Made by a program: the position numbers and the translations under genes. A stretch of 64,000 nucleotides of DNA, from the IMG/VR virus record IMGVR_UViG_3300027754_000048; one strand, 5' to 3'. Shown one piece after another: positions 1 through 64,000 of this stretch (its first letter is position 1; each line of letters opens with the position of its first letter). The DNA is from a virus. The notes below the pieces were generated by a model that did not search any database, was not told the origin of the DNA, and was given only the letters and a program-made list of their open reading frames with translations.

Positions 1-936
1 TTTAACAACGACCCCTTTTTCTTTCGCTGGAACTTTAGATAATGCCTCTATTCCTGCCCTACTGCCTCCTTTTGCCATTTGTTCAATTACCTCAGCTGTT
101 GATTTTGCACCAAACTTAAGTCCTTTAAAAACTTGACCGGCACCAAACGTTACACCGGAGATTAGAGAAATTGTTCCTAACAGCCACATGCCCTTTGGAG
201 CGTTAGGTTGATTTCCTCGATAGAAATAGATACAGCTATTGATAATATCGAAGAGCGGACCGATTGCTGGCACAAACGATGCTAAGTCTAGCAAAAGATG
301 CAAAATTCCAATCGGTGATCCACCTTCAGTAATTGCAGAGAGAAGATTTTTAATTTTAGTATAAACTCCACTCCAACTTGACCAATCGCCTTCTGCACTT
401 GCAGGTTTTTGTGTGCCTAACACGTTATCAAACGCTGAATCTAATTCTGAAGGGGCCGCTGGTGCACTTATTCCTGTAGCTGGTGCACTTATTCCTGTAG
501 CTGGTGCACTTACTGGTTTAGTAAGTAACTGGTTTACTTGATTAATTATATCGAGCCCACCAAGAGAAGCAGTCTGTTCATTTAAAAAATGAAGAGCTCT
601 CTGTTTTAACTGCTGCTTCAATAGATCAAGTGACTCATTGATCGTAGTAAGATCACTAGTATATCTTTTTGCTTTTTCTAAAATAGAGTTAGAACCTACT
701 GAAATTTGTCGGTAATATTCTTGAATTGCTTCTTGTCCACCGTCAATAATCATGTCAAAGTGAAGGTCGAATGCTAAATTTTCAGAAAGAACAGATTCTA
801 CTGAATTTAGGAGATTTGCTTCCCAAGTAAAGTTTTCAACAGTAAATACACTGGCAATAACTTGTTCCTTATCCTGAAAATATTTAGAAATTAATTCTGA
901 ATCAGATTTCTCTGAGTAATGCAAAATATGCTTCAT
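1..936 (-). CDS. Partial ORF (3' end outside window), probable virion/internal head protein with a pre-toxin-TG-like hydrophobic hairpin
   Basis: Not in the ORF track. Manual translation from ATG 936 is open to base 1 (312 codons): MKHILHYSEK...HLLLDLASFVPAIGPLFDIINSCIYFYRG...LLGTISLISGVTFGAG. Preceded by AGATAAATA at 955-963. Confidence 0.8.
   Translation of the reverse strand, partial: MKHILHYSEKSDSELISKYFQDKEQVIASVFTVENFTWEANLLNSVESVLSENLAFDLHFDMIIDGGQEAIQEYYRQISVGSNSILEKAKRYTSDLTTINESLDLLKQQLKQRALHFLNEQTASLGGLDIINQVNQLLTKPVSAPATGISAPATGISAPAAPSELDSAFDNVLGTQKPASAEGDWSSWSGVYTKIKNLLSAITEGGSPIGILHLLLDLASFVPAIGPLFDIINSCIYFYRGNQPNAPKGMWLLGTISLISGVTFGAGQVFKGLKFGAKSTAEVIEQMAKGGSRAGIEALSKVPAKEKGVVVK
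458..512. repeat. In-frame 21-bp tandem repeat (2.6 copies) encoding SAPATGI
   Basis: gctggtgcacttattcctgta twice exactly, plus partial gctggtgcactta. Confidence 0.9.
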
Positions 937-984
937 AGTAAGATACTTTATTGTTATTTATCTCAACTTGAGCACTACAAAAAT

Positions 985-1176
985 TTATCTAGACTGCAAT
1001 TTATCTACAGTATCATTATAAATATTTACCAACTTTCGAAAATTGTCAAAATCTTTGACAATTTGATAGTAGAGCTCCATATACTTTTGGGCATATTTGA
1101 GTTGAGTCTCAGAAGTGCAACTTTCAATGACTTTTACTGCTTTTTCGTAAGTTTTAACTTTTTCTATCTCGGTCAT
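985..1176 (-). CDS. Small hypothetical protein
   Basis: 63 aa ORF, ATGA overlap with the upstream glycosyltransferase gene. Confidence 0.7.
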   Translation of the reverse strand: MTEIEKVKTYEKAVKVIESCTSETQLKYAQKYMELYYQIVKDFDNFRKLVNIYNDTVDKLQSR

Positions 1177-2243
1177 ACTTTTACAAATTTAAAATATTCA
1201 TTGATAAAATGAAGGTACGCTATTTTTAAATCAGAAACATCACATTCGTCTAAATATTTTATGATTTCGGATAGATCATCGATTGTTTCAAAGGAAAATA
1301 CTTTACTTAAAAACTCAAATTTATAAGATACTGGTATCATTCCAAAGAGCATTGCTTCGTATATTCTAGCAGGAATAAATTTATGGGTAGTGTATTTGTC
1401 TTTGGTGACATTTAACATTACGAGAGAATTTGAAAGAGTATCAAATATCTCAGGTCGATTATTTCTAGCGACTACTCTTATTCCATCTTCACTTGAAACC
1501 ACTTCATTTTGTTTACAAATAAAAATAAATGAGTCTCCAGTTGAACTATGTTTCTTTGAATAGTACGAAGTCAGCCAAGCAGTAGCCGTTTGTAGAATCT
1601 CGTTTTTTTGATTACCTGACTTATATTTAGAAGTATCAAGGTTACCGTAAAAAACAGCATTCTTCTTTCGATCTTCCATTGTTACAAGATTTACCTCAAT
1701 ACATTCATTTAAAAATTTTGAAGATACTGCTGGAAAATCAATGGACGGAACAACCATACTTATTAAATTGTTATATTTCTCAACGAAATTTTTAGGTAAC
1801 GAAAGATCGGTGTCTAGAATAATAATCTGTTCTTTTCTATAGCCTGAATGAATTGCAAGCTCAATGATCTGCTCAAAAACTCTTGCATCTTTCCACTTTT
1901 TTGCAAGAGCTGATAAATTTCTAAATCTAGCCTTTAAGTAAAGTTTAGAATATGATTTATTTGCAATATTTGTAAAAACCTTATCTAAATCAATACATGA
2001 TGTGTAAATAAGATCGTCTCTATATTTTTTAAATATTTTTCCAAGATTAGTTTCTGGAAAATTTGCCTTTTCTAGATCTACCTTTTCAATTTCGCTAGTT
2101 GGATAATATGAAAAAAAGTCAAATTTGTTTTCTCTATATTCTTCTCGTATTGAATCTAAAAGACCTATCTGATATAACGAATGTCCAGGAGAATCTATTT
2201 CATGTAGGTCAAGTAGACCATAATATGCATATAAACTAATCAT
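1173..2243 (-). CDS. Putative GT-B glycosyltransferase (CgeB/T4 beta-glucosyltransferase-like)
   Basis: C-terminal NAVFYG...VMLNVTKDKY...FIPARIYEAMLFGMIPV resembles the Glyco_trans_1_2-type R-x-Y/F-E-A-x-x-x-G donor-binding motif. Confidence 0.6.
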   Translation of the reverse strand: MISLYAYYGLLDLHEIDSPGHSLYQIGLLDSIREEYRENKFDFFSYYPTSEIEKVDLEKANFPETNLGKIFKKYRDDLIYTSCIDLDKVFTNIANKSYSKLYLKARFRNLSALAKKWKDARVFEQIIELAIHSGYRKEQIIILDTDLSLPKNFVEKYNNLISMVVPSIDFPAVSSKFLNECIEVNLVTMEDRKKNAVFYGNLDTSKYKSGNQKNEILQTATAWLTSYYSKKHSSTGDSFIFICKQNEVVSSEDGIRVVARNNRPEIFDTLSNSLVMLNVTKDKYTTHKFIPARIYEAMLFGMIPVSYKFEFLSKVFSFETIDDLSEIIKYLDECDVSDLKIAYLHFINEYFKFVKV

Positions 2244-2258
2244 ATTATTTTGTACTTG

Positions 2259-2666
2259 TCAGTTTAGGTAGGGTTTTGCCCAAGCCAAATACGTGTTTAG
2301 CACACCGTCGGTCGGCATGACATTCAGGTTGCCCTTCTGGAATATCTCCCATGAATCTTGGCCATACTTGCCTATTCCATATAATTCATTAGGTTCAGTC
2401 CAGTCATAGCTCTCCCATTGCATCGAGAACAATATTAAAGTTTTTGCTCTTTTGTTTTTAAAACCTAGACTAGCCACGACCTCTACAATTTCTTCAGGAT
2501 TAGCCACGACCATTGCTTTTGCATCTGGCCATTTTCTAAAAAGTTCGTCTCTGACTTGATCGACCTGTTTTCGCGAAGTACAATTTAGCATTATGCAACA
2601 AACGAGCATCCTCCATGGATGCTCGCGGTATACTTCTTGTAGTAAATTATATGGACTCTCAGGCAT
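2259..2666 (-). CDS. MBD4-like HhH-GPD DNA glycosylase
   Basis: PWRMLVCCIMLNCTS...LGFKNKRAKTL...ELYGIGKYGQDSWEIF parallels human MBD4 (PWKLLIATIFLNRTS...ELHGIGKYGNDSYRIF); catalytic Asp retained. Confidence 0.85.
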   Translation of the reverse strand: MPESPYNLLQEVYREHPWRMLVCCIMLNCTSRKQVDQVRDELFRKWPDAKAMVVANPEEIVEVVASLGFKNKRAKTLILFSMQWESYDWTEPNELYGIGKYGQDSWEIFQKGNLNVMPTDGVLNTYLAWAKPYLN

Positions 2667-3462
2667 TCGTCTTTAAAGCTACGAAATGCGTTATAAAGTT
2701 TTTACCATATTCAACAGATTGGATTTTACGAATACAATCAAAGTTTTTCTCAAGAATACTCATGATCTCTTGAAACTTTTCAACGCGATTCTTCTTAAGA
2801 GGCTTATACATGAAATGGTATTCAACAATTGCGATACGGATTTTCGACCAGTCCTGAATAGACTTGATTAACTCATATTCAGCACCTTCAACGTCCATCT
2901 TAAATGCTGTGACTCCATGCTCTTTAATTGCTTCATCAATATTGATAGCAGGAACTGAGATCACATCACGACCTTTAATTTCAAGGATTGAATGTTTACC
3001 AGAATCGGTTGAAATAAAGAAATTGACCATTTCCTCTTTGCCTGGAACTATTGCTTTCTGAACTACTTCGCAACGATCTTCTACTTCATTTAATTTAATA
3101 TTTTCTAAAGCAAATGATACGTTATGTGGAAGTGCTTCATATGAAACGACTTTCTTAATATTTGGAAATTGCTTTGCCATTCGGATTGCAAAAAATCCCA
3201 TGTGACCGCCAATGTCTAACCAAGTATCGGCCTGATTTAAAACTTCAGTAATATTTAGGACCGGTCCATATATGTCAGAAGTAAAAGGTTTAATATATTC
3301 TCCGCTAGTTGCGCTCTTTGTAATATTAGTGCCAACGTTATATTTTACTTCGTTTAGACCCTTGCGTACATAAAACTTAAAATCTGCATACTTTGTTTTC
3401 CAATCAATAAGTTCAAGTTGGTCAAATTTCTTAGCAGTTTTGAAGTCGATTCTTGTATCCAT
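2659..3462 (-). CDS. FkbM-family SAM-dependent methyltransferase
   Basis: WLDIGGHMGFFA, SYEALPHN and KMDVEGAEY motifs. Likely start is ATG 3462 (MDTRIDF), not the track's 3558, which overlaps a terminator. Confidence 0.85.
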   Translation of the reverse strand: MDTRIDFKTAKKFDQLELIDWKTKYADFKFYVRKGLNEVKYNVGTNITKSATSGEYIKPFTSDIYGPVLNITEVLNQADTWLDIGGHMGFFAIRMAKQFPNIKKVVSYEALPHNVSFALENIKLNEVEDRCEVVQKAIVPGKEEMVNFFISTDSGKHSILEIKGRDVISVPAINIDEAIKEHGVTAFKMDVEGAEYELIKSIQDWSKIRIAIVEYHFMYKPLKKNRVEKFQEIMSILEKNFDCIRKIQSVEYGKNFITHFVALKTNA

Positions 3463-3545
3463 TATAAAGTTTTTATTTCTTGTACTGCTTGATACAAGAT
3501 TAGTTTTCTTGAATATAATACTATATTTCTGGACCCTATAAAAGC

Positions 3546-3571
3546 AAAAAAGGAGCAAAATGCTCCTTTTT
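3546..3571. terminator. Rho-independent (bidirectional) terminator
   Basis: AAAAAGGAGCA-AAA-TGCTCCTTTTT perfect hairpin with A/T tracts on both sides. Confidence 0.8.
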
Positions 3572-3572
3572 A

Positions 3573-3836
3573 TTAAAGTGATGATTTCTTTTCCTTTGGT
3601 AGTGCTTTTCGTTGAACGTCTTTTTTCTTTGGCTTTCTGGATTTTATTTCTACTGGAGAAAGTTGAGATTCTTTACATCTTTCGTTTTTTGAATCTAACA
3701 TTACTAGATAATCTCCGGTTGCTCCATTGATTGCTGTAACTTTTCCTATTTTACCTTTTAGTGTGACAGATTGTCCTATTCGATATTTATGAGACTTTAT
3801 TCTAACGTCCAGCGATTCGTTTACGCTAGCTCCTTT
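3573..3836 (-). CDS. -1 frame extension of the 3821..5419 ORF (SH3/KOW-like domain + basic tail)
   Basis: Open frame 3869->3573 has no ATG/GTG/TTG before the domain: KGASVNESLDVRIKSHKYRIGQSVTLKGKIGKVTAINGATGDYLVMLDSKNERCKESQLSPVEIKSRKPKKKDVQRKALPKEKKSSL*. Reached via A AAA AAG at 3839-3833. Confidence 0.65.
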   Translation of the reverse strand, partial: KGASVNESLDVRIKSHKYRIGQSVTLKGKIGKVTAINGATGDYLVMLDSKNERCKESQLSPVEIKSRKPKKKDVQRKALPKEKKSSL

Positions 3837-5419
3837 TTTTTTAAAAGATCGATTCGAATATATGTTTCTTTAAGTTCCTTAATCGTAGATTCAATAGATT
3901 CTTTGATTGAGCTAAGTCTTCCGCTTTCAGCATCCGTTAAGTTTGGATTTTCAATTGCAGTATCAAGCTTTTGAATAGATTCTTCTAATTTTTGAATATC
4001 ACTGTTAATCTTAGATTTTGCAGCTTCTGCTTTATTTAAAGCATCGACTGATTCTTCGATTTTAGTTTTAAAAATTGGACTAATGTCATAATCGAATTTT
4101 GATTTGAAGAATTCATATAATTCAAATTCGTCAACTTTAGTCCATACACGATCTGCAGAATTTACTTTTTCGCAGATATAAAAATCTTTATTTAGATTTA
4201 AGATTGATGCTTCAGCAATACGACGATCATTTGAAACTTCTTTAATAAACTCAAAGTTATAAATAGTTTCAATGTTTTCAAGAATAGTAGTAAGTCTTGT
4301 TTTATTTAAGTTGCTATCAAGAGCTAATGCTTCAGAAACGTTAATACTCTTAGGCTCGCCAATCTTTTCACCATTAATAAAGACATCAAGACTTTTGTTT
4401 TCATTCATTCTTAAACCTACTCTAAGATTTTTGATGTTATGTGTTTCAACACCTAGACCGTCTTGAGTTTTTGAAAAACCTAGACTATGATACGCTTCAC
4501 ATAAATTATAAAAATCAGAATGATTTTCACTAACGTATTCTGGAGACAAATCAGAGATCTTAAAGTTTCCATCATAGTGCACTTTAACTTCTGTTCCAAT
4601 TAATCCTTTTGCTTCACGAATAGAAAGGAAACGATTATCTGTGTAAATAATCATTCCGTCCGCTGTTCTAGTTGAAGGAGCAATTAGGTTATTAATTACA
4701 GTATCGCTATTTCCTTCACCTACTGTGAAACTTCCGTTCTTTTGAGATTCAAAAATTCTAAGGTCGTTGATCAAATGCGTGATAGGAGCAACAGTATTGT
4801 TATATTTGATCTTTAGGATATCTGCAGTATATGTTTCTTTTACTAACATATTTTTTAGATCTGAAACTACACCAGCATAAGAAGGAACTCTCATATTATC
4901 AATCTGATAGATTGTACGTAGCATTAAAAGTTTGTCCCAATTCTCAGTGATATATTTCTTCACATTATCCACTGCAGTTTTTGCAGTAACATCATATGAA
5001 TATTGTTCAAAAACATCCACAAATTTTCCACAAAGTGCAGCAGCAATGATTCCGCTATTTAATTCACTTTCAAAAAGATCGATTGCTGCTTGTGCAACCG
5101 GTTCAGAATAAAGTTGAGATTCTTTAAGTAAGCTGATCTTATCAAGAAGGTTTGATTCTTTTGCAATCTTTAAAAGTCTAGAATCTACAGTATCTTCATT
5201 TTTTGAAAACTGCTTCAATATTACTTTAATCGTAGGATTATTAAGATTCTCATTGATCGAAGTAAGACTGTTTTTAAGATCTGTATAAATAGCTTCGGTA
5301 CTTTCTCCCAAAGCAATCGATTTATTGGCTGACCCAACGAGCATTTTTACCAAGGGCTCAGAGTTAATAGAAGGATTACTATTTAGCTCTGTTAATATTC
5401 TTTGCAAGAATTGATTCAT
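3821..5419 (-). CDS. Probable head/prohead-core structural protein with C-terminal coiled coil
   Basis: 532 aa. Many I/L-x-E-S motifs (SINE, LKES, LFES, IFES) typical of T4-like protease-processed head proteins; late motif AGATAAATA at 5442-5450. Confidence 0.55.
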   Translation of the reverse strand: MNQFLQRILTELNSNPSINSEPLVKMLVGSANKSIALGESTEAIYTDLKNSLTSINENLNNPTIKVILKQFSKNEDTVDSRLLKIAKESNLLDKISLLKESQLYSEPVAQAAIDLFESELNSGIIAAALCGKFVDVFEQYSYDVTAKTAVDNVKKYITENWDKLLMLRTIYQIDNMRVPSYAGVVSDLKNMLVKETYTADILKIKYNNTVAPITHLINDLRIFESQKNGSFTVGEGNSDTVINNLIAPSTRTADGMIIYTDNRFLSIREAKGLIGTEVKVHYDGNFKISDLSPEYVSENHSDFYNLCEAYHSLGFSKTQDGLGVETHNIKNLRVGLRMNENKSLDVFINGEKIGEPKSINVSEALALDSNLNKTRLTTILENIETIYNFEFIKEVSNDRRIAEASILNLNKDFYICEKVNSADRVWTKVDEFELYEFFKSKFDYDISPIFKTKIEESVDALNKAEAAKSKINSDIQKLEESIQKLDTAIENPNLTDAESGRLSSIKESIESTIKELKETYIRIDLLKKKELA

Positions 5420-5474
5420 TTCGCAACGATTTATTTTATTTTATTTATCTGCATTGGGTGCAAATAATGTCATT

Positions 5475-7448
5475 TTAAGTAGCCGTGTTAGAGTTAGGCT
5501 GAATTGACTTAGCTGTAGTTACTCCAAACTTATTTACAACTGGGGCAACTCCAACCTTTTTTACTGGACTTGCTTCCTTAATGTCAATTGTTGATTGTTT
5601 TACGTCTTTCGAGTCAATCGAAGATTGAATGTTGTTCAAAGATGATTGAACTTGAGCAGATTGATTTGCTTCTTCTTTTGCAGTTGCAACAGCAGAGTCA
5701 ACTTCAGACTGTTCGGTAGGTTTTCTCCATTCTCCTGTATAAATCAAGGTCTCCTTACCGTCCTGTGCAGCAGCTACTAAATATACAGTTCGAATAGTAG
5801 ACTGTAGAATAGACTCACTATCTTTCTTTGAAACATTAAAAGTAATTACACCAGTAGATAAATTCTCAAGATTTGAATCGTTTACGTTGTTTATAGATAC
5901 CTTTCCGCTACTTGTTTCAAAAACAAGTCTATACTTGGTAGAGTTAACGTTTAAATCTAATGAAATCAACGTATTTTTTGAACTTAAGGTATTAGTTGTA
6001 AATACTTTAAGTTTAATCACATTATCGAATGGTGAAAGTATAAATCTCAATTTTCCAGGTCCAAACACTACTTCTTCTGATTCGTCTTTATTCTTAATTA
6101 ACGAATTAGTATGAGAAATTGAAACATTACTATTATTAAAAAATACCGGTACATACTCGATTTTAGTAACAGTTTTTACGGAGGTTACAGTAGTTGCTTG
6201 CTCACTATTTAACGTAGGTTCAATAAAGAGTTTAGATGCCTCAAAATTCTTTTTAATTATTTTATTGTAAACCTTCTGTGACTGTGGCTTATCCATCAAA
6301 GGAATCGTGATCAGCTTTTTACCATATTTCTTTGGAGATAGTAGAGTGAATGAAGCTTCTCGAATTATCTGTTCTCCATTTCTACGATTTGTTAAACGTG
6401 CTAAATAATCGATTGACATACTAACTGCATCGTTTGCCTTTCTTAACACAGGCCGAAAGAAATTAGGTTCATCGTATTTGTCTTCCTGAAAGAATACAAA
6501 TCGTGAAGTATTAAAAAAGGCCGACCCTACTTGCTCAAAAACACTGATTTGATGAATGATGATCCAGTCGTCTGCCGGATTTCGACTATTCAGCATAGCA
6601 ATAAAATCTGAAGGGAATCCACTAGTATAAGTAAGATAAAACTCGATAAAATCTCCATCTGGAGCTTCATATATAGCAGCACCGACATCATCAAATTCAT
6701 TAGACTGTGATAACGTTGCTTCAAAATATTCAGTTACCTCAAATGATTCGTATGTCTGACCAATTGTAGTATAAATTGTCTTTCTGCTTCCGCATTCTGC
6801 AAGTCCAATTGCAATAGGATTATTATAAATAAACCCACTATATCCAATATCAGTTGGAGTAATTGCAGCGGCAAAAGTAGATGACTGTACAGGAGCAGTT
6901 TTATAATCTTCGTTTATATTCTTAATGGATGGAACCATTAAATCAATATATCGATCATATAGTGCATTACCCAAAAACAAAGGTTTTGGATTAAATGATA
7001 TTAATTGAGCGATTGTTTCTGGCGCAAGTAAGATATTTGCAAAAAGATTGCTTTTGCCATCATTTTCAGTATTCTTAACGCTAAGTATCAAAGCTTTAAA
7101 ATTATCAAAATCAAAGCCAGCAACAAAGTGAAATCTGGCTTGGTCCATCACGACATTATATCCAGTTAGAGTAGTTTCACTGATTTGATCGTCGTATGTA
7201 ATATAATTTGGATACTTTTCACTGTCAATATAGACAAATGAGTTATGTCCAATTGGTACTGCAGTTAAGTCTCGGATATTTTTTGTAGTACCGTATGAAT
7301 TATCGTCATTAACTATCTGATGAATGCCCAAATGAGCATTATCAAAAAGAATAAAGTCATCCGTGTAATATGTGGTTGAACCTAATGCGTCAAACATGTA
7401 TTCAACGACGCAATATTGTGTTAGGCTTATAAATCTACTTTTTCTCAT
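5475..7448 (-). CDS. Hypothetical virion structural protein
   Basis: 657 aa ORF, beta-rich, within the late cluster. Confidence 0.6.
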   Translation of the reverse strand: MRKSRFISLTQYCVVEYMFDALGSTTYYTDDFILFDNAHLGIHQIVNDDNSYGTTKNIRDLTAVPIGHNSFVYIDSEKYPNYITYDDQISETTLTGYNVVMDQARFHFVAGFDFDNFKALILSVKNTENDGKSNLFANILLAPETIAQLISFNPKPLFLGNALYDRYIDLMVPSIKNINEDYKTAPVQSSTFAAAITPTDIGYSGFIYNNPIAIGLAECGSRKTIYTTIGQTYESFEVTEYFEATLSQSNEFDDVGAAIYEAPDGDFIEFYLTYTSGFPSDFIAMLNSRNPADDWIIIHQISVFEQVGSAFFNTSRFVFFQEDKYDEPNFFRPVLRKANDAVSMSIDYLARLTNRRNGEQIIREASFTLLSPKKYGKKLITIPLMDKPQSQKVYNKIIKKNFEASKLFIEPTLNSEQATTVTSVKTVTKIEYVPVFFNNSNVSISHTNSLIKNKDESEEVVFGPGKLRFILSPFDNVIKLKVFTTNTLSSKNTLISLDLNVNSTKYRLVFETSSGKVSINNVNDSNLENLSTGVITFNVSKKDSESILQSTIRTVYLVAAAQDGKETLIYTGEWRKPTEQSEVDSAVATAKEEANQSAQVQSSLNNIQSSIDSKDVKQSTIDIKEASPVKKVGVAPVVNKFGVTTAKSIQPNSNTAT

Positions 7449-7690
7449 GCAGGTTCATTGATTTTGATTGCAGCAATTAGATCTTCTGGAGTCAATTTTC
7501 TGCCGATCTCTTCTTCTATCTTATTTATTAGATCCTCTTCTGCATTTCGAATATCTAAAAGATTCTGGTGTAGAGTATTTTGTTCTGCTACTAATTGAGA
7601 AACTGTATCATTTAGTGCCTCAAGTTTTTTACGAATTTTGTCGTATTCCAGGTGAAGTTCGTAAATTTTTCTGATGTGTGTGTCTTGCAT
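7445..7690 (-). CDS. Small coiled-coil protein
   Basis: 81 aa heptad-rich; ATGA overlap with the next gene. Confidence 0.7.
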   Translation of the reverse strand: MQDTHIRKIYELHLEYDKIRKKLEALNDTVSQLVAEQNTLHQNLLDIRNAEEDLINKIEEEIGRKLTPEDLIAAIKINEPA

Positions 7691-9384
7691 TATTCAACTA
7701 TTTTAACTTCTAATGGTGAAGAGAGTAAATATTCTAATCTTGATAATCTGTACTCTAATGAGCTAATGTCTATTCCAACATTGGATGCAGCAGTCGGTGC
7801 AGGTTGCGCTGTTCCTGGTGAACTTGAAGGTGTTTCATTTTGAACCATCGTACTTGGTTCTTTGACCTCCGTTAAAGAAACTGGCCCGGTCATACTCATT
7901 GCAGGTGCCGACCCGCTTTCAGAAGTTGCGGCAGGCGGAGTGTTTGACGTAATTTTCTCAGAAAAAGACGGAGATGACTTTGTTACTTCTACAGATGGAC
8001 TCTTTTCTTCACCTAATGATGTAGTCTGCCCTGTAGTTTGTATAGTCGTTTCAGAAGAAGCTGTGTCATATCCTTTAGGTTTTTCTTCTTCAATTCCAAG
8101 AAAAGATTTAATATATCGCTCTTCAGCCTCAATATCTGCTTTTGTTTTGCTAGTTTTGGAATTGTTAACTTCTTCATTTAACGTAGAACTAGTTGAATTT
8201 GTTTGACTGTCCGATTTCTTTAAATTTTCAGAGCTTTCATTTATAGTAGTATTAGTAGATGTAGTAGATTCAATTGACTTTTCATTCTCTACGTTCGATA
8301 CTAGACTTTTTTCTATTTCTGCAAGTTCTTTAGCTGAAAACATTCCTCCAAAGATTTGATTTAACGAATTTGTAACTTGACTGTTAGTAGAACCGGTTGA
8401 AGTTGTAGAATTGGTTGAACTCGTTTGATTTGATCCATTAATTGGAGAGCTTACTGGTGCTGCAGGCTGAACGCTCGGCTGTTCTACAATAGTTGTTTTT
8501 TCAGACGAAACTGTAGTATTTTCAGATAACGTTGACTGAGATTGAATTGAAGAAACAGGTGCAGGTGGTGTAATTACTGCTTCTTCCTTGGTCTCAAGGT
8601 TAATATTTATTGGAGCTTGAGGAGTAGCTTCTTCTGTTGGAACTTCTGCTTTTTCTCCAATTACTGCACTCTCAGTTTTCTTAACCTCTTCTGGTTTACT
8701 CTTTGCCGGTTGCTCAGGATTTATTGCAGAAGCCGATTCCGCTGCTATTGGAGCTGGCTGTGCTTCATTGATTTGAGCAGATGGAGTTTCGGTAGGTGTA
8801 TCAGCAGTAGGAACTTCATTTATTCCAGGAGAAGATTTTTCTTCTGGAGTAACTAACGCACTATAAAGTAAAGATTGGTCGCCATACTCAGCGCTCATTC
8901 CAGTCTCACTAAGTACGTCCTCAAAGTCTTCTGCTTTGATCTCAGAAACCTTTAAATTACTTAATGAAAGCTGTTTATAAAATTGAGACTTAAATGAATC
9001 TAACCATTTTTCAGCGCCAACCGTCTTTGTTTGATTTGCCCTATTTAAGTTAGTGATTTCGTTCCAATTCTTTTTTAGAATAGTATAATTCTTTTTAGAA
9101 TCATCAGACGCATCTTTTCCAGAAAGAGCAAGAAGTATCGCGACTCCTTCGTCACCATATGGAATATTTTGAACTCCTCCAAACTCATTTGGATAGACCC
9201 ATGCAAAAAGCTCGCCAGCTGTCTTGAAAGAATTTGTACCAATCGTTAGATCAAGAGGATCCGGTAGTTTAATCGCAACTTCTCTTGCAGAACGATAGTC
9301 GTCAGCTTTTTTAGTATATTTTGCAATTGATTCATCGAGGTCCTTATTAAAACTAGCGATGAAGGCTTTAAAATTCTCTGCCAA
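7690..9384 (-). CDS. Low-complexity S/T/P/E-rich protein following the baseplate hub genes (possible hub/tape-measure-related)
   Basis: 564 aa, TTG start; about 400 aa look disordered; late motif at 9404-9411. Confidence 0.5.
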   Translation of the reverse strand: MAENFKAFIASFNKDLDESIAKYTKKADDYRSAREVAIKLPDPLDLTIGTNSFKTAGELFAWVYPNEFGGVQNIPYGDEGVAILLALSGKDASDDSKKNYTILKKNWNEITNLNRANQTKTVGAEKWLDSFKSQFYKQLSLSNLKVSEIKAEDFEDVLSETGMSAEYGDQSLLYSALVTPEEKSSPGINEVPTADTPTETPSAQINEAQPAPIAAESASAINPEQPAKSKPEEVKKTESAVIGEKAEVPTEEATPQAPININLETKEEAVITPPAPVSSIQSQSTLSENTTVSSEKTTIVEQPSVQPAAPVSSPINGSNQTSSTNSTTSTGSTNSQVTNSLNQIFGGMFSAKELAEIEKSLVSNVENEKSIESTTSTNTTINESSENLKKSDSQTNSTSSTLNEEVNNSKTSKTKADIEAEERYIKSFLGIEEEKPKGYDTASSETTIQTTGQTTSLGEEKSPSVEVTKSSPSFSEKITSNTPPAATSESGSAPAMSMTGPVSLTEVKEPSTMVQNETPSSSPGTAQPAPTAASNVGIDISSLEYRLSRLEYLLSSPLEVKIVE

Positions 9385-9406
9385 AAGAAAGAGGATTTTT
9401 TATTAT

Positions 9407-9622
9407 TTATTTTAATCTCAAATGATCCGGTAGACTAACGTGTGGCATGAGTTTAGTAGAATCGTCCGCCTCTTTAAGAATTTTTTCATTCTTTTCATCA
9501 ATATCCTTTTTCACGATATTCAAGATGTATGAGTATTCCATGTATTCCATTTCATATAATGTATCAAACGATTGGCCAAGCTTCACCGCCAAGCGAGCAT
9601 TAAGCTCAAATAAGTTCATCAA
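9407..9622 (-). CDS. gp51: T4 gp51-like baseplate hub assembly protein
   Basis: NLFELNARLAVKLGQSFDTLYEMEYMEYSYILNIVKKDIDEKN matches the gp51 pattern; directly follows the gp26-like gene. Confidence 0.6.
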   Translation of the reverse strand: MMNLFELNARLAVKLGQSFDTLYEMEYMEYSYILNIVKKDIDEKNEKILKEADDSTKLMPHVSLPDHLRLK

Positions 9623-10613
9623 GTCCAGCTGAAATAATGAAAATATCTTTGACAGTGAAGCTTCCTCCCAAAAAAATGTGGCTCTCCGTCTGTGTCTTAC
9701 ATTTTTCGCAAACGCTTACCGCTTTATTTAAGTTTGATTTTTCCAATTGATCCGTAAATTTATGTACAATTACAAATTTATTTTCTGACCAATCTAAGGA
9801 TGCTATTTTTAAAGAAGAAAGTGACTGTGAGTCTGCCCGCCGCCAATCATTTATTAAATATGGACCCTGTGAATAAAAAGATTCATCTATTTGTACGCCT
9901 TTTTGTTCTTCTTCTCGGCGTTTTTGTCGAAATTTACTTTTAATTCCAATGGTTGGCATGTAAAATTTTAAAACCTCGCCTATTTTCTCAGATCTAATAA
10001 CAAAGCATTTTTCTTCTGGCGAATACCACTTCATTAATTCCTGAGGATATTGAAATCCTTTTAAATTTCTACTTGTTACTTGTGTTTGATTAACGTATCC
10101 ACATTTAGCATCTTCACATTTAATATATGCCCAAAGTTTATTTTCCTGATTAGGAAAGGTTAACTCATATATTCTAAAAAGAATATGGTACCGATCTATC
10201 TCTAAAAAATCATTAAAATTTAAAGCCATTGCGTTACCTCTTATCTTGAACTTGGTACATGCGTTAAGAATAAAATTGATCTTTTCTCTGACATCAATTG
10301 GATCGGTCTCATCTATTGTAGACCAGTGACGAATCTCTTTAGTTTTTGCAGATCTTAGCATTAACTCGGCACCTTCTGGATAAAAAAGTCCTTGTGATGG
10401 AAGTAAAGCAGGATCTAATAGCTTCCATGGAGATTCGTATGCAGCTGACATGTCCGGTTCAGTGTGATAAGATTGAGCTTTTCCTAAGCTAGTAACCTTA
10501 GTTTCTTCTGGAGATGGTTCTTGAGTCTTTTCAGCGATTGAATTAACTCCATATTTTTTATCTTGTTCTTCAAGAAATTTCTCGGCGCCTTTTTGATCAA
10601 TTCCGTTTTGCAT
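9606..10613 (-). CDS. gp26: T4 gp26-like baseplate hub subunit with Cys-pair zinc motifs
   Basis: LPSQGLFYP...LRSAKTKE...IDRYHILFRI...CEDAKCG...CEKC. Confidence 0.65.
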   Translation of the reverse strand: MQNGIDQKGAEKFLEEQDKKYGVNSIAEKTQEPSPEETKVTSLGKAQSYHTEPDMSAAYESPWKLLDPALLPSQGLFYPEGAELMLRSAKTKEIRHWSTIDETDPIDVREKINFILNACTKFKIRGNAMALNFNDFLEIDRYHILFRIYELTFPNQENKLWAYIKCEDAKCGYVNQTQVTSRNLKGFQYPQELMKWYSPEEKCFVIRSEKIGEVLKFYMPTIGIKSKFRQKRREEEQKGVQIDESFYSQGPYLINDWRRADSQSLSSLKIASLDWSENKFVIVHKFTDQLEKSNLNKAVSVCEKCKTQTESHIFLGGSFTVKDIFIISAGLDELI

Positions 10614-10643
10614 TGCCTTCTATTTTTTCTATCTTATATTAAC

Positions 10644-10675
10644 AAAAAAGCAACTGGTTCTATTCCAGTTGCTTT
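10644..10675 (-). terminator. Rho-independent terminator
   Basis: AAAGCAACTGG-TTCTATT-CCAGTTGCTTT stem-loop followed by a T tract on the minus strand. Confidence 0.75.
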
Positions 10676-10697
10676 ATAATAAAATTGAATTTGTGGT

Positions 10698-11171
10698 TTA
10701 TGAGTTGATGAACTGTGAAAAAGTTAAGGCACGATAAGACGATTCATAGATTCTCTCCATTGTTTGAGGATAAATCTCCTTAATTTCAAGAGTTTTTGGA
10801 TCTTTAATCCAGGCCCTAAGCGTATTATTTGAATAATTAGGTACAATTTTTTGTAGTTTACCTATCGCTATCTTGCCATTTTCGTGATCTAATTGAGAGT
10901 TTACAATAAGTCCCCTGATTCTATCTCCGGGCTTAAAAAAGAATTTTAATTTACTTATATCTGTGTCAAAATCAGAAAATCCTGGATCACCTTTGACTGA
11001 CATATCAGTGAGAGCTTTCTGACTGATTGAGATACCTGGAGTAAACTTACTACGACTTAAAGTAAAATTGAAATCTCCCTTTGATCCATAAAAAGGAATG
11101 CCTCGGGTAAAATCTCCCCGATTAAACGTTGACGCTCCGTTATTAAATTCGTTTATGCGTTCCATTACCAA
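10698..11171 (-). CDS. Hypothetical protein with SH3/KOW-like C-terminal half
   Basis: FKPGDRIRG...GKLQKI...AWIKDPKT pattern. Confidence 0.6.
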   Translation of the reverse strand: MVMERINEFNNGASTFNRGDFTRGIPFYGSKGDFNFTLSRSKFTPGISISQKALTDMSVKGDPGFSDFDTDISKLKFFFKPGDRIRGLIVNSQLDHENGKIAIGKLQKIVPNYSNNTLRAWIKDPKTLEIKEIYPQTMERIYESSYRALTFSQFINS

Positions 11172-11572
11172 GCAATAGGCATAGTTTTCTTCTTGTGACC
11201 AATTACTGAATACGTATTCGGTGGACTAACCACTGCACCAGTAATATCACAAAACGCAAATTTCATTAAGTATACGTCAATTTTATTATTGGCATATGTT
11301 GCACTCATTAAATATGTCTTTGGATAAACGACAGCATCGTCATCTTTATTCTCTAATCCCCATATTTTTACATAATCAGCTGTTCCCATGTTTACAAATT
11401 CCACTCTAAACACTGGACCATACGAATATCCATATTGTTGAGTTTCGCCAATTCGCCAATATCCAAGGCTAGTTTTTCCTCCAGCAGGAATACGTTTGTC
11501 TGTGCTCACAAAAGTTGGAGCATAACTAACATCATGGGTCAAATTTATTAATTCAATTGCGCTAGATAGCAT
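11165..11572 (-). CDS. Hypothetical protein
   Basis: 135 aa ORF co-linear with its neighbours. Confidence 0.65.
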   Translation of the reverse strand: MLSSAIELINLTHDVSYAPTFVSTDKRIPAGGKTSLGYWRIGETQQYGYSYGPVFRVEFVNMGTADYVKIWGLENKDDDAVVYPKTYLMSATYANNKIDVYLMKFAFCDITGAVVSPPNTYSVIGHKKKTMPIAW

Positions 11573-11586
11573 CTATTTTTATTTTT

Positions 11587-12123
11587 TTAAACAGCTTTTC
11601 CAAACAGTACTAGACCTGAAACCCTAACTGCATATAACTCATTAGTGTTGATGATCTTTATCTTATTTATTAGATCCTCGACCTTATTTGACTTTGGATT
11701 CGTAAATATTGTGAAAAAGTCGTATAACGGATATTCTGAAGTAGTCAAAGTATCTGCTGTTTCAATCGAAATTCTAACAGATTTATCAATAGTCGCAAGA
11801 GAGTCACCGTCTGTATTATACGTAGGATAAACGATTCGGATCATTACTCCTCGGGCATATAGCTTTCCGCTTTCTAAAACTTCGCTAGGTGATAGTACGT
11901 TTACCGCATTATCAAAAACGGTAATTTCTCCTCCGCTGACCTCGGCATTTAATGCAAGGCAGCTATATCCATCTACTGGAAAGGCAAAATTTCCAATACA
12001 GAATTCTCCATGTGTGTCTTTTCCTTCTACTACTCTAAAGCAATTATCGCTAAAAATTTGCAGTACAGGTTGATTTTCATATCCGCCGCAGCAGTCACAA
12101 ACCTCATTTAAGTTAGGAATCAT
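11587..12123 (-). CDS. Hypothetical protein
   Basis: 178 aa ORF, ATGA overlap with the upstream gene. Confidence 0.65.
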   Translation of the reverse strand: MIPNLNEVCDCCGGYENQPVLQIFSDNCFRVVEGKDTHGEFCIGNFAFPVDGYSCLALNAEVSGGEITVFDNAVNVLSPSEVLESGKLYARGVMIRIVYPTYNTDGDSLATIDKSVRISIETADTLTTSEYPLYDFFTIFTNPKSNKVEDLINKIKIINTNELYAVRVSGLVLFGKAV

Positions 12124-12845
12124 TTACTTCTTGATTTTTTCATCATTTGGCTAAGTTCAGGTTTTTTCCATGCATGATTTATCTGAGTATCTGCAGGATG
12201 AGGCATGTTTAGAGGAGATGGTTTTTCGGTTGAAATTTGAGCAGGTTTATGTTCAATTATTTCTTCAACTATCTCAACTTGAACGTCATCCGTTTGATCT
12301 TCGGTAGCCTCGATTGGAGGTTCCACCAAATCACTCGATTCCACTTTAGGTTCCCTAATGCTAGTCTCATTTATTTTATCTATTTCTCCATACTGAATAA
12401 AAAAGTGAAGACACGTTAAGGAAATTAAAGGCAGTAACCCGCCTTCTAATACCGCGAGCCAACGTCGCTGTGCAATTAGATCAGTAAGGTCGCTTCCTAT
12501 TGATTGAAAAAGCGGACCAGTTAATTCAGACCAATCCTTAAATGCTTTAGACGCAACATCAATTTCTGAATAACAGAAATAAATATTTCCTATAAATTGG
12601 ATTAACGTTACAATAATAAAAACGATCCAAACAGAAAAACCTTTAATTTTGACAGACGCAGCTGCAATAGATGACATTGCAGCTATTTCAACTGCAATAG
12701 AAAGATAGATTGCCCAGCTTAGAGGATTTGCTAGACTATACCAACTAACAACGTGAGAAATAGATATTGCGGCAACAGAAAGAATTGGAATTAAAAATGC
12801 TGCTCGGATTATTGATTTCTCATTCCGAACAACCCAATTAGTCAT
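12120..12845 (-). CDS. Multi-pass membrane protein (about 4 TM segments, acidic/Pro-rich tail)
   Basis: Hydrophobic segments AAFLIPILSVAAISISHVVSWY, WAIYLSIAVEIAAMSSIAAA, VWIVFIIVTLIQFIGNIYFCY, LEGGLLPLISLTCLHFFI. Confidence 0.7.
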   Translation of the reverse strand: MTNWVVRNEKSIIRAAFLIPILSVAAISISHVVSWYSLANPLSWAIYLSIAVEIAAMSSIAAASVKIKGFSVWIVFIIVTLIQFIGNIYFCYSEIDVASKAFKDWSELTGPLFQSIGSDLTDLIAQRRWLAVLEGGLLPLISLTCLHFFIQYGEIDKINETSIREPKVESSDLVEPPIEATEDQTDDVQVEIVEEIIEHKPAQISTEKPSPLNMPHPADTQINHAWKKPELSQMMKKSRSK

Positions 12846-13152
12846 TTGATTCTATCTTATTTTTAACATCAGATAGGCTGCTTTTGCCTTTATCTAGATC
12901 GTCTTCGTAAATAAGAAAGTCGAACATAGTTCTTTCCATTTCATCACGAACTTGCTTAGTTGTTGCAAAAGTGTTTACTAATGCTTGTAAAGAATCTATT
13001 TTTTGCTCAAGACGCTGACTAGTCTCTTTGGAATTTTTATCTAGATTCGATAGCTTATTATTCGTACAACCCTTTGATAAAAAAAGAAGTAAGAATAAGA
13101 AAGTTGAAACTTTCCATGCATGAGTCTTCAATGAATCTATTAGAGTTTTCAT
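12838..13152 (-). CDS. Membrane-anchored coiled-coil protein, possible lipoprotein/spanin
   Basis: WKVSTFLFLLLFLSKGC signal/lipobox-like segment, then coiled coil; late motif at 13169-13177. Confidence 0.55.
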   Translation of the reverse strand: MKTLIDSLKTHAWKVSTFLFLLLFLSKGCTNNKLSNLDKNSKETSQRLEQKIDSLQALVNTFATTKQVRDEMERTMFDFLIYEDDLDKGKSSLSDVKNKIESND

Positions 13153-13191
13153 GTTTTGATATTTTTGTTATTTATCTAAGAAAGGCCTTTT

Positions 13192-13656
13192 TTACAATAG
13201 TAAGTATATTGCAAGTGAAACTATACTAACTCCAAGAAGGGTAAAATAACTCGTATCATATATGAGATCCTTGCGTCGATATTTTTTAAAATTATAGGTA
13301 ATTTTTAAGATATAACCATAATAATCGTCATTTTTAACCCTGTCGTAGTCTACTTTAATAGAGTCAAGAAGACCTTCTTTTGTAAAAAAGTCATTGTATT
13401 TACCCATTTTTTCTCCAATCAGTTTGAGTTCAACTGATGTTTGAGAAGTATCGGAATATGTCAATAATTCTGGGTTCAAATTAATACCGATATAACTGTT
13501 TCCATCTCGATCTAAAGACATTCCCATTGCATCCAATTTGCCTGAAGTTTCAAGATCAAAGATTAAACGTCGGTACTTGGAATATTTGGAAAGTTCTGCA
13601 ATGTTTTCAGTCAGCCTTTCATAAACGCGGTTAGGTAAAATATAGTCTAGAATCAT
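13192..13656 (-). CDS. Hypothetical protein with C-terminal TM anchor
   Basis: 154 aa ending [17 protein letters not shown]. Confidence 0.65.
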
Positions 13657-14279
13657 ATAATTAGCCTTATTTTTTCTTCAAGTTGAGGGTTCTTTTTGAT
13701 AACTGCTGCCTTGATATCTGAACGAATTTTCCGTAATTTAGTTTTAACAGTGTTCTCGTTCATTTCATACTCATGAGCAATCTGTTTTACTTTTTTGTTT
13801 TTGATCATCTTATCGATCGCAATGCTCTTCATAAGATCGTCATTTATTCCAAAAATCTCGTCTACTGTTTTTACGTATACTTCTTCCAACTCAACATGTC
13901 TTGATAGAACTTCTTCAAAATCATCCGGTCTATCGATTGTATGGTAGAGATCATCAATGTCGAGATGACAATTTTTCTTTTTTTGATAGAGATAATATAG
14001 TGTTTCGTTACGAGCAATCGTATAAATCCAAGTAGTAAATCTACCTTTTTCAAAATCAAATTGTAAAACGTTTCTAAAGATTCGTTTTAGACTCCATTGT
14101 AAAGCCTCGTCAGTATCAAAGTCATTTTTACAGAATTTCCAAATATAGTACCTAAGCTTTGGATAAATTAAAGTAGCTAACTCATTTCTTTCAATCTCAG
14201 TAATCTTAGTTGTTAAGAGTTTTTCTGAAATTTCTTGTATTCTAGCGTTTATTTTAAGATTTGTTTCTTCATACCCCAT
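13653..14279 (-). CDS. ECF-type sigma-70 family sigma factor
   Basis: Region 2: [38 protein letters not shown]; region 4 HTH: [24 protein letters not shown]. Confidence 0.88.
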
Positions 14280-14283
14280 ATGA

Positions 14284-14589
14284 TTAAGCTCCCATGTTTT
14301 TTACTTTTAGTTCAGTGATCATGTCAAAACAAACTTTACACTCTTCATAACGCTCGGCTTCTTGATAAAAATCTAGGGAATTTTCTAAACAACTAACAAA
14401 TTTGTTACGCGAAAGATTTATAGCATACTCATAATTACCGATTTCAATAGTAATTACGTTAATGTTTTCGATGCTAGAATCTTTATACACATTTTTGATT
14501 GAAGCTATTACTTTCTCATATATGAGATCCTGATGTTGTCGAAACACATCGTCTAGCGTTGTGCCCGCATCAAATTTTAAATATTGCAT
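14284..14589 (-). CDS. Hypothetical protein with UVR-like C-terminal motif
   Basis: [27 protein letters not shown] resembles the UvrB/C (UVR) E-x-Y-E-x-A motif. Confidence 0.55.
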
Positions 14590-14633
14590 GAAAATAGTTT
14601 TTTGGTTGACGTTATTAATATACTATAGAATTT

Positions 14634-16610
14634 TTAATTTTTAAAAAAACGGTCTCTTAATTTTTTCATTTGTTCACGCGATTCTAAATCAAATACATTA
14701 TTTTTGAGTATAGTATCACCAGTTGACCCATTGACCGGATGATTTAACTCTCGTAATTCGTCAAAATTATACATATTTTTTGTTCCAATTTCTCTATATA
14801 CGTTAAATATTTTTTCCTCAACTTCTTTCCTATATTCAGGTGAAGCATTTTCATAGGTTTCGACACCAATATCCCAAAACTGAGAAGAATCAAAAAATGG
14901 TGCAAGATTAACGCAGGTCATTGCCAGGTCATCATTTCCATTTTGTCCTCGATATATTCCTCCTCTAGATTTACCAAATGACATTAGCTCCATTATTGTA
15001 ACAAAATCATTAGGAATAATCTTATTAATCATAACTAAATATTTGAATCGTTCGCAGTATTTCGTTCGATTAGTTGGCCCTAATCTTAGACCTAGTTTTA
15101 CATTGGTCGCCATTTCAGTATGTTTAGTGTGAACAAATTGTCCTATCCAATAATTTGGATTATCTACAAATCGATTATGTATAATTTCTCCTTTATGGTT
15201 CATTTCAATCACTATCCTTGATTTTTCAGGATTGAATATTCGGTATATGATAAATTCTGAGGCTGCTGCAAATTGAGTAACGTCTAATTCATTTGTCCTA
15301 AACTTACCTATTTGTACTAATGAAATAGTATCTAATTCATTACGAACGGCGTCTTTCTTTTTAAGTAATTCCTTAACCGGCATAGCAACCACCTTGTAAA
15401 TATTAAGAACTGAATAATCTCCACCTACTCCATCTGCAGTATCGATCGTAAATACAAAATTGGACGGATCTGATTTAAAATCGTCTAGTATATATTTTGC
15501 ATATTTTGGGTGAAACGATAGATAATCATTTATGTACATTCTGTCCTCGTCTAATGGAAACTTAGAATTTACATAATCTGCCTTAATATTATACAGCCTC
15601 TTCAAATCTGTTGAATTTAAGAGTAGTTGATCTGATGAGAAAAACTGTAACCCATACTCCTGATTAAAGTCTTCGATCGATCCAATATCCGCGATTGTTT
15701 CCTGTTTCCATTGTTCGTCTCGACCTGGAACCTGCCACCAGTCTACTCTTAATGGAACAAAATTGCTGCGATTTGCAATAGCATCGCTCCAAATATCATA
15801 GAACTTATTTTTTCCATTTGGTGTTGAAGTAATGATGATTTTTGAATTAGGGTCAGCCGAGATAGTTGGAAAAATTGCTCGATAGAATTCATCAAGTTTT
15901 GCCTGATCAATATGTGCAAACTCGTCAATGTACAATAGGTTAACTGTTAAACCTATACCTGATTTCTTGGTGGTAGTTCTACCAACAATACGACTATCGT
16001 TGTCAAACTTAATATTACCTGTGTTAATGTGCTTTATACCTGGCTTCATAAAGAAAGGCAAGTTATCCAAGATAATCCTAAACTTATCTAAGAGTTCTCT
16101 AGTAGTAGTAAAGTTATCCGCAACAATCAGCGCGGTCTTTTCTGCATGGAAAAGCAAGAACCAACAGATAAAAAGAGCAGAAGTAACAGATTTACCAATC
16201 TGTCTACTTGCCATCAAAATATTATACTTGTTTGCCTTTAATGAGTGCAGAATCTCCTCTTGAAAATCTCGAAGACCTTTGGTGTCCTTCAAACACATTA
16301 CTCCATCATTTGTCTGAATAAATCCATAATTACATGCAAAATAGAGAATATCGTCTTTGCATTTTGTAAGTTCGGTCCACTCTTCTGGAGTATATTCAAA
16401 TGGTAAACTTGCACGCTTTAGATTAATGTCATTGTCCTTGAAAGGAGAATTATGTAGACCCTTGATGTCTAATCCATTGTCAATTTGATCAAGGAGAGAA
16501 TTAATTCTTAACGTAGTCCATATGGAGGTATTCGTATCATCATCTGATCCTCCAATAGCTGAAATCTTACGAGACGTGAAAGCGCCCCGATTCGACATAA
16601 CATCTCTCAT
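14634..16610 (-). CDS. gp17: Terminase large subunit (T4 gp17-like)
   Basis: KCKDDILYFA, Walker A ASRQIGKS, Walker B LLYIDEFA, ITSTPNG, nuclease IDTADGVGGDYS and NDDLAM. Confidence 0.95.
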   Translation of the reverse strand: MRDVMSNRGAFTSRKISAIGGSDDDTNTSIWTTLRINSLLDQIDNGLDIKGLHNSPFKDNDINLKRASLPFEYTPEEWTELTKCKDDILYFACNYGFIQTNDGVMCLKDTKGLRDFQEEILHSLKANKYNILMASRQIGKSVTSALFICWFLLFHAEKTALIVADNFTTTRELLDKFRIILDNLPFFMKPGIKHINTGNIKFDNDSRIVGRTTTKKSGIGLTVNLLYIDEFAHIDQAKLDEFYRAIFPTISADPNSKIIITSTPNGKNKFYDIWSDAIANRSNFVPLRVDWWQVPGRDEQWKQETIADIGSIEDFNQEYGLQFFSSDQLLLNSTDLKRLYNIKADYVNSKFPLDEDRMYINDYLSFHPKYAKYILDDFKSDPSNFVFTIDTADGVGGDYSVLNIYKVVAMPVKELLKKKDAVRNELDTISLVQIGKFRTNELDVTQFAAASEFIIYRIFNPEKSRIVIEMNHKGEIIHNRFVDNPNYWIGQFVHTKHTEMATNVKLGLRLGPTNRTKYCERFKYLVMINKIIPNDFVTIMELMSFGKSRGGIYRGQNGNDDLAMTCVNLAPFFDSSQFWDIGVETYENASPEYRKEVEEKIFNVYREIGTKNMYNFDELRELNHPVNGSTGDTILKNNVFDLESREQMKKLRDRFFKN

Positions 16611-16614
16611 GGCT

Positions 16615-17349
16615 TTAAATTATTTCAGTAAGATCGATAAAATCATCAGTATCATCAGCAGAGTCAATTTGAATGTTTCTTTCTCGCATCAAATCTGATT
16701 TTTTACTAGGGTTAATTAAATCTCCAGAGACTTTTTCCTTTTCGTTTTTAGGTTGGCCTGAAGATAGACTCTTAATAGCATTTTTAGTGCCGACTGTAAT
16801 AAAAAACTGTCCTTCGCTTGAACTAGAATCAACCTTGGTAGAATCTGAATTTACTGGAATATCTCGATTTAATTTCTGATAAGTTTCTTCAAGGAAAATA
16901 ATATAGTTGGCTTGTGTTTTTGTAATGTCTGCCATTTTGTCCTGTAGCTGGCCCATTACCTCAATTAATCGAGGATGAGTATTACCGGAAGTTATTTGTT
17001 CCATTACCTTGATAATTGTGATCTTTAGAGTTTTTAATTGAAAAAACAAATTGGAGATATTTATAGTATCGATCTCTTTTTTGTGTCTTGCGTAATCATT
17101 TTTCTCAAAAATTTCAAGATCAACAAAATTTTTAAATAAAGAGTCGGTAATATCTCTAGCTTTTTTAGTAAATTGATTACTCATTTCTTCAAAATCATAT
17201 GGACTTTCAGGCTGAGCGCTCTGTGCTAGTTCATTATCGATCACAAGATCCGTTTGATTTTGATCACCTATTGTGCCTAATAGAGATTGAATTTCATCTC
17301 TTAAATGCGTTCGATTTTCTCGACTCATTCCAGATTTTTTATCTGACAT
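16615..17349 (-). CDS. gp16: Terminase small subunit (T4 gp16-like)
   Basis: HPRLIEVMGQLQDKMAD (cf. gp16 HPRAYEVAGQL) and FFITVGTK; immediately upstream of TerL. Confidence 0.75.
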   Translation of the reverse strand: MSDKKSGMSRENRTHLRDEIQSLLGTIGDQNQTDLVIDNELAQSAQPESPYDFEEMSNQFTKKARDITDSLFKNFVDLEIFEKNDYARHKKEIDTINISNLFFQLKTLKITIIKVMEQITSGNTHPRLIEVMGQLQDKMADITKTQANYIIFLEETYQKLNRDIPVNSDSTKVDSSSSEGQFFITVGTKNAIKSLSSGQPKNEKEKVSGDLINPSKKSDLMRERNIQIDSADDTDDFIDLTEII

Positions 17350-17352
17350 GTA

Positions 17353-17598
17353 TTATCGTATTTTGGATTCATATTTGTCGAGCGCTGGATTAGCACAAAT
17401 TTTAATTTGCTTTACTGCTTCAACCCACTCATACACAATAGAATCGACGTTTTTTAAATATGTGGTTAATGTTTCATTTACGTCAAACATTTGGTTCGAC
17501 AATGAATTCTTTAAAATCTTTCCTTTATAATCATATCCAACGTTTAGTCTGCTTTCCTTACGCTCATAGATGGGACGAAATATACTATCTTTTACCAT
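17353..17598 (-). CDS. Small baseplate-associated hypothetical protein
   Basis: 81 aa between the gp6-like gene and terS. Confidence 0.6.
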   Translation of the reverse strand: MVKDSIFRPIYERKESRLNVGYDYKGKILKNSLSNQMFDVNETLTTYLKNVDSIVYEWVEAVKQIKICANPALDKYESKIR

Positions 17599-17604
17599 TT
17601 GATG

Positions 17605-19266
17605 TTATGCTATTTTTGGACGTGGATTTATCGATTTTACTTGAATATTTACGGCTCCTAACGATTCATCAGAAAGACCTTCTGCATATACGTTTCCATA
17701 GCGATCAGTAAATCCTCCTCGAATTACAGGAAGTTCTTTTTCTCCAATTATAATATCATTGAATTCATCTAATCCAGTATCTGAAGCATTAGGGTTTGTC
17801 ATCTTTGATATTTCATTGTTCTTTGAAACAACATAAATAGAAACAGAATCTACTCCATTGACTTCTTCAACAATCTTAATTAAGTCGCTTTTAGGAATTC
17901 GAGTACGTCTTGTGTTTTCAATAAAAAACTTGCCTAGTGTATTTAAAATGTCTCTTTTGATTAATTCAATAGCAACATCATCAAAAACAATTACAGTCAC
18001 ATTAATTACATAGTTTGTAAGTACTGGATCGATTAATACAATATCTGTTGAAATTAGCTTGGATCCTGACTTTTCAATATATTTTAAGAGCTCATTCTTT
18101 TGAAATGTTGTCATCTTAAATCTAGAAAGATCAGCATTAAAATAATCTTGGCCAGTGCTAAATGTTTTTCTAATGTCTGGAATTAGGAACAGATTCAATA
18201 TTCTGTTGTCGATTGAATCTAGATAAACATTAATCATTGAAAATAACTTTAATTTTCTTAATACTATTTCATAGTGGTCTTCATTTACTAATGCAAAGCT
18301 CTTTGAAAGCCTAGGTGAAATTAACCTAGTTAAGGCAGAGTCTTCTGAATTTGCTCCAAAAAATGGGCTATGCGTTGTTTTTGCAGAAATATAATCGTTT
18401 AAGTTGATCTCATCGCCTAAAATACTGAATCCAGTATCTACAAATTCAAATTGGACTTTGCCAAGGTCAGTGGTTCTAATATTTCCATTTGCGCCTTCCG
18501 TAACTAAATATTCAACTGTAATCTCAGCTCCACGATTAGGAATCTTTCCAAAATTTCCATTTCCAAAGTAAAGATCGATTCCGCTAGTGATTCCAGTTTT
18601 TACTAGATATGCTTTTTCTTCTCTAGGCATGTCTAAGATTGAATCGTATTTAGTCCATTTTTCACCATTTACATATACATTTATATAGAAATTGTCTATA
18701 TAGAAATTTTGAGGACTACCTATTGAAAAACTTTCAGTTGGTACTCCCCTTGCAATAACTGTTTGGGTCTCAATAATTCCCTGGCGAATTTGTATATTTA
18801 CACCATTGTCTTTTCCCGAAAGAGAAAATTTTATTTCGTCTTGCGGTAAATCCATCAAATATGTTAATCCATTGTTTAAATTTTTTATCCTGCTTAAATT
18901 TGGGACAATTACTAAATCATACGGAGAATTAATAGCCTCTGTATTTGTTGAAAGAGATATTTCTCCAATCGCAGATACTGCTCTACTTGGATTATGGCCA
19001 GACAAACTAGCTAAAGAATACACTGATGTCAATCTAGTTGCTTCATTGATATTTAGCTCAGTAATTGAATCCTCGATATAGTAAAATACTAATTGTGTTA
19101 GGTTTTCAACAACTAATAGTATTTGACCAAAAGGCGAAGCGACTGTAAACACTACTCGGTTCTGGTTAAACTTGCTAGTTAAATATGTAATTGTCTGACT
19201 GAGGATATCCTCAACATAAAGGCTAAGTCGATTAAAGACTTTAAATGTATCAGTAGCACTAGCCAT
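17605..19266 (-). CDS. gp6: Baseplate wedge protein (T4 gp6/baseplate J-like)
   Basis: SVYSLASLSGHNPSRAVSA, GIDLYFGNGNFGKIP, YLVTEGANGN, ALVNEDHYE, VNGVDSV; TATAAATA at 19287-19294. Confidence 0.85.
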   Translation of the reverse strand: MASATDTFKVFNRLSLYVEDILSQTITYLTSKFNQNRVVFTVASPFGQILLVVENLTQLVFYYIEDSITELNINEATRLTSVYSLASLSGHNPSRAVSAIGEISLSTNTEAINSPYDLVIVPNLSRIKNLNNGLTYLMDLPQDEIKFSLSGKDNGVNIQIRQGIIETQTVIARGVPTESFSIGSPQNFYIDNFYINVYVNGEKWTKYDSILDMPREEKAYLVKTGITSGIDLYFGNGNFGKIPNRGAEITVEYLVTEGANGNIRTTDLGKVQFEFVDTGFSILGDEINLNDYISAKTTHSPFFGANSEDSALTRLISPRLSKSFALVNEDHYEIVLRKLKLFSMINVYLDSIDNRILNLFLIPDIRKTFSTGQDYFNADLSRFKMTTFQKNELLKYIEKSGSKLISTDIVLIDPVLTNYVINVTVIVFDDVAIELIKRDILNTLGKFFIENTRRTRIPKSDLIKIVEEVNGVDSVSIYVVSKNNEISKMTNPNASDTGLDEFNDIIIGEKELPVIRGGFTDRYGNVYAEGLSDESLGAVNIQVKSINPRPKIA

Positions 19267-19286
19267 CTAGGGTCATTTATTTAGAT

Positions 19287-19294
19287 TATTTATA
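19287..19294 (-). promoter_or_regulatory. T4-type late promoter TATAAATA
   Basis: Exact consensus 21 bp upstream of the gp6-like start. Confidence 0.75.
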
Positions 19295-19385
19295 TTTCGA
19301 ACAATCGGATAATATTTTTCGAACCAATACTTCTCCATAAAAAAGGGCAGAACTGTTGAATTAAATAAAAAGAAAAACCCAACAA

Positions 19386-19577
19386 ATGAAAAAAGTTATC
19401 CTGTTATTCGGCATATGCGCTATATTATCATTAGCTGCATGTTCTGGAAGCGCTAGTGAAGAAGCTACGACAAGTACCGATTCTTTAATTACTGACTCAA
19501 TTGCATTAGATTCTTGTGCAATCGACTCGTGTGCAGCTATACAAATTGATTCAGCTATAACAGATTCAGTTAAATAA
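19386..19577 (+). CDS. Small secreted lipoprotein with DS repeats
   Basis: MKKVILLFGICAILSLAAC: signal peptide II with lipobox LAAC; acidic TDS/DS-repeat mature part. Confidence 0.75.
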   Translation: MKKVILLFGICAILSLAACSGSASEEATTSTDSLITDSIALDSCAIDSCAAIQIDSAITDSVK

Positions 19578-19595
19578 TTAAACTTAAATCTATTA

Positions 19596-19623
19596 AAGTA
19601 AGGCCCCAACTGGGGCCTTACTT
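19596..19623. terminator. Perfect 12-bp hairpin downstream of the lipoprotein gene
   Basis: AAGTAAGGCCCC-AACT-GGGGCCTTACTT; no long U tract, so it may be a processing/stability hairpin instead. Confidence 0.55.
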
Positions 19624-19625
19624 CG

Positions 19626-19633
19626 TATAAATA
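19626..19633 (+). promoter_or_regulatory. T4-type late promoter TATAAATA
   Basis: Exact consensus 19 bp upstream of ATG 19652. Confidence 0.75.
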
Positions 19634-19651
19634 GAATAAAGCAGCTTTACT

Positions 19652-20980
19652 ATGTTTAAAGTACTGTCAAAGAAAGAAATCTACGACCAGACTAGTCTAT
19701 CCTTTGTATTTGAATTTTTCACTCCACTCAATAAAAGAGAGGTCGCTGCAAAATTTGCACGTTCGCTTGGTAAGAAAATTAAGTGGTTTACTGAGGTTTC
19801 ACCGAGCTTTGAACCGACGTGTGAAACATTTAAAGTGTCGCCAACCTATTCAAACGGATATAAAGAGATAACTCTATCTACTGGATTCATGCCATATCAA
19901 GAAGCAATGCACATGTTTCTAAAGACCATGAATATTATTGATACTATAGGTTTTACGACAGATCGCTGCGCAGTACAGACCAGCCTAAAAATGAATGAAC
20001 GTGATCTTGGATTGCAGTCAGGTCTTAGTAAACTTAATCGTTTTAAATATTTACTAGGAATAAATGAAGCAGATCTTTTTGAAATGTGGCCTTCTACTGA
20101 AAATGAGCGTAACATAATCTATCAGAATCACTTGCAATTTATACAGCCTAGGGAAATATACAATACTGTAATAACCGAAGGTTTTATTGAAAAAATGGAT
20201 CCTACTGAATTTTCTTTTCCAGAATCAGATTTTTTTGCAAATGATTTTTCTCATTTAGGTGAAAGTTATTTAACGCTAAGATACATCTCTGGAAAAGACT
20301 ATACTAAAAAGAAAAAAGAGTCTGTTTCTACTATTAATATAGTGATCGAACACGTATATGAAACTCTAAAGAATAACTATTCATATACTACCGAGGAAAA
20401 ATCAAAAATTTCAAAAATAGTAAATGAATTTAGGAACTCAATAGATGGAACTAGAAGCTACTTCAACTTTAAAGCGCTATATCCAAATATTGCAATATAC
20501 ATTGATCTTAAACCAGATAGACAGCTCATTGAGGCAAATTATACTATCCTAAGAGAAAAAATATTTAAACTGATTGTCGGAGGAGGTATTTCAGAAGGAA
20601 TCATAAATTACGATACTAGAAGAAAGGTTTTACAGATAAAGGATGCTGAAATCAAAAAAAGTATCCTAGTTGAAGGTATTGAATTCTATCAGTGCAAAAT
20701 TGAAGCAGATTCCAAAAACTGTTTGTTTGAGAATTGTGCTATCAAGAATTCAAAACTAGTTGAATGCACGATCTTTTCAAACAATGTTATAAAGAGTTCA
20801 AAGATAATCAATTGTGATTATTTAGGAGAAGCAAATGAGATCTTTTCTAGTTATTTAGATAACGCTCCAAAGAAAATGATAAACGCTCACCTAAGTGAAT
20901 GTCTAGTAAAACATGGAAATTTTACTCTAAATTCAACAATTGACGATAAAACAAAAATCTTAGATAGAATCAAGAGATAA
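19652..20980 (+). CDS. Degenerate COOH-NH2 ligase type 2 (amidoligase)-like protein with C-terminal beta-helix-like repeats
   Basis: SFVFEFF...FKVSPTYSNG..ITLSTGFMPYQEA...GFTTDRCAVQTSL follows the amidoligase layout with altered catalytic positions; TATAAATA at 19626-19633. Confidence 0.55.
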   Translation: MFKVLSKKEIYDQTSLSFVFEFFTPLNKREVAAKFARSLGKKIKWFTEVSPSFEPTCETFKVSPTYSNGYKEITLSTGFMPYQEAMHMFLKTMNIIDTIGFTTDRCAVQTSLKMNERDLGLQSGLSKLNRFKYLLGINEADLFEMWPSTENERNIIYQNHLQFIQPREIYNTVITEGFIEKMDPTEFSFPESDFFANDFSHLGESYLTLRYISGKDYTKKKKESVSTINIVIEHVYETLKNNYSYTTEEKSKISKIVNEFRNSIDGTRSYFNFKALYPNIAIYIDLKPDRQLIEANYTILREKIFKLIVGGGISEGIINYDTRRKVLQIKDAEIKKSILVEGIEFYQCKIEADSKNCLFENCAIKNSKLVECTIFSNNVIKSSKIINCDYLGEANEIFSSYLDNAPKKMINAHLSECLVKHGNFTLNSTIDDKTKILDRIKR

Positions 20981-21039
20981 CGTGTATTCATCTAAGCTCT
21001 CTAAAACATTAATAAATAATAAAAATAATTAGTCGCTAA

Positions 21040-22506
21040 ATGTCTGTTTATGCTAACTTAGAAGCTATACGAAGACTTACTAATGCGAGCTTGACGTCTA
21101 TCATAGACATCACTAACTTAAACTTTATGAATCTCTCAGATGGGGTTTTAGAGTTTTTGGGAAACATTAGCTATGATGAGACAACGAATAGCTTCCAAGC
21201 ATATAAGGGAACGTTTGAATTTGTAGAAATCACCGATACTCTTACCTTGTCAACTGGTGGCACAACAACTCTAACAATTGACTCGCTAGGCCGTATAAAC
21301 GGTCAGGAAATTTTAATAAAGGTCGCTGAAACAAAACGACTACGTTTAACTGATTTTAATGATTGGCCGGAAATTGGAGTTCCTGGTGAAATAATTTACA
21401 CAGGAGTACAAAATCAAAAACCTGAATTTGGAGAAGATTTTATTGGATATTTACAGGGAACAGGCTGGGTAAGTCTAACTGGCCAAAGCGGCTCAGGATT
21501 TATTACATTAACTGAACTGAATACGAGTCCACCGATACCTCCAAATCCAGGAAACAATCAAGGAATTATTTGGATAGGTCCTCCAGGATATCAGACCGCA
21601 TATACCCCAACCTCACAAACTGTTTATTACACTGATGAAAATGGTCAGATTTTTGACTTAGTTATAGGCAATGGCGGTTCGCCAGGTGGAGGAAGTACAT
21701 CAGGCTGTTCGTTTATAGGAATCTATAACTTTGCAGCAAACTTACCTCTCACCATTGTACACAATCTTAATTCAACAGATCTTTTAGTTCAATTGATCGA
21801 CCAGAGTACAAATGAACTGATTGATGCATATGTTGATAATTATCAACTAAATAGCTTAGATATAACTACTTCGCAAACAATTAACAATGTCAAATTATTG
21901 GTAATTGTGGTTGATTGCACTGGGCAAGGTTCAATAGAAATTAGTGAGGCAGGTACGCCAATTGTGCCAATAGTAACTACTGTTAATTTTATTGGTGATG
22001 GAGTGATAGTGACCGATGCTGGTGGAGGAGTCGCTGACGTTACTATTGCTGGAGGAGCATATGGAAACAAAAAGAATATCCCTTTTGGAACCACGATCAA
22101 CGTTTTACAAGATTATCAATATTGGATTTATGGAAATCTAACGATCTCTGGAATCATGAATAATTACGGCGAAGTCGTTATTGCAAACGGCACGCTGGTT
22201 CTACAGCCAGGCGGACAATTTAATTTATTGGGATCAGGTATATTACTTTTTGTAAATCTTTCAACTGGAGTGAGTATGCAAACAGTCATTCAAAACTTTA
22301 CGACTATTGCAAATACTCCTCTTACAATAAATCATGGACTAGGCACAATGGATATTGTTTATAGCGTACGCGAAAATACTAATTTCTCTCCATCTGGTCC
22401 AGACATAACTATCGAAGTTGATCTCATCTTCTTAGATGATAATAATATCTCAATCACCACTACTGGTAACGTTGAGGGAACAATTGTGCTCCAAGCAAAA
22501 CTATAA
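21040..22506 (+). CDS. Virion/tail-associated protein with two H-x-L repeat domains
   Basis: LTIVHNLNSTDLLVQLID and LTINHGLGTMDIVYSVRE domains, common in tail proteins; AATAAATA at 21011-21018. Confidence 0.6.
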   Translation: MSVYANLEAIRRLTNASLTSIIDITNLNFMNLSDGVLEFLGNISYDETTNSFQAYKGTFEFVEITDTLTLSTGGTTTLTIDSLGRINGQEILIKVAETKRLRLTDFNDWPEIGVPGEIIYTGVQNQKPEFGEDFIGYLQGTGWVSLTGQSGSGFITLTELNTSPPIPPNPGNNQGIIWIGPPGYQTAYTPTSQTVYYTDENGQIFDLVIGNGGSPGGGSTSGCSFIGIYNFAANLPLTIVHNLNSTDLLVQLIDQSTNELIDAYVDNYQLNSLDITTSQTINNVKLLVIVVDCTGQGSIEISEAGTPIVPIVTTVNFIGDGVIVTDAGGGVADVTIAGGAYGNKKNIPFGTTINVLQDYQYWIYGNLTISGIMNNYGEVVIANGTLVLQPGGQFNLLGSGILLFVNLSTGVSMQTVIQNFTTIANTPLTINHGLGTMDIVYSVRENTNFSPSGPDITIEVDLIFLDDNNISITTTGNVEGTIVLQAKL

Positions 22507-22519
22507 AAAATAAGAAGCA

Positions 22520-24925
22520 ATGGCAGATAAGTTAATTTACAGTGACGTTGAAATAGTAGGTGAATTAAAAGCCGAAAAACTAACAATTCTCGGTCAATTT
22601 ACGTTTCCACTAATCGATGGACTCGCAGGTCAATTAATTTCAACAGACGGTTCAGGAAATCTTTCATTTGTAAATATTAGCGCAATTGCGCTCACCGCAA
22701 GTTCTATCTTAAATGGAACTGGTTTGACGTGGACCTACAATTCAATTGCTGGAACTTTACAAGGAGACGTTTCATTATCTGTATTTTCAACATCTGATTT
22801 ACCAGAAGGAACAAATCTTTACTTTACTAATGAAAGAACAGACGACAGAGTTGCTTCTCTATTAAATACTGGTCTTACTGGAACAGGCGCAAACAGCGTT
22901 ACTTGGCAGTATGACGATGCGGCAAACACGTTACGTCCAATAATATCGCTTACTCCATTCAACACAGATGCCCTGTCAGAAGGCATATCCAATCTTTATT
23001 TCACAGACGAGCGAGTAGACGATAGAGTCTCAGCCTTGCTTAGAACTGGACTTAAAGGAAGCGGCCCAAGTTCTATTACATGGGCATATAACGATTCGCT
23101 AGGTCGACTTACACCTACTGTTTCTCTTACTCCATTCAACACTGGAGACCTAAGCGAAGGAGCTAACCTTTATTTCACAGATGAAAGAGTAGACGATCGT
23201 GTTTCAAATTTGATTCAAGACTCTGCGAGTATTACATGGACATATAATGATCTCTCAAATACGTTAACCGCAGATGCAGATATTAAAATTTCTGTAGAAG
23301 ATGACGGAACTGCCGTTGGCACACAAGGAACTTTAAATTTTTTACCTACGCCTAGTGCTACTTGGACCTTTAACAATGACACACTCAATAATAGAATTGA
23401 AATAGGAGTAACTACAGCATCGAGTGATGCAGTAATTATTCAAGACACCTTAGCTGGAACAACTGTTCGTAAAGATCTAAACAATTCAGCTAGCGCATAT
23501 GGCGCAACCGTTAGTGGAGGTTATAATAATACTGCAAGCGGAGGCTATTCAACTGTAAACGGAGGCTATAATAATACTGCAAGTGGATGCTATTCAACTG
23601 TAAGCGGAGGTTATGATAATACTGCAAGTTGCGAATATTCAACGGTCAGTGGAGGTTACAGTAATAGTGCAAGTGGATACTACTCAAGTGTCGGCGGTGG
23701 CTGTAACAATACTTCAAGTAATGATTACGCTTTCGTTGGAAACGGTAGGTCTAATACTGCCTCTGGCAACCATTCTGCAGTGGTAAGCGGAAGAAATAAT
23801 GTAGTAAGCTGCTGTTATTCTTCTATTGGAGGCGGTTGTGGAAATATTATTAGTGGAACATATTCCGTAATTGCTGGTGGCAAAGCTAATGAATCAGATA
23901 GCGGCACATCAACTATATCTGGAGGGTGTTCGAATTGTACTACTAGTTTCTTCAGCACAGTTGGTGGAGGTAGAAACAATTGTGCAAATGGTCAAGATTC
24001 AACTATTTCTGGAGGATATCTTAATTATACTGATGGAACTGGAACAGTCGTTGCCGGTGGTAGAAATAACTGTGCAACCTGTGCTAGATCTACAGTTGGA
24101 GGAGGCAAAAATAATAGTGCATTAAATATTACAACAACCATTAGCGGTGGATATGGAAATTCTGCAAGTGGTCAAAATTCAACAGTTAGCGGAGGATATT
24201 GTAACACTGCAAGTGGATATGCAACTGTTATTTCTGGAGGCAGACTTAATTGTGCACTTGGAATAAGATCAACGATAAGTGGAGGATATTGCAATAGCGC
24301 ATCTGGATATTATAGCATAATAAGCGGAGGAAAGTTAAACAGTGCAGAAGGTCCTTCTTCTTCCATTACCGGAGGTTGTTTAAACACAGCGGTAGGAAAT
24401 TATTCTATTGTGCTCGGAGGTAGAGGAAACGTTTCAACTGGAGATATTTCAACGGCCAGCGGATATTACGCTCATTCTACTCGTTATGGAGAAGTAGCTC
24501 GTTCAAGCGGAATCTTTAATTTTCCAGGAGATGCTCAACATGTTTCAGCTTTAGCTAGAGCAGAATTTTTGGCATCTTCAACTGACGTTTTATACTTAAA
24601 TCAATTAGGAGCTAGATTCGATGTTCAGCAGAACAGTATTTTTTCAGGAACGTTAAATATAGTAGGTATCTCAGACGATGGCTTAACTTCAGTTAGATTC
24701 CTACGCCAGGTAACTATTCAAAACCTTGGAGGAACAACTACGCTAGTCGGATCAGTCATTACATTAGGTACAGACGAGGATGCAAGTGCAGCAGTGTCAG
24801 TTGCAGTTACGGCAAATGACTTAAACGATTTTTTAAAGATTGAGGTCGCAGTAGGTGCAATCTCAGGAACGTACTTGAGAGTTCTTGCTCATATCGATGG
24901 AGTAGAAATCAGGTTAACTTCTTAA
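22520..24925 (+). CDS. Tail fibre/adhesin with NLYFT repeats and beta-solenoid repeats
   Basis: Three about 59-aa SEG-NLYFTDER-DDRV repeats, then 22 x 15-aa ASGxYSTVSGGYxNT repeats and a globular C-terminus. Confidence 0.75.
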   Translation: MADKLIYSDVEIVGELKAEKLTILGQFTFPLIDGLAGQLISTDGSGNLSFVNISAIALTASSILNGTGLTWTYNSIAGTLQGDVSLSVFSTSDLPEGTNLYFTNERTDDRVASLLNTGLTGTGANSVTWQYDDAANTLRPIISLTPFNTDALSEGISNLYFTDERVDDRVSALLRTGLKGSGPSSITWAYNDSLGRLTPTVSLTPFNTGDLSEGANLYFTDERVDDRVSNLIQDSASITWTYNDLSNTLTADADIKISVEDDGTAVGTQGTLNFLPTPSATWTFNNDTLNNRIEIGVTTASSDAVIIQDTLAGTTVRKDLNNSASAYGATVSGGYNNTASGGYSTVNGGYNNTASGCYSTVSGGYDNTASCEYSTVSGGYSNSASGYYSSVGGGCNNTSSNDYAFVGNGRSNTASGNHSAVVSGRNNVVSCCYSSIGGGCGNIISGTYSVIAGGKANESDSGTSTISGGCSNCTTSFFSTVGGGRNNCANGQDSTISGGYLNYTDGTGTVVAGGRNNCATCARSTVGGGKNNSALNITTTISGGYGNSASGQNSTVSGGYCNTASGYATVISGGRLNCALGIRSTISGGYCNSASGYYSIISGGKLNSAEGPSSSITGGCLNTAVGNYSIVLGGRGNVSTGDISTASGYYAHSTRYGEVARSSGIFNFPGDAQHVSALARAEFLASSTDVLYLNQLGARFDVQQNSIFSGTLNIVGISDDGLTSVRFLRQVTIQNLGGTTTLVGSVITLGTDEDASAAVSVAVTANDLNDFLKIEVAVGAISGTYLRVLAHIDGVEIRLTS
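22789..23274 (+). repeat. Three about 59-aa NLYFT(D/N)ER.DDRV fibre repeats
   Basis: DLPEGTNLYFTNERTDDRV / ALSEGISNLYFTDERVDDRV / DLSEGANLYFTDERVDDRV; boundaries approximate. Confidence 0.85.
23489..24478 (+). repeat. 22 tandem 45-bp (15-aa) solenoid repeats
   Basis: ASAYGATVSGGYNNT, ASGGYSTVNGGYNNT, ASGCYSTVSGGYDNT ...; the first units are nearly identical at DNA level. Confidence 0.9.
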
Positions 24926-25470
24926 TTGAAGTCTAATTCAACATCAAATTTAAAGTATTGGAATTTTGCCTGAAAGGTTTTAAAATCAGGCGTGTTTGAA
25001 CTATATGATAGTTTAAATCCATCCTGTCCTTTGAGTAACGGATCGACAAAAATGATTGATGCTACTAAATATCCTTGATTGTCCATTAGTGATAATCTAA
25101 TTGGATCGTATACTTGTTTTTTATTGTCAAAATCTAAAAATTCTAAACTGTTTTCCAAAAAGATAAAATAGTTTAGGTATGCGTCTGTCATCTTAAACGT
25201 AATGGTAAACTCTCTAGTAAAGTTATCGATTACTGGAATAGAACTCTTATACTCTTGTCTTTTACCTAAGGGACGAGTCTGTTGAGCCAGAGTCATAGTC
25301 CATCCAGGAAAATCAATAGATTGAATAGTTGAAGACATAAAGTCTTCAATCGTATCATAAGGTAAAATTAGGCTTTGATAGTACTTTTTGTACTTTTCCT
25401 TTACTTTATTTGAAAAATAGGTTGGAGGAAAGGTTATGATAAAACCATTTTGCCTGACGTTAAGTAACAT
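24922..25470 (-). CDS. Tail tube-like protein (gp19/gp54 family)
   Basis: STIQSIDFPG...REFTITFKMTD...IRLSLMDNQG..VASIIF...F.YF beta-sandwich pattern typical of tube proteins. Confidence 0.55.
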   Translation of the reverse strand: MLLNVRQNGFIITFPPTYFSNKVKEKYKKYYQSLILPYDTIEDFMSSTIQSIDFPGWTMTLAQQTRPLGKRQEYKSSIPVIDNFTREFTITFKMTDAYLNYFIFLENSLEFLDFDNKKQVYDPIRLSLMDNQGYLVASIIFVDPLLKGQDGFKLSYSSNTPDFKTFQAKFQYFKFDVELDFN

Positions 25471-25473
25471 AGA

Positions 25474-25713
25474 TTATCCCTTTACTTTTTTAACATTTGC
25501 CCAAGACTTACTTGGACTCGCTGAGTTTACTCTAGCCATTGCCCATTGGTGAGCAGACATTCCTGGTCTAGAACCAGAAGAGTAAAATGCGCCTAGACCT
25601 TTAATATACTCCTGTTTTAAGTCAGAAAAAGAATATCCTTTTTTAGTTGCTACTGGACACGAATCTGTGCCTTGTTCCAATATTAGATATTGATTAAATT
25701 TTAAAACGCTCAT
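25474..25713 (-). CDS. Conserved small phage protein (GSRPG..QWAMARVN motif, DUF5824-like)
   Basis: LKQEYIKGLGAFYSSGSRPGMSAHQWAMARVNS. Confidence 0.65.
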   Translation of the reverse strand: MSVLKFNQYLILEQGTDSCPVATKKGYSFSDLKQEYIKGLGAFYSSGSRPGMSAHQWAMARVNSASPSKSWANVKKVKG

Positions 25714-25716
25714 TCT

Positions 25717-25983
25717 TTAAGATATTTTTACTATTTTTATTTCTAAATTTCCATTACCTTTTATTAATCGATGCCACTCTCCAGCTTTTATTTTTACTGA
25801 AGAGTTTAAGTCAGTTGGTAGTTCATTTTCAAGTTGAATTTTCCAATCACTATGTTCAGTTGCTTCAATTATTCTGGCTTCTTCGTCTCGGTGCCACATA
25901 AATTCACTAAAATCAGTTATTTGACTGAATGTTCTGGTAAATCCATTATCACTTAATTTAGTTTCTTTGAATGGAAGTATCAT
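25717..25983 (-). CDS. Small cupin-like phage protein
   Basis: WHRD...WKIQLENELP...EWHRLIKG motifs recurrent in T4-like myoviruses. Confidence 0.65.
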   Translation of the reverse strand: MILPFKETKLSDNGFTRTFSQITDFSEFMWHRDEEARIIEATEHSDWKIQLENELPTDLNSSVKIKAGEWHRLIKGNGNLEIKIVKIS

Positions 25984-25991
25984 TATTATAT

Positions 25992-26546
25992 TTACTTTTT
26001 TATAAAAAAATCTAATTCTTTTTTATCAAGGTCATCAATTGGTGTAATTTTAGTAACTGGACTTCCTAAATGGTAATTCTTAAGTGAGAAATTATTATCA
26101 TGTAGGCTGTATTCTACTATATTATATCCAATTTTTGGTTTATCAACACAATTAAAGACCAATGGTGAATCTTTTCCAAATTTTGGATAAGCATCTAACA
26201 TATTACCAATTACCCATTTACCATCTTTTATTATATAAATCTTAACTTTATTATTCTCAACGTGTATTCCTATATTTGATAGTCTCATACCCTTATTCGT
26301 TAGGTGTAAAACCGAGTTTGCTTCATTCTCAAATTCTGGATCTATAAAAAAAGAATTTTGATGCCACTTTTTTAGACCTTTATCCTCACCTCCAGTCATA
26401 GCATGATCTGACTTCCACCGTTTTGTCTCTCCTTTATCAGTCATTAAGTATTTTGAACCTTGTCCAGTCTCTAAATATGTAATAACTTTATTACCTGTAG
26501 TTGAGGTAATGGATTCAAATAATTGATATTGTTGTAAGTATTTCAT
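25992..26546 (-). CDS. Hypothetical protein with capsid-targeting-like N-terminus
   Basis: MKYLQQYQLFES leader. Confidence 0.65.
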   Translation of the reverse strand: MKYLQQYQLFESITSTTGNKVITYLETGQGSKYLMTDKGETKRWKSDHAMTGGEDKGLKKWHQNSFFIDPEFENEANSVLHLTNKGMRLSNIGIHVENNKVKIYIIKDGKWVIGNMLDAYPKFGKDSPLVFNCVDKPKIGYNIVEYSLHDNNFSLKNYHLGSPVTKITPIDDLDKKELDFFIKK

Positions 26547-26558
26547 TATTTATATTAT

Positions 26559-27146
26559 TTACCAGAATCCAGGATAAGTTTTTCCGCCCCAAAGATGAGC
26601 ATATCGATTTATTCTACATGCCCAATAGCCAGCAGTAGTACGATCTGTTTTTTCAGCACATCTATGTCTAGCAGCAAATGATTTTCGAGCTTTAGGATTA
26701 CTTACCTTTGCAGTAAGACCTCCATGTACATCACCAAAGGAGATTAGTTTAACTCGGCCAGTCTTGGGATTTAACACATACACGTGATATTTCTTAGCTC
26801 CACCGCGCTGAGGCTTACCAATTTGGACCTCTTTTCCTTTGTATTCTGCTTCATTAAGATCAGTATTTTCAAATACAAAATCTAATGGAACTCTAACATC
26901 ATAATAGGTTCCAAATCTACCAAGATCAGTTTCCTCAAACAGTAAATTATCGTTGAATCCAAGAGATATTTTTCCAGAGTCGTGTAATGATCGAGCTTCT
27001 TCTAGTAGCCATAAATGAGCGTCACTACCTGGTCTAAAGACAGACTCAGTAATCGACAAATCATTATCAATGTGGTATTGTAATTTGGGCGATACTACTA
27101 AGTTTTCGCCTATAAATCGAGTAAAGCTTTTTAATCTAGTTTCCAT
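26559..27146 (-). CDS. Conserved myovirus protein with basic C-terminal domain
   Basis: LNEAEYKGKEVQIGKP...KYHVYV...SFGD...ARKSFAARHRC...AGYWAC, a domain seen in T4-like cyanophages. Confidence 0.7.
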   Translation of the reverse strand: METRLKSFTRFIGENLVVSPKLQYHIDNDLSITESVFRPGSDAHLWLLEEARSLHDSGKISLGFNDNLLFEETDLGRFGTYYDVRVPLDFVFENTDLNEAEYKGKEVQIGKPQRGGAKKYHVYVLNPKTGRVKLISFGDVHGGLTAKVSNPKARKSFAARHRCAEKTDRTTAGYWACRINRYAHLWGGKTYPGFW

Positions 27147-27156
27147 ATACTATTAT

Positions 27157-27942
27157 TTATTCACTTGGAGGAAAATCTTCGTCTATAAAAGAATCTGAAA
27201 TAGGTGCATTTGACCCAGCTTGATTCTCACGTAGATTAAATTGATGGATAGTGTTTCCTTTATAGAAAGTAGAATAATCGTCAAAGCTAGGAAAATAGGT
27301 TTCCATGTCTAGATTCATAGTAATTGCGACTATCGTGTTATCAGTATAGGTAAAATTATAATTCTTTTGGATATCTGCACTCTCTGGAAAAGTAACTTGC
27401 GCAGGTATCCTAATTCCTCTGTACTGAAAATATCTTACTTGATTCTTGTAGTAAAAATCAAATATTTTTTCGACGATCTTGAAGGTTTTATTTAGATTAT
27501 CGCTTTCTATTTTTACCGAATACTTTAGGGTCATAGGTAATGTAAAAAGGCGAGAAGAATAAGCCTTCATCCTTTTCTGATCATTTAGATCCCTTTCTTC
27601 TTGGGTAAATGTTCCTCTAACAAACTTGTTAGTTACGTCCCCAGAACGAATAGAAAAGGAGCTGAGGGTAACTATACCTCTAGGCATCTTTTCATAGTTT
27701 CCTTCTGCAAAATTTGGATATTTACAGTCAGTTGGGAGCTCCATGAAAAAATCTTTCATGAATCCTTCGTCTCCGCCAAAGTTATAGAAAAACGGAATCT
27801 CATATTTCTCAATTTTATCGTTTCTCTTTAGATCAATGATCACGTTACTATTCAATAGATCTAATAGGCTTAGCGTTGCATTTCGCATAAAAATGTCTTG
27901 GACATTTTCATTTCTAATATTTTCCTGATTTACATTCTGCAT
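27157..27942 (-). CDS. gp15: Tail terminator/sheath stabiliser (T4 gp15-like)
   Basis: IPFFYNFG, MPRGIVTL, PMTLKYSVKI...FKIVEKIFDFY, LDMETYF; adjacent to the gp14-like gene. Confidence 0.6.
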   Translation of the reverse strand: MQNVNQENIRNENVQDIFMRNATLSLLDLLNSNVIIDLKRNDKIEKYEIPFFYNFGGDEGFMKDFFMELPTDCKYPNFAEGNYEKMPRGIVTLSSFSIRSGDVTNKFVRGTFTQEERDLNDQKRMKAYSSRLFTLPMTLKYSVKIESDNLNKTFKIVEKIFDFYYKNQVRYFQYRGIRIPAQVTFPESADIQKNYNFTYTDNTIVAITMNLDMETYFPSFDDYSTFYKGNTIHQFNLRENQAGSNAPISDSFIDEDFPPSE

Positions 27943-27945
27943 CGA

Positions 27946-30093
27946 TTATCTATTTTTAGCAATATATGGTAAGTTTATCTGAGGTCTACAATTGTCAATT
28001 AAAAGAAGCATAGATTCGTCTCGAATAAACTGCTGACTTAGTATAAACTCGTGCTGTTCTTCCTTGATCATGGTGTTGAACAATCGCAGATTTGTGATCC
28101 ATATAGTAGAAGTAGGCAGAGTATAATATTGTTCGATTAAAAACTCCTGTAACGTTAAAGAAGAAGCATTTTCAAATACCTTCTTAAAGGCATTATGATT
28201 GATAATATCTGCTGGGTCTTCTTCGATTGAATAGACATAAACGCCGCACTGTTTAAACTCATTAGAAATAGCAACAACACATGCATGCCATGCACCGCTA
28301 ACGAAGTTTGCAACAGTATATGTTTTTACAACTGAATTTACGGTTAATGTAATAGTTAGGTCCCCTTCTGGCTGTGCAGAAAAATATCTCACAAACTGTG
28401 CAGATATTCTAATTCCACTTTGACTCTCGTTGTCATAGCCATCAATAAAAGTGATCGTGTCTGACGTCGGAGGCACATTAAACAAGCAGGTAAAAGATAG
28501 GTTCTTTGCATCAACATTATTAAATTTAGGCTGCGCTGAATACACGATTGCTGTTTGTCTAGCTTTAAATCTTGCAAATTGTTTTGCACTAACTGCATCT
28601 ATTAAGACGTCTCGCTGGTCGTTAAAGGTAAGATCACGATATGCCTCAATTCTGATGTATCTACCAGAATCAGTTGTGCCTATGTGATTTGGTAGAGTAT
28701 CAAAAGGCCCTCTAACTCTACAGAATAAAGTTGAAGTATTTTTGAAATTCTTATCGTTTGTCATTAGGGCATGTGCCTTCCATGCGCTATACGGTGCACT
28801 ATCCTGATATGCAAGAACAACGTCATTTTTCTTTACTATCGTTGAGTCCAAGCTTTGTAGATTTTCAAGATTAATGCTATTTGCCAAAGGATCGACATCA
28901 TTTGTCAATTCATAATTTAATTCGATCGAAGGAATTGTACTAAGGTCATAATAGTTTTCAATTAGACTTGCAAAATTAAAAGTATATTTTAAAGGTCTCA
29001 AGGTTAAGTCTGGATGAATTGCTCGACGAGAGGAATCAAATGTTGTGCTGATCGTTTTATATTGATCTGGCATAGTTGCATCCTTAATATCTTCCTTTAC
29101 TGCAGTATCAAATAGCTGTTCCGCATTGATAATTACATTATCCAAAAATGTTCGAGTGCTGTCCTGTAATAGCATGTCGATGTTTGGAGAAAACTTCTTA
29201 AGTTGTATCTTCCAGAAAGTAGGCATCATCATGAATCCTCGATGTAAGTAGGATCCTTGAATTTCATACATCCTGTTTAGGAGAGGAAAATAGAGAAAGT
29301 CTCTCTTTCTGGGTTCTGAACTTGAACCAAAGATTGACTGAAAGTATCGATGATCTACTTGGATTTCAAAAGGAACCTGAAAATCCATTCCAAACTCAGA
29401 GTATTTCGGCTGGTTGCTTGGAAATGTGTTTTTTGGAACCATTACCTTTAAACATTTACGGTCCACATTTTTATATATGGTCCATTCTTTAAAAATATAG
29501 TCGCCGCTGTCTGACTCTGGTATAGTTCTAAAATAGACTACTTGATGTCCATATAGCTGATTTGTGAAGTATGACATTTCTTGATACATGCCTATTGCGC
29601 TTCCAACTTCATATGGTCGAAACGTTGGATCTCGATTAATGATGATTGACGTGCAGCTCTCATCAGAACATGCAATAATAGGAACAAATGTGTCTGGAAT
29701 AGTCTCAACCTTTGTAAATCTAAGTTTTATCTCATTGATCTGAATGATTGCCCCTAGTTCATTTGCAGTTCCGTCATTATATTCATACTTCACCTCAAAA
29801 TAAAAGGGGTCTGCTTTATCCAGAAATATTGAGGCAGCATCTCCTAGATTACCTGGAGCAACCTCGTACCATAGGGACCAGTCTAGTCTATTTCTAGAAT
29901 ACCTAATATACCTTTTTAGATATGTAAGATCTACTGCATCTGGAGAAGTCGCAATAACAACGTCTTCTACAAAGTCAGTAAATTCAGAGATTCCTTTGAT
30001 TGGATCAAGCGTTGAAAAGATCCTAAAATTTCCGCTAAAAGTAAGTGAGTTTTTTGCGGGATCAATTAAAAGCTTTACGGTAGTTTTTGCCAT
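27946..30093 (-). CDS. gp14: Neck/head-closure protein (T4 gp14-like) with LamG-like C-terminal domain
   Basis: YGHQVVYF, FGMDF..PFEI, EPRKRDFLYFPLLNRMYEI; C-terminal GAWHACVV...ITNLRLFN. Confidence 0.7.
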   Translation of the reverse strand: MAKTTVKLLIDPAKNSLTFSGNFRIFSTLDPIKGISEFTDFVEDVVIATSPDAVDLTYLKRYIRYSRNRLDWSLWYEVAPGNLGDAASIFLDKADPFYFEVKYEYNDGTANELGAIIQINEIKLRFTKVETIPDTFVPIIACSDESCTSIIINRDPTFRPYEVGSAIGMYQEMSYFTNQLYGHQVVYFRTIPESDSGDYIFKEWTIYKNVDRKCLKVMVPKNTFPSNQPKYSEFGMDFQVPFEIQVDHRYFQSIFGSSSEPRKRDFLYFPLLNRMYEIQGSYLHRGFMMMPTFWKIQLKKFSPNIDMLLQDSTRTFLDNVIINAEQLFDTAVKEDIKDATMPDQYKTISTTFDSSRRAIHPDLTLRPLKYTFNFASLIENYYDLSTIPSIELNYELTNDVDPLANSINLENLQSLDSTIVKKNDVVLAYQDSAPYSAWKAHALMTNDKNFKNTSTLFCRVRGPFDTLPNHIGTTDSGRYIRIEAYRDLTFNDQRDVLIDAVSAKQFARFKARQTAIVYSAQPKFNNVDAKNLSFTCLFNVPPTSDTITFIDGYDNESQSGIRISAQFVRYFSAQPEGDLTITLTVNSVVKTYTVANFVSGAWHACVVAISNEFKQCGVYVYSIEEDPADIINHNAFKKVFENASSLTLQEFLIEQYYTLPTSTIWITNLRLFNTMIKEEQHEFILSQQFIRDESMLLLIDNCRPQINLPYIAKNR

Positions 30094-30191
30094 TTAGGAT
30101 GAATTCCTTATTTAGTTTATTTATTTGAAAGTCACCGCTAAACTAGAATCAAGTTATTAGTAAAATAAATAATAAAAAGTTTAGTTTTAAG

Positions 30192-31007
30192 ATGAGCAAG
30201 AGCGCGTTTATTTTGGACCCACTTTGGATCACTAAAGGTAACTATTTTGATTCGGAGTATTTTAACTATGTTTTACTAGATGCAAGCATGAAATATAGAT
30301 CCGAAATTGAAAATGATAATATTGACAGATTTTACGAGGTATTGTTTCATGCACTAAACTTAAATAACTTAGCAGTAGACGGAAACCTCTTTACTGCTAA
30401 ATTTAAAGAGATTTGGAATAATCCACGAGTAAACACGATAAAAGAGGACCTAAAACAAATTTACGAAATTCCTCAAGAAACAGCAGAGGTCTTTAAAAAC
30501 GCAAATTTTATCTTTTTGAGTTTGCTGATAGACTACATGAAGATTCAAATGGATATTTTAGATAGCGTGAAACTTTTTTACATGAATCAAACAATACATC
30601 GAGAAAAGGATATTTTCATCTTAACTAACCGTGATGGAGCATCTACTTATAAAATTTGGAAACTTAGCGAGGATCCAAAACAGAATTTTGGCTATTCCTT
30701 TTCAAAGATTAGAACAATAGAATTGCCAAACATTGAAGCAAACACATTAAACGTAGAATTACAAAAAATAGATGATCCTAAATTAGCAGGTATATCTGGT
30801 AGAAAGAATCTCTGCTTTGCAGTTATTGAAGAAAAAGAAGACGACAATAAGGTCGCAAAAGCAGTAAAAGATCTTATTCTCCTGAATAAAGGTATCTCAA
30901 AAACTACTAGCTTTGAGCCAATGATGGTGCCTGAACTCTATGAACATGTGTGGATAGAGAAGATAATGCCATTTACACTATCTCAGTGGGCAGATATCAA
31001 GGGTTAA
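30192..31007 (+). CDS. Hypothetical protein
   Basis: 271 aa, divergent from the gp14-like gene, AATAAATA at 30164-30171. Confidence 0.7.
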   Translation: MSKSAFILDPLWITKGNYFDSEYFNYVLLDASMKYRSEIENDNIDRFYEVLFHALNLNNLAVDGNLFTAKFKEIWNNPRVNTIKEDLKQIYEIPQETAEVFKNANFIFLSLLIDYMKIQMDILDSVKLFYMNQTIHREKDIFILTNRDGASTYKIWKLSEDPKQNFGYSFSKIRTIELPNIEANTLNVELQKIDDPKLAGISGRKNLCFAVIEEKEDDNKVAKAVKDLILLNKGISKTTSFEPMMVPELYEHVWIEKIMPFTLSQWADIKG

Positions 31008-34000
31008 TTTCCAGCAAAAATAATGTAGTTCATAACAATATACGGTTGCATAATATTATGTGCAGCTCCGAATAAACCATCTGAGGTACCGTCTCCAGTA
31101 TTTCCAGTATGGGTGTGAGCACCAGTACCGTTAGTTATCTGTGTAGTGGCTACACCATTATTTGTCGCAGTACTTCCACCGTTTCCAATATTTGCTTGGT
31201 TCGGCCAGTTCACATACAGGTGTGTATGATTTCCTGAAGTCAAAGATGAACTGTCTGGGCCATTACCTATTACGTGCTGATGTGGAGGAAGCTCTGCTTT
31301 AATCAAAGTATGCTCTATTTCTCCACCTAAGAATCCTATTTGATCTGTTGCAGGTTGATCAAAATTGGATCCAACTGGCACTCTAGATCTAAGGTTAGGC
31401 ACTCTAAAATTAGAACCGATTGCTCCATATGTTTGGCCTAAAGTATCATATAACGCAGAGTATTCAGTTTGCGAATATGAATTACCGTCACAAAGCAACC
31501 AGCCTTTCGGTACTGTCCATGTGCGTCTTACTTCTTTAACGCTTATTGAATTGATAGTATACGTAGAGAAAGCATTTGCTTCAATGCTTATTGTGTCTGA
31601 ATTAAAGGAATTAACCTGAATGTAAAATGTATAAACTCCAGCTGAATAAAAGGAAGGTCCATATGCAGAGCCTGAGATACCTCCACTTCCACCAAGAGAA
31701 ATTTGTACTTGTCCTGAAGTACAACTTAAAATATCTAGAGTTACTTGATATGTAGTATATGAAGATATACCCGATCCGGTTTGTATCAACTCACGGTTTG
31801 TTGCCGTACAACTTACTGAATTTGCAGAATGCAACCATCCATCATTCGGTAAAGAATTACCCAGACTAGTTAACCAGTTTGCTGCACTTCCTGTAAATCC
31901 GCCATTTTGAGTAATTTCAGGACCAAGCGCAAGTCCTGCAGAAATAGGTTCAACTGTCACGTCATCTATTCTTCCATTAAAACTATTATTATCAGGTTCA
32001 AAGAAAATTTCATCGTCGGTATCCGTAAAATATAGGATAACACTTTTTGTTCCATTAGAAGAAAAATATTGTGATATTGTAGATCCGCTACCTAATCCTA
32101 ATCCTACTCTAACTGCTCCTAAAGTAATGCTAGATAGTGAAAATGTAATTTTATAAAAAGTGCCACTTTGTAAACCTAGTCCAGATTGATATATTGGAGT
32201 AGTCAACGCTCCTCCGTGCTGCACATACCCAGTCGCACTACTATAATTCCAACCACTAGTAGAACCATAATCTTTTATAGTAGCTCCTCCGAAAACTAAC
32301 CAGTTATTTACTACAAGACCGGTTCCGTCAGATGCGTTTGCAGTAAAATTTCCATTAGTAACAATATTTGAGCCGGTTATAATATTTCCACCGGTTGCTC
32401 CTGCCCAAGGTGTGACTGCACCTACTGGAACAGCTCCCATTCCTGTGATAAGTCCGCTTACTCCTAGATTTTCACCAACTAGCGTATTTCCACCTACACT
32501 TAAACTTGAATTTAACGTAGTATTTCCACCAACTGAAAGGTCTTGACCTATTTTCACACTTTCTGAACGTAGCGATTCAATATGTGCAGTTCCTGTATAG
32601 ATACCATCGATGTCTAGAGTAACTAGTCCGGTGTTATCTGCTTGGTCATGAGTTACGGTATAGATATGTTTTCCAATAATTTCAAATCTGCTATAAAAAT
32701 AGCTTGATGTATCTGACGTTGGAAGAGGTGTACGATATATTTGAGTTAGTGCTGGCACACTTGTATTTGTTGCACTCTGTATTGAAACGTCAGCTTTAAA
32801 AATATAGGTAGTTATATCTCCAGCAGAAGGCGGAGCTGACGTATACCCTTCAGCTAGTACATATACGCTATTACCATATTGCTTTATATCAAGCGACTGC
32901 TTTGTACTCGATAATACCCCTGCAGGATATGTTAATTGTAGAGTTTGTCTAACAACATATTGGTTTTTACAATACGGTGGTGTATTCGTCTTTGGAGTAG
33001 CAGTATTTAAACTGATAATTTTTATTGCATCTCCATAGGCTACATAGATATACTTGTCATTTGCTGCAATTGCACCTCTTTTTAAGATTGAGCTATATGA
33101 TCCGCCGGTTGTAGCTAAAATATTTGTGCTTTCTCCTATCCATGTGATAGTCGGTGCCGATCCATTTAATTGGCGTAAATCATATGCTTCTACGAATACT
33201 CTAACTTTTTGCGTAGCAGAGGTTAATTGCAAAGTTAATGTGTACAATGTATCACCTACTACTGTCATGTCTAAAATAGACGCGGAATTATAGACAGTTG
33301 CCGATGCACCATCTGTTAAATTGCTAGAAACGCTAGCAACAATTACCGGATCAGTAGGATCAGTAACATCAATTGCGGTGATTCCTCCAGTGTAATTAAG
33401 TAGTCCAGAGAAAGAACTGCTTGGCGCATGCAAACAGTTTGTTGCAACAAGTGCGTAATTTCCATTTAATTTGATTCGGTATGCAGATGTTAATTCGTCC
33501 GGATTTGTTCCAACTGACTGTGATCCAGTAGTTGCATTTAGTCCTAATCTAGATACTCTCTCTAATCCAAATGAGTTTACGTTTTTGGAGTTAATCTTTA
33601 AAATTTGAAAATATGTTCCCTCATAATACGGTAATACTGCATTTTGAGAACTAGTATCATCTAAGTTTTGAGTATGAACAGTATACATGTAATCTCCAGC
33701 AACAGCGACGTCTGACGCGCCAGTTCCAACCGGTTCTGCTTTGCCATAGTAAGAAGTTAAAGTACATGCAGGAGCAGAACCGGTTTTTTCAGTATATCCT
33801 CTAAACCTACCGTAAAAATTACTCCATTGCGCAATCGGATGATTTGGATTTTCGATAGAATATCTTTCGAAATATCCATAATTTGTAATTAAATTGCTAA
33901 CGTCTGGATCTCCAGAAACAACATACACTTCATTACCACGATGAACTATTCCAGCGTGGCCTTTAAATGTTGCTGGCGAGCTATTTGATGTAATTGCATT

Positions 34001-35242
34001 AGGCTTTTGTGAAGGTTCAGACATTCCAAGTTGGATAATATTTCCTCTATTTTGTAGAGTAGTATCATTTAAGTAAATGCCATCCGTTAATCCTCCAACA
34101 TCTAACATTAGGTACGAATTAGCCGCAGTATCTGAAACATATCCAGTGTATGTTGGAAATGAATAGTTAGTGTTAGACGTTCCAATTCTAAATTGCATTG
34201 CTAGGCCTGTACTAGCTGAGCTAGCGCCTTGTACATACAAGGAACCGTCTACGTTTATCGTACCGTTATTTCCTACAATGTGATCGAGGCCATATTTAGA
34301 TCCAAGGTAAACCGACACGTTTCCATTAATTGAAGTTCCTTTTTTTGGAGCACAAAATTCAAATACTGAATTTAGATTTCGGTATACGGATGGTGAACTT
34401 CCTGGAGGATCCATCGTGAACTGAGCAGTATTATAGGAATTTACACCATTCTCAATTCTAAAAAATCTAAGTTTAAAATTCTCAAAGACAGTAGTAAGAG
34501 TTAATCCGTTGGATGGATCATTGTATAAACTACCAAGCTCAATATGGCTTCTTCCATTGATTTCAGAAAGAGGAAGCTGGTGATCTAGATAGATTGAAAG
34601 CAGGGAATTGAAAAAATATTCAGTATCGCCTGTTCCAGGAGTAGGAGTAGGTCCATTATTTGATGGAGCATTTGGAAAACCTGACCAAATAGCTGGATCA
34701 TTTAATTTATCTTCGTTAAAGTTAGTTAAAAATAGAGTATCATTATTTGCAGGATTGCCTAGGGCACCTAGTGAAATATCATCTGAGATGTCAGAAGTAG
34801 TTTCTCCTCTTCTTGCAAAAACAATAAATCTATCGTCGTTTGGTGAGCCAAGTCCAAATCCTCTAACAAATGGAAGAGGAGAACTTGCAAGGTAATTATT
34901 GATGATTGAGGTAAGGTCAAAAACAAAAGTCCACTGTGCACCATCATATTGCCATACTGAAAAAGTTACAGTATTTAAGTATAGATCTCCATCGAGAAGG
35001 TCAGGTATTGTTAATGTGTTTGGATCTGCAACTGTGTCTAGATACCATGTAGCTCCTCGAACACCTTCTAATCCTTGGATACCGATCGGTCCTGCTGCAC
35101 CCTGAATACCGGCAAATCCCTGAATACCTTGTTCGCCTATACCTAACTCCAGAAGCTTATTGAAGTTAAAATTTACCTTGTCTACTGTTATCTCTTGTGA
35201 GTCTGCAGGAAAGACCTCCTTTAGATTTATTCTTACTGGCAT
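31004..35242 (-). CDS. Tail fibre: collagen-like GXY, LVIVD-like propeller, two CBM-like domains, tail-collar domain
   Basis: GEQGIQGFAGIQGAAGPIGIQGLEGVRG (35054-35137); IVHRGNEVYVVSG/VAVAGDYMY/GITAIDVTDPTDP blades; GWLLCDG...FRVPNLRSRVPVG...AHNIMQPYIVMNYII. Confidence 0.85.
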   Translation of the reverse strand: MPVRINLKEVFPADSQEITVDKVNFNFNKLLELGIGEQGIQGFAGIQGAAGPIGIQGLEGVRGATWYLDTVADPNTLTIPDLLDGDLYLNTVTFSVWQYDGAQWTFVFDLTSIINNYLASSPLPFVRGFGLGSPNDDRFIVFARRGETTSDISDDISLGALGNPANNDTLFLTNFNEDKLNDPAIWSGFPNAPSNNGPTPTPGTGDTEYFFNSLLSIYLDHQLPLSEINGRSHIELGSLYNDPSNGLTLTTVFENFKLRFFRIENGVNSYNTAQFTMDPPGSSPSVYRNLNSVFEFCAPKKGTSINGNVSVYLGSKYGLDHIVGNNGTINVDGSLYVQGASSASTGLAMQFRIGTSNTNYSFPTYTGYVSDTAANSYLMLDVGGLTDGIYLNDTTLQNRGNIIQLGMSEPSQKPNAITSNSSPATFKGHAGIVHRGNEVYVVSGDPDVSNLITNYGYFERYSIENPNHPIAQWSNFYGRFRGYTEKTGSAPACTLTSYYGKAEPVGTGASDVAVAGDYMYTVHTQNLDDTSSQNAVLPYYEGTYFQILKINSKNVNSFGLERVSRLGLNATTGSQSVGTNPDELTSAYRIKLNGNYALVATNCLHAPSSSFSGLLNYTGGITAIDVTDPTDPVIVASVSSNLTDGASATVYNSASILDMTVVGDTLYTLTLQLTSATQKVRVFVEAYDLRQLNGSAPTITWIGESTNILATTGGSYSSILKRGAIAANDKYIYVAYGDAIKIISLNTATPKTNTPPYCKNQYVVRQTLQLTYPAGVLSSTKQSLDIKQYGNSVYVLAEGYTSAPPSAGDITTYIFKADVSIQSATNTSVPALTQIYRTPLPTSDTSSYFYSRFEIIGKHIYTVTHDQADNTGLVTLDIDGIYTGTAHIESLRSESVKIGQDLSVGGNTTLNSSLSVGGNTLVGENLGVSGLITGMGAVPVGAVTPWAGATGGNIITGSNIVTNGNFTANASDGTGLVVNNWLVFGGATIKDYGSTSGWNYSSATGYVQHGGALTTPIYQSGLGLQSGTFYKITFSLSSITLGAVRVGLGLGSGSTISQYFSSNGTKSVILYFTDTDDEIFFEPDNNSFNGRIDDVTVEPISAGLALGPEITQNGGFTGSAANWLTSLGNSLPNDGWLHSANSVSCTATNRELIQTGSGISSYTTYQVTLDILSCTSGQVQISLGGSGGISGSAYGPSFYSAGVYTFYIQVNSFNSDTISIEANAFSTYTINSISVKEVRRTWTVPKGWLLCDGNSYSQTEYSALYDTLGQTYGAIGSNFRVPNLRSRVPVGSNFDQPATDQIGFLGGEIEHTLIKAELPPHQHVIGNGPDSSSLTSGNHTHLYVNWPNQANIGNGGSTATNNGVATTQITNGTGAHTHTGNTGDGTSDGLFGAAHNIMQPYIVMNYIIFAGN

Positions 35243-35244
35243 CT

Positions 35245-38200
35245 TTAGATGAAGTTAATTTTTATCTTTGGACTAATACTTAAACCTGCATCAACTGGTT
35301 TTTGAATGCTAAAGCGAAGGATCAATCTGTCTGTTTTATTTATTTTAACAGATCTCAACAGGGAATATCCCTGAATAAAGCGCTGTTTGTCGTTTAGGAA
35401 TACAAATTCTACTGTATTTGAATTTTTTACTTTTTCGCTAGAAACAAGTTCAGCGTTTCTTTTTGTATAAAATTCTACAGTGTCGATATTATACAATTTT
35501 AAGATATTTAATCGGATATATTCTTTTACATAACTTTGAATAGTATCGAAGTTTCCAATATATTCATTTGAATTTATAAGATACTCATTAAATTTTTGTT
35601 CAATTCCATCATTTATTAAGTACGATGAGATTACATTATTTACGTTAATATAGCCATCGACTGTTTTTTGAGTCTCCTTTATTACTATTTCTACCTGAGT
35701 TAAGTCAACGTCTTCTAATTTTTGTGTACCAGTTAGGGTAAGAGTCTTATAATTTTCAAGCTCAATGACTGGAGGAATGATTACGATCTTTCCTAGGAAA
35801 TTTTCGTCTTCTTCTACTCGTAGTGAACCTGCAACCGGTGAATAATTTGATTTGTCTGAATACTTATGGTGGAAGCCCCAATCCCAGTTGCTAGAAAGAA
35901 GAAAATAATCAGCTTTTCCGATTGCAATTTCATCAATTGTAGGATATACTGGCAAATATGCAGCATCTGATTCTAGATCTAGAATTTTAGTGTCAGCCAC
36001 CTTAATATGGCTAAAATTACGAAGAACTAGAGCTTCAAGAATATGTGAATTTAATTTTGTGTTGCTTAATGAAAGATCGTTAATTTTATTCTTTATAAAC
36101 TTGAAATTAGAACGACAGTTTAAAAGATCGTTTGCTATCGGTTCGTATTCTCCTTTATATCGATTTAAGAAGATAGAATTATTTAGAGCTGCTTGCTCAT
36201 ATGTATATGAAATTACTGATTTGAATGCATACTGAGTAGGTCGATCATCATCAATATTTGTAATAGTTTGAGTTAACTTTTCAACTTGTGCTTGATCTGG
36301 AACTTCTAAGTAATAGTTAGGAGTAGTAGTAGCTACCGGATTGCCCGTTGAATCGAGTGAATATGATTCATATTCAATAAACGGATCTAGCTCATTGATA
36401 TATTTCTTAAACTTAGCAAAAGATAATTTTTCTATTAGTTTTTCAAAATATTGTTCTCCACCGAACGTAAGATAGAAAGAATAATCCTTTTCAATTGCAT
36501 TTATAAATACTGGAGCCAATGGAATTGTTGTAAAAACAGAAGTATATGGGAAAATTGATAAACTTACCATTTCACTTAAATACTGTTTTGTTGAAAGTAA
36601 AATAGCTTCGGTACTTGCACCAAGTACTGGACTAACATTTAGTGGGTTAAGAGTAGATGCATCGTATTGGTCGATAATGTATTCTTTTCCATTGCTGCTA
36701 TGTAATATCAAGAAAGTTTTTTCGCTTGGAAGTATAATTTCATCTGATAGAATAGATGGATATGGTTTTGTGTTCTCGAGTCTAGCAACGTTGTTGTTAT
36801 TTACATTAAATCCAGAAAAAGTAAGATTAATCTTTGAAGTAACTTTTGCGTTTGAAAAATTACTAAGTAGTGAATTAAACTTTTTGTGCTTTAATGAATA
36901 GAGAAGAGTATGTGTTAGATTTGATACGCCATTATCAAATACTACTCTATAATCTCCGTCTACTGTTTGATAAACATTTTTAGGAGGAAAAAGTGTAGGA
37001 TCTGCAAAATACGCCTCATTACTTGATGGAGCTGTATTGTTTGTTATCTTTTCAATCGTATTCTTAACGTACCAATCCTGATCGATTTGAGTTAAACTTC
37101 CAAGAGCAACCTCAATTACGACAAGAATAAACTTGAAATCAGAGTGGTCGATCACTCTATATCGAATAGGTGATTGGTCACGGTCGATTAAGTTTTCTTC
37201 TACTGGTTTTAAGATACAACTAAATTTATATCCATCAAATCGTGAAGAATTTGTTTTGGCAACAGGTTTACCGTCTGCACCAGAAACAGTAGGATCGGTT
37301 ACGTCTTTAATACTAACTTTAAATCCTTTGAAGAAAGTTTCATATTGACCTGCTGCATTTTTAAATACTGTAGAGTATCTAAATTGGGTAGGCGCAATAT
37401 CGATCTGTTCGCCGTAGGTATTGGTTCCATCTGCAGGAGTATACGTAAAATATTCAATGAAATAGTTAGGATCGCTGAGTAATTGAGTTATGTCTAATTG
37501 CTTATCGAAATAGTAATCATTCTGCTTTATTGTAGTTGGGTCCAATAAATAGTTGAACTTACTTTCAATATAGAACCACTCATGGGTAAAATTATTTGGA
37601 TTTTGAGTTCTATCAGTATGGTCAGGAGAAAAATTATTTCTACCGAACACAATTTCAGTATTTAGACGATATGGATTATCTCGTGAATCAAAACCATCTT
37701 TAATTCTCCATTTGGTGATATAAGGAATTATCTTGGACCTTACTGAAAAATCTTTACTATCGTTTTCTTTATAAAAATCATATTCAGTATTGGTCAATCC
37801 ATTGATATACTTCGTCTGTAAGTTATAAAGAGTAGTGTTTTCTTGTGGAATAACTTTATTTGGATCTTTAAGTATTGAGAATCCGTTAAAGTCTTTTAGT
37901 TCTTTATTTTCATCATTGATTGGAGTGATTAAGCTACCCCCTAGTAAGTTTGAATCTGGTGCATAAATAACGATAGGTTCTCCAGAAACAATTGAATATT
38001 TTGATGCTGAAGTAACGGTAAATGTTCCAATAACTGAGGCTAGGCAAATTCCTCCAGGTTCAGCTGGAGTAGAAACTCCCCAACCTTTATTAATGACTAG
38101 AGTAGTTTGACCTGCTCCTGGATAATTTGCAACAACATTTGTAATATTAGCACTGCCATTATATGAGTCATTTGTATATCCAGCATCTTGCGAAACGTAA

Positions 38201-40770
38201 ACTTCATCACCAACAGTCAGTGAAACGAGTAAGCTATTAACTACAAAACCTACGCTTCCTGAGTAAAAAGCATTATCTATAAATTGAGTAACGTATGGTG
38301 ATAAATTGTTTTGAGTGTCTGAATATTGAGTTTGTGTAGTTCCGTCGTCGATTGACACAGTTCCATTAATTACTTGATATACTTGTCCTGAAACAAGCAG
38401 CTCCGCGTTTTCTGGAATAAAATAGTATTGATATAGATCAATCGATGGAAAGTTTGAATATGTGCTATTGTAGAAATCAAAATCAAGATCCTTGATTGGA
38501 AATAGAGAAAGAAGTCCAAACTCAGGCCTAAATTTCTTTCTGATTGCAAACTGTGTGTATGAAATAGTTGGAGTTTCTGAATCCTCTAATGTCAAAACAA
38601 TATTTTCATTATATTTGGAAATTGCAGAGACCCTAGTTGATTCTTTTACTCCATTTGTCTCGTTGATTAAGTCAATATATTTTGAAATTTTCTTAATTTT
38701 CGACCACCCTTGCGTTGTCAATATAAGCAAATTATCGAATTCTTGAGTTATCTTACTTAGATGGTTTGCATCGATTACAAGACGATTGCCTTGAATTTTT
38801 GATCCTCCATGAAAATCAAAAAGTGTTGAAATTAAGCCGGTTCCAGCAACATCATCGATACTAATCGTAGTATAATCGTTTACTGGTGAAATAAACTCAA
38901 ATTTATGTAGTGCATCAAAATCTCCAGGCGTATTACAAATAACAAATACATATTCGTCAAATGCATAGGCGGTAAATGTTTTATTTCGTACGCCATTGAT
39001 TACTGCAGCTAGAGAACTTGCAATTTGATCAGTACGACCTTCTGTACTAAAATAGAACTCATCAAAGCCAGTAACATTATCCCAATCGTTATAGATATAG
39101 TATTCTCCAGGATTAGGTAAGAGTGAGTAGTCTAATACTCCTGTAAATAGATCATAGTTACCATTAGAATCAGATTGAGTCCCGTTGGGGTGATACAATT
39201 TGACTTGATCAGCATGGTTAGGATTTGCAAGAATCTTAAATACACCATACGAATATCCTGGTAAGCCAGCAACAAACCCAGTATCTTGTAAGTAAATGTC
39301 CTCGCTCGGTCCAAAGAACTTGCCTAAATTAATTGACGTATTACTTAATCTTATTTTACCAGAACCAATATCCTTTGATACTGAACCTGTCGTTGAATTT
39401 GTAGTGGGTGCAACGCTTACTTTATAGGTAAATATGGTATCTGAAACTTTAGTGATAAAATATTCACCAGAATAGTCAGAATCAATTGCAGAAACTGTGA
39501 TAAAATCATCAGTTTGAAAATTATGTGGAATAAAAGCGGTTACTGTAATATCTGTGCCTATTGCAGAAAAGGTAGCTCCTTTTTCTAGAGATAGCGAAAT
39601 ATCATACGGTGAGACAAGCTTAGGCAAATATAATTTGTCGCTCTTATCTGTAATATAATTAAAATACAGAGTTTCTGAATCAGTAAAAATATTTGTAAAT
39701 TCAGAAATATTAAATTGCAGATTTTTATATGGAATAATTACTCCATTACTGTTTGATTGTAATAGAGTAGTATCGTCGCTTTCTTTGTATGTGGTACGAA
39801 ATCTTGGAGTGTTTTCCCAAGTTTTGCGTTCTGCATATCCTCTTTCGAGGTCAATATCTAATTCAGAAAGTTCAATAGTATTAAGGTATACTCCTAAATA
39901 CCGGTTGATCTCATAATTTTGAGATGAATCGTCATTAAAGATAAATTCAAGATTTAAGATGTTTGGAAAAATAATTCCATTTCTTTCATATCCTTTTGTA
40001 ACGTTTTCTTCAAAGAATTTTAAAGGAGTGGATTGACGATATTGATCGTATAATAATTCTCCCCTGCTTCCCAATACTCCAGCATCAACGATCATTCCAT
40101 TCCATGTAGTATATTCTTCCTCCTCATATGCAACAGTCAGCGGACTAATTGGAAAATTTGGAGAATTCAAATAAGATCTGATAAATTTTCCAGGCTTAGT
40201 ATCTTCTCTTAGATCAAACGTTTTGATAATAGTCGCCTTTTTAAATAGGTCAACTAGATAATTTGCTCTAGGCTGGCCGTTTTCAAAATCTTGTTTTGAA
40301 ATATCAATTGGCGTATTTAAAGGATCATTAATCTTAAAAATTACAAAGAACCTTGGCAACTCTTTCTTTAAGTAGAGTGGCGCAAAGTACGATAGTCTTT
40401 CTTCATATTTGTTTGATGGAAAATATTTTATTCCACTGAAATAATTTGAGAAATCATACTGATCTTTAAAATCTTTTGATGTTTTGGTTGTATCTACACC
40501 TTCCGATAATCCAAAAATGATTTCATTTGGAGTAGTTCCATTTTTGAAAAACTGATAAATGTTTCCAGGTAAAGACTGCGTTGTATCAATTGGATATCTA
40601 GAATAATCGTCTTTTGCTAATTCAAGATTTGCCTTGATTGCATCTAGCCACATATCTCCAGCCTCGTTGATAGTTAACTTTACGTTTCCGGTCAACTTAG
40701 GATTAGTTCGAACCAATTGATAACTCGCATCTGCTACGAGTACTTTAGTATATAGAATGTCTTTTGCCAT
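35245..40770 (-). CDS. Very large virion structural protein (baseplate/tail associated)
   Basis: 1841 aa uninterrupted ORF with FCCH-like modules (HNFQTDDFITV...YSGEYFIT; LTVGDEVYV...YNGSANIT). Confidence 0.6.
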   Translation of the reverse strand: MAKDILYTKVLVADASYQLVRTNPKLTGNVKLTINEAGDMWLDAIKANLELAKDDYSRYPIDTTQSLPGNIYQFFKNGTTPNEIIFGLSEGVDTTKTSKDFKDQYDFSNYFSGIKYFPSNKYEERLSYFAPLYLKKELPRFFVIFKINDPLNTPIDISKQDFENGQPRANYLVDLFKKATIIKTFDLREDTKPGKFIRSYLNSPNFPISPLTVAYEEEEYTTWNGMIVDAGVLGSRGELLYDQYRQSTPLKFFEENVTKGYERNGIIFPNILNLEFIFNDDSSQNYEINRYLGVYLNTIELSELDIDLERGYAERKTWENTPRFRTTYKESDDTTLLQSNSNGVIIPYKNLQFNISEFTNIFTDSETLYFNYITDKSDKLYLPKLVSPYDISLSLEKGATFSAIGTDITVTAFIPHNFQTDDFITVSAIDSDYSGEYFITKVSDTIFTYKVSVAPTTNSTTGSVSKDIGSGKIRLSNTSINLGKFFGPSEDIYLQDTGFVAGLPGYSYGVFKILANPNHADQVKLYHPNGTQSDSNGNYDLFTGVLDYSLLPNPGEYYIYNDWDNVTGFDEFYFSTEGRTDQIASSLAAVINGVRNKTFTAYAFDEYVFVICNTPGDFDALHKFEFISPVNDYTTISIDDVAGTGLISTLFDFHGGSKIQGNRLVIDANHLSKITQEFDNLLILTTQGWSKIKKISKYIDLINETNGVKESTRVSAISKYNENIVLTLEDSETPTISYTQFAIRKKFRPEFGLLSLFPIKDLDFDFYNSTYSNFPSIDLYQYYFIPENAELLVSGQVYQVINGTVSIDDGTTQTQYSDTQNNLSPYVTQFIDNAFYSGSVGFVVNSLLVSLTVGDEVYVSQDAGYTNDSYNGSANITNVVANYPGAGQTTLVINKGWGVSTPAEPGGICLASVIGTFTVTSASKYSIVSGEPIVIYAPDSNLLGGSLITPINDENKELKDFNGFSILKDPNKVIPQENTTLYNLQTKYINGLTNTEYDFYKENDSKDFSVRSKIIPYITKWRIKDGFDSRDNPYRLNTEIVFGRNNFSPDHTDRTQNPNNFTHEWFYIESKFNYLLDPTTIKQNDYYFDKQLDITQLLSDPNYFIEYFTYTPADGTNTYGEQIDIAPTQFRYSTVFKNAAGQYETFFKGFKVSIKDVTDPTVSGADGKPVAKTNSSRFDGYKFSCILKPVEENLIDRDQSPIRYRVIDHSDFKFILVVIEVALGSLTQIDQDWYVKNTIEKITNNTAPSSNEAYFADPTLFPPKNVYQTVDGDYRVVFDNGVSNLTHTLLYSLKHKKFNSLLSNFSNAKVTSKINLTFSGFNVNNNNVARLENTKPYPSILSDEIILPSEKTFLILHSSNGKEYIIDQYDASTLNPLNVSPVLGASTEAILLSTKQYLSEMVSLSIFPYTSVFTTIPLAPVFINAIEKDYSFYLTFGGEQYFEKLIEKLSFAKFKKYINELDPFIEYESYSLDSTGNPVATTTPNYYLEVPDQAQVEKLTQTITNIDDDRPTQYAFKSVISYTYEQAALNNSIFLNRYKGEYEPIANDLLNCRSNFKFIKNKINDLSLSNTKLNSHILEALVLRNFSHIKVADTKILDLESDAAYLPVYPTIDEIAIGKADYFLLSSNWDWGFHHKYSDKSNYSPVAGSLRVEEDENFLGKIVIIPPVIELENYKTLTLTGTQKLEDVDLTQVEIVIKETQKTVDGYINVNNVISSYLINDGIEQKFNEYLINSNEYIGNFDTIQSYVKEYIRLNILKLYNIDTVEFYTKRNAELVSSEKVKNSNTVEFVFLNDKQRFIQGYSLLRSVKINKTDRLILRFSIQKPVDAGLSISPKIKINFI

Positions 40771-40772
40771 TA

Positions 40773-43700
40773 TTAGAATGTAGTAACCGTGCCTTTACTC
40801 TGAACTATAGGAGCGTCTAACGATGTTTCTTTAGTATATTGTGCGCTTACTTCAAGGTCAAAAGAAAAAGGAACATCGTCTTTTACGATAATGTCGATTC
40901 CTATTTTCTTTTGATACTTAATGTTGTTTAATGTTTCGTTTGATCGATACCCTCCAATATAACCTAATTTATCTGAACATCTAAACTGAAATAAAACAGG
41001 TATATTAAGTGCATTATCGGCACCGAAACTAATCGCTTTAGTAGATCGTGTAGGGAAATTTCCTTCTACTGAAATTGCATTATAATTCAGAGGAAACATG
41101 TAAAAATAAGAACCGCATGTATATTTACCAATTAGGTATTCATCGTTTGGCTTAAATCCTAACTTGATTGGATAGTTGTCTAATGTTTTGCTTAAGTTAG
41201 AGGTAGGCGATGTTAAGTTTTTACGAACTGCTTGCTTATAGTATTTTACTCCAAATTTATTTGTGTCTTCTGCAACCGACGCTTCAAAATGAAGTGCCTG
41301 AGCAAAAGGTAAAGTTACCTGTTTTGCAGTTGCATCAATTGTTGGAGGAACAGCCGAAGCAAAGTCTGGTGCAAATAATGCAGCAAGTGCAGATGCTGAA
41401 TATGTAAACGATGTTATGCTCTTAAGAGTAGGGTGATCTTTACTAATACAAAACTCAGAAAGATATCCTCCACCTTGTGGAATAGAAGAAATAATCGCTC
41501 CGTTCCAAACCTTAGTATTAGAAGATCCTACTGTTGAATACGTAGGATCATATGGAAGATAATGACCCCAATCATATGGTATACGCACAGAATTATAGAG
41601 CGTTCCCTGATAATTGTATACAGGGGTTGTAACATATTGAGTAGTATCGTTAACTTCAGTATACAACTGTTCAGAAAGACCATAATTTCTTGCGCGACTA
41701 TTGATATATTGACTTTTTACTTGGCCTGATTGTTGACTTGGAATCTGCTTAAAGTCTCCAAGAAATGGAGTTTGATTTTTATTTACTCCAATTGGCACAA
41801 TATCGTATCGACGATTTACATGATAATCTTTATCTGGATTTGCAATAGGATCAGACTGAGTCATTATCTCATCTGAGCCTCCAAATAATAATGAAACAAG
41901 TTCGAGCTTGGTTGCTGAAGTATTTTGAATAGAAATTGAATATTGCTTTGTAATAATTCTTCCCTCATTATACACAGTAGTTCCGCCAGTAGTGTCTTTA
42001 ATTAGATCACGATAATATCCAGCAAATAGGCTTATCGTATCTCCATTAACGACATCTGTCAAATTTCCAGAAGGATCGACTATTGAAACTTTAATAACTC
42101 CTCTGTCTTGAGTGATTGCCTGTTGTAGACTTTCTATTGTATTTTTAAGAGTAGTGATCTGTTCGAATAGATCAATTACGCTGCCAGTTGCAGTATAAAA
42201 TCCGCTGGCAATATCTTGCGCATTATGCGCAAAGAATCTCTCACCAGTTGTAAACTGATTTGCAAGGTGAGTATCAACTCCTCGTGCAATTAAACTTTTT
42301 TCAAAATCTAATCGAGTCTTATCTGCGAATACTTTTTGAGAAACAACTGTTGACTCTTCCTGAGAAGTAATATTTTCAGGGAAAGATATTTGTACTAAGT
42401 TTGACCAATCTGACACTACTGGATTATCTGGCCAGCCTGCTTCAGAAATAGAGTGTATTTGAAATTCAATAACTTCTCCTTTTCTGATTGGGATATCTAG
42501 TTGGTTTGTGTTTACTTGATCCGCATCTGAAAGGTTTTCGGTAGTCCACTTATAGAGACCAGTAGTTGTATCTAACTCCTTAGTTTTAGGTTTAGTTAAG
42601 ACTTCTGTCCACGGAGAAAAAGTTGCAGACTTTTTAGTTCCATCAGTATCAGTAAAAGTTTGTTGTTGTGCATTTGGTTGGTTTCCACTTTGACTTAAGT
42701 AGCGATAACGATATTTGAACTGTATTACCTGTTGTGAACCGTACGTTCCGGTTAAAGCAATAGGTACTTGCCAAAATCCTCGAACTGCATATTTCTTTTG
42801 ATTAACAAACTGGGGTGTGTTTGAAAGTTGTAAAGTCAAATTAGTAACTAATGTAGAAAGAGTTGTAGTTTTTTCAGTACGATTCTTTTGTACTTCAGTT
42901 AATTGTTTCTGTAAACGTTTTGCTTCTTGTGTAGTTTTAGAAACAGTTGAAATATTTGACTTAATTTCGTCAATCTTCTTGTTTAACTCTTGGATCTCTT
43001 TTTCAGTTGCTGCTTTTTCTTTGATTGTACTATTAATCGTTGCAACATTCTTATCATCTTGAAGGTGTTGGTCGATTTGAACAACACTAAAATTTGCAGC
43101 ATCAATTGTTGGAGCAGAAGGAGTAATTCCTAGAATTGCAGGAAGCTTCTTTTCTTTTGCAAAATTCAATAGGATTAATCCAAAATCTGAAACAAAATTA
43201 TTATAGTAACTTGCAAGAGTAGTAGTAGTATTATCTGCAAGAGAAATTGTCAAGTCATTAGTAAAGACAGCAACACCATTTGAATAATTATCAACGGTTA
43301 GATTTTTAGCTTTACTGATAGGTTTAATAAAAATTATTTCGCGCTCATTGAAACCTACATTTACTTGAAGTTCAGGTATACGGAAAGGTAATGGCATTAT
43401 TCTTAGGATTGCAGCACCAATTGTAATTGGTTCAATTCCAAAAATTCTTTCTAATACAACTTCAGTATCTGTTTTATTTACTGAGCGAACAATGTATTCT
43501 GAATCATTTTCAGTAATTAAAACATCACCTTCCGCAAGAATCTTTGAATTTTTAGTTCCAGTAAATACATCTGTGTAATTTAAAGTGCTTAGTTTATAGC
43601 GACGGCGTAAGACTGAAACGCTTTGACCAGAAGTAAGAGTTTGAGTTCCTTCTTCTTCAAGAATTCTCAATATATCAAATGTTCCAGTATAACGATTAAT

Positions 43701-44333
43701 TGCAGTAGCTACATCAACTGTATTATCGTCTTCGAAATAATCAATTAGATATGCATCAAGATCTGTTTTTAGATCTTCTAGAATAATATCGTTTTTTCCC
43801 GAATAATTAGTATCAAAATAGGTTGCAAAATCATCATTATTTACAGCATTGATGATTATTCTTTTTACTACAAAACTGTCAATGTCGTCAGTTAGAATGC
43901 TACTAATATCTAATGAAACAAAAAGAAGAGGATTTAAAAAAGATTCAAAGAACCAATTGTTTTTTACTCCAAACGCAGTTGGAATTGTAAACGATGTGTT
44001 TTGTATGCTTTCAAGTTCGCTTAATAACTGCGAAGTCTTTTTTAATTCAAACTTACGAACTTCTCCATTTGCTGATTTAATACCAATAACGTTGCTATTC
44101 GTTGAAAGCAAGGTTTCAAATCGAGTATTAATATCTTCGATTTTTCCCTTTAGATAACCGAAAGAAGGAACATTAATTGTCGTTGTTGCACCATCACTTC
44201 CAGTCTGAGTAACGCTTACATTGTCTGATTTAGACTCAAGAATGTTTTCTAAACTCATTAAAAATGAGTTCATATTATCGACATCCAGTACAAGTCTTTT
44301 TAAAACGTCAGATAGCGTATTTTTTGTTTCCAT
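40773..44333 (-). CDS. Large virion structural protein with central coiled coil
   Basis: 1186 aa; KEKAATEKEIQELNKKIDEIK coiled coil; tightly packed operon. Confidence 0.6.
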   Translation of the reverse strand: METKNTLSDVLKRLVLDVDNMNSFLMSLENILESKSDNVSVTQTGSDGATTTINVPSFGYLKGKIEDINTRFETLLSTNSNVIGIKSANGEVRKFELKKTSQLLSELESIQNTSFTIPTAFGVKNNWFFESFLNPLLFVSLDISSILTDDIDSFVVKRIIINAVNNDDFATYFDTNYSGKNDIILEDLKTDLDAYLIDYFEDDNTVDVATAINRYTGTFDILRILEEEGTQTLTSGQSVSVLRRRYKLSTLNYTDVFTGTKNSKILAEGDVLITENDSEYIVRSVNKTDTEVVLERIFGIEPITIGAAILRIMPLPFRIPELQVNVGFNEREIIFIKPISKAKNLTVDNYSNGVAVFTNDLTISLADNTTTTLASYYNNFVSDFGLILLNFAKEKKLPAILGITPSAPTIDAANFSVVQIDQHLQDDKNVATINSTIKEKAATEKEIQELNKKIDEIKSNISTVSKTTQEAKRLQKQLTEVQKNRTEKTTTLSTLVTNLTLQLSNTPQFVNQKKYAVRGFWQVPIALTGTYGSQQVIQFKYRYRYLSQSGNQPNAQQQTFTDTDGTKKSATFSPWTEVLTKPKTKELDTTTGLYKWTTENLSDADQVNTNQLDIPIRKGEVIEFQIHSISEAGWPDNPVVSDWSNLVQISFPENITSQEESTVVSQKVFADKTRLDFEKSLIARGVDTHLANQFTTGERFFAHNAQDIASGFYTATGSVIDLFEQITTLKNTIESLQQAITQDRGVIKVSIVDPSGNLTDVVNGDTISLFAGYYRDLIKDTTGGTTVYNEGRIITKQYSISIQNTSATKLELVSLLFGGSDEIMTQSDPIANPDKDYHVNRRYDIVPIGVNKNQTPFLGDFKQIPSQQSGQVKSQYINSRARNYGLSEQLYTEVNDTTQYVTTPVYNYQGTLYNSVRIPYDWGHYLPYDPTYSTVGSSNTKVWNGAIISSIPQGGGYLSEFCISKDHPTLKSITSFTYSASALAALFAPDFASAVPPTIDATAKQVTLPFAQALHFEASVAEDTNKFGVKYYKQAVRKNLTSPTSNLSKTLDNYPIKLGFKPNDEYLIGKYTCGSYFYMFPLNYNAISVEGNFPTRSTKAISFGADNALNIPVLFQFRCSDKLGYIGGYRSNETLNNIKYQKKIGIDIIVKDDVPFSFDLEVSAQYTKETSLDAPIVQSKGTVTTF

Positions 44334-44341
44334 TGATCTAG

Positions 44342-46435
44342 TTATCTTATTTTGTCTACTCTAAACTTTAGAGTTGTTTCATCTAAACAAATGATCTCAA
44401 AGATTGGAGTATTTCCAGAAGGAGTAAAGTCAAGATCACTTAATACAGTAATCAATACTCCATATTGTCCAGAATTAGTCTTATTTAAGGCATCTGTGTA
44501 TATTTTTACGTTGTATACGTCTGGCACAAGTTGATCTTCAAATACTAGTCTAAAACATTGCCCTTTTTTCCAACTAACCGTCGTGTCGTTAATAAAAATT
44601 TCAAGATCTTTGATTAGAACGATTGGAACCAAGTTATTTCTGTGAACTACATAATTTGTATAAGTAGTTAAAGGAACAACATTTTTCGTAAATACGTTCG
44701 TTACTGAACTATTTGAAATATTGTATTGTTGTGCAGTATTATTGAGTCTAACTAGGTTTGGTGTTTTTCTATCGACTCCTATTCCATCGCCTGGTCTAAT
44801 TCCATTTAGATCATACGAAACTGTAAGATTTGTGGTACCATTAATTAGCGAATCTACTCTTTCATTCAAAGAGGTAATCATTTTCACTAAGTTATTAGTA
44901 TTGTCAAAAATTGCAGAATTTGCAGTAAGAGAAGTCTCTAAGTTAGTTACTCTAGTATTTAATTCCTGTTGATCTTGAGTATTGATTAATAGATCCTTTA
45001 GACCCTCAACATCTTGCCGTAATTGCTCAAGTGCAAGAAGTTTATCGTTATACCTTTTTTGAAGCTGCTTAAATTCAGTTAATACATCAGTAAACAATTC
45101 AAGAGAGAAAGTTGAATAATCGTTGATTGATTTTTCAACGATCACGTTTTCAACTGATGTATCTAACTTAAGGTTTGCTTTGAATGAAAATGCGTTTCCA
45201 TTGATTTTGTTCAATGGATCTGGCTTGAATTTAAGAATTGTAGGAATTTGAAACTCTAAACCGCTTTGTTGAACCTTATCTAGAAAAAGAACGCCATATA
45301 AATTTGTTCTAAAATCAATAGGAACTCCATTTGAATCTAAATTATTTGGATCATATGTGTCATAATAGATCAGGATAGCATTGAATTCAAAATCTCTGTT
45401 TGCAACATAATCATTGAATTGTGAAAATACTTTAATTTCTGGATTTTCGCTAGCTAGCTTATAATTTACAAGATCAAAATCTAATGAAATACCGTCTAGT
45501 GTACTTCTTTGATATTCAACACTAACTAATCCATTTTGTTTATAAATGAACTGATCTGTCGCGGTACCATATTTGGAAGTTATATCTGTATAATATGAAT
45601 TCTTAACTGTTTTGGTAAACCAGTTTCCATTAGCATAAACACCGCCTACCGAATTTTTAATTTGAGTTAATACACTCTGATCATCAAGGTCATAAAATGC
45701 TTTTATTGATAATCCAAATGGGTGAGTTTCATAGTAATGTCTACCTGCAAGATATTCGGTATCTAACGGATCATTTGGGGTATTTGCAATGGTCATTCCA
45801 GCATAATAGTTATCGTCTGAAATTGACTTAAATAATACGTGAGGAGTAGTTCCTACATTTGTAGGAACGTGAATGTAGACTTCAGTATATGAGTTATCTG
45901 CAGATTTTATTGTGTTTACTACGTCAATATCTGCAATGTATTTTACAACTCTTTTATAAGTTGATTTTGTTTCAGGTTTTTCAACAAATCTTGCATCAGT
46001 TCCTAAAACGTTAGTATTTTTTTCAAGAGAATTTGCATTTTGAAATCGAATTGCTCCAAGTTCCTTTAACCATTTCCAAAAAACTCGTTCGCCTACTGTT
46101 AATTTATTATCTCGCTGATAGTTAGGTTGATTTAAAAGTAAAGCTTCTAAATTAAGTGCATAGTTTTGAAAACTTTGAGCTAGGTTTACGTTATTATCTG
46201 GATTGAGTCCATCGATCATTGGCGTCTCGCCTTGTGATAAAAATTGAATTTTATTGTCTGTCAATAAATTATTAGGCTCACCTATTTCTGGAATTCTTAA
46301 GAGCGCAAACTTAGAAAAACGAACAGCATTTTCGCTGTTTGCTAATGTGATATTAATATCTTCAAGCGAACTCTGAAAGTTGTAGAGTATGCCCTTTTTA
46401 TCCTGTACAGGTTTTATTAACGACGTAACTGCCAT
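44342..46435 (-). CDS. Virion structural protein with coiled coil
   Basis: 697 aa in the same operon. Confidence 0.6.
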   Translation of the reverse strand: MAVTSLIKPVQDKKGILYNFQSSLEDINITLANSENAVRFSKFALLRIPEIGEPNNLLTDNKIQFLSQGETPMIDGLNPDNNVNLAQSFQNYALNLEALLLNQPNYQRDNKLTVGERVFWKWLKELGAIRFQNANSLEKNTNVLGTDARFVEKPETKSTYKRVVKYIADIDVVNTIKSADNSYTEVYIHVPTNVGTTPHVLFKSISDDNYYAGMTIANTPNDPLDTEYLAGRHYYETHPFGLSIKAFYDLDDQSVLTQIKNSVGGVYANGNWFTKTVKNSYYTDITSKYGTATDQFIYKQNGLVSVEYQRSTLDGISLDFDLVNYKLASENPEIKVFSQFNDYVANRDFEFNAILIYYDTYDPNNLDSNGVPIDFRTNLYGVLFLDKVQQSGLEFQIPTILKFKPDPLNKINGNAFSFKANLKLDTSVENVIVEKSINDYSTFSLELFTDVLTEFKQLQKRYNDKLLALEQLRQDVEGLKDLLINTQDQQELNTRVTNLETSLTANSAIFDNTNNLVKMITSLNERVDSLINGTTNLTVSYDLNGIRPGDGIGVDRKTPNLVRLNNTAQQYNISNSSVTNVFTKNVVPLTTYTNYVVHRNNLVPIVLIKDLEIFINDTTVSWKKGQCFRLVFEDQLVPDVYNVKIYTDALNKTNSGQYGVLITVLSDLDFTPSGNTPIFEIICLDETTLKFRVDKIR

Positions 46436-46458
46436 TGATGATTTAATTTTTTATGGAA

Positions 46459-47442
46459 TTAGAATCTTTGCATTCCATACATTCCAGTAATTACCAATAG
46501 ATCATTGTTATTGGCATCTATATTGTATACAACTGAGACATTATGTGCGTTTGGTGAAATTGCTAAACTGCCTAATGCATCACTAACTTGAGTATATGCT
46601 GAATTTGGATAAACTCCAATATTGAAACCATTGGAAGTAAGAGAAATTGAAGAAGTTGGGATAACACTATAATTTGTTCCTCCGCTAACAATAAGATTAA
46701 TTAATCCGTTGTTCATGGCAGATATGATAGAAGTTCCAAGCTGATCTTCAGTTACATCAGCAATATGAACTATAAATTCTGTTCCTTGTAGTGGAGGATT
46801 TGCAGCATCAAAATCTACAAATAAAATAACATCTACTATTGTAGGTTCAAATCCTGGCAGAGCAGGATCATATGTATAGTTTAAGTTTGGTGCAGAACTT
46901 GCTCTTAACTTTACAAAGATATTTTTTCTTGAAGAACTGCTTAGATTAAGAAAACCTTCAGCAGATGTGCCGTTTTTACTTAAATCTACAATCACAGTTT
47001 CCTTTGAAGAAACGATGCTAGCTGAATACTTTAAGGTATTATTGAAAGTAGCGGTTCCACTAATGTCAGTTGAACTAGTTACAACTAAATCATTGATAGT
47101 CAACTGATTAAATGTTGATTCTAAGTTAGTGTTAATTTTATCAACTGTTAAAATAGATTCAGAATTTGCATTCTTTTCTAACTTTGCAATAATTTGAGTT
47201 GGTGTACCCGTTTGAAAAATAAGTCCAGTATCCTGAATGATAAACGACTTTGCTTTAACATATGAAATAGGATTATCAGTACCTATGGATAAACCAACAG
47301 TATCTATTTCAAGATTATTTAGAGTATCTTCAAGCTTTGCTTGTAATAGAAGATCGTTTGCATTACTAATTGTTGCTATATCCGTGACAAAGTTAGTCAA
47401 TAGGATTTCTTGAATTGGTAGAGAAACAGGTGAAAACGCCAT
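46459..47442 (-). CDS. Putative fibre/baseplate-associated protein
   Basis: 327 aa; PIQEILLTNFVTDIATISNAN N-terminus; late motif at 47463-47470. Confidence 0.55.
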   Translation of the reverse strand: MAFSPVSLPIQEILLTNFVTDIATISNANDLLLQAKLEDTLNNLEIDTVGLSIGTDNPISYVKAKSFIIQDTGLIFQTGTPTQIIAKLEKNANSESILTVDKINTNLESTFNQLTINDLVVTSSTDISGTATFNNTLKYSASIVSSKETVIVDLSKNGTSAEGFLNLSSSSRKNIFVKLRASSAPNLNYTYDPALPGFEPTIVDVILFVDFDAANPPLQGTEFIVHIADVTEDQLGTSIISAMNNGLINLIVSGGTNYSVIPTSSISLTSNGFNIGVYPNSAYTQVSDALGSLAISPNAHNVSVVYNIDANNNDLLVITGMYGMQRF

Positions 47443-47474
47443 GTTTTAGAATTATTTTAGTTTATTTATTACTT

Positions 47475-50400
47475 TTAGGCTTGATTCTTGAGTAAATCTA
47501 GCTTTCTGCGGTTTAATCGTGATTCAATTCGACTAGTATATTCTTTTTTACCAACAACATGAACAAAGTTTTCCACCGAGGAATAATAACTTGTATTTCT
47601 GTTGTCGACTGCTTCAACTGAAAGGGTATATGTACCTTGATCTTTGAATTTCCACACAAAGAAAGGAACGGATTTTACTCTAATTATTTCTTCTCCACTT
47701 AAAGTATCATTTAATTTCCATATAAAATCATTTTTTCCATCTAAGTTGTTAATAACAAAGAACATGATTCCATTTTCAGGTATAGTGAAGCCTTCTTCAA
47801 ACATTTTTATGTCATTGATATTGAACACATTTTGATCGATTGTAGTTGGAAGATAGCCAATCTGCTTATTGTTCACAAACTTCCAATATTTCTTGTCTTG
47901 CCAAAAGCCTGGATCCTGAACTGCTCCTGAAAGAACATCACTTGTTTTTGCATGTAAAAACATTGTTTCATCATCAAAAATCGGAGAAATAGATTTTAAA
48001 TAGTCTATTAGTTGTTTTGAAAATACCTTTCTTGGTAAAAAGAAAGTATATTTGTCTCCAGAGAATTTGTTGCCTGGACTAGGACTAGGAGATGGGCTAG
48101 ATCCTCCAGTAGATTCATAAATAATATGATACATTTCTTTGCTTAAGTATTCAGCTTGTGCATGAATCTTGCCAGAAATCACAGCATAATTGAACAATCT
48201 TATTGCTGGATGAGTGCTTGTATTCAAAATTACTACTAATTCTTCTAGAGTTGTAAAATTAGGAATAACGTAATCTAAGAATAACGACAATTTTATTATT
48301 TTACCTGGTTTTGGATTAACTAGATAAAAACCTGCATTAAAATCATCAAGATAGATCAAATCTGTTAATCGCATCCAATATAGGTCGCCTAATTTAATAT
48401 CTCTAAAATCTCTTACCTTTATAGGAATATCGTTTTCACCTAATCCCCAATAAATCTTTTTAGGATGATTCCAATTAGGATCTGTGTATGGACGATATGT
48501 ATTAGTAATTACATCGTATAACTCAGCATCATATAAATTTTGACCCATTCCATAACGATTTTTATAGAAAGAAATCCATTCTATTAAATTTTTATAGATG
48601 TCAATCTTTACGTTAGCATCTTCATTGTCTAGTATATTGACCTTTGGATAGTAAATGGGAGAAGAACCAAAGTCCTGTAATTGAACATTTGATAAGTTAT
48701 GTATTGTGTAGTCGAATTTGTCCTCAAGTCTAGAGAAGCCAATAATTGCTGGTTTCATGTCAGCCTGGACAGTAACAAATCGACTAAATACGCTTACATT
48801 ACCATAGAAATCGTAAAGTTCTGCAGTAATTCGATATTTACCAGCATATGGAAGATAATGAGGAATCGTGTGAAGATCAGTTATTCTGCCTCGATATTCC
48901 CAAAAATATGGATTTGGCGAATCTTTTGTTATTCTCCAAACAATTTCATAAAAATTTCGATAATCGATATTTTCAAGAGTCCAATATTGATTTAATCCAG
49001 GAGCAATCGCATCTAAATCTTCTAACTTAACACCTTTTAAATCTCCTACTCTGAATTTTCCAGTATTAATAGTAAATACCGCTGGTGCTGCAATGACACG
49101 CTGAGGATCGTCTCCAAATTCCCAAGTAAGTCGTTGACTAAGATTAGGAATTCGTTGGTTTTTAATCTCATTATAAAAGGTCTCAATATTTGTTACAATT
49201 TGAGGAATATCTGCTTTTACATACCTTTGGTCTGTTTCAAATGGGTTTTTAGCATTATCATTGATTCGAGCAACTCCAAAATCTATTCCAGAAGTATTTA
49301 CTTGTCTGTATAATGGATCTAGAGATCGCAGTACTATATTAGTGTCGACTTCGCTAGGATAACATTCAATTGTTGCTTGTTCATTTAGATCATAGTCAAA
49401 AATACGAGTGTCGTCTGGCCAATAACTAATAGTAATTTTTTGAAAATAGATAAATTCTCCAATAATGTCCTTAATTTTAACATTTATTGGTAGAAATTCA
49501 GCTTTTAACTTATCATTTAAGAGATTAAGCTTATAAAAAATCTCATTTACTGTAAATTCAGTTGTTTCTTCAACAATTGGGATTCCATCATCGTCGTATA
49601 CATCAGTTGCTTTAGTAAATTGATAGACAATAGCAAGAAATTCAGTCTTTTTAAACTGTCGGCCTTCTCGAATGTTTCTATTTTTATCAACTAAATTCAA
49701 AGATTCAATAATTCCATCATCAAGGTAGTCTGAAATGTCTACCATTATCATTTTATCCTTATATGCTGATGAATTATTGATATTTTGCCAATATTCCTTA
49801 ATTTGAAGAACATCTTTATATCCAAGGATGTTAACAAAGTTAGAAAGACCTTTATATGTTCCAATATAAGGATATATGTGCTCTTTGCTGACTAATAATT
49901 CCTTTCTGGCTTGATTTAATTGAGCTAAATTAGGATAGGCTTCCTTAATATCATAATCCTTTAGGATATTTGCGTCTTCCTTTAGGAATTTTATTCCAAA
50001 ATTTTGTGCCCACACTCTAAATCTTTCCTCTTCCTCTATTCCTTCGCCATAAAAATAAATTTCAGCAATTTTTGTTTTAGCTTGAACAGGATTCGTACTA
50101 ACTAGGTAGATGTAAAGAGTTCTTTCGAACTTTTTTTCATCACTTGGATTAAAAGCTAAATTGATTTGTAAAGGAATCTTTAAATTAAGAGGAGAGATTC
50201 CAGTGGGATCATAATCTGAATATGCGATCGTTTTACTCTCAACCTTTGAGATAAACTGCTCATTTAAAGCAACGTCTTTGACTACATCATATAGGAAAAA
50301 CTCATCAGAATTTTTATTTGAGTCCCAAGAAAATTCTAGGCTTTGCCCTGGAGAAAGTATTGGAAATTTATAAAGGCTTGGAGCAACCTTTTCTAACATA

Positions 50401-50540
50401 AAAAGGTTTTCGTTATCAAAAAGATAAGTCGATATTCCTTCGAAATAAATCTTTCCTCTCCAAACATTGTCGGATGCCCCCAACTCAAGGTTTAAGTTGC
50501 GTCCTTGCTTATCAAAGAAATATAATTCTTGAACTACCAT
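47475..50540 (-). CDS. Baseplate wedge protein (gp7-like segment) with C-terminal PKD-like domain
   Basis: IYPYIGTYKGLSNFVNILGY...IKEYW; C-terminal FIWKL...WKFKDQGTYTLSVEAVD; late motif at 50563-50570. Confidence 0.6.
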   Translation of the reverse strand: MVVQELYFFDKQGRNLNLELGASDNVWRGKIYFEGISTYLFDNENLFMLEKVAPSLYKFPILSPGQSLEFSWDSNKNSDEFFLYDVVKDVALNEQFISKVESKTIAYSDYDPTGISPLNLKIPLQINLAFNPSDEKKFERTLYIYLVSTNPVQAKTKIAEIYFYGEGIEEEERFRVWAQNFGIKFLKEDANILKDYDIKEAYPNLAQLNQARKELLVSKEHIYPYIGTYKGLSNFVNILGYKDVLQIKEYWQNINNSSAYKDKMIMVDISDYLDDGIIESLNLVDKNRNIREGRQFKKTEFLAIVYQFTKATDVYDDDGIPIVEETTEFTVNEIFYKLNLLNDKLKAEFLPINVKIKDIIGEFIYFQKITISYWPDDTRIFDYDLNEQATIECYPSEVDTNIVLRSLDPLYRQVNTSGIDFGVARINDNAKNPFETDQRYVKADIPQIVTNIETFYNEIKNQRIPNLSQRLTWEFGDDPQRVIAAPAVFTINTGKFRVGDLKGVKLEDLDAIAPGLNQYWTLENIDYRNFYEIVWRITKDSPNPYFWEYRGRITDLHTIPHYLPYAGKYRITAELYDFYGNVSVFSRFVTVQADMKPAIIGFSRLEDKFDYTIHNLSNVQLQDFGSSPIYYPKVNILDNEDANVKIDIYKNLIEWISFYKNRYGMGQNLYDAELYDVITNTYRPYTDPNWNHPKKIYWGLGENDIPIKVRDFRDIKLGDLYWMRLTDLIYLDDFNAGFYLVNPKPGKIIKLSLFLDYVIPNFTTLEELVVILNTSTHPAIRLFNYAVISGKIHAQAEYLSKEMYHIIYESTGGSSPSPSPSPGNKFSGDKYTFFLPRKVFSKQLIDYLKSISPIFDDETMFLHAKTSDVLSGAVQDPGFWQDKKYWKFVNNKQIGYLPTTIDQNVFNINDIKMFEEGFTIPENGIMFFVINNLDGKNDFIWKLNDTLSGEEIIRVKSVPFFVWKFKDQGTYTLSVEAVDNRNTSYYSSVENFVHVVGKKEYTSRIESRLNRRKLDLLKNQA

Positions 50541-50580
50541 TAAATGGGTTGACTATTTAAGTTATTTATTATTCTGGAAC

Positions 50581-50982
50581 TTAAATGCTATAAATAGAAC
50601 TTTCTCCGCTCATTCCAAGAGAAATAAACTCCAAGACATCGTCTTTGTCTAACCCTGTCTTTTTATGAATCTTTTTCCATTCCTTGGCGTATCCATTTTT
50701 GCATATTTGGGTAAAATATGCAAATGCATTTGGATTATCTGTTTTTGTTTCGTCAAAACTCTTCCAATACTTCAAACAATCTAGGATTGCAGATTGTATA
50801 CAGTCTTCCCTGTCTCTAGGATCTTTAAAATAGAGTCGATCTACTGCTCGATTTGCAAGTGAAATAAAACAATCGGTTGCAAATCTGCTTAATTCACCAG
50901 TTCCTTTACATTTGATTATTGACTCAGTAAAATCTTTATTATTGATATAATGTTTATCGCCACGCTTTTTTCTAATAGCCAT
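50581..50982 (-). CDS. gp55: Late-transcription sigma factor (T4 gp55-like)
   Basis: KHYINNKDF and NPNAFAYFTQICKNGY are the gp55 signatures (HYVNNKEF; NPFAYFTQI). Confidence 0.85.
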   Translation of the reverse strand: MAIRKKRGDKHYINNKDFTESIIKCKGTGELSRFATDCFISLANRAVDRLYFKDPRDREDCIQSAILDCLKYWKSFDETKTDNPNAFAYFTQICKNGYAKEWKKIHKKTGLDKDDVLEFISLGMSGESSIYSI

Positions 50983-50993
50983 GTATGGGGTGA

Positions 50994-51656
50994 TTATTTT
51001 AGAAGATCATAAATTTTTACGATTCCAAGGTAGGAATCTGTCATGTCAATGATAGGTGACAGAATCTTGTCACCAGAGATTACCCAACTCTCAGTATGTA
51101 AGAGTTTAAATAAATCTGAATTTTTTACTGTTTCGATTATTGGGTCGCTTTTGAATTTAGCTAAGATGTCAGTTTTGTTGGCGTTTCCTTTACAGGCAAT
51201 TGCATTTTTAAGTTCGCTAGGGCTAAAGATGAAGAATCGTTCAACGTTGTTGTCTAGAAGTTGAGTAATTATTTGATGTTTTAATATTCCAGTAGCTTGA
51301 GAAATATCAACTAATGAGTTTCCACTAGAACCAAAAGAGATTCCTTCAAGACAGAAAATAAGATCTTTTTCATCAGCGATTTCTTCCTTTATTGCAGAAA
51401 TAAGTAAATTAATGATTTCTAAATAGTTAATGAGCTTTATTCTCTCAGTAACATGATATTTATCAGATTTTTTTCTTTTAGTCTGTGTGCGTAAAATTTT
51501 GATATTTGGGTAATTTTGATTGATGTAATCAAAATGATCTTCATCAATCTTACGAACTTTCTGATTAACTACCGCTACCCACTTAAACTCTTTAAAATCT
51601 CTGCAAATGCAGACTCCAGGATAAAGTATAGAGAAATCAATGCTGACTATCGTCAC
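50994..51656 (-). CDS. RuvC-like Holliday junction resolvase
   Basis: IVSIDFS, FCLEGISFGS, FSPSELKN...GNANK, IDMTDSY: RNase H-fold D-E-D layout. Confidence 0.75.
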   Translation of the reverse strand: MTIVSIDFSILYPGVCICRDFKEFKWVAVVNQKVRKIDEDHFDYINQNYPNIKILRTQTKRKKSDKYHVTERIKLINYLEIINLLISAIKEEIADEKDLIFCLEGISFGSSGNSLVDISQATGILKHQIITQLLDNNVERFFIFSPSELKNAIACKGNANKTDILAKFKSDPIIETVKNSDLFKLLHTESWVISGDKILSPIIDMTDSYLGIVKIYDLLK

Positions 51657-51881
51657 ACATGGTGGATTATTTTTAAAACCTAGTAAATTTTATACAATAA
51701 AGTAGTGGAAAGTTCTTAGCTAAATCTATTTATTTTTCTAAAACCAACTCTTTTTTCACAGTAGAAGAGGGTGGTTGGGTGGGAGTACACTATAGTACTC
51801 TAATCTCTCTAATCTTTCTTTAATCTTACTATAAAGTACTTTAGTACTACTCGTGTGCGGGGCCCCAAAAAAGTTAAAAAA

Positions 51882-52052
51882 ATGAAAAACCTATTATTCT
51901 TCCTCTGGATGCTGTTATTTCCTCTAATTGATGTGATGGTTGGCTGGATAAGAGCACAAATACCTATCGAGACAAAAGAAACTCACTGGATATCCGTAGT
52001 AATCACACTATCTCTTTATTTTTATATCGGCTATCTTTTGTACCAGTATTAA
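51882..52052 (+). CDS. Small two-TM membrane protein
   Basis: MKNLLFFLWMLLFPLI...WISVVITLSLYFYIGYLLY; ATG 51882 preferred over GTG 51855. Confidence 0.6.
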   Translation: MKNLLFFLWMLLFPLIDVMVGWIRAQIPIETKETHWISVVITLSLYFYIGYLLYQY

Positions 52053-52082
52053 TTTTTTCCTAAAATATAGTCATGTTATACT

Positions 52083-53066
52083 ATGAGACTAGGATATTGT
52101 TGCATTAACTTGAGTTTGCGAGACCAAGGAATTACTACCAACCGTGGCATGATCAAAAAAACTTGGGAACAATATGGCATCGCCAGGGCCAGCGAACTAG
52201 CCGAATCAAACCTACGCGATCTTTATACTATTTTACAGTGGAATGTTGCACATGACATACAGGTCTATCGAATGTCTAGCGATATCTTTCCATGGATGAG
52301 TGAATACCGTCTTGAATTATTACCTAACTTTTCTACTCTAGTTCAACTAATGAGTAAGATCGGAGAATATGTGCACCAACATAACTTACGTATTAGCTTT
52401 CACCCAGGTCAGTTTGACGTGCTTCCTTCCCCCAACCCAGAAGTAGTTCGCAAAACTATTTGGGATCTCGATCAGCATGCTCGTATAATGGATTATATGG
52501 ATCTGCCAAAAAGCTACGAGTCCCCTATCAATATTCATATCGGCGGCTCATATGGCGACAAGGAATCTGCATTAGACAGGTTTTGCAAAAACTTTGAGCA
52601 GCTTTCAGACTCTACTAAATCTCGCCTAGTCGTTGAAAACGACGACAAGGCGAGTCAGTTTGGTGTTGCTGATCTCTACCAAGGAGTTTATTCTAGGATT
52701 GGCATGCCAATCACCTTTGACCACCTACACCATCGCTTTTGCACAAACGATCTTACTGCTGAAGTTGCTGCTCGTCTTGCTGCAAGCACATGGAAACACC
52801 ATACACCAGTTCAGCATTATTCAAGTTCAAAAGCACTATATGAAGATTCTACGGTAATCAATCGTTCTCATGCAGATTACGTTTATGCAATCATTCTAGA
52901 TTATGGTATTTCTGCAGACGTAGAAATAGAGGCAAAAGCCAAGGATCTAGCAGTTCTTCGATATCGAGAATCTTATATAGACCTTCCACGAGAACCCTTA
53001 AAATTTAATTTTGAAGCATATTCAGGTCCATCAGTTACCGTTGAATTAGACACACAAACTAAATAA
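52083..53066 (+). CDS. uvsE: UV damage endonuclease UvsE/UvdE
   Basis: MRLGYCCIN, YRMSSDIFP, RISFHPGQF, INIHIGG, RLVVENDD, ITFDHLHH, HYSSS, HADY, EIEAKAKDLA. Confidence 0.95.
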   Translation: MRLGYCCINLSLRDQGITTNRGMIKKTWEQYGIARASELAESNLRDLYTILQWNVAHDIQVYRMSSDIFPWMSEYRLELLPNFSTLVQLMSKIGEYVHQHNLRISFHPGQFDVLPSPNPEVVRKTIWDLDQHARIMDYMDLPKSYESPINIHIGGSYGDKESALDRFCKNFEQLSDSTKSRLVVENDDKASQFGVADLYQGVYSRIGMPITFDHLHHRFCTNDLTAEVAARLAASTWKHHTPVQHYSSSKALYEDSTVINRSHADYVYAIILDYGISADVEIEAKAKDLAVLRYRESYIDLPREPLKFNFEAYSGPSVTVELDTQTK

Positions 53067-53072
53067 AAAATA

Positions 53073-53537
53073 ATGAAAACCGTAAAATACACAAATCGTT
53101 ATAAAGACGAATACACTTTCACTGAAATTAGTGAAAACCAGGTAGAAATGACAGGTTCGTTCGAATATATGCGAACTGCGTATGAAAATGATTATGAACC
53201 AGCGTATGCTGCCTATAAAGCTTCATGTGATGCATTAGAAGAACCAGACTACGATCTATTAGTTGATATGCCTGTTGAAAATTGTCTGCGACCGCTTACC
53301 TTTGCAGAATTTAGAAAAGAGGTTCATGAAGAGTATTTTTTTAAAAATGAAGTATTAAGAAAATTTAGTTTCTTAGTTAAATCAGATATGGATGACATTC
53401 ACATGATCGATCCTAGCGGCGGACCATATATTTCAAAAGGCATGGATCTTTCCTCTTTTTTTGGAGATTTAACCAGCAGAATAGTAAATGAAATTATAGT
53501 AACTCCAAGTAAAATAACTTTTAAGATTATAAAATAA
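53073..53537 (+). CDS. Hypothetical protein
   Basis: 154 aa; IDPSGGPYI motif. Confidence 0.7.
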   Translation: MKTVKYTNRYKDEYTFTEISENQVEMTGSFEYMRTAYENDYEPAYAAYKASCDALEEPDYDLLVDMPVENCLRPLTFAEFRKEVHEEYFFKNEVLRKFSFLVKSDMDDIHMIDPSGGPYISKGMDLSSFFGDLTSRIVNEIIVTPSKITFKIIK

Positions 53538-53547
53538 AATCTATTAT

Positions 53548-54315
53548 ATGTTTACTCCACATGAATTACAAAAGGTAGTTTTTTTTGACCTTGAAACTGC
53601 TTCTTCCCATGCAACGTTAGACGACTTGCACATCGATAATCCAAAAATGGCAGAGTTATGGAGCAAGCGGTGTGAATATTTACGTTCTCGATTTGAAGAA
53701 AATAAGCACATGACAGACGAACAACTGTACATCAATAAGGCTGCTCTTACTCCAGAATTTGCACGTATTATTTGTGCTTCATTCGGTAGATTAAGTTTTA
53801 CCGCAAGCGGTGATCCAGATATTAGTCCAGGCAAATACGCTCACTCTCTTACTATCAAGAGCTACTCAAGTACTGACGAACTAATTGTTCTTGATGGTAT
53901 AGAAAAAGTATTTACCTCTTTTGCGGCATATAAGTTTTCAGGCCATAATATAAAAAGATTTGACGTGCCTATGATGTGTAAGCGCTTGCTCATGAATGGT
54001 AAATCACTTCCTAAGGGATTACAAATCCAAAATCTAAAGCCTTGGGACATGCCATTTATTGATACCTCTGAACTTTGGAGCTTCGGCGCATGGCAAGAAA
54101 GTTTCGCTTCTCTTGAATTATTAGCTACTTCTCTTAGCCTTGAGACTCCAAAAAGCGATATTAAAGGAGAAGAAGTAGGTAAAATCTTCTGGCAAGATAG
54201 AGATATCGATCGTATTACTGAATACTGCCAACGCGATGTACTTGCAGTTGCTCAATCAATTTTAAAACTTTCTAACCTAGATATAGTAGAAAACTACCAG
54301 TTACAAAAAAGCTGA
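53548..54315 (+). CDS. Stand-alone PolB-like 3'-5' exonuclease (DEDD)
   Basis: FFDLET, PEFARIICASFG, GHNIKRFDVP, DTSELW, EYCQRDV. Confidence 0.88.
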   Translation: MFTPHELQKVVFFDLETASSHATLDDLHIDNPKMAELWSKRCEYLRSRFEENKHMTDEQLYINKAALTPEFARIICASFGRLSFTASGDPDISPGKYAHSLTIKSYSSTDELIVLDGIEKVFTSFAAYKFSGHNIKRFDVPMMCKRLLMNGKSLPKGLQIQNLKPWDMPFIDTSELWSFGAWQESFASLELLATSLSLETPKSDIKGEEVGKIFWQDRDIDRITEYCQRDVLAVAQSILKLSNLDIVENYQLQKS

Positions 54316-54318
54316 TAA

Positions 54319-55065
54319 TTGGAATCCAAACTTGAGTATTTTTCTGATCCTAACTTTAGGTTTGATGAAGGCACACATACTTATACTTACTTAGACCCTT
54401 ACACAGGAAAGCCAGTGCAGACCTTTTCTTCTGTTACTGGCTTTCTTTCTCAGTTTAAAGAAAAATTTGATTCTGATTTTTGGGCAAAAAAGAAAGCTAT
54501 CTCTACTGGTAAAACCAAGCAGCAGATTTTAAATGAATGGAAAGATACTTCAGATATTGCAATGGATCTAGGTACAGAAGTTCACAAATGGATAGAAGAC
54601 TTTTATAAAGGAGATAATCCTCCGGCTCCTGCACACCACGAAGTTCTCTCTAGAGTCAATAAATTCAAAGAATTATACGATACTAAACTACATAAGTTAA
54701 CTCCGGTTAAGCAAGAGTTTCGTATTTTTTCTAGAAAATGGGGCCTTGCTGGAACGATGGACATTCTCTTTCGATTACAGCAAGACTATTATGTGGGTGA
54801 TTGGAAGACAAATAAAAAGTTTACTACGGACAAAGATCCAAAGGGGCGTTGGAAAAAAATGCTATATCCATTCGAAGATCTTTGGGAAAATGCCCTAACT
54901 TCCTATTCAATACAAATTAGTCTATATCGTTTGATCTTACAAGAAGAAGCTGGTTTTGAGACAGCTGGCGGTTTTTTAACTTGGATTGGTCCAGATGGAA
55001 AACCGGAGTTACATAAAACAGTAGATCTTAGAGACAGACTTTACACATACCTGCAAAAAAAATAA
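54319..55065 (+). CDS. PD-(D/E)XK RecB/Cas4-like exonuclease
   Basis: SVTGFL, GTEVHKWIE, LAGTMDILF...GDWKTNK, YSIQISLY. Confidence 0.85.
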   Translation: MESKLEYFSDPNFRFDEGTHTYTYLDPYTGKPVQTFSSVTGFLSQFKEKFDSDFWAKKKAISTGKTKQQILNEWKDTSDIAMDLGTEVHKWIEDFYKGDNPPAPAHHEVLSRVNKFKELYDTKLHKLTPVKQEFRIFSRKWGLAGTMDILFRLQQDYYVGDWKTNKKFTTDKDPKGRWKKMLYPFEDLWENALTSYSIQISLYRLILQEEAGFETAGGFLTWIGPDGKPELHKTVDLRDRLYTYLQKK

Positions 55066-56721
<1,656 letters not shown>

Positions 56722-56757
56722 TTTATTAGGCCATTTTATGCATTGTTGCTTTAATAT

Positions 56758-56784
56758 AAAGGCGGTCGTTGACCGCCTTTTTTA
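56758..56784 (+). terminator. Rho-independent terminator after groL
   Basis: AAAGGCGGTC-GTT-GACCGCCTTT followed by a T tract. Confidence 0.85.
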
Positions 56785-56790
56785 TTTTTG

Positions 56791-56798
56791 TATAAATA
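56791..56798 (+). promoter_or_regulatory. T4-type late promoter TATAAATA
   Basis: Exact gp55 consensus 20 bp upstream of TTG 56818. Confidence 0.75.
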
Positions 56799-56817
56799 AA
56801 GTAAAGATATTCATATT

Positions 56818-59800
56818 TTGACATCTGCTCTAGATTTATTAATTAATGAGGTGGCCAATGTATTGGGCATTTCTCCAGACGAAGTTAAAGCAAAGTTTAC
56901 AGAAGATCAATTGAAAGACTTGCTAAACAGCGTTTGGTGTGAGCCAATCGACGAGCTTGGAATCCCAATAGATTCTTTAGAAGCTCCGTGTGAAGATCTT
57001 GCAATTCCAAACCTGTTACCTGCAATCGAATTGGAAGCTGAACTTGAGAATATTCTTACGAAGGCAAAAGCAAAAGAAAAGCAGGATCCAACCAAATGCG
57101 TGCAAAAAATAGATGATGTAAACTCTATTGTTTCTAAACAAATAGACGAATATCAACAGCACAAGAATCTATTAGAAAAACTAATTGAATATCGAGATAA
57201 TTATTCACCAGTGGTTGAATATTTTAAAGAAAGAGCAAACGAAACTGCTAGATTATTAGGTGTTTTTGATCCATTATTAATTGAGGAAAGGCGACTATCT
57301 GCACTGATACCTACACTAAAGGATCAGCGTAAAGCAATCGAAGAATCAGTTACAACAACATATGTTCCTCAAGCTATTTTAGATAGACTTGCACTAATCG
57401 ATTCTCAAATCGATGATGTGCAAAGCAGATTACAAGACACACAAGATGCCCTAAGTACTCTTGAAAAAAATGAATATGGTGTTGGTGCAAATAACTCATC
57501 GTTAATTGGTAATTCTTACTATAATTCAGTTCTTCAATATCAAGAAAACTCAGGAAATTCTTTTGAATTTTATATAAAACAATACTTTAATCAATACATT
57601 AGTTATTCTGAATTGCAAGAATATCAAGATCAGGTAAAAGCATATTCTGAGTGTTTGACTGTATATGATGATGCTCGACCTATTAATAGTATTCAAGACG
57701 TGGTTGAAAATTCATATTTTACGTTTAAGCTTGCGTTTATACAATTGAATGGAATAAAACTACAAAAGGAAGTAGTTGAAAAATCTACAGGCGCACGTAA
57801 GATTGAAAAATATAATTTTCCAATTAAAGGTAACCCAATACTTCAAAAGGACTCTTTTTTTAATTCGTCTAGTATATTTTCTCTTACCGAATTTAATATT
57901 ACTCCTGGACAAACCGTAACTGGCAAGATCTACACACAATACTATAATTTATTTGAAGATCCGGTCAATAATTTCTTTTCTCCATCTGACAGAGGACTTA
58001 CTAGTTCAATCAATTTAGTTGATCCTAAATTAAAAGGAACTGGCGCTGAAATGAAAAGAGAAAAAAATGCTCAATATTATATACAGAATCTTGATTTAAT
58101 GCAGGATTTTTATCAAAATTTTGAAAATTCATTTGAAGTCAAAAAAGCTGAAAAACGAGCACAAGTCATTGACACGGGTCTTGCCGCACTTAAAATTAAT
58201 TTGGGAGTAGTTGCTCGCAAAGAAGCAAAATTATTGCTTGCATTAGGCAAAGTAAATTACTATCTACCTGAAGAAAATCCAAATCTTCAAACCATAGTAG
58301 ATGGATTAACTCAAAAAAATAATCAGTTTTTACAAGCAGCTGCTGAGTTAGATGAAGAAATCGCTAGAATTTCATTAAAGGTTGAAGAACTTAAACCCAG
58401 CGTTGAAAAAACTAAATCATTATTAAAGTCATATAGTCCAGAATGTTTTGATAAGATAGATCAACCTATTACTGGGTGTAATGACGTTAAATCGCAATTA
58501 GGAGTCGATCCATTTTTTACTAAAACTTTAAATGGAATCGATCCAACTCTGCCTACCTCTAATCAAATGTGTTATTGGGTAGAGTTTGCAAAAATGGCAA
58601 CTTTCATTGGACTTCTACCCATGCCAAATGGAGCAAAAGTCGGACAACTTAGGTATTGGCCAGTTGGAATCATAATTCCATATCCAGGCGGGCTCATTAA
58701 GATTCCTTTGCCAATTATGTGGATTCCTTTATTGACTATTTCGACACCGCTGGGAAATATTGTGTTTTTCTTGACAATAAATGGAGTCTTTATTTCTCCA
58801 GTTGTGTTTTTAGTTTCAAATAGCGGTTTCAAACAACATATTATTACGGTTAAAGGTCCTTCTGAAAAATTTGGATATACTGGCGAAGATGAATCGATAA
58901 AACCCGAAATTCATATACCACTATCGATACTTTCAGCTAAAGATAAGGCAACTCGACTTTTAAACGAATCCTCATTAGGTCCTAATTATAATCTTAATGA
59001 TTCTGAGAAACAACAATTGTCCAGACAACAGACTATTTTAAAAGCAAGAGAGGAATCTGCTAATGCTACTGGTAACGAAAACAAAAAATTAAAAACCGCA
59101 AGAGAAAAAAAGAATCTTGAAAACTCCACTAGTAATGTCAAGCGATATGAAAAAATGGAGAAGATTGTAAATAAAGTAGATTCAGCTAAAGATGCAATTG
59201 AAGATGCAAAAAGAGCAATTTTAAATAGATTAGATGATCTTGGAAAACCGTCTCTTAATAACTCAAACAAAACAAAAGAAAAAATAGTTTCACGTAGAGA
59301 AAAACTTCTCTCTCAGTTAAAGGAAGCACTAGTCATTGGTGACGAGCCTCAAATCATAAGCATTAGAAAGCAATTAGAGTCAGATGGAATAGAACTTTCT
59401 GAAAAGATCGATGCCATAAAGTCAGATATGATTACGTATTATGATAGAATCAAGTTTCCAAAAATCGTTATTCCAAAGGATTCATCAACTATTGATCTAA
59501 AGCAAAACGCAATAGCTGAAATAGTCGATAAAATACGAGAATTTGCAAATATTCACAAGACTCAATTTTTCTCAAAGGAGAGCGCAAGAGTAAAAAATAT
59601 TTTTCTAGTACAGTTAGCTAAAAATAAAGAAAAAATAAGAGAAAATAATTCTAATCTTACTGATTCAGATGGTCTGATTGATGTTGATAAGAATCCAGAA
59701 AAAGTAAAAACGTTCCTATTAAAAGCAAATAAAACTATTGTTGATGCTGCAAGCGGCAAGGGTGCCACTGGAAATTCATCTGATAAAAGAAAAAAGATAG

Positions 59801-61323
59801 ATGATTTACAAAAGCAATACGACAAGGAAACAGACAAAGTAAAAAAGGTAAAACTTAAAAAAAAATTAAACAAGGAAAAGGTTTCTTTGTCTGAAATATT
59901 TGAAAATGAAAAAACTAAAACTGCACTTGCCCTAACTCCCGAAGTCATGTCAGCTCTTGCAGCAATTAGCATCGACTTTGATCCTTTTGCTCCGTGTTGT
60001 AAAAAGGAAACTTTTTCTCTTGGTCTTACTGTGAGTCCCGCATTGCCAATATTTTTAGCTGCACGCGCTACACTTGATGCTGCAGTTAATTCACTTAGCG
60101 CGCAAGATCTTAAATCTTTATTTGGAGGTAAAACAAAAGTTTCTACTAGAGAAATTACAACAGCTTATCTTTCCCTAATTAAAAAAAATATTCCCACTAG
60201 TTTAGAGATTCCTCTTCCGGATCTTAATCTACTTTCATTTGCAAAAGCATTTTCGGGTTTACTTATTTCATTATACGAGATAAAAGCACCAAACGCTGCA
60301 GCACAGCCTGCTTTACCAAAAAGTATTACACTTGACTTAAATCTTTTAAAGAAACCTCTTCTAATCCTACTCTTATCTTTTCTTGAAAACTGTTTACCTG
60401 ACCCTACTACTATACCGCCGACTAATATTTCTACAACATCCTCTGCAAGTTCATCAGATACATCCCCTTCTCCAAAGTCTTTAACTAATTTACCTAGTTC
60501 AAATCCAAATACCACAACTCCACTGGATCCTACTATCAATATTGTTACGTGTGATCCTTCTACAACTGAAGATACTATACTTTCAGATGGAACATACAAT
60601 CCAGCCAATCTTCATTCTGGTCGACCTAATTATACTCAGTCTTCTAACTCATCAGCCTATAGTTCAGGTAATGTTATTATAAATTCAAAAAAGGATATTT
60701 TACCTAATTTTCAGACATTAGATTTAGATTTTCTAAGTGTTAATCCTGGTGACCTCTTAGTTATTCTAAAAAACTTTATTGAATTAAAATTCGATGAAGT
60801 AGAAAAACTTTTAGATCCATTTTATAGTTTACTTAATATTGTTAAGGGAGCAAAAGGGGTTAATTTGAATCTACTTGAATTTACTCAGCACAAGATTCCA
60901 CCTACTGGTCCGCCTGCTGAAGCTACCTTTTTTGCCATAACTAAAGCCAAGGCTTTTGCTCCACGTTCTGCTAATTTTAAAATGATAGATGTTGACATCG
61001 TCAAACAAAAAGTTGCTCTACTTGAGCCCGCTTTATCTGCTATTTCTGCAACCGCTCCAATCTTAGCCGCTGCTGCTGGTGCAGCAGATGCAGTTTTGCC
61101 AAACTTAAAATCTCCAAAAATTGATACTACTACCGGAGGATTTAAGACAATTGATAAAAAAGCTGCTACTTTTGCCCTAAGACAAATAAATCCATTATTA
61201 AGTCAAGATGATGTCCCTCCTTGGGAAAGAATGAGCGTTAAAAACGTGCTATTTGTGCTATTTCTAGATGAATTTGTTGCTACCGGAGCAGATCAAGTAG
61301 GATTTTTCAGATCTTACATATAA
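56818..61323 (+). CDS. Giant hypothetical late protein
   Basis: 1501 aa, TTG start, coiled coils, central hydrophobic Pro-rich segment (YWPVGIIIPYPGGLIKIPLPIMWIPL), Lys-rich and S/T/P linkers. Confidence 0.7.
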   Translation: MTSALDLLINEVANVLGISPDEVKAKFTEDQLKDLLNSVWCEPIDELGIPIDSLEAPCEDLAIPNLLPAIELEAELENILTKAKAKEKQDPTKCVQKIDDVNSIVSKQIDEYQQHKNLLEKLIEYRDNYSPVVEYFKERANETARLLGVFDPLLIEERRLSALIPTLKDQRKAIEESVTTTYVPQAILDRLALIDSQIDDVQSRLQDTQDALSTLEKNEYGVGANNSSLIGNSYYNSVLQYQENSGNSFEFYIKQYFNQYISYSELQEYQDQVKAYSECLTVYDDARPINSIQDVVENSYFTFKLAFIQLNGIKLQKEVVEKSTGARKIEKYNFPIKGNPILQKDSFFNSSSIFSLTEFNITPGQTVTGKIYTQYYNLFEDPVNNFFSPSDRGLTSSINLVDPKLKGTGAEMKREKNAQYYIQNLDLMQDFYQNFENSFEVKKAEKRAQVIDTGLAALKINLGVVARKEAKLLLALGKVNYYLPEENPNLQTIVDGLTQKNNQFLQAAAELDEEIARISLKVEELKPSVEKTKSLLKSYSPECFDKIDQPITGCNDVKSQLGVDPFFTKTLNGIDPTLPTSNQMCYWVEFAKMATFIGLLPMPNGAKVGQLRYWPVGIIIPYPGGLIKIPLPIMWIPLLTISTPLGNIVFFLTINGVFISPVVFLVSNSGFKQHIITVKGPSEKFGYTGEDESIKPEIHIPLSILSAKDKATRLLNESSLGPNYNLNDSEKQQLSRQQTILKAREESANATGNENKKLKTAREKKNLENSTSNVKRYEKMEKIVNKVDSAKDAIEDAKRAILNRLDDLGKPSLNNSNKTKEKIVSRREKLLSQLKEALVIGDEPQIISIRKQLESDGIELSEKIDAIKSDMITYYDRIKFPKIVIPKDSSTIDLKQNAIAEIVDKIREFANIHKTQFFSKESARVKNIFLVQLAKNKEKIRENNSNLTDSDGLIDVDKNPEKVKTFLLKANKTIVDAASGKGATGNSSDKRKKIDDLQKQYDKETDKVKKVKLKKKLNKEKVSLSEIFENEKTKTALALTPEVMSALAAISIDFDPFAPCCKKETFSLGLTVSPALPIFLAARATLDAAVNSLSAQDLKSLFGGKTKVSTREITTAYLSLIKKNIPTSLEIPLPDLNLLSFAKAFSGLLISLYEIKAPNAAAQPALPKSITLDLNLLKKPLLILLLSFLENCLPDPTTIPPTNISTTSSASSSDTSPSPKSLTNLPSSNPNTTTPLDPTINIVTCDPSTTEDTILSDGTYNPANLHSGRPNYTQSSNSSAYSSGNVIINSKKDILPNFQTLDLDFLSVNPGDLLVILKNFIELKFDEVEKLLDPFYSLLNIVKGAKGVNLNLLEFTQHKIPPTGPPAEATFFAITKAKAFAPRSANFKMIDVDIVKQKVALLEPALSAISATAPILAAAAGAADAVLPNLKSPKIDTTTGGFKTIDKKAATFALRQINPLLSQDDVPPWERMSVKNVLFVLFLDEFVATGADQVGFFRSYI

Positions 61324-61382
61324 ATATCTAAAACTTGTAATCCAAGTAATTGTATAAACCTACTAGACACACTATTTAAAAT

Positions 61383-62555
61383 ATGACAACCCTCGATCTT
61401 TCTCTGGACGTTTTTGAAAATTATGGCAAGTATAATACTTCCATAAAACTAAATGATTCAGATAGAAAAAACAAAACCAAAATTTATTGCAAAGAAAGCT
61501 ATGCTCAGAGACTATACGATTCATTAAATTCTTTTGAAAAAACAGGTAATTTTTCCCTAGGAAAAAAGGATCTGTCAGAAGGAGAAGTTTGTAAAGTACG
61601 CGCTAGAGTTATTTCATATGATGATAAAATGATTTATGCAGAAGACTTGCAGTCTGGGTGTAATATCTCAGTTCCATTTCGTGAATATTCAAGAGACCTT
61701 GAAACTCTTGCATCCGATAGTTCTTTATATGAATTCTTAGTAACTATTTATAAAACTACTCCTCACGGAGAATTTTTTGGTTCAGAAAAGAAAGCATTAT
61801 CGATTTCTTATAAGCAAGAATTATTTGATCACTTAACTAACTCAACCTGGTTTGATATAAAAATCGTTCGTCTAATCAAGGGAGGATATCTTGCGCTATA
61901 CAAAAAAGAAATAGAATGCTTTATTCCTGGATCCCATGCCGCAGCAAATGTTGTGCATAACTTCAGCGATCTTTTAGGTAAAACGTTAACTGTCATGGTA
62001 GATAACTATGACAAGGCAAACAACCTTTTCATTCTTTCCTATAAGAAATATGTAGCTGCATCTATGCCAACTATGGTAACCGAGTTACAATTTGATAAAG
62101 AATACGTTGGAACTCTTACAAATGTTCCTTATGATTTTGGAGTATTCGTTGAGTTTGAAAACTATTATACAGGTCTTATTCATAAGTCTGAGTTTGAAGA
62201 TTACGAGATAATTCGTAAGAGAATGAAGACTGGTGACACTATCAAGATCTACGTTAAAGACGTTACTTCCAAAAATGGACAGTACCGCATTGTTCTTACC
62301 CTAAATAAGGATCAAGTAAATAACGAAAAATTGCAGTGGCAATCTTTACGTAATCGCACTGAAAATCAAAGCTTTGAGTATAAAGTTGATGAGAACAAGA
62401 ATGCAATATCAATTGATATTGACGGGGAGAATTTTGAAGTTTCGTTACGTCGTAAAGACCTTGACAAGAATCTAAGTAGATTCCCATATGTTAAGGTATA
62501 TAAAGTTGATGCAATAAATAAACGACTTAGATTTGAATTTGTTGAGGAGAGATAA
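61383..62555 (+). CDS. Ribosomal protein bS1-like protein (about three S1 domains)
   Basis: LIKGGYLALY..IECFIPGSH (bS1 D2-like) and YDFGVFVEF...GLIHKSEF (D3-like); degenerate D1. Confidence 0.8.
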   Translation: MTTLDLSLDVFENYGKYNTSIKLNDSDRKNKTKIYCKESYAQRLYDSLNSFEKTGNFSLGKKDLSEGEVCKVRARVISYDDKMIYAEDLQSGCNISVPFREYSRDLETLASDSSLYEFLVTIYKTTPHGEFFGSEKKALSISYKQELFDHLTNSTWFDIKIVRLIKGGYLALYKKEIECFIPGSHAAANVVHNFSDLLGKTLTVMVDNYDKANNLFILSYKKYVAASMPTMVTELQFDKEYVGTLTNVPYDFGVFVEFENYYTGLIHKSEFEDYEIIRKRMKTGDTIKIYVKDVTSKNGQYRIVLTLNKDQVNNEKLQWQSLRNRTENQSFEYKVDENKNAISIDIDGENFEVSLRRKDLDKNLSRFPYVKVYKVDAINKRLRFEFVEER

Positions 62556-62609
62556 CTATAAAATTTCTCTCTGACCCTCCGATTCGGTTAATCAACAGAT
62601 AAATAATCA

Positions 62610-62691
62610 AGACAATAAGTCGTATACCCAAGTCATCTTACTGGTTGTAAATCAGACTGTTGGCTATGCCAGTAGTGGGCTATTGTTGTCT
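62610..62691 (+). ncRNA. Candidate structured RNA in the nrdB leader
   Basis: Nested stems AGACAATAA/TTGTTGTCT, CCCA/TGGG, TTACTGG/CCAGTAG; begins about 5 nt after AGATAAATA (62597-62605). Confidence 0.35.
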
Positions 62692-62709
62692 AAAATAAGT
62701 AGAAAAAAT

Positions 62710-63720
62710 ATGAAGCAAAGCACTCTCTTTACTGAACGGGTTGAATACAAACCATTTGAATATCCAGTGTATTACACAGAAGGCTGGCTCAAGCAAGCAC
62801 AAGCATTTTGGCTGCATACTGAGATTTCTATGCAAGGCGATATCAAAGACTGGAATGAAAACCTAAACCCTTCTGAAAAGAACCTTGTCGGTACTATCCT
62901 ATTGGGCTTTGCTCAAACTGAATGCGCCGTGTCTGATTATTGGACTGGAATGGTGTCTAAATGGTTTCCAAAACACGAAATCAGACAAATGGCAATGATT
63001 TTTGGTTCACAAGAAACAATACATGCAGTTGCCTATTCCTACTTAAATGAAACACTCGGCCTTGAAGATTTTAAAGCTTTTTTAAAGGAACCTGCAACAT
63101 CAGCCAAGTTCGAATTTTTAATGGAAACAGCATCGGATTATACACATGAAGATCTTTTAAGTTCATTTGAAGCTAGAAAAGACGTTGCTCGTTCATTAGC
63201 TATTTTTTCAGCATTTGCAGAAGGAGTTTCTCTATATTCATCTTTTGCTGTTTTATATTCCTTTCAAATGAGAAATCTTTTAAAAGGAATTGGTCAACAG
63301 ATGAAATGGTCCGTTCGCGATGAATCTTTACACTCTAAAATGGGCTGTCAATTATTTAGACACATGTGTGAAGAATATCCTGAACTTAAAGACGCAGTAG
63401 AAGCACAGATCTATGACGCTGCCAAACTAATGGTTGATTTGGAAATGAACTTCATCGATAAGATGTTTGAAATGGGAGATCTTGAAAATTTAAAAGCGTA
63501 TGAGCTTAAACAGTTTATCAAGAAACGTGCAAACGAAAAATTAAATGAATTGGGTTATCTGGGTATTTTTGATATAGACGATGCAGGTGCTGATAAACTA
63601 GAATGGTTTTATCATCTCACTGGTGGACATACTCATACAGATTTTTTTGCAATTCGCCCAACTGATTATTCAAAAGCTGGTGAAGACGAGAATTGGGACG
63701 AAGATTCTTTATTTAGTTAA
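62710..63720 (+). CDS. nrdB: Ribonucleotide reductase class Ia beta subunit
   Basis: YKPFEYP, AFWLHTE, QETIHAVAYS, FAEGVSLYSSF, VRDESLH di-iron motifs; ATG 62710 is the likely start. Confidence 0.95.
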   Translation: MKQSTLFTERVEYKPFEYPVYYTEGWLKQAQAFWLHTEISMQGDIKDWNENLNPSEKNLVGTILLGFAQTECAVSDYWTGMVSKWFPKHEIRQMAMIFGSQETIHAVAYSYLNETLGLEDFKAFLKEPATSAKFEFLMETASDYTHEDLLSSFEARKDVARSLAIFSAFAEGVSLYSSFAVLYSFQMRNLLKGIGQQMKWSVRDESLHSKMGCQLFRHMCEEYPELKDAVEAQIYDAAKLMVDLEMNFIDKMFEMGDLENLKAYELKQFIKKRANEKLNELGYLGIFDIDDAGADKLEWFYHLTGGHTHTDFFAIRPTDYSKAGEDENWDEDSLFS

Positions 63721-63738
63721 CAAAAGAAAATTAATTTT

Positions 63739-64000
63739 ATGACTGACGTAAATTATGGCGCCGACCACGGTTGGGAGATAGGAGTTCACTTTCCAGTATG
63801 GGCAAATACTGAAGTTTATGTAAAAACAGTATCTAAAGGATACTTGCTTGCTGGAGAAACTCCAAAAGATGCATATTGGAGAGTTTCTACAGCGATTGCA
63901 AAAAGACTCGGTAAACCTGAGCTAGCCTCTAAGTTTTTCGATTATATTTTTAAAGGCTGGCTGAATCTAGCAACACCAGTATTTTCAAATACTGGAACAG
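63739..64000 (+). CDS. nrdA: Ribonucleotide reductase class Ia alpha subunit (5' part, truncated by window end)
   Basis: Manual translation: MTDVNYGADHGWEIGVHFPVWANTEVYVKTVSKGYLLAGETPKDAYWRVS...GWLNLATPVFSNTGT. Confidence 0.88.
   Translation, partial: MTDVNYGADHGWEIGVHFPVWANTEVYVKTVSKGYLLAGETPKDAYWRVSTAIAKRLGKPELASKFFDYIFKGWLNLATPVFSNTGT

Follow-up and report, generated by a model that had tools for sequence, protein, structure and literature searches.

The DNA analysed here is a 64,000 nt stretch (the window) from an uncultured giant phage, and the locus of interest lies on its minus strand, where a zero-frame ORF of 532 aa, P0001, ends in CTT TTA AAA AAA AAG GAG CTA GCG TAA and is accompanied in the -1 frame by a long open extension, P0002 (Table 1). 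A sequence-only reading of the window had placed a run of nine A residues (A9) with an in-phase A_AAA_AAG heptamer at the end of P0001, and both elements were seen there. The -1 frame had been credited with 87 further codons; the long open frame is confirmed, albeit with 86 sense codons before the stop, giving a trans-frame product of 615 aa (529 + 86). Likewise borne out were the lack of a start codon ahead of the encoded domain, the sole ATG, GTG or TTG of the extension being that of Met45 within the barrel, and the position of the -1 stop immediately before an intrinsic terminator; a terminator similarly follows the -1 stop in the relatives L001-L003, L097 and L098. Upstream of P0001, a putative late promoter (GATAAATA) resembles TATAAATA, the T4-type late promoter consensus, and no Shine-Dalgarno sequence was found at the P0001 start. 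The extension was either missed by gene callers or called as a truncated 54-aa fragment.

Table 1. Features of the P0001/P0002 locus, in window coordinates.
Feature	Position	Strand	Remarks
Putative late promoter GATAAATA	5442..5449	(-)	7/8 positions match TATAAATA; ~22 nt upstream of P0001 ATG
P0001, zero-frame ORF, 532 aa	3821..5419	(-)	Stop at 3823-3821
A9 run, probable recoding site	3834..3842	(-)	Starts at codon position 3 (TTA AAA AAA AAG)
In-phase slippery heptamer A_AAA_AAG	3833..3839	(-)	
6-bp stem CUAGCG (3829-3824) / CGCUGG (3814-3809)	3809..3829	(-)	3 nt after the heptamer
P0002, -1 extension, 86 codons + TAA (3575-3573)	3573..3833	(-)	
Junction motif S-V-N-E, extension residues 3-6	3816..3827	(-)	Candidate prohead-protease site after Glu
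SH3-like five-strand beta-barrel, extension residues 22-60	3654..3770	(-)	
Lys/Arg-rich tail, extension residues 61-86	3576..3653	(-)	Predicted disordered; pI 10.5
Intrinsic terminator hairpin, 11 pairs + T run	3547..3571	(-)	1 nt past the -1 stop; ends the transcription unit

P0001, modelled by AF2 with a pLDDT of 86.8, has a helical domain at the N-terminus (residues 1-228), a central part rich in beta strands (240-430) and, at the C-terminus, a coiled-coil hairpin (447-531). The N-terminus follows the pattern M-x-x-F-[VL]-x-x-[IV]-L-x-E, and its helix is packed into the fold of the AF2 model. A homolog search identified 62 homologs, and all members of the family carry the annotation 'hypothetical'. 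Searches with P0001 gave no meaningful match in PHROGs, Pfam or NCBIfam and, in a set of 50,697 phage records, no match by either blastn or tblastn. Foldseek against the PDB gave no match with E <0.005, a profile search against PDB sequences gave coiled coils alone (E >0.3), and the sole match in a wide VIA search was to the generic C-terminal helical hairpin (residues 451-532). Structure and feature searches of the ESM Atlas returned nothing usable, and look-up of the exact P0001 sequence returned no record. BFVD pointed to remote structural relatives in two Tenacibaculum phages, PTm1 and pT24. The PTm1 genome gave no sequence match when searched by profile, and these structural relatives can therefore be neither placed nor linked to proteomics. 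Neither the 50,697 phage records nor the PTm1 profile search thus supplied a sequence homolog of the family in cultured phages. The gene upstream of P0001 resembles a gene flanked by baseplate genes in phage MaF61, and a 564-aa neighbour yielded no phage match.

The extension encodes a module of 9 kDa with a pI of ~10, which had been read from the letters as an SH3/KOW-like fold followed by a basic tail, and AF2, Foldseek and VIA all back this assignment. The five predicted barrel strands (extension residues 22-25, 28-35, 41-46, 49-54 and 58-60) were modelled by AF2 with a pLDDT of 86-90. Foldseek related the module to Tudor, KOW and PWWP domains with a probability of 1.00 (for Tudor domains, TM by target 0.7-0.78 and rmsd 1.1-2.7 Å), while VIA gave Z scores of 7.0-7.7 to Tudor, chromo and NusG KOW domains. 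No Pfam, PHROG or NCBIfam family matched the module, and a profile of it against the PDB retrieved ribosomal L24 alone (E = 0.08). A motif conserved in the tail reads K-D-[LIV]-x-R-K-x-x-P-K-E-K. At the other end of the extension, the S-[LVI]-x-E junction has an invariant S3 and E6 in a 22-member alignment, and L097 has a different residue at the S position. Elsewhere in the window no paralog of the module was found. A complex prediction of P0001 with the module scored 0.00, which is evidence neither for nor against an interaction.

The same layout, with the run at the end of the ORF and the module in the -1 frame, was found in 18 distinct homologs of 31-57% identity, which consist of a clade of 15 (96% support), the distant L041 (31% identity), L097 and L098. 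The run is A9 in 17 of them and A8 in one; the exception, L010, has undergone a substitution to A8C that leaves the frame offset unchanged, and near-identical copies from separate samples were always equal in run length. The extension lies in the -1 frame in all 18. Following the run, the zero frame closes after 1-6 codons and the +1 frame after 1-2, against 78-90 open codons in the -1 frame, and amino-acid conservation of the extension begins immediately past the run. Across a tabulated set of 13 distinct junctions, no ATG, GTG or TTG lies between run and domain; L097 and L098 each have a TTG and an ATG 11-13 codons past the run, after a V/L-N-E motif and before the barrel. The run begins at codon position 3 in ten loci and at position 1 in five, with length 9 in both sets, and A_AAA_AAG or A_AAA_AAA is in phase at each of the 15 junctions examined. 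Conversely, 13 distinct sister homologs possess the module as a stand-alone gene with its own start codon and a leader of 13-17 aa, and have A-runs of six or fewer, while in 28 other homologs the module is absent and runs are of seven or fewer with AAA and AAG mixed. The A9 run thus accompanies the start-less layout in 18/18 cases, against 0/41 elsewhere. Whether relatives keep the heptamer and the split or are fused had been proposed as a check on the reading: the split is kept in these 18, and neither the 62 homologs nor a search for longer module-bearing proteins yielded an in-frame fusion, which argues for a need of both isoforms.

Within the 64-kb window, A/T runs of at least nine are depleted, with two observed against ~13 positions expected under a first-order model. 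The AAA share of Lys codons is only 62-67%, and the chance retention of the run was estimated by us from codon shares at ~0.15-0.26 per lineage. On these counts, and with the run retained in 18 diverged homologs, the A9 run exceeds chance, and codon usage offers no explanation for it. As the layout, the run and the -1 frame are kept across homologs and contrast with the other clades, the conserved A9 run of this locus is very probably a site of programmed -1 recoding rather than an error. Most expression would end three codons past the run to yield the 532-aa protein, while a set fraction would continue in the -1 frame into a 615-aa protein bearing the SH3-like barrel and basic tail; we infer from the conserved arrangement that this longer product is made. 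The two isoforms had been proposed from the window itself, and the 18 homologs now provide strong comparative evidence for the shift that would generate them. In terms of this comparison, the site is a well-supported new example of a known recoding trick.

Other explanations of a split ORF were weighed against this conclusion. A9 runs are susceptible to replication slippage and sequencing error, and the run could in principle be a mutational hot spot or contingency locus in the DNA, or a homopolymer miscall, in which case a fused 615-aa ORF with A10 would be the real gene or its ancestor. However, the 17 A9 runs come from JGI, ENA and Logan assemblies made independently, sets of near-identical copies included, the A8C substitution of L010 leaves the frame offset intact, the fused form was not found, and a change of phase at constant length is not readily understood unless the run is under selection; an origin of this kind is highly improbable. 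The notion that the extension is the remnant of a once-fused gene, broken by a frameshift and now silent, is the default reading of any split ORF and has nothing specific in its favour. It is scarcely credible given that the extension is under purifying selection across a carrier divergence of 31-57%, contains no stops, and retains the barrel core, the junction motif and the basic C-terminal motif.

The module might alternatively be expressed as a separate gene, either from a non-canonical start (ATT, ATA or CTG) or by termination-reinitiation, with the A-run as incidental Lys coding. Sister phages do encode the module as a protein of its own, the host seemingly makes no use of Shine-Dalgarno sequences (rendering starts hard to recognise), rare start codons are present at some loci (e.g. 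ATT in L001), and L097 and L098 offer the canonical starts mentioned above. Those starts, however, fall downstream of the conserved V/L-N-E, and S-[LV]-x-E, conserved from the first codons past the run, precedes every candidate rare start. The start codon and the 13-17-aa leader of the stand-alone genes are missing here, none of the 13 tabulated junctions has a canonical start ahead of the domain, and incidental Lys coding does not sit with the strict association of A9 with the start-less layout. We therefore consider independent expression very improbable, a little more so than a hot spot or miscall, and retain programmed recoding as the preferred explanation.

How the programmed shift would be brought about is more finely balanced, as sequence alone cannot separate the two candidate mechanisms, both of which may contribute. 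RNA polymerase slippage, which would add one A to the transcript, is favoured at slightly better than even probability, while ribosomal -1 frameshifting, which would act on A_AAA_AAG or A_AAA_AAA, falls slightly short of even. Transcriptional slippage had already been kept open as an alternative, and rightly so; the run passes the length for slippage, and its length is kept independent of phase. Runs of nine A/T induce efficient slippage of bacterial RNA polymerase (PMC5009743), and A-runs longer than seven are associated with transcriptional realignment (PMC3711429). That length 9 is kept despite the change of phase, for which compensating substitutions would be required at both ends, points to the polymerase, as does the lack of a conserved downstream structure. 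Conversely, the in-phase A_AAA_AAN at every locus and the constant -1 direction point to the ribosome: among -1 heptamers, A_AAA_AAG shifts most readily in E. coli (PMC5009743), and a shift direction conserved among orthologs is a heuristic for ribosomal frameshifting (PMC3711429). The constant direction and the canonical heptamer would, on sequence grounds, fit frameshifting as well as slippage.

Elements that might assist the ribosome were sought on both sides of the run. A 6-bp stem had been noted shortly after the heptamer; it exists and forms part of the RNAfold MFE structure, but is missing from relatives and is therefore probably no stimulator. RNAfold analysis of the first 70 nt past the run at 13 loci identified no shared downstream structure, the stem being confined to the window and starting after only 3 nt, against the 5-9 nt expected for a stimulatory stem-loop or pseudoknot, and the 21 nt before the run at 13 loci contained no GGAGG/AGGAG-like element. 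A second heptamer, T_TTA_AAA, is in phase in the window, as had been claimed, but is not kept in relatives. The sequence AAGGAG after the run was also considered as a Shine-Dalgarno for a downstream start and was rejected: it is missing in L001 and L003, no start codon follows it, and P0001 itself starts without such a sequence.

Recoding that adds a C-terminal domain to a phage structural protein has precedent in the T7 capsid proteins 10A/10B and in Ig-like domains on structural proteins. The tail chaperones G/GT of lambda are likewise produced by recoding (PMC5009743). In these cases, as would apply here, stoichiometry is set by the efficiency of the shift; they differ from the window in protein family, appended fold and shift site, and the module of the window is also free-standing in sisters. 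Thermus thermophilus dnaX and Shigella spa13/mxiE, which undergo programmed transcriptional realignment on runs of ~9 A/T (PMC5009743), share with the window a homopolymer of nine within a coding region, from which one gene is expected to yield two isoforms at a set ratio, a host-type multisubunit RNA polymerase being expected to add A's with no RNA structure needed. Slipped transcripts of Thermus dnaX give the shorter product, whereas those of spa13 give the longer one, as would those of the window, where the shift is predicted from sequence. The window differs from both in having an in-phase A_AAA_AAG as well, so that translation may contribute. E. coli dnaX and IS elements have the same in-phase heptamer near the end of the upstream frame and a -1 shift in all orthologs. 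In contrast to these, the two stimulators to which E. coli dnaX owes its efficiency, an SD-like element ahead of the heptamer and a stem-loop past it, are not conserved at the window site, five relatives carry A_AAA_AAA, and length 9 is kept though programmed ribosomal frameshifting needs 6-7 A's.

As regards function, P0001 had been read as a putative head protein, and indirect signs at the level of motifs favour this. The T4 gp21 protease cleaves after L/I-x-E (PMC9026906), and [VIL]-x-E is found past the core whether the variant is frameshifted, extended in frame or stand-alone, in all in-frame extended homologs at 6-25 aa past the core; [LIV]-x-E is a short motif, and it is a candidate cut site by analogy with T4. 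A gp21-type protease (PF03420) scored above cut-off on the contigs of two of four relatives, G002 of the frameshift clade and G003 of the stand-alone clade, and no such gene was found within the 64-kb window. The leaders of the stand-alone genes (MKNILSY..Y... / MK-x-IL-x-Y-x-x-[FY]) recall the T4 CTS MKTYQEFIAE in pattern, with aromatics three apart followed by [LI]-x-E. A similar leader, MKHILHYSE, occurs on an unrelated window gene, and the genes at 936, 25713, 26546 and 27146 share the pattern, as a resemblance of pattern only; the extension of the window itself has no leader. The T4 internal proteins are likewise small and basic, with Glu-terminated motifs at the boundary (PMC9026906; PMC3012670), and a gp21-family protease occurs in genomes related to that of the window. 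They differ in having no sequence homology to the module, and in the window clade the leader is absent and its role would be taken over by fusion to the 530-aa protein. Several points speak against a head location and processing: P0001 has no recognisable homology to head proteins, its upstream neighbour resembles a baseplate-associated gene of MaF61, no protease gene was found in the 64-kb window, and the packed N-terminal helix of the model sits uneasily with a cleaved propeptide.

It may be envisaged that the ~530-aa protein acts as a carrier and takes the SH3-basic module into the prohead as cargo. The module would be supplied in sister phages by its own gene with an N-terminal targeting-type leader, and in the clade of the window slippage-fusion to the carrier would stand in for this leader. 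Cleavage by a gp21-type prohead protease after the conserved [LVI]-x-E of the junction would subsequently release the basic module, possibly onto packaged DNA; the longer isoform had been proposed as possibly binding nucleic acid inside the head. This chain of prohead entry, junction cleavage and release is conceivable, its probability lying appreciably below even. A more elaborate version is more doubtful still, in which the leader of a small DNA-binding internal protein was exchanged for 'piggy-back' fusion to a prohead-targeted carrier. The slippage efficiency of the A9 run would then fix the number of cargo copies per head, and the carrier C-terminus would serve as a general dock for exchangeable modules, whether in frame or frameshifted.

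The present analysis adds a comparatively validated recoding site to phage biology. The family constitutes a natural experiment in which one and the same module is encoded by its own leader-bearing gene, joined to another domain, or attached by an A9 frameshift, and the maintenance of length 9 in two codon phases makes it a good system in which to distinguish slippage of the polymerase from frameshifting by the ribosome. Should the carrier-and-cargo arrangement be true, it would represent a way in which giant phages set the copy number of packaged proteins, and the junction would suggest a portable motif with which foreign proteins may be loaded into capsids.

The window derives from a large uncultured phage (GC content 34%) which encodes a sigma-like factor, baseplate wedge and neck genes and a GroEL-type chaperonin, in addition to a T4-type large terminase whose closest relatives belong to huge metagenomic phages, Sphingomonas phage PAU, Flavobacterium phage MaF61 and the Tenacibaculum phages PTm1 and pT24. 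The gene order near P0001, the 532-aa zero-frame product, is conserved (terminase ... sigma ... 657–684-aa protein, P0001, methyltransferase). The P0001 ORF ends in a run of nine adenines (A9), and the sole canonical start codon of the overlapping -1 frame (P0002) is a Met within the encoded domain. A Shine-Dalgarno sequence is absent ahead of the P0001 ATG. Since a late-promoter-like sequence lies upstream and a hairpin with a T run downstream, both frames were assigned to one short transcription unit. The sequence-only reading had described the ORF end, the A9 run, the heptamer, an open -1 frame without a start of its own before the domain and a stop just before the terminator, all accurately, while its predicted fusion of about 615 aa agrees with the computed trans-frame product (529 + 86 = 615 aa). 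Right after the terminator and before the methyltransferase gene, the window (3480–3545) carries a TAGTATAGTAT-like motif, common to the same position in loci L001–L003, L097 and L098 of relatives, which may be a conserved promoter element.

Table. Coordinates of the features of the P0001 locus and of the terminase gene in the window.
Feature	Position	Strand	Remark
T4-type large terminase	14634-16610		
Late-promoter-like GATAAATA	~22 nt upstream of P0001 ATG	-	
P0001 ORF, 532 aa	5419-3821	-	3' end CTT TTA AAA AAA AAG GAG CTA GCG TAA
A9 run	3842-3834	-	end of P0001 ORF
Heptamer A_AAA_AAG	3839-3833	-	in A9 run
P0002, -1 frame	3833 to TAA 3575-3573	-	86 sense codons
11-pair hairpin + T run	3571-3547	-	1 nt past P0002 stop

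P0001 has 62 database homologs, nearly all of 529–534 aa, the four longer ones carrying unrelated tails. Ninety loci from viral and metagenome collections, plus two more, were compared and every junction was read, revealing three layouts. The frameshift layout (18 distinct sequences, 31–57% identical to the window protein) has A9 at the ORF end in 17 cases and A8 in one (with a C replacing the ninth A); the 0 and +1 frames end after 1–6 and 1–2 codons, respectively, and the -1 frame is open for 78–90 codons and encodes a P0002 homolog, i.e. an SH3-like barrel with a basic tail (the module). Of the 16 sequences of this layout placed on a maximum-likelihood tree, 15 group in a single clade (SH-aLRT 96) whose terminal branches measure 0.3–0.6 substitutions per site; the remaining one, L041, lies far outside it. 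Public gene calls in frameshift-layout relatives comprise only a 54-aa fragment from a Met inside the barrel (L095 11680–11844; L096 4293–4457) and leave ~80 nt after the 532-aa gene uncalled, so automatic annotation misses the recoded product.

The separate-gene layout comprises 13 distinct sequences, in which a downstream gene with its own start codon encodes the module, the A-run is at most 6 long, and the module bears an extra N-terminal leader of 13–17 residues, of the type MKNILSYSQY..SLKE. A small lipoprotein-like gene is sometimes located between the 530-aa gene and the module gene: a tiny ORF with a lipoprotein-type signal (MKILVIILVILISCSCAS...), found at L004 4590–4700 and in L017, L018, L046, L062 and L088, has an ATG overlapping the upstream TGA (ATGA). 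L020, L055 and L081 carry the module at the C-terminal end of a ~250-aa protein encoded downstream of the P0001 homolog; this protein has the same leader, a further domain and, immediately ahead of the module, a second SLxE-type motif. The third layout (28 distinct sequences) has no detectable module, runs of at most 7 and mixed AAA/AAG Lys codons, and many of its members have long in-frame C-terminal extensions of other kinds. The C-terminus of the P0001 family is a hot spot for such unrelated extensions (L012, L020, L031, L034, L038, L040, L074–L078, L082, L085 and L087), which include highly charged Lys/Asp/Glu low-complexity tails, Cys-rich repeats and D-x-D-G-D-G-D motifs, most being preceded by [VIL]-[ND]-E soon after the conserved core.

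The A9 run is very probably a genuine programmed recoding site. Lys is encoded by AAA in only 62–67% of cases in the genomes examined; from these codon shares we estimate that ~1 lineage in 4–7 would by chance keep a Lys-Lys-Lys stretch as an unbroken run, and chance retention over at least 10 deep lineages would fall below ~1e-6. A/T runs of at least nine are depleted in the window (two found against ~13 expected positions). Homologs of the frameshift layout keep both the run and the split, a comparison that the sequence-only reading had proposed, and no in-frame fusion was detected among homologs or in a search for longer proteins with the module. Near-identical copies from different samples are constant in run length. 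Taken together, these comparisons make an assembly error, a length-variable mutational hot spot and pseudogene decay very unlikely. Independent initiation of the module is unlikely, because its conservation begins at the first codons past the run, where S3 and E6 are invariant across the 22 aligned members, and thus ahead of any rare start that could be envisaged. No ATG, GTG or TTG lies between run and domain in 13 tabulated junctions; in both L097 and L098 a TTG and an ATG occur 11–13 codons past the run, downstream of the junction motif. The only other run of at least nine in the window (59857–59865, + strand) is in frame (AAA AAA AAA, KKK) in the middle of a 1501-aa ORF (56818–61323); past this second A9, stops follow after 10 codons in the -1 frame and after 1 in the +1 frame, so that slippage there would give a truncated ~1015-aa product.

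As to mechanism, polymerase slippage seems slightly the more probable route and ribosomal -1 frameshifting a serious contender at a little under even chance; both may contribute, and sequence alone is not decisive. Ribosomal frameshifting is favoured by an in-phase A_AAA_AAG or A_AAA_AAA in every frameshift-layout locus, the former being the most shift-prone heptamer in E. coli (PMC5009743), and by a shift that is always -1, a constancy used as a heuristic for programmed ribosomal frameshifting by Antonov et al. (PMC3711429). However, the run stays nine long although 6–7 adenines suffice for such frameshifting, and this length is shared by runs in two codon phases (starting at position 3 in 10 loci and at position 1 in five), a change which at constant length needs compensating substitutions at both run ends; moreover, the position-1 loci have the weaker A_AAA_AAA. 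Slippage is also favoured in that neither a conserved downstream structure nor an upstream SD-like element was found among the junctions compared. The 6-bp stem reported by the sequence-only reading does exist in the window but is discounted as a stimulator, since it is not conserved and is separated from the heptamer by just 3 nt. Runs of nine A/T induce efficient slippage by bacterial RNA polymerase, which mostly adds bases (PMC5009743, PMC3711429); a single added A gives exactly the -1 frame, and transcription of the phage appears to rely on the host polymerase combined with a phage-encoded sigma-like factor.

An AF2 model of the module (22-sequence alignment) predicts a five-strand barrel at residues 22–60 (block pLDDT 86–90), followed by a basic tail of low confidence. 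Foldseek matched it with probability 1.00 to Tudor, PWWP and KOW domains (PHF20 Tudor, rmsd 1.1 Å over 51 residues), and a structure-only search gave Z 7.0–7.7 to Tudor, chromo and NusG KOW domains. No curated sequence family matched the module, and its profile retrieved only ribosomal L24 from the PDB (E = 0.08). With a pI of 9.7–10.2 in 22/22 members and the predicted barrel and structural matches, the earlier description as SH3/KOW-like and Lys-rich holds at the fold level, and by analogy with small basic SH3-like DNA binders it is plausible that the module binds nucleic acid.

The 532-aa protein itself is modelled confidently by AF2 (pLDDT 86.8) with a helical N-domain, a beta-rich middle and a C-terminal coiled-coil hairpin. 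Solved structures offered nothing beyond generic helical hairpins, its viral structural relatives are uncharacterised proteins only (including remote ones in PTm1 and pT24), and no sequence homolog was found in cultured phages. Additionally, its 657-aa neighbour resembles MaF61 ORF102, which is flanked by baseplate genes; neither homology nor neighbourhood thus establishes the previously suggested label of head protein.

The 528-aa core is set off from any following part by a hydrophobic-x-Glu motif: S-[LVI]-[NT]-E at the junction in the frameshift clade, S-L-K-E after the leader of stand-alone modules, and [VIL]-[ND]-E or similar 6–25 residues past the core of in-frame extended homologs, though these extensions are mutually unrelated. 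The T4 prohead protease gp21 cleaves after L/I-x-E (PMC9026906). A domain of its family (PF03420) scored above the curated cut-off in one contig of a frameshift-clade relative and one of a separate-gene relative, with none within the 64-kb window; in L092 and L093 (contigs G003 and G002) it forms the N-terminal end of a ~653–666-aa open frame, which has a large C-terminal part and extends well beyond the 198 profile positions of a protease domain on its own. The leaders of stand-alone modules (MK-x-IL-x-Y-x-x-[FY]...) resemble in pattern MKTYQEFIAE, the capsid targeting sequence of T4, in which targeting depends on residues 4 and 7 of the ten and processing on residues 8 and 10 (PMC9026906, PMC3012670). 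Similar leaders recur on four unrelated - strand genes of the window, which start at 936, 25713, 26546 and 27146 and begin MKHILHYSE, MSVLKFNQYLILE, MKYLQQYQLFES and METRLKSFTRFIGE; these may constitute a portable family of head-targeting leaders. The N-terminus of P0001 reads M-x-x-F-[VL]-x-x-[IV]-L-x-E in 36/41 homologs. Taken together, the junction motif, the protease in relatives, the leaders and this N-terminal pattern raise the possibility, tentative and short of an even chance, that P0001 is a prohead-targeted carrier with the SH3-basic module as its cargo. In the frameshift clade, slippage-fusion to the carrier would have taken the place of the leader of the cargo, which would then be set free in the head by the protease. 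Packing of the P0001 N-terminal helix in the AF2 model is a mild argument against its removal.

The system is of a familiar kind, in which a late phage protein gains, through a -1 shift, a minor isoform with a C-terminal extension. Its distinguishing features are the strict A9 run in two codon phases, the sister architectures which express the module separately, and the conserved protease-type junction motif.
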